A stretch of DNA of 10,091 nucleotides, from contig CAYJVT010000028.1 in assembly GCA_964373695.1 (NCBI GenBank), positions 1 to 10,091 of the forward strand, written 5' to 3'. The notes under the pieces are model-generated. The model had not been told where the DNA came from and did no database searches. It worked only from the letters and a program-made list of their open reading frames with translations. The position numbers and the translations under genes were made by a program. How positions within the stretch are numbered: position 1 is the stretch's first letter; each line of letters begins with the position of its first letter. Source of the DNA: an uncultured archaeon. Its GTDB lineage: Archaea; Aenigmatarchaeota; Aenigmatarchaeia; GW2011-AR5. This document shows, piece after piece, positions 1 to 10,091 of this stretch.

Positions 1-53
1 CCTTTTTATTTCATTGGAGCACTATAGCTGCATGAAAAACTTATTCATGCAAC

Positions 54-61
54 TTATTTAA
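54..61 (+). promoter_or_regulatory. Putative archaeal TATA box for the MFS-enolase unit
   Basis: TTATTTAA ends 20 nt before ATG82, a spacing consistent with a leaderless transcript. Confidence 0.5.
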
Positions 62-81
62 CCCTCCATCATAATCCATAC

Positions 82-1632
82 ATGGTAGCGATGGAACAGA
101 AAATAGACATCCAGAAAGGGATGAAGTACTCTACATATGACGGCATGTTCGCGTCGGCGATGGATGCGTTCACGTCGGCATTCGTCTCCGCGTTTGCGCT
201 CGCGCTGGGCGCCGGAAACCTCGTGATAGGGCTCCTCTCGGCTGCGCCGCAGGTATTGTGGACTGCAAACCAGTTCACCGCGGCATGGGCTGTCGAGAAG
301 ACGGGGCAAAGGAAGAAGATAGTTATATTCACGGCAACCGCCTCAAGGCTGGTGTGGCTTCCTATAGCCTTCCTGCCTTTCATCTTCCCGGACCTCAACA
401 TTCTTATTATACTCGTGTCGCTTTCGACCATGATAGGCGCATTTATCGGGCCTGCGTGGGCGTCCTGGATGGCGGACATAGTGCCGGACGAGATAAGGGG
501 AAGATATTTCAGCAGCAGGAACCGCGCCACGGCTTTTGCGGGCCTTGTCGCGACCATGTCTGCCGGTCTGATTTTGGGGGTGTTTCCGGAAGGCACGACG
601 GGCTTTGTAATCATTTTCGTCATGGGAACTGCCTGCGGCATCCTGTCGTCAATGCTGCTGACAAAGATACCAGAGCCCCCGTATTCGGCACTGAGGACAA
701 GATTCGGCGAAAACCTCAGGCATTCGCTCGGAAACAGGCGGTTCAGGAAATTCATAGTAATATATTTCATATTCAGGTTCGGCGTCATGTTCGGCGCGCC
801 TTTCATGATAGTGGACCTGATAAGCAACATGAACGCCGCTTACATATGGATATCTATAACAGCCGCCGCATCAACCATAGCCGGCATCATGGCGCGGGGC
901 TCAGTTGGGAAAGCGTCGGACCTTTTTGGCCATAGGCCTGTTCTCATTATAGGATGCATAGGCACGTCGCTGACGCCTCTTGGCTGGGCGCTCGCAACGT
1001 CGCCTGAGCACATAATTATTGTCAACATAATAAACGGAATCGCGTGGGCTGCCGCCGACCTCGCGCTGTTCAATTACATGCTTGAAACAAGTCCCAGGGA
1101 GCTGAGGCCCACTTATGCCGCAATTTTCTGGGTTGTCATGGGAGCGGCAGCGATAATAGCGCCTGTAGCAGGCGGCCTCTATGCGGACTATATGACGGGG
1201 ACAGGCGGGGAGCTGCTGGGATTCGAGGGCCTGAAGGCGGTCTTCGTAGTATCGTTTATCCTGCGTCTTGCAGGAGGGCTTCTGTTCTGGAAATTCCTGG
1301 AGGAGGTCGTGGAGAAAAGGGAAAAAGCAAAGACTGCGGAGGTTGCGCAGGAAATGTTCAGGACAGGAATTCACGGCGGCATAAACCAGATGCTGTATAT
1401 GAAGAGCAGCGCGAAAACCACGGCAAAAAGAGTTGGCAGCATAGCGGAAAGCATAGAGAAGGAGCTGAAGGAGGCGGCCGTGGCCGTCGAGGACAAGCTT
1501 GAGGATATTGAGAGGGAAAGAGGGATGGCAAGCGACAGGATTGTCAGGGGGGCGGAGGAGATGGAAAAGAATTTCATGGAAACCGTGGAGAAGCGGAGGG
1601 GGAAAAAGTCTAATAATAAGGAGGGGAAATGA
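82..1632 (+). CDS. Major facilitator superfamily (MFS) transporter with a ~100-aa charged C-terminal tail; substrate unknown
   Basis: 516 aa with about 12 hydrophobic segments in two halves. Motif-A-like loops WAVEKTGQRKK and GKASDLFGHRPV; WMADIVPDEIRGRYF loop. Confidence 0.9.
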   Translation: MVAMEQKIDIQKGMKYSTYDGMFASAMDAFTSAFVSAFALALGAGNLVIGLLSAAPQVLWTANQFTAAWAVEKTGQRKKIVIFTATASRLVWLPIAFLPFIFPDLNILIILVSLSTMIGAFIGPAWASWMADIVPDEIRGRYFSSRNRATAFAGLVATMSAGLILGVFPEGTTGFVIIFVMGTACGILSSMLLTKIPEPPYSALRTRFGENLRHSLGNRRFRKFIVIYFIFRFGVMFGAPFMIVDLISNMNAAYIWISITAAASTIAGIMARGSVGKASDLFGHRPVLIIGCIGTSLTPLGWALATSPEHIIIVNIINGIAWAAADLALFNYMLETSPRELRPTYAAIFWVVMGAAAIIAPVAGGLYADYMTGTGGELLGFEGLKAVFVVSFILRLAGGLLFWKFLEEVVEKREKAKTAEVAQEMFRTGIHGGINQMLYMKSSAKTTAKRVGSIAESIEKELKEAAVAVEDKLEDIERERGMASDRIVRGAEEMEKNFMETVEKRRGKKSNNKEGK

Positions 1633-2855
1633 TTATTATGCGGATAAGAAGCATGCGCGCAAGGGAAGTCCTGGATTCGAGGGGGAACCCTACGGTGGAG
1701 GTCGAGGTGAACGGCGCCAGAGCCATTGTGCCTTCCGGAGTATCGGCCGGGACACACGAGGCGCTTGAACTGAGGGACGGCGGCTCCCGTTACATGGGAA
1801 GGGGGGTGAGTGTGGCAGTTTCAAACGTCAACAAGATAATATCAAAAAAAATAACGGGCAAATCTTTCGCTCAGGCGGAGCTTGACGGGCTGATGCTGAA
1901 GCTCGACGGGACGCCGGACAAGTCGAGGCTGGGGGCCAACGCAATCCTCGGCGTGTCGATGGCGTTCTGCGCCGCGCAAGGCGAGACCTATGAGACGATA
2001 GGAAAGCTTTACGGCGGCAGGTACGTCATGCCTATTCCTTTCATAAATGTGCTTGAAGGCGGGAAGCATGCAGGGAACGGCCTTTCCGTGCAGGAGTTCA
2101 TGGTAGTCCCTTCGGGAGCGAAGAAATTCTCCGATGCGCTGCGCATTGGAAGCGAGATTTATCACATGCTCAGGGACATTATCAAGGAAAAGTACGGGAA
2201 GAACAGCATAAACGTCGGTGATGAAGGCGGCTTCGCCCCACCTCTTGAAAGCACGGAAGACGCCCTGGAGCTTGTGTCGAAATCCATCGAAGAGTCCGGC
2301 CACGGGAAGGAAACCGTGATAGCGCTGGACGCGGCCGCGTCGGAATTCTTTTACGACGGAAGCTACATGATAGACGGCAAGAGCCTTGACGCTGACGAAA
2401 TGATTGACTTTTACAAATCAGTTGTTGCAGGATATCATGTAAGAAGCATCGAGGACCCGTTCCACGAAGATGATTTCGAGTCTTATGCGGAGCTTCTCTC
2501 GTCGTCGCGCATTCAGCTCGTCGGCGACGACCTGACCGTCACAAACCGGGAACGCATACAGAAAGCCGTCGAGAAGAAGTCGTGCAGCTGCCTTCTCCTT
2601 AAAGTGAACCAGGTCGGGACGGTGAGCGAGGCGCTTGGCGCCGCGAAGCTCGTTGCAAAGAACAAGTGGCGCGTCATGGTCTCGCATCGCGGCGGCGACA
2701 CTGAAGACACATTCGTATCGGACCTCGCTGTAGGAATGGGGTGCGGCATGATAAAGTCGGGTGCGCCGTGCCGAGGAGAGCGCACCGCCAAGTACAACCG
2801 TCTTCTGCGGATAGAGGAGCGCCTTCCGAAGGCTAGGTATGGAATAAGAATCTGA
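1629..2855 (+). CDS. eno: Enolase (phosphopyruvate hydratase); start at ATG1629 (ATGA overlap with the MFS stop) or ATG1638
   Basis: AREVLDSRGNPTVEVEV, EALELRDG, QEFM, GDEGGFAP, LDAAASEF, SIEDPF, GDDLTVTN, LLKVNQ, SHR and ERTAKYNRLLRIEE motifs. GGAGGGG at 1620-1626. Confidence 0.97.
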   Translation: MIIMRIRSMRAREVLDSRGNPTVEVEVNGARAIVPSGVSAGTHEALELRDGGSRYMGRGVSVAVSNVNKIISKKITGKSFAQAELDGLMLKLDGTPDKSRLGANAILGVSMAFCAAQGETYETIGKLYGGRYVMPIPFINVLEGGKHAGNGLSVQEFMVVPSGAKKFSDALRIGSEIYHMLRDIIKEKYGKNSINVGDEGGFAPPLESTEDALELVSKSIEESGHGKETVIALDAAASEFFYDGSYMIDGKSLDADEMIDFYKSVVAGYHVRSIEDPFHEDDFESYAELLSSSRIQLVGDDLTVTNRERIQKAVEKKSCSCLLLKVNQVGTVSEALGAAKLVAKNKWRVMVSHRGGDTEDTFVSDLAVGMGCGMIKSGAPCRGERTAKYNRLLRIEERLPKARYGIRI

Positions 2856-2874
2856 CAAAACTGTCTTCGGATTG

Positions 2875-3117
2875 TTATTGTCTCTGCTCTACGAAGAGGA
2901 GTATTATCGCGAGCACGAGGAAAGATATGCCGGTGAACCAGAACAGGTTGAGCAGCGAGGAGAAAAGCCCGGCGCCGAACAGTATGCCTGAAGCAAAAAG
3001 TAGCACTTTTTCCTCGTCGTGTTTGTTGAGGAAGAGTTCGTTCTTGCTTATGTAAGAAGGCGCATGCGGGTGATTCCTTCTTGAAGTCCTTTTCCCTGCA
3101 GATTTTCTCTTTGCCAT
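2875..3117 (-). CDS. Small membrane protein (basic N-terminus, two C-terminal TM helices); function unknown
   Basis: 80 aa. GAGGTG Shine-Dalgarno (3128-3123, minus strand) 5 nt before the ATG, and AAAAAAG-TTATAATT BRE/TATA-like sequence further upstream. Confidence 0.75.
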   Translation of the reverse strand: MAKRKSAGKRTSRRNHPHAPSYISKNELFLNKHDEEKVLLFASGILFGAGLFSSLLNLFWFTGISFLVLAIILLFVEQRQ

Positions 3118-3133
3118 TCGAACACCTCGTAAT

Positions 3134-3196
3134 TCTGCAAAAAAGTATAATTATAACTTTTTTGATATCTTCAAAAGCTCTACTTTTGAAAGATAT
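3134..3196. repeat. Two abutting imperfect palindromes (3138-3164 and 3165-3196); the first overlaps a likely promoter, the second may terminate the gene ending at 3247
   Basis: CAAAAAAG-TATAATTATA-A-CTTTTTTG and ATATC-TTCAAAAG-ctcta-CTTTTGAA-A-GATAT, read directly. Confidence 0.8.
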
Positions 3197-3246
3197 TCCG
3201 TAATTATATTTTGATTGGCTGTATATAAAGATTTAAGAAGAAAATT

Positions 3247-5667
3247 TTAGCTGTTTTCTCTCGCCCGTTCTTCCGCAAATGCGATCTGCCTGTTTATTTC
3301 TCTCTTGATGCGCGATACCCTTTCGGAGGAGATTTCTGCAGAAGTCTCCGAAACGTCTATGGACCCGCTTCCGTCCTGCGAAACCAGCCTGACTCTGTAC
3401 TCAAACTCTTCGGGCTCGATTCTGCCATCATGGTCCCTGTCGTTGAATGAATATTCCTCGTATCTTGTGTAGGTTTTCGAGCCCTCGGTCGTTGTCCCGA
3501 TATTCCTTCTCATAGTAAAGCTGAATTCAAGTGTATTAGAATCCCCCCGACCGCCCTGCGGTATGTAATCTCCATACACCGTTCTTGACATTAAATCTAT
3601 TACAATAATTTCTTCAGTTCTATCGTAATTTGTTATCTCCCAGATTCCATCATAGCTCTGTGGCGTGGAGAACGTCACTTTATACACGCCCCTTTTCACT
3701 CTCTCGAAGAGGCCTCGGATGACAGGGCTTGTCAAGTTGTTTTCATAACTATTAAACTCGACCTCTTCAATCTTGACTCCATCGCCTTCCCTGAGCATGG
3801 ACTTGCATAAAGCTGTTCCATGGTCCATGAATACGCCGACGCTTCCAACATAGACTCCATCATCTCTGCTGTACTCCCTTCCTTCCCCTGGCCTTGAAGA
3901 ATAGTCATCCACCCGGCTGCATACGTAGCATGCACCGTCAGTACGCCTGAGACATGCGCTATCTGTCCACGAACCTGCGCTGCAAAGGGAGCCTTCTGAA
4001 CATCCCCGAAATTCCTGCCCCTTCGGGATTATGCCGTAATCGGTGTAATAAAATTCGTCAAAATTTCTCAGCGAGCCGTCATTTATCGAGGCGATTATCT
4101 GCTCGTCGTTTCCTTGGAGATGCCTTTCCGAATAGATGCGCTCGTCATTAGTATATTTTGCTGCCAGCTCGATAATCCTGCTTTTTTCGACTGCTCTTCG
4201 CATTCTAGGCAGCACTTCTCTTTCATAACGGGCGACCTCCTCTGTATTCAGCTGGCTCTCGCGCATCACTGCCCCTATGAAATTGCTTACAATGCCAGCA
4301 TCAGCGCGCACGCCGGTGTCGCATATGGTGGGGTCTATTATGTCCTGCCTTTCCTGAACCTGCATCCATATTCCGTCAGGCGTGCATGCGAAGCATTTGT
4401 TCCTGTCCTCGCCGTCTCCCATGCGGACGGAGTAGGCCGAGCTGCAGGCCTGTCCTCCCCTCGGTCTCAGTTCAGTTGCTCTTGAAATCGTCAAAGCCTG
4501 CGAAACAGTGGTGCAGAATCCGGAAGTCGCATCGCCAGACCATGTGCATCCGTGCACATCGCCGAGCGTCCTCATGTAGATTCCGTCGCTGCCCTGGCGG
4601 CGCCTGCAATACTCTATTTCAGCGTTGCCGCTCATGCAGTCGCAATAGCTTGAAATTGACAGGCAGTTGTTGGTGGTGTCATCATACATATAAGTCGACC
4701 GTATGGCGGCCACGTCGCTCCTGGTATAATATCTACCGGGAAACGTGCAATAGAGCGGGGAACTCACTCCCCCGGATGCCACGCAACCTTCCGGGCATCC
4801 CTCTTTCCATGCTATGGAATACATACCATCCATCGTGAAATCCCTTGTGAATCCGGGACAATAAGGCTCGTCCATGGAGCCAAAACTGGCCGTCTTGAGC
4901 CTCGCTGTTGGTGATATTGTCGATGGGCCGGAGTTGACGCATTGATTGCTTGCGTCATTCCAGTCGCATCGCAGCCCTTGATAATTTGAATTTCCGCAAT
5001 CATACAATGATGACATCTGGCTGCAGCCGTCAGAAACAGCAAGGCAGAAAGGGTTTTCAATGTCGTCTTTCCAGACGCATCGCACGCCGCTGCTCAATTC
5101 GGGGACCGCATCGCACGCCTCTTTTGTTCTCAACGAGGAGCATGAAGAGGTTGTGTTGAATCCGAACGTCTGTAGCTGCCACCTCCCGCATGAGAGCAAT
5201 GCGCCGTCGGCGCCGCTCTGCTCATTCAGGCATCCGCAGTACCACCTCTCGTTCTTCCACTGGCATGTGTATGCAAGAACGTAGTTGCCGCCGGAAAGAA
5301 GATTTCCAGCCTCCACCGGTATTTCAGCTATCACCTCGTTCGACGACCATCCGGGATATTCCGTGTTGTGGGGGAAGGTGAACTGCCGCCACTGCCTCGC
5401 CCTCGGGTTCCATATGTATCCTGTCGTCCATATGTATGTGCCGCTTGCCGTCACGATAGCTTTGCTGTCCTGGTAGCTGGCGCTGACAAGCGTCTCCCCT
5501 GTCTGGACATCCCACGGCACGGCAGCCCAGGACTGGGCCCATGAGGGCAATCCCTGCGATCGTGAAATCGCGTTGCCTTCCGCCACGAAGTCGGAGTATG
5601 ACGATAGAAAAAGCGTGACGGACAATAAAATAATTATTGCAGCAAGCTCTTTCCGAAAGAAATGCAT
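3247..5667 (-). CDS. Large secreted or surface Cys-rich multidomain protein; function unknown
   Basis: 806-aa ORF with an N-terminal hydrophobic signal/anchor followed by EGNAI, about 32 Cys (manual count) in paired patterns, and a DRDHDGRIEPEEF loop near the C-terminus. Confidence 0.85.
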   Translation of the reverse strand: MHFFRKELAAIIILLSVTLFLSSYSDFVAEGNAISRSQGLPSWAQSWAAVPWDVQTGETLVSASYQDSKAIVTASGTYIWTTGYIWNPRARQWRQFTFPHNTEYPGWSSNEVIAEIPVEAGNLLSGGNYVLAYTCQWKNERWYCGCLNEQSGADGALLSCGRWQLQTFGFNTTSSCSSLRTKEACDAVPELSSGVRCVWKDDIENPFCLAVSDGCSQMSSLYDCGNSNYQGLRCDWNDASNQCVNSGPSTISPTARLKTASFGSMDEPYCPGFTRDFTMDGMYSIAWKEGCPEGCVASGGVSSPLYCTFPGRYYTRSDVAAIRSTYMYDDTTNNCLSISSYCDCMSGNAEIEYCRRRQGSDGIYMRTLGDVHGCTWSGDATSGFCTTVSQALTISRATELRPRGGQACSSAYSVRMGDGEDRNKCFACTPDGIWMQVQERQDIIDPTICDTGVRADAGIVSNFIGAVMRESQLNTEEVARYEREVLPRMRRAVEKSRIIELAAKYTNDERIYSERHLQGNDEQIIASINDGSLRNFDEFYYTDYGIIPKGQEFRGCSEGSLCSAGSWTDSACLRRTDGACYVCSRVDDYSSRPGEGREYSRDDGVYVGSVGVFMDHGTALCKSMLREGDGVKIEEVEFNSYENNLTSPVIRGLFERVKRGVYKVTFSTPQSYDGIWEITNYDRTEEIIVIDLMSRTVYGDYIPQGGRGDSNTLEFSFTMRRNIGTTTEGSKTYTRYEEYSFNDRDHDGRIEPEEFEYRVRLVSQDGSGSIDVSETSAEISSERVSRIKREINRQIAFAEERARENS

Positions 5668-5688
5668 GCATTTACTTGGTAATTAACA

Positions 5689-5702
5689 ATAAAATACTTT
5701 TG
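5689..5702 (-). promoter_or_regulatory. Putative BRE-TATA for the Cys-rich protein gene
   Basis: Minus strand AAAAG-TATTTTAT about 22 nt before ATG5667. Confidence 0.45.
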
Positions 5703-5705
5703 TCT

Positions 5706-7001
5706 TCACGGCACCAGTCTCTGCACGTCCCTTGGGAAAAGAACGGCTTCACGGACATTGGTCAATTCAAGGAGCTGCTTCGTGAGCCTCTCAAATCCAA
5801 TGGAAAATCCCCCATGCGGCGGTATGCCGTATTTAAAGAAATCCGAAAACCATTTGATGTTATCAATGTTCATTTTCTTTATCTTCGCCTGCTCTATTAT
5901 CTTGTCATATCTGTGCTCCCTCTGGCCGCCGGACGAGAGCTCGACTCCCCTGTATATCAGGTCTATGCTTCTTGCCCATTGCGGGTCTTCATCAACACGC
6001 ATGACGTAGAAAGGCTTGACATTGAAAGGGAAACGGTTCACGAAGAAGAAGTCCGATTTGTGCTTCTTCTTCACGTAATCGCCTAGGGCCTTCTCCTCTT
6101 CCGTTCCGTAATCCTGCCCATGCTCGATCTTGAAGCCAAGCCCGTCAAGTATTTCGTATATCTCTGGGAACTCGAGAACAGGAAACTTGTCCGGCACGTC
6201 TATCTTGACGCCGAACATTTCAAGCTCGGCTTCGCAGTCCTTTGCCAGCTTTCTCATGGCGTACTTTACCATTTCCTGCTCCAGACGGATTATGTCGTAC
6301 TCATCTTTTATGAAAGCCATTTCTGCTACGCACGTCCTGTGCTCGCAAAGATGCCTTGTGGTATGCGAAAGTTCAGCCCTCCATGAGGGCCCTACTTCAT
6401 AAATGCGCTCGAAACCTCCGGCTATGGTGAGCTGCCTGTGGAGCTGCGGGTCCTGCCGGAGGAATGCCTCCTTATCATAATATACTACAGGAAAAACTTC
6501 GCTTCCGCTTTCGGCCGCTACGCCCATTATACAGGGCGTGAATATCTGAGTGAATTCTTCCTTCTTGAAGAAATCCTGTATCTCCTGTATCAGCATCGAC
6601 TGTATCCTGAATATGGCCTGGTTGTTTCTGCTTCTGAGGTCAAGAGGCCTGTAGTCAAGCCTTGTGTCAAGATTTGTCTGTATATTGTCATTCATCTCTA
6701 TCGGGATTATGTCGGAAACATTTGCAAGGATCTCGACTGAGCTTGGAACTATCTCAACACCGCCCGGCGAAGCTTTGCTCTCGACAGCCGAACCCTCGAT
6801 GCAGACAACAGACTCTTTCCTGAGATCCTTTATTTTTTCCAGCACCGGATTGCCTTTCTTCGCGGTTACCTGAATCCTGCCCTTCGCATCCCTCAGCAAT
6901 ATGAATGTCAGGTTCCCCAAATCTCTTTTTTCGTCGACCCATCCGGCGATTTTCACGTTCTGGTTCGGCCGGACTTCAGAGGAATAGTGCGTTCGGAGCA
7001 T
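5706..7001 (-). CDS. aspS: Archaeal-type aspartyl-tRNA synthetase, probably non-discriminating (Asp/Asn)
   Basis: MLRTHYS start, OB-fold AGWV..KRDLG...LRD, RLDYRPLDLR, motif 2 GPSWRAELSHTTRHLCE, ELSSGGQREH, motif 3 PPHGGFSIGFERL...FPRD. Confidence 0.96.
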   Translation of the reverse strand: MLRTHYSSEVRPNQNVKIAGWVDEKRDLGNLTFILLRDAKGRIQVTAKKGNPVLEKIKDLRKESVVCIEGSAVESKASPGGVEIVPSSVEILANVSDIIPIEMNDNIQTNLDTRLDYRPLDLRSRNNQAIFRIQSMLIQEIQDFFKKEEFTQIFTPCIMGVAAESGSEVFPVVYYDKEAFLRQDPQLHRQLTIAGGFERIYEVGPSWRAELSHTTRHLCEHRTCVAEMAFIKDEYDIIRLEQEMVKYAMRKLAKDCEAELEMFGVKIDVPDKFPVLEFPEIYEILDGLGFKIEHGQDYGTEEEKALGDYVKKKHKSDFFFVNRFPFNVKPFYVMRVDEDPQWARSIDLIYRGVELSSGGQREHRYDKIIEQAKIKKMNIDNIKWFSDFFKYGIPPHGGFSIGFERLTKQLLELTNVREAVLFPRDVQRLVP

Positions 7002-7046
7002 TTCAGAAAAGTATATTCTACAAATTTAAAGCTATACTTTTTGAAA
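7001..7046. promoter_or_regulatory. aspS promoter (TTTAAA at 7030-7025, minus strand) bracketed by a 14-bp bulged inverted repeat
   Basis: TTTCA-G-AAAAGTATA (7001-7015), 17 nt, TATACTTTT-TGAAA (7033-7046). The TATA lies about 24 nt upstream of the ATG. Confidence 0.65.
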
Positions 7047-7089
7047 TCAAAGTCTTCTTAATTATGAAAGACGCGAAGACTTATGATTT
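7044..7089. repeat. Bulged inverted repeat related to hairpin A of the 9917-10028 cassette
   Basis: AAATCAAAGTCTTC, 17 nt, GAAGACTT-A-TGATTT. The arms ATCAAAGTC...GACTTATGAT match the reverse complement of 9917-9946 (ATCAAAGTC...GACTTGTGAT). Confidence 0.75.
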
Positions 7090-7090
7090 T

Positions 7091-7360
7091 TCACACCAGG
7101 ACATTGTAGAATATGGTCCATACGACGAACCAAGTAAAAATGCAGACCACCATCCCGTTGCCGAGCCACCATTTCATGTCCTTCTTTTCCTTGACAACGC
7201 GCTGCATGAGAAGCCATCCGGCTCCCAGGAAAACCAGCATTATTATGACGGAAAGCACGTTGCTTCTCGAAAGGAACGATGCGTATCCGGCGATCACGCC
7301 GAGAACCATGAAAGAAAGGGTCGTTCTCAGCTCCGCATCAAAATACTTTTTCAAATCCAT
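7091..7360 (-). CDS. Small 3-TM membrane protein resembling the archaeal EMC6-like family
   Basis: 89 aa with three hydrophobic helices. The C-terminal KWWLGNGMVVCIFTWFVVWTIFYN pattern resembles archaeal EMC6-like proteins (from recall, not searched). Starts 4 nt downstream of the rnhB stop. Confidence 0.65.
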   Translation of the reverse strand: MDLKKYFDAELRTTLSFMVLGVIAGYASFLSRSNVLSVIIMLVFLGAGWLLMQRVVKEKKDMKWWLGNGMVVCIFTWFVVWTIFYNVLV

Positions 7361-7364
7361 TATA

Positions 7365-8015
7365 TCACTTCACGAAACTGCCAAGCTTTTTCTGCTGCTT
7401 CTCGCGCATCATCTCGCCGGCGGTCATCCAGCTCTTTCGCACGTCTGCCGGGAACTCTTTATTCATTTTAATCCAATTCTTTAAAAAGACGGTGGTGCGC
7501 TCGTCGCTCGTATACCCGCTGCCGAAATTCCCGTACACCCTGTGGAGCTTCCTTATCTCACTGTCCCTCGTCACCTTCGCCATGACGGAAGCGGCGCTGA
7601 CCTCCGGATATTTCCTGTCAGCATAGTTCTCGGAGACTATCTCGACAGACTTTTTATCGAGGCCTTTCCTTATCTTCTCGGAGAACCTTTTCACGTTAAC
7701 CTCAGGCGAGTCTATGACAACGCGCCCCGCGTCCACGGAGTTTATTATCTCATGCATCTTCCGTATCTCCAGTTTGTTCAGATTGTCCGACGAATCGATT
7801 TCACTGGCAGGGACCTGTATGATTCTGACATCGGACGCTATTTTCTTCAGCCGTGAGAACATCTCCTTCCTCTGCTCTCTTGTAAGAAGTTTCGAGTCCT
7901 TCGCGCCGGCCTTCTTCAGTCGGGGGATTTTTTCCTCTTCCACAAGATAGCCGCATATGACAAGAGGGCCGATGACAGGGCCTCTGCCGGACTCATCAAT
8001 GCCAAGAACTTTCAT
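7365..8015 (-). CDS. rnhB: Ribonuclease HII
   Basis: GIDESGRGPVIGPL, DSK, VIDS, ADRKYPEVSAASVMAKVTRD and GSGYTSD motifs. Confidence 0.96.
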   Translation of the reverse strand: MKVLGIDESGRGPVIGPLVICGYLVEEEKIPRLKKAGAKDSKLLTREQRKEMFSRLKKIASDVRIIQVPASEIDSSDNLNKLEIRKMHEIINSVDAGRVVIDSPEVNVKRFSEKIRKGLDKKSVEIVSENYADRKYPEVSAASVMAKVTRDSEIRKLHRVYGNFGSGYTSDERTTVFLKNWIKMNKEFPADVRKSWMTAGEMMREKQQKKLGSFVK

Positions 8016-8037
8016 ACGGAATAAATTAGATGCGTCG

Positions 8038-8045
8038 TATTTAAG
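8038..8045. promoter_or_regulatory. Candidate bidirectional TATA element between rnhB and the tRNA gene
   Basis: TATTTAAG on + (27 nt before tRNA position 1) and CTTAAATA on - (22 nt before the rnhB ATG). Confidence 0.5.
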
Positions 8046-8103
8046 AATTGCAGCAATAGACTATTTGATTATAGCGGGGTAGAGCAGCCTGGAGTGCTCG
8101 TCG

Positions 8104-8133
8104 AAATTGCATCTTTCTGGTGCATATACGAAT
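8104..8133 (+). other. tRNA intron 1, position 29/30, 30 nt
   Basis: BHB central helix TCGT(8098-8101)/ACGA(8128-8131), bulges CG|A and AT|G, inner hairpin TGCATC/GGTGCA. Confidence 0.85.
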
Positions 8134-8141
8134 GGCCCATA

Positions 8142-8155
8142 AGCTGTTCTAGGAC
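8142..8155 (+). other. tRNA intron 2, canonical position 37/38, 14 nt, relaxed BHB
   Basis: Central helix CCCA(8136-8139)/TAGG(8150-8153) with one C-A mismatch; bulges TA|A and AC|A. Confidence 0.8.
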
Positions 8156-8161
8156 ACCCGG

Positions 8162-8191
8162 AAGCAAGAACCACATATTCTTGCTGGGTAC
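8162..8191 (+). other. tRNA intron 3, position 43/44, 30 nt
   Basis: Central helix ACCC(8156-8159)/GGGT(8186-8189), bulges GG|A and AC|A, perfect 8-bp inner stem AGCAAGAA/TTCTTGCT. Confidence 0.88.
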
Positions 8192-8207
8192 AGGTCGTAG
8201 GTTCAAA

Positions 8208-8231
8208 TGTCTTTGCATCAAAGACTGAAAA
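8208..8231 (+). other. tRNA intron 4, T-loop position 59/60, 24 nt
   Basis: Strict BHB: outer GTAGG/CCTAC, central TTCA/TGAA, bulges AA|T and AA|T, inner stem GTCTTTG/CAAAGAC. Confidence 0.92.
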
Positions 8232-8242
8232 TCCTACCCCCG

Positions 8243-8368
8243 CTATTGTAATATTTTATCCAGTTTATTGTAATGCTTGGGGTTATTTGTTCCGACTGTT
8301 GCAAGCCATTTTCTCATCTGATTCTTTCCGTTTATTCTAAGTCTTATTTTACCCTTATCCAGCGCCTG
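8243..8368 (-). pseudogene. C-terminal remnant of a LAGLIDADG-like endonuclease domain
   Basis: QALDKGKIRLRINGKNQMRKWLATVGTNNPKHYNKLDKILQ* resembles the 'LRIxGKxxxxKWxxxIGxxNPKH' end of archaeal LAGLIDADG domains (from recall). No LAGLIDADG helix is present, and the 5' part abuts the palindromic element. Confidence 0.55.
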
Positions 8369-8369
8369 A

Positions 8370-8417
8370 ATTGTCAATGACCACCGCCTGAAGACGGTGG
8401 CTTGTCTGCAAAAGAGC
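8370..8417 (+). mobile_element. 48-bp palindromic element, copy 1; resembles an IS200/IS605-family (TnpB/IscB-type) subterminal hairpin end
   Basis: ATTGTCAATGACCACCGCCTGAAGACGGTGGCTTGTCTGCAAAAGAGC. The layout GTCAA..[stem]-CTRAAG-[stem]-GCTTG is typical of such ends (from recall). No transposase in the window. Confidence 0.6.
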
Positions 8418-8434
8418 AAAGCTCTTTTGAGATG
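8403..8434. repeat. Bulged triloop hairpin module
   Basis: TGTCT-G-CAAAAGAGC-AAA-GCTCTTTTG-AGATG. Confidence 0.85.
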
Positions 8435-8596
8435 CCAAAGACCTTTATGAGAAACCAACCTTTTATGTCAACAAATGAAGTATCGGAAGCCCTCTCTATG
8501 GGGTATGATACTACACTGAAGTATCTTATAGAACTGCATAAATCAAACAATATAAGTCTAAAAATGGTCGGCAATAGAAGGTTCTGGTACAAGTAA
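8432..8596 (+). CDS. Small winged helix-turn-helix protein, possibly N-terminally truncated (54 aa from ATG8432)
   Basis: MSTNEVSEALSMGYDTTLKYLIELHKSNNISLKMVGNRRFWY fits the HTH-plus-wing pattern of small archaeal wHTH proteins. The track's TTG8402 start lies inside the palindromic element. Confidence 0.65.
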   Translation: MPKTFMRNQPFMSTNEVSEALSMGYDTTLKYLIELHKSNNISLKMVGNRRFWYK

Positions 8597-8603
8597 ATTT
8601 TAT

Positions 8604-8630
8604 TTATACGGCTGTTATACTAATTTATAC
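8604..8630 (+). promoter_or_regulatory. Three helically phased TTATAC repeats upstream of pus10; the middle copy is at TATA distance
   Basis: TTATAC at 8604, 8615 and 8625. Confidence 0.5.
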
Positions 8631-8641
8631 TAGGATTCTAT

Positions 8642-9856
8642 ATGGATATCATGGAGAAAGCTTTCAAGATATTGAAGCAGCCCGTGTGCGACTCGTGCCT
8701 CGGCAGGCAGTATGCCCAGCTCCTGTCGGGATACTCGAACGAGGAGAGGGGCCGCGCCGTCAGGACTCTTGTAGCGATGCACATAGACAGGGCCGACGCG
8801 AAGCATGAAATGGACATGTCCAACTTCTCAGATTACGACTTCCACAGCCTGGAGATGCTGAAGCCTGCAGGGAAGAAATGCTCGGTATGCGACGGTCTTC
8901 TCGGGAATGTCGGCAAGCTGGCGAAAGGCATAGCAAGAAAAGCGTCCAGATACGATTTCAGGACGTTCCTAGTCGGCACGAAGCTGTCGTTTGATATCCT
9001 CAGCAGGGAGGAAGAGCTGTGGGAGCGCATAGGCGTGGACGACTGCGAACCGCTGAAGGCCGAGCTCAACAGGGAAGTCGGGAAGCGGCTGGAAAAGCTA
9101 ATGCCGGGGAAGAAATTCGACCCGAAGAAGCCGGATGTCAACTTCATAGTCGACCTGAACGACAACGCCACCGGGATATCGGTCAATCCTGTATTCATCT
9201 ACGGCGAGTACCAGAAGCTCGTGCGCGGCATACCGCAGACCAAGTGGCCATCTGGGAAGTACAAGAATAGCGTGGAGCAAATCATCGCGAAACCTTTCAT
9301 GAAGGCGTCGAAGGGCAAAATCCACAAGCTGCATGCACAGGGCCGCGAGGACATAGACGCCAGATGCCTGGCGTGGAGACCTTTCGTCCTGGAGATCACG
9401 GAGCCTAAGAACAGGACGTTCAAGCTGAAGTCCCTTGAGAAAAAGGTGGGGAAGGGCGTGAAAGTCAGGAACATGAGGCTCACGGACGTCGATGAAGTAA
9501 GGAAGTTGAAGGAAGCGAGGTCCGACAAGACGTACCAGGCAGTCGTGAAGTGCGAGAATCCTATTCAGAGAAAGGACCTTTCCAAGATTAAGCGCCTCAT
9601 AACCGAGATAAAGCAGAGGACGCCGCAGCGCGTCGCCCACAGGCGCAGCGACCTGCTGAGGAAGAGGAAGGTGAAGTCCATCAAGGCCAGGTATGTCGAC
9701 AAGAAGACGTTCATTATGACTGTCAGAGGCGAAGCAGGCCTCTATATTAAAGAACTCATAAACGGCGACTCGGGCCGGACGCAGCCATCGGTGTCGGAAA
9801 TCCTCGGCATGCCTTGCGTATGCAAGGAGCTTGACGTTGTCAATATCCACAAATAA
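8642..9856 (+). CDS. pus10: tRNA pseudouridine(54/55) synthase Pus10
   Basis: CDSCLGR N-terminus, ELNREVGK (THUMP-like region), YQKLVRGIPQTKW, catalytic GREDIDAR, KQRTPQRVAHRR, GLYIKELINGDSGRTQPS. Confidence 0.95.
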   Translation: MDIMEKAFKILKQPVCDSCLGRQYAQLLSGYSNEERGRAVRTLVAMHIDRADAKHEMDMSNFSDYDFHSLEMLKPAGKKCSVCDGLLGNVGKLAKGIARKASRYDFRTFLVGTKLSFDILSREEELWERIGVDDCEPLKAELNREVGKRLEKLMPGKKFDPKKPDVNFIVDLNDNATGISVNPVFIYGEYQKLVRGIPQTKWPSGKYKNSVEQIIAKPFMKASKGKIHKLHAQGREDIDARCLAWRPFVLEITEPKNRTFKLKSLEKKVGKGVKVRNMRLTDVDEVRKLKEARSDKTYQAVVKCENPIQRKDLSKIKRLITEIKQRTPQRVAHRRSDLLRKRKVKSIKARYVDKKTFIMTVRGEAGLYIKELINGDSGRTQPSVSEILGMPCVCKELDVVNIHK

Positions 9857-9895
9857 GCGTTTTTAAACGTCTAAAATCACATCTACCAAGATGGG

Positions 9896-10055
9896 ATTGT
9901 CAACGGCCACCGCCTAATCACAAGTCAAGCGAAGCTTGACTTTGATCCTTCAAAGAGCGCAGCTCTTTGGGGTGTTGAAATTGCTTTGCAATTTCACACA
10001 TTCACAGAAGCCTTCGGCTTCTGATGAAAAGGCGGTGGCTTGTCTGCAAAAGAGC
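9896..10055 (+). mobile_element. Palindromic element copy 2, interrupted in its loop by a 112-bp hairpin cassette
   Basis: Joining 9896-9916 to 10029-10055 gives ATTGTCAACGGCCACCGCCTAAAGGCGGTGGCTTGTCTGCAAAAGAGC, 44/48 identical to copy 1. Perfect 10-bp stem 9906-9915/10030-10039. Confidence 0.75.
9917..10028. repeat. Array of four non-identical bulged triloop hairpins
   Basis: A 9917-9946 (loop GAA), B 9947-9972 (GCA), C 9973-10000 (TTT), D 10001-10028 (TTC); no spacers between them. Confidence 0.9.
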
Positions 10056-10091
10056 TTTGGTTTTCATACATTTGTGCATTCAAGTGCAACA

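Follow-up and report, generated by a model that had tools for sequence, protein, structure and literature searches.

The window, a 10,091-nt stretch of DNA from an uncultured archaeon of the Aenigmatarchaeota (DPANN), is contig 28 of a 1.02-Mb draft genome in 60 contigs with an estimated completeness of 91%. It carries genes for RNase HII, a class II aspartyl/asparaginyl-type tRNA synthetase, enolase, and archaeal Pus10, a tRNA pseudouridine synthase. Upstream of the Pus10 gene, on the same strand, lies a tRNA-Met(CAU) gene of 173 nt, of which 98 nt (30 + 14 + 30 + 24) are intron (Table 1). The protein relatives of this Pus10 are almost all labelled Candidatus Aenigmatarchaeota and mostly come from groundwater, the closest being 78% identical. 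The spacer between the tRNA and Pus10 genes holds a hairpin-rich repeat of ~76 nt, which is present in at least 20 genome copies, many of them at contig ends, and looks like a MITE. A short antisense ORF abuts the 3' end of the tRNA gene. It was considered as a LAGLIDADG relic, and this reading was rejected for want of Pfam support (best match GH3, E 0.12). Farther upstream, an 806-aa reverse-strand ORF matches no Pfam family except for a sub-threshold EF-hand match.

Table 1 Features of the initiator tRNA locus and other elements of the window. Fractions give the paired positions of the central helix; h and h' are the flanking helices.
Feature	Position	Strand	Size	tRNA site or content	Splice-site geometry or remarks
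806-aa ORF	3247–5667	−	806 aa
TATA-box-like element TATTTAAGA	8038–8046	+		27–35 nt upstream of the mature 5' end	Putative archaeal promoter, read from the sequence
Exon 1	8073–8103	+	31 nt	Acceptor 5' strand, D arm, anticodon stem positions 27–29
Intron 1	8104–8133	+	30 nt	29/30	TCGT/ACGA, 4/4; h 2 bp; h' 1 bp plus 6-bp hairpin; BHB
Exon 2	8134–8141	+	8 nt	G30–A37, with the CAU anticodon and C33
Intron 2	8142–8155	+	14 nt	37/38 (canonical)	CCCA/TAGG, 3/4 (C34·A mismatch); h 2 bp in the primary transcript, 5 bp after removal of intron 1; h' 1 bp; relaxed BHB
Exon 3	8156–8161	+	6 nt	A38–G43, anticodon stem 3' strand
Intron 3	8162–8191	+	30 nt	43/44	ACCC/GGGT, 4/4; h 0–1 bp; h' 8 bp; HBh'
Exon 4	8192–8207	+	16 nt	Variable loop, T stem 5' strand, T loop up to position 59
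Intron 4	8208–8231	+	24 nt	59/60	TTCA/TGAA, 4/4; h 5 bp (the T stem); h' 7 bp; strict hBHBh'
Exon 5	8232–8245	+	14 nt	U60, T stem 3' strand, acceptor 3' strand, discriminator A73
T-run	8254–8257	+		9 nt past the gene	Possible archaeal terminator
Antisense ORF	8243–8458	−	71 aa
Spacer repeat	8370–8446		~76 nt
Pus10 gene	8642–9856	+			Pfam Pus10_C and Pus10_THUMP_arc

Joining the five exons (31 + 8 + 6 + 16 + 14 nt) gives a 75-nt RNA that ARAGORN calls tRNA-Met(cat), with all 21 cloverleaf pairs formed. The spliced RNA has A1:U72, the discriminator A73, and G29-G30-G31 paired to C39-C40-C41, together with a normal D loop (GG) and a normal T loop (TTCAAAT). A1:U72 and three G:C pairs at 29–31:39–41 are marks of archaeal and eukaryotic initiators. 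CCA is absent from the encoded gene. The anticodon loop, CCCAUAA, has C33 where tRNAs near-universally have U33. Since C33 is present in 39 of 43 related genes (U33 in the other four), it reads as a trait of the lineage and not as damage. The initial annotation had described such a tRNA, with the same four introns and with internal exons of only 6 and 8 nt, and both the spliced product and the exon coordinates were borne out.

In the unspliced window, ARAGORN and Rfam (at gathering thresholds) both return nothing, and a tRNA-Thr call that ARAGORN makes on the raw window when introns are allowed is spurious. The expectation that standard annotation would overlook the gene thus stands in part, for these two finders. 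Group I and group II self-splicing introns are ruled out, as the window has no Rfam match at gathering thresholds and the introns are just 14–30 nt long. A split or permuted tRNA gene is likewise ruled out, because the five exons are collinear on one strand within 173 nt.

The splice sites were examined with a scripted BHB rule, in which exon bases −6 to −3 of the 5' site pair with intron bases −6 to −3 of the 3' site, and cleavage follows the second base of each 3-nt bulge. All four introns show the exact register, as the initial annotation had proposed, including the single mismatch in intron 2. Each has a 4-bp central helix between two 3-nt bulges, intron 2 in a relaxed form with three of the four pairs, and each has a flanking helix, h or h', of at least 2 bp. 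For introns 2, 3, and 4, alternative boundaries yield the identical mature sequence; these slid boundaries were rejected because the BHB is lost, and it forms only at the positions listed in Table 1. The spliced-alignment score is 116–122 at the gene versus 27–52 in 31 control loci without it, and the match of the gene together with the BHB geometry is far beyond chance.

Related genes were gathered by a DNA search of 60 relatives, from Pus10-linked loci, and with a spliced-alignment script. Three relatives that did not resolve were set aside (L016, at a contig end; L025, with an assembly gap containing N; and L037). Among 48 related loci, 17 have the initiator tRNA gene at most 1.5 kb upstream of Pus10, whose conserved downstream position ties together the tRNA genes of many relatives. 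In total, 43 distinct gene versions were recovered from Aenigmatarchaeota genomes, and every one yields, once spliced, a 75-nt RNA in which all 21 cloverleaf pairs form. Their spliced-alignment scores are 91–134, against 27–52 in loci without the gene. A1:U72 is present in all 43 and three G:C or C:G pairs at 29–31:39–41 in 38, and compensatory changes occur among the genes in the acceptor and T stems. Most of them are preceded, at the same spacing, by a TATA-like motif (TATTTAAGA, ATTTAAA, or TTTATAAA) that would be expected to act as a promoter, and T-rich tracts follow the 3' end of most.

The number of introns varies widely among these genes: nine have none, 14 have one, nine have two, six have three, four have four, and one has five. 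The 71 introns occupy about 11 sites (4/5, 14/15, 17/17a, 20a/21, 29/30, 37/38, 43/44 or 44/45, 47/48, 53/54, and 59/60). Their central helix has four of four pairs in 36 introns, three in 31, and two in four, so that 67 have at least three. Introns at the same four sites as in the window recur in one relative (L007, G027), while two others (L045 in G038 and L055 in DATDXH01) carry four introns each in other site combinations. The largest number is found in a genome of the same family (L003, G031:C60), whose 209-nt gene has five BHB introns, at 14/15, 29/30, 37/38, 43/44, and 59/60, and also splices to a 75-nt tRNA with all 21 cloverleaf pairs. A single genus holds both this five-intron gene and a gene without introns (L018, G014). 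Homologues of intron 1 are present in 15 of the 43 genes and an intron at 59/60 in nine. A 13–15-nt intron 2 occurs in eight relatives, in two of which the central helix (TGGG) is perfect. The intron at 37/38 is long in two other cases, 284 nt in L024 (G006:C8) and 106 nt in L015 (G049:C1), where the central helix pairs at four of four positions. ARAGORN recognises the intron-free versions, whose identity to the spliced product reaches 95%, as tRNA-Met but fails to find those with introns. Since ARAGORN and Rfam overlook the gene, genomes of this group would score as being without an initiator tRNA.

Covariation was analyzed in alignments of 11 copies of intron 1 and eight copies of intron 3, each with its exon flanks. 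For intron 1, 93% of the cells at the BHB pairs are paired, compared with 30–39% when the partners are slid, and all nine h' pairs have changed on both sides. For intron 3, 94% of the cells are paired versus 34–51% in the slid controls, and seven of eight h' pairs show compensatory change on both sides. No shuffle reached the observed covariation score for either intron. Such strong compensatory change argues that the helices of introns 1 and 3 are under selection, as expected of substrates of a splicing enzyme.

The genome encodes both a splicing endonuclease and an RNA ligase. A single EndA gene (G000:C2:46161-46742) specifies a 194-aa protein with N- and C-terminal EndA domains (PF01974 and PF02778); neither a second EndA paralogue nor a beta subunit was detected in the genome. 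Its best solved relative is the homotetrameric enzyme of M. jannaschii (PDB 1a79, E 2e-35), and by its sequence the protein is alpha4-like. Compared with the M. jannaschii enzyme, it has six extra residues, the Lys-rich KKGPKS, between the catalytic Tyr and His positions; in a gap-free alignment, their counterpart in the EndA alpha subunit of N. equitans (PDB 3iey) is KKGKRS. In DPANN, alpha4-type EndA bearing a Nanoarchaea/ARMAN-type loop has been reported to accompany the disruption of tRNA genes (Kaneta et al. 2018, PMC5829648), and the KKGPKS insert probably corresponds to the "L3" loop of that work. The present enzyme resembles those loop-bearing proteins in having both EndA domains and a Lys-rich insert, here with no beta subunit found. 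The ligase RtcB is encoded at G000:C31:6291-9113 (+) in one open frame of 989 aa. The RtcB Pfam profile is split near position 50 of this protein, which would be consistent with an intein of ~480 aa.

We consider it very likely that 8073–8245 (+) is a functional initiator tRNA-Met(CAU) gene, apparently the only one of its genome, whose four BHB introns are removed by the single EndA. A precursor of ~173 nt would be transcribed with all four protein-spliced introns, EndA would cut each intron after the second base of both 3-nt bulges, and RtcB would join the exons into the 75-nt tRNA, to which CCA would be added later. Introns 1, 3, and 4 would leave first, and intron 2 would be presented afterwards, once the anticodon stem can form. 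This order would keep the 8-nt and 6-nt exons covalently tethered instead of released.

The order is suggested by the overlap of the motifs. The h helix of intron 1 uses G31 and C32, and the central helix of intron 3 uses A38–C41; the motif of intron 2 requires G30–A35 and A38–C41. Since the BHBs overlap, intron 2 cannot be presented alongside intron 1 or intron 3. Relative to the minimum free energy of the precursor, the modelled penalty is 1.5 kcal/mol for imposing the BHBs of introns 1, 3, and 4 together and ~12 kcal/mol for imposing that of intron 2 in the primary transcript. As a near-optimal fold can present introns 1, 3, and 4 at once, their removal probably precedes that of intron 2.

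The gene may instead be real while one insert, most plausibly the 14-nt intron 2, leaves by something other than a simple BHB route, for example in another conformer that pairs with the D arm, or while the order differs from introns 1, 3, and 4 followed by 2. Intron 2 has only three central pairs and an h' of just 1 bp. Its nucleotides 2–10 (8143–8151) are complementary to D-arm positions 8–16 (8080–8088) over 9 bp, with a duplex energy of −13.7 kcal/mol, and in the last intermediate, where intron 2 alone is left, the nearest-neighbour model favours pairing of intron 2 with the D arm over the BHB by ~7 kcal/mol. Similar pairing runs through the class: all nine genes with a 13–15-nt intron at 37/38 give a D-arm duplex of −12 to −17 kcal/mol, six of them with a contiguous run of 9–10 bp, and all nine also carry the 29/30 intron. 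On the other hand, since ~5% of shuffles reach a run of such length, the complementarity is only a weak lead and may reflect chance or shared descent. Moreover, intron 2 sits at the canonical 37/38 site, the anticodon stem supplies a 5-bp h after removal of intron 1, and two relatives have the same intron with a perfect central helix. We therefore regard such a departure as improbable and retain the removal of all four introns by EndA at BHB motifs.

A second initiator-like gene was found neither by short-word BLAST nor by a spliced-alignment scan (introns up to 320 nt) of the 91%-complete genome, in which the next best score is 61, compared with 116–122 for the gene. The gene is apparently the sole initiator tRNA gene of the genome, a 60-contig draft whose unassembled DNA could hold a second copy. 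ARAGORN calls no other CAU tRNAs in the genome, owing to introns, and nearly every tRNA match exceeds the normal tRNA length, so that introns are the rule here. A working initiator tRNA would have to reside in the unassembled 9% if 8073–8245 were a decaying pseudogene or an insertion-riddled relic. The draft state of the genome and the gene of a same-genus genome, which is without these four introns, would agree with such a relic. However, the spliced product keeps 21 of 21 pairs and all initiator marks, every insert has a precise BHB, with covariation across genera in two of them, other genomes repeat this architecture, and conservation extends to the promoter-like box. Insertions at random would not leave BHB cut sites whose use yields a perfect tRNA, and we consider decay very improbable. 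A chimeric contig joining tRNA fragments, conceivable for a genome assembled from a metagenome, has next to no probability, as the exons are collinear on one strand, introns 1–3 are 75–84% identical to their counterparts in independently assembled relatives from other samples, and the flanking RNase HII and Pus10 genes are ordinary archaeal genes.

The identity of 75–84% holds across intron-spanning stretches from different genera, and by this comparison introns 1–3 are homologous across genera. The same-genus genome (G002; L021/L049, JACPJX010000050.1) lacks all four introns, which are therefore not fixed in the lineage. Its gene is interrupted instead at 4/5, within the acceptor stem, by a 15-nt BHB intron with a 4/4 central helix and an h of 5 bp, and the spacer between the tRNA gene and Pus10 is 46 nt there versus 396 nt in the window. 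Another pair of relatives, L011 (G032) and L042/L064 (G017), have nearly identical Pus10 and a common 5' part of the tRNA gene, including the 14/15 intron, whereas their T stems, flanks, 3' halves, and remaining introns (29/30 and 37/38 versus 59/60) differ. This pattern is suggestive of recombination or replacement within the tRNA gene. A search for paralogues of the four introns elsewhere in the genome gave just 14–16-nt matches at chance level, and transposition within this genome is therefore rejected as the source of the introns. A Pus10 tree of 16 neighbours has weak deep forks and does not resolve the order of intron gains.

Taken further, these observations allow a tentative scheme that we hold to be possible but doubtful. 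The overlapping BHBs would constitute a built-in order programme, and intron 2 would act as an anti-D-stem guide that opens the D arm for the BHB of intron 1. The single alpha4-like EndA with its Nanoarchaeum-type insert would be enough for strict and relaxed motifs at any position. In DPANN, introns would be gained and lost rapidly at the initiator gene, a hot spot also of allele mosaicism, with zero versus five introns in one genus. Such a hot spot, if real, would imply an active and so far uncharacterised route of BHB intron entry and exit.

An initiator tRNA is essential and here apparently single-copy; if so, every protein of this archaeon depends on four accurate cut-and-join events that pass through 6-nt and 8-nt exons. 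The gene would then be a stringent natural test of the limits of BHB splicing. The series in neighbouring lineages, one gene with the same mature sequence and zero to five introns, is unusually clean; it can be used to study archaeal intron gain and loss and to ask if alpha4-type EndA with an extra loop is broad in its specificity.

The initial annotation had given three introns as the archaeal maximum. This agrees with the peer-reviewed tRNAscan-SE 2.0 paper, which puts the number of introns in archaeal tRNA genes at up to three (PMC8450103), and the maximum is also three in the papers on Thermoproteales and C. merolae (PMC4090602, PMC3728597). It does not agree with a bioRxiv preprint of October 2026, in which a single Asgard tRNA gene is reported to have as many as five intervening sequences (10.64898/2026.10.13.758758), nor with the five-intron relative L003. 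The literature search returned no paper on tRNA introns in Aenigmatarchaeota and no use of "four introns" or "up to four introns" for one archaeal tRNA gene. The count of four exceeds the peer-reviewed record of three, but neither the newest preprint nor the relatives of the gene itself. The kind of gene is already known, and the main value of the locus lies in the zero-to-five-intron series and in the testable questions of splicing order and enzyme specificity.

The multi-intron tRNA genes of Thermoproteales, such as those of Pyrobaculum calidifontis (PMC8450103, PMC4090602), share with the present gene BHB introns at canonical and non-canonical sites that are removed by EndA. In both, some introns lie so close together that one must go before the next BHB can form, and standard tRNA finders struggle. 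Their published maximum is lower, at three introns per gene, than the four of the present gene and the five of a relative. They also belong to Crenarchaeota with an (alpha-beta)2 EndA, whereas this DPANN archaeon has a single alpha-type EndA, and they have transposed intron families, whereas paralogues of the four introns were not detected in this genome. In Asgard archaea (Valentin-Alvarado 2024, PMC11291895; 10.64898/2026.10.13.758758), introns break up nearly every tRNA gene, many of them at non-canonical sites, and many of these genes escape annotators. Repeated intron gain without visible transposing intron families is a further likeness. They belong to another superphylum and mostly have two EndA paralogues, against one found here, and the Asgard preprint does not mention the initiator tRNA. 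A parallel in splicing order is the tRNA-Ile(UAU) gene of Cyanidioschyzon merolae (PMC3728597), a eukaryotic nuclear gene with three BHB introns, in the D arm, at 37/38, and in the T loop. Its outer introns were shown experimentally, by RT-PCR, to leave before the one at 37/38, which is the same order as that proposed here for the initiator tRNA.

Follow-up and report, generated by a model that had tools for sequence, protein, structure and literature searches.

IS200-type insertion elements move as single strands, with a Y1 HUH transposase that recognizes the hairpins at their ends, and the single-strand transposition of IS608 and ISDra2 is described as 'peel and paste'. According to a previous study of Haloquadratum walsbyi, repeats of ~110 bp named SMR-A insert, without target duplication, in the near-terminal palindromes of palindrome-associated transposable elements (PATEs, a term that stems from Haloquadratum) and of IS605-type elements, and the mechanism by which they land in these haloarchaeal palindromes is still called enigmatic (Dyall-Smith et al. 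2011, PMC3119063). Small palindromes also form BIMEs, which are mosaic arrays of oriented REP palindromes (PMC2817692), and REPINs, which are inverted doublets of REP palindromes; REPs are mobilized by RAYT Y1 transposases and occur in one to three sequence types per genome, with a conserved 5' tetranucleotide (PMC2817692, PMC3116915).

The window, that is, the whole stretch of DNA analyzed here, is a complete contig (C28) of 10,091 nt from the genome of a DPANN archaeon of the Aenigmatarchaeota, which amounts to 1.02 Mb in 60 contigs and is 91% complete. This genome is referred to as G000, its congeners as G001 and G002, and contigs by C numbers. Near its right end, the window carries a 112-nt cassette of four triloop hairpins inside a subterminal palindrome (H1) of a non-coding repeat, family A. 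The closest precedent is the insertion of SMR-A in the PATE palindromes of Haloquadratum. Like a PATE, family A is transposase-free, has neither terminal inverted repeats nor target duplications, and shares its near-terminal palindromes with an IS200/IS605-type element; like SMR-A, the insert is ~110 bp long, has inverted terminal parts and lies within a near-terminal palindrome without target duplication. Unlike PATEs and SMR-A, to which there is no sequence similarity, it is found in a DPANN archaeon and not in a haloarchaeon, the insert is built of 26-30-nt perfect triloop hairpins that vary in number and identity, and family A has smaller modules in its other loops too.

The cassette also resembles BIMEs and REPINs in being made of intergenic short imperfect palindromes with bulge-defined orientation, inverted neighbors, variable copy number and a link to an HUH Y1 enzyme, and two of its units form an inverted doublet like that of a REPIN. 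However, the units differ in sequence, the linked enzyme is of the IS200 type and fails the RAYT model, and the arrays are nested in the loops of another element and not free-standing. Membership in the REP/RAYT system was therefore rejected on the enzyme model and on the sequence conservation of the units. The features shared with IS200/IS605 elements such as IS608 and ISDra2 are a 130-aa Y1 HUH transposase, subterminal hairpins and the absence of inverted repeats and target duplications, and a short sequence may likewise be favored just before the left end, whereas the copy in the window lacks a transposase gene and the loop of its right-end hairpin is filled by a 112-nt insert. An earlier note on this DNA, made from the sequence alone, had known of no description of such an arrangement, but both the SMR-A insertions in PATE/IS605 palindromes (PMC3119063) and the BIME mosaics (PMC2817692) were already published. 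The novel aspects are the lineage of the host, the family as such, modules that are very small and defined by structure, the occupation of all loops of the element by modules, and the fact that copies differ mainly by flipped loops.

Architecture of the cassette

The family-A features of the window, including the cassette, are as follows.

8371..8446, + strand: second, truncated family-A copy; its H1 loop is empty (TGAA), and its second hairpin holds two nested mini-hairpins
9897..9905, + strand: family-A terminus, right end of the IS200-like element in transposase orientation (boundary common to ~20 copies with unrelated flanks)
9906..9914, + strand: 5' arm of H1, the subterminal palindrome (folding, repeat finder, covariation over copies)
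9917..9946, + strand: unit 1, with a basal stem of 4 bp, a bulged C, a stem of 9 bp (9922-9930/9934-9942) and a GAA loop
9947..9972, + strand: unit 2, with a stem of 8 bp (9951-9958/9962-9969), a GCA loop and a weak basal stem
9973..10000, + strand: unit 3, with a basal stem of 4 bp, a stem of 9 bp (9976-9984/9988-9996), a TTT loop and a bulged C in the 3' arm
10001..10028, + strand: unit 4, with a basal stem of 3 bp, a stem of 8 bp (10005-10012/10016-10023), a TTC loop and a bulged A in the 3' arm
10031..10039, + strand: 3' arm of H1 (repeat finder, folding, covariation)
10040..10091, + strand: continuation of the family-A scaffold, a second hairpin with remnant nested mini-hairpins (matches C13, C52 and C31)

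The outer stem H1, recognized by a repeat finder and in the sequence itself, is 9 bp long (9906-9914/10031-10039) and encloses the four abutting triloop hairpins. Inspection of the sequence agreed with the earlier note that 9917-10028 is tiled by units of 30, 26, 28 and 28 nt, and all four units have a perfect inner stem of 8-9 bp, a 3-nt loop and a C:G closing pair. In units 1, 3 and 4, a basal stem of 3-4 bp is separated from the main stem by a single bulged base. Slight deviations from the shared architecture concern unit 2, whose basal stem consists of only two C:G pairs and a T.G, and unit 4, the first two bases of which are unpaired. Unit 4 is related to unit 1 in inverted orientation, and the two resemble each other in their basal stems and have a bulged pyrimidine; thus, the core of the cassette is an inverted doublet of units 1 and 4, and units 2 and 3 are located at its center. 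The insert had also been described as sitting precisely in the H1 loop. It does lie within this loop, but the empty loop reads TTCA or TGAA in other copies, so the insertion point is resolved only to ~2 nt.

Folding gave a five-way junction on either strand, as had been expected of a transcript. The free energies as RNA were -78.7 kcal/mol (z -9.6) and -76.9 kcal/mol (z -9.2), respectively. DNA folding of the cassette together with H1 gave -49.1 and -49.2 kcal/mol on the two strands (z -9.2 and -10.0), and none of the shuffled sequences reached the fold stability of the cassette region. The main stems of the four units comprise 34 Watson-Crick pairs and not a single G.T pair. The cassette is hence genuine, far beyond chance and strand-symmetric. 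Moreover, the same cassette is present on four or five further contigs of G000, and a diverged version is present in a second MAG of the genus, which disposes of the chimeric assembly that had been named as an alternative: the cassette is no assembly artefact.

The host element and its transposase

Family A is a non-coding element of ~113 nt with ~20 copies in G000, which have unrelated flanks and often lie at contig ends, so that the copy numbers of both family A and the cassette are approximate. The shortest complete copies (C5:39295-39407 and C9:55-168) are 113 nt long and consist of four hairpins in a row between unrelated termini, that is, without terminal inverted repeats. H1 begins ~10 nt from one terminus and the opposite end hairpin ends ~7 nt from the other, and inspection of the flanks of four complete copies (C5, C9, C11 and C23) revealed no direct repeat that would indicate a target-site duplication. 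In the window, the copy that holds the cassette runs to the contig end, and its stretch 10040..10091 is shorter than that of C44 and C6 through a deletion between two CTTTG motifs.

Full-length relatives with 71-90% identity, several per genome, were found in seven of the 19 genera of the family. The H1 helix is 99% paired over 19 copies from seven genera, in which three pairs are changed on both sides, and the hairpin at the opposite end of family A also covaries; these genomes are draft MAGs with repeats at contig ends, and kin genomes are not independent. At the orthologous Pus10 locus of G002, there is no family-A copy on either side of the gene, compared with one on each side in the window, and the element is therefore mobile, or was so recently. 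Beyond these genomes, an 18-nt pattern of the host arms gave mostly chance matches in public genome contigs, and a scan of metagenome contigs for unit 1 with its flanks gave no match.

The earlier note had suggested a co-occurring Y1 or RAYT HUH nuclease. A Y1 gene is indeed present in the genome, flanked by the same hairpin type, but it is IS200-type and not RAYT. A single complete Y1 HUH transposase gene was found in G000 (C52:1357-1749), besides one fragment. The 130-aa protein of the complete gene, whose translation shows the HUH motif and the C-terminal Tyr region, scores 97.3 bits with the NCBIfam IS200/IS605 model NF033573 (cut-off 55) and 98.9 bits with Pfam PF01797 (cut-off 23), and only 19.2 bits with the REP-associated tyrosine transposase model NF047646 (cut-off 80). 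On C52, an H1-type hairpin directly follows the transposase stop on the opposite strand and a degenerate form of the other family-A end lies upstream. In G017 (three copies) and G016, too, the stop codon of the transposase gene is followed by a hairpin of this type (CCACCG-type), and in G051:C26 the Y1 transposase gene lies exactly between both family-A ends, one of which is of the terminus type found at 9897..9905. Family A is therefore a PATE-type deletion derivative of an IS200-like element, with H1 as its right-end subterminal palindrome, in agreement with the transposon-like end that had been proposed for this site.

The transposase copy of G000, the ends of which have diverged, may be inactive. 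An intact Y1 gene was not found in two congeners that carry the element, these MAGs being only 76-81% complete. Among the 44 genomes, family-A copies were detected in 12 (G000 included) and Y1 genes in 19; with a partial overlap and incomplete MAGs, co-occurrence is too weak a signal to rely on. Nesting is also seen within the autonomous element, since the leader of the Y1 gene (G000 C52:1290-1345) is a 12-bp hairpin whose loop encloses a GAA-triloop mini-hairpin. A reading of the element end as an omega-RNA of TnpB or IscB was rejected, because no TnpB/IscB gene adjoins any copy; Cas12f-like matches are located elsewhere in the genome, on C11.

Family A is an undescribed IS200-derived repeat family, to which much of the repeat content (~1%) of these DPANN genomes of ~1 Mb is due and which disrupts their assembly. 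It is also a second case, phylogenetically distant from the first, of small repeats inside the end palindromes of IS200/IS605-type elements.

Variation among copies and origin of the cassette

Cassette sites in G000 are located on C28, C16, C10, C7 (43383-43476) and C34. The cassette lies within the H1 loop on C28 and C34, the copy on C34 being broken off at the contig end, with its other half probably at the contig end of C7. At C7:43383-43476, three of the units are found within the other end palindrome of the element, and the orientation of the cassette relative to its host is identical in both family-A palindromes. On C16 and C10, one host arm is swapped for another repeat sequence, which fits the expected outcome of recombination between cassette copies in different hosts. 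In the H1 loop of G002, units 1 and 4 are kept (one stem pair of unit 1 is changed and compensated), while two different inner hairpins replace units 2 and 3. A 2-unit cassette of units 1 and 4 only resides inside an unrelated palindrome in G001:C38, and a further 2-unit copy in G001 has no host stem. Unit 3 recurs in a different array on G002:C38, and in the genus g5 an H1-type stem encloses two other mini-hairpins. The expectation that copies would vary in their units was thus borne out: a cassette has four, three or two units, their identity differs, and the host palindromes are of three different kinds.

Over ~112 nt, only one point change and two independent inversions of 3-nt loops separate the copies within G000. 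On C16 the loop of unit 1 is inverted and the bulge has not moved, and on C10 and C7 the loop of unit 3 is inverted. Such flips contradict the rule that a loop reading GAA, GCA or AAA always goes with a bulge in the 5' arm of the same strand, which the earlier note had derived from the single copy in the window.

Mini-hairpin modules are not confined to H1; they occupy the apical loops of all four scaffold hairpins of family A, and the longer family-A copies consist of the scaffold plus two or three mini-hairpins. Modules were found in the loop of the second hairpin on C22, C44 and C6, of the third on C12, C13, C35 and C52 as well as in G041 (another genus), and of the fourth on C11, C23 and C12. 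Loops make up about one-fifth of the scaffold, and four of four insertion sites in loops would be expected in ~0.2% of cases under uniform insertion, by a naive estimate. No consistent target duplication was found around the nested modules. Across the whole of G000, 150 perfect triloop hairpins with a stem of at least 8 bp were counted, compared with 10-24 in shuffled sequences; 114 of them lie outside long ORFs, gene calls here being simple long-ORF calls. Among these hairpins there are 88 distinct 8-nt arms, and the only features the arms share are a loosely A-rich pattern and a C preceding the loop. On both strands, the 5' arms are rich in A and the 3' arms rich in T.

We consider that the feature is probably nested selfish DNA acting at the DNA level, i.e., a modular repeat inside the end palindrome of an IS200-derived PATE. 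In this scenario, the 112-nt insert, a small modular repeat, would have landed in the unpaired tip of the H1 palindrome, and modules would enter loops because loops are the single-stranded parts of a folded strand. The route might be insertion of the IS200 type, with a folded single strand offering its unpaired tip, as the H1 loop can read TTCA on the transposase-sense strand, which would be the preferred flank of the left end of the element. The 4-mer 5' of the left end (n = 24) is TTCA in seven copies, TTTA in five, ATCA in three, and TTGA and CTCA in two each, although these bases are possibly the element's own; the genome frequency of TTCA is 0.7%. The left end of the G051 element is preceded by TTGA. 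Every cassette is preceded, on the transposase-sense strand, by TTCA or CTCA; however, this TTCA partly coincides with the basal stem of unit 4 and could be part of the module. Homologous and microhomology recombination between look-alike modules would subsequently shuffle, delete and chimerize them, and intrastrand template switching would keep the arms perfectly complementary and flip the loops.

Genesis of the hairpins in situ, although we regard it as unlikely, is a serious rival to insertion. It supposes that palindrome tips are fragile and that the DNA breaks or the polymerase stalls at these points; fold-back priming or template switching would then generate new perfect mini-palindromes at the center, so that arrays grow by mutation without any transposition of pre-existing units. 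That every stem is perfect and that loops flip between near-identical copies would follow from such a process, and additions do occur at symmetry centers, namely in loops and between units 1 and 4. G000 and G041, which belong to different genera, have a homologous nested hairpin in which four of eight stem positions differ, all of them compensated, with the flanks conserved. Moreover, the closing pair is 5'-C...G-3' in 46 of the 88 distinct arms and G...C in only four, which fits a bias governed by hairpin stability, and no donor copy of the inner pair (units 2 and 3) was found outside the cassette in G000. An empty and a filled copy of one genomic site were not found for the cassette, and growth in place may thus have occurred instead of insertion. 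On the other hand, the same multi-unit cassette, with the same boundaries, sits in three unrelated palindromes, and unit 3 recurs in another array of G002, which demands movement or recombination beyond local growth. Fold-back synthesis would also copy neighboring sequence, whereas the stems of the units are unrelated to those of the host.

The earlier note had favored an integron- or CRISPR-like accretion system, in which a dedicated enzyme captures structure-defined units of ~28 bp and adds them in order at one site. The number and identity of units do vary at the same host loop between genomes, and the units have in common their architecture and not their sequence, but we find this explanation highly improbable. 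There is no fixed site, since modules reside in four different loops, in other palindromes and in tRNA genes; no leader-proximal order or polarity was seen; and no integrase or adaptation gene adjoins any copy, the sole linked enzyme being an ordinary IS200-type transposase. In addition, the chimeric copies point to recombination, which explains them. An integron- or CRISPR-type array was likewise rejected for the window itself, where the neighboring genes encode Pus10, RNase HII, AspRS and enolase.

A broader proposal goes beyond nested selfish DNA at this locus. In these archaea, apical loops of DNA hairpins might be specific landing or seeding sites for perfect triloop mini-hairpins of 26-30 bp that are defined by structure and not by sequence, building self-similar arrays in transposon ends, other palindromes and the loops of tRNA genes, driven either by an IS200-type Y1 enzyme acting on minimal single-hairpin substrates or by fold-back and template switching at the tips. 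This generalization is speculative, and we would rather doubt it at present. Very small, variable among close relatives and prone to loop flipping, the modules form a convenient small system in which to ask how hairpin tips are acted on by single-strand transposases or by template switching, and in what way hairpin modules end up as removable inserts of tRNA genes.

RNA-level readings, tRNA genes and other repeats

A structured non-coding RNA, or a 3'-UTR element acting as a stabilizer or terminator, would explain the very stable fold and the compensatory changes in the stems by selection on the RNA, with the variable hairpins as expansion segments. Many copies start a few to ~100 nt past a stop codon and are co-oriented with the upstream gene, and the A-rich 5' arms and T-rich 3' arms on both strands resemble bidirectional terminators; related hairpin modules also lie within tRNA genes, where removal from the RNA is needed. 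The orientation of copies relative to neighboring genes is compatible with an RNA role as well as with replication-strand bias. However, a scan of the whole window against Rfam 15 gave no match at E values up to 1, the element is multi-copy, non-syntenic and missing at the orthologous G002 locus, and its ends flank a transposase gene. Folding is equally good on both strands, there is no G.U among the 34 main-stem pairs, and loops flip to their reverse complement between copies that are 96-97% identical. Selection for a conserved RNA is thus improbable in our judgment and fits poorly; the loop inversions, the perfect Watson-Crick stems, the equal folding of the strands and the lack of an Rfam match point to dynamics at the DNA level. 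Individual copies may still serve a secondary function in transcripts, such as at their 3' ends.

Minute inversions at hairpin loops and the correction of quasipalindromes by template switching are known from chloroplast non-coding DNA and from bacterial mutagenesis. The cassette is similar in that loops flip to their reverse complement and arms stay perfectly complementary in otherwise identical copies, but minute inversions are sporadic and affect single hairpins, whereas flips are here the dominant difference among the copies of a repeat family. We infer that the upkeep and the flipping of the palindromes take place in the DNA, through template switching from arm to arm or inter-arm recombination. 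For annotation, such arrays should not be labeled as RNA genes, CRISPR-like arrays or omega-RNA without further evidence.

An archaeal bulge-helix-bulge intron was considered by inspection of 9906-9921 and 10024-10039 for two opposite 3-nt bulges with a 4-bp helix between them, and was rejected, as the AAAA before the 3' arm cannot pair with the bases after the 5' bulge.

ARAGORN called no tRNA in the window, where a tRNA gene with a visible CAT anticodon region is nevertheless located at 8077-8250 (+ strand). In comparison with the uninterrupted 3' part of its G002 ortholog, it contains four extra segments of ~14-30 nt, one of which is a 7-bp triloop mini-hairpin in the T-loop, within or just after TTCA; these segments would need removal from the RNA. 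The orthologous tRNA in G002 (C43, upstream of Pus10; L206:1100-1400) is apparently interrupted close to its 5' end; the insert is long, has coding potential and might be a homing-endonuclease intron. A short distance upstream of a family-A copy, another tRNA-like gene (G000 C44:4250-4460) has a GC-rich triloop mini-hairpin in the region of its T-arm, and the stem of this mini-hairpin (CTGCGGG/CCCGCAG) is the same as the stem that hosts the 2-unit cassette in G001.

Two other repeat families were also noticed. One of them, with the CTGCGGG/CCCGCAG palindrome and a hairpin of the AGTATGGATACT type, is present in G000 (C16:9700-9760, C23:11060-11130 and C10:150-200) and in G001:C38, also hosts mini-hairpins and forms chimeras with family A. 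The other is a different family of ~95-bp repeats with a CACTATA-type motif, which occurs at 1-26 of the window and at many contig ends (C24, C33, C50 and C57), and is inserted into family-A copies at TA sites (C22:1-60 and C45:673-928).

Finally, the window also contains an 806-aa ORF at 3247-5667 (- strand), which lies among housekeeping genes and has a weak EF-hand match and no Pfam family above the cut-off.
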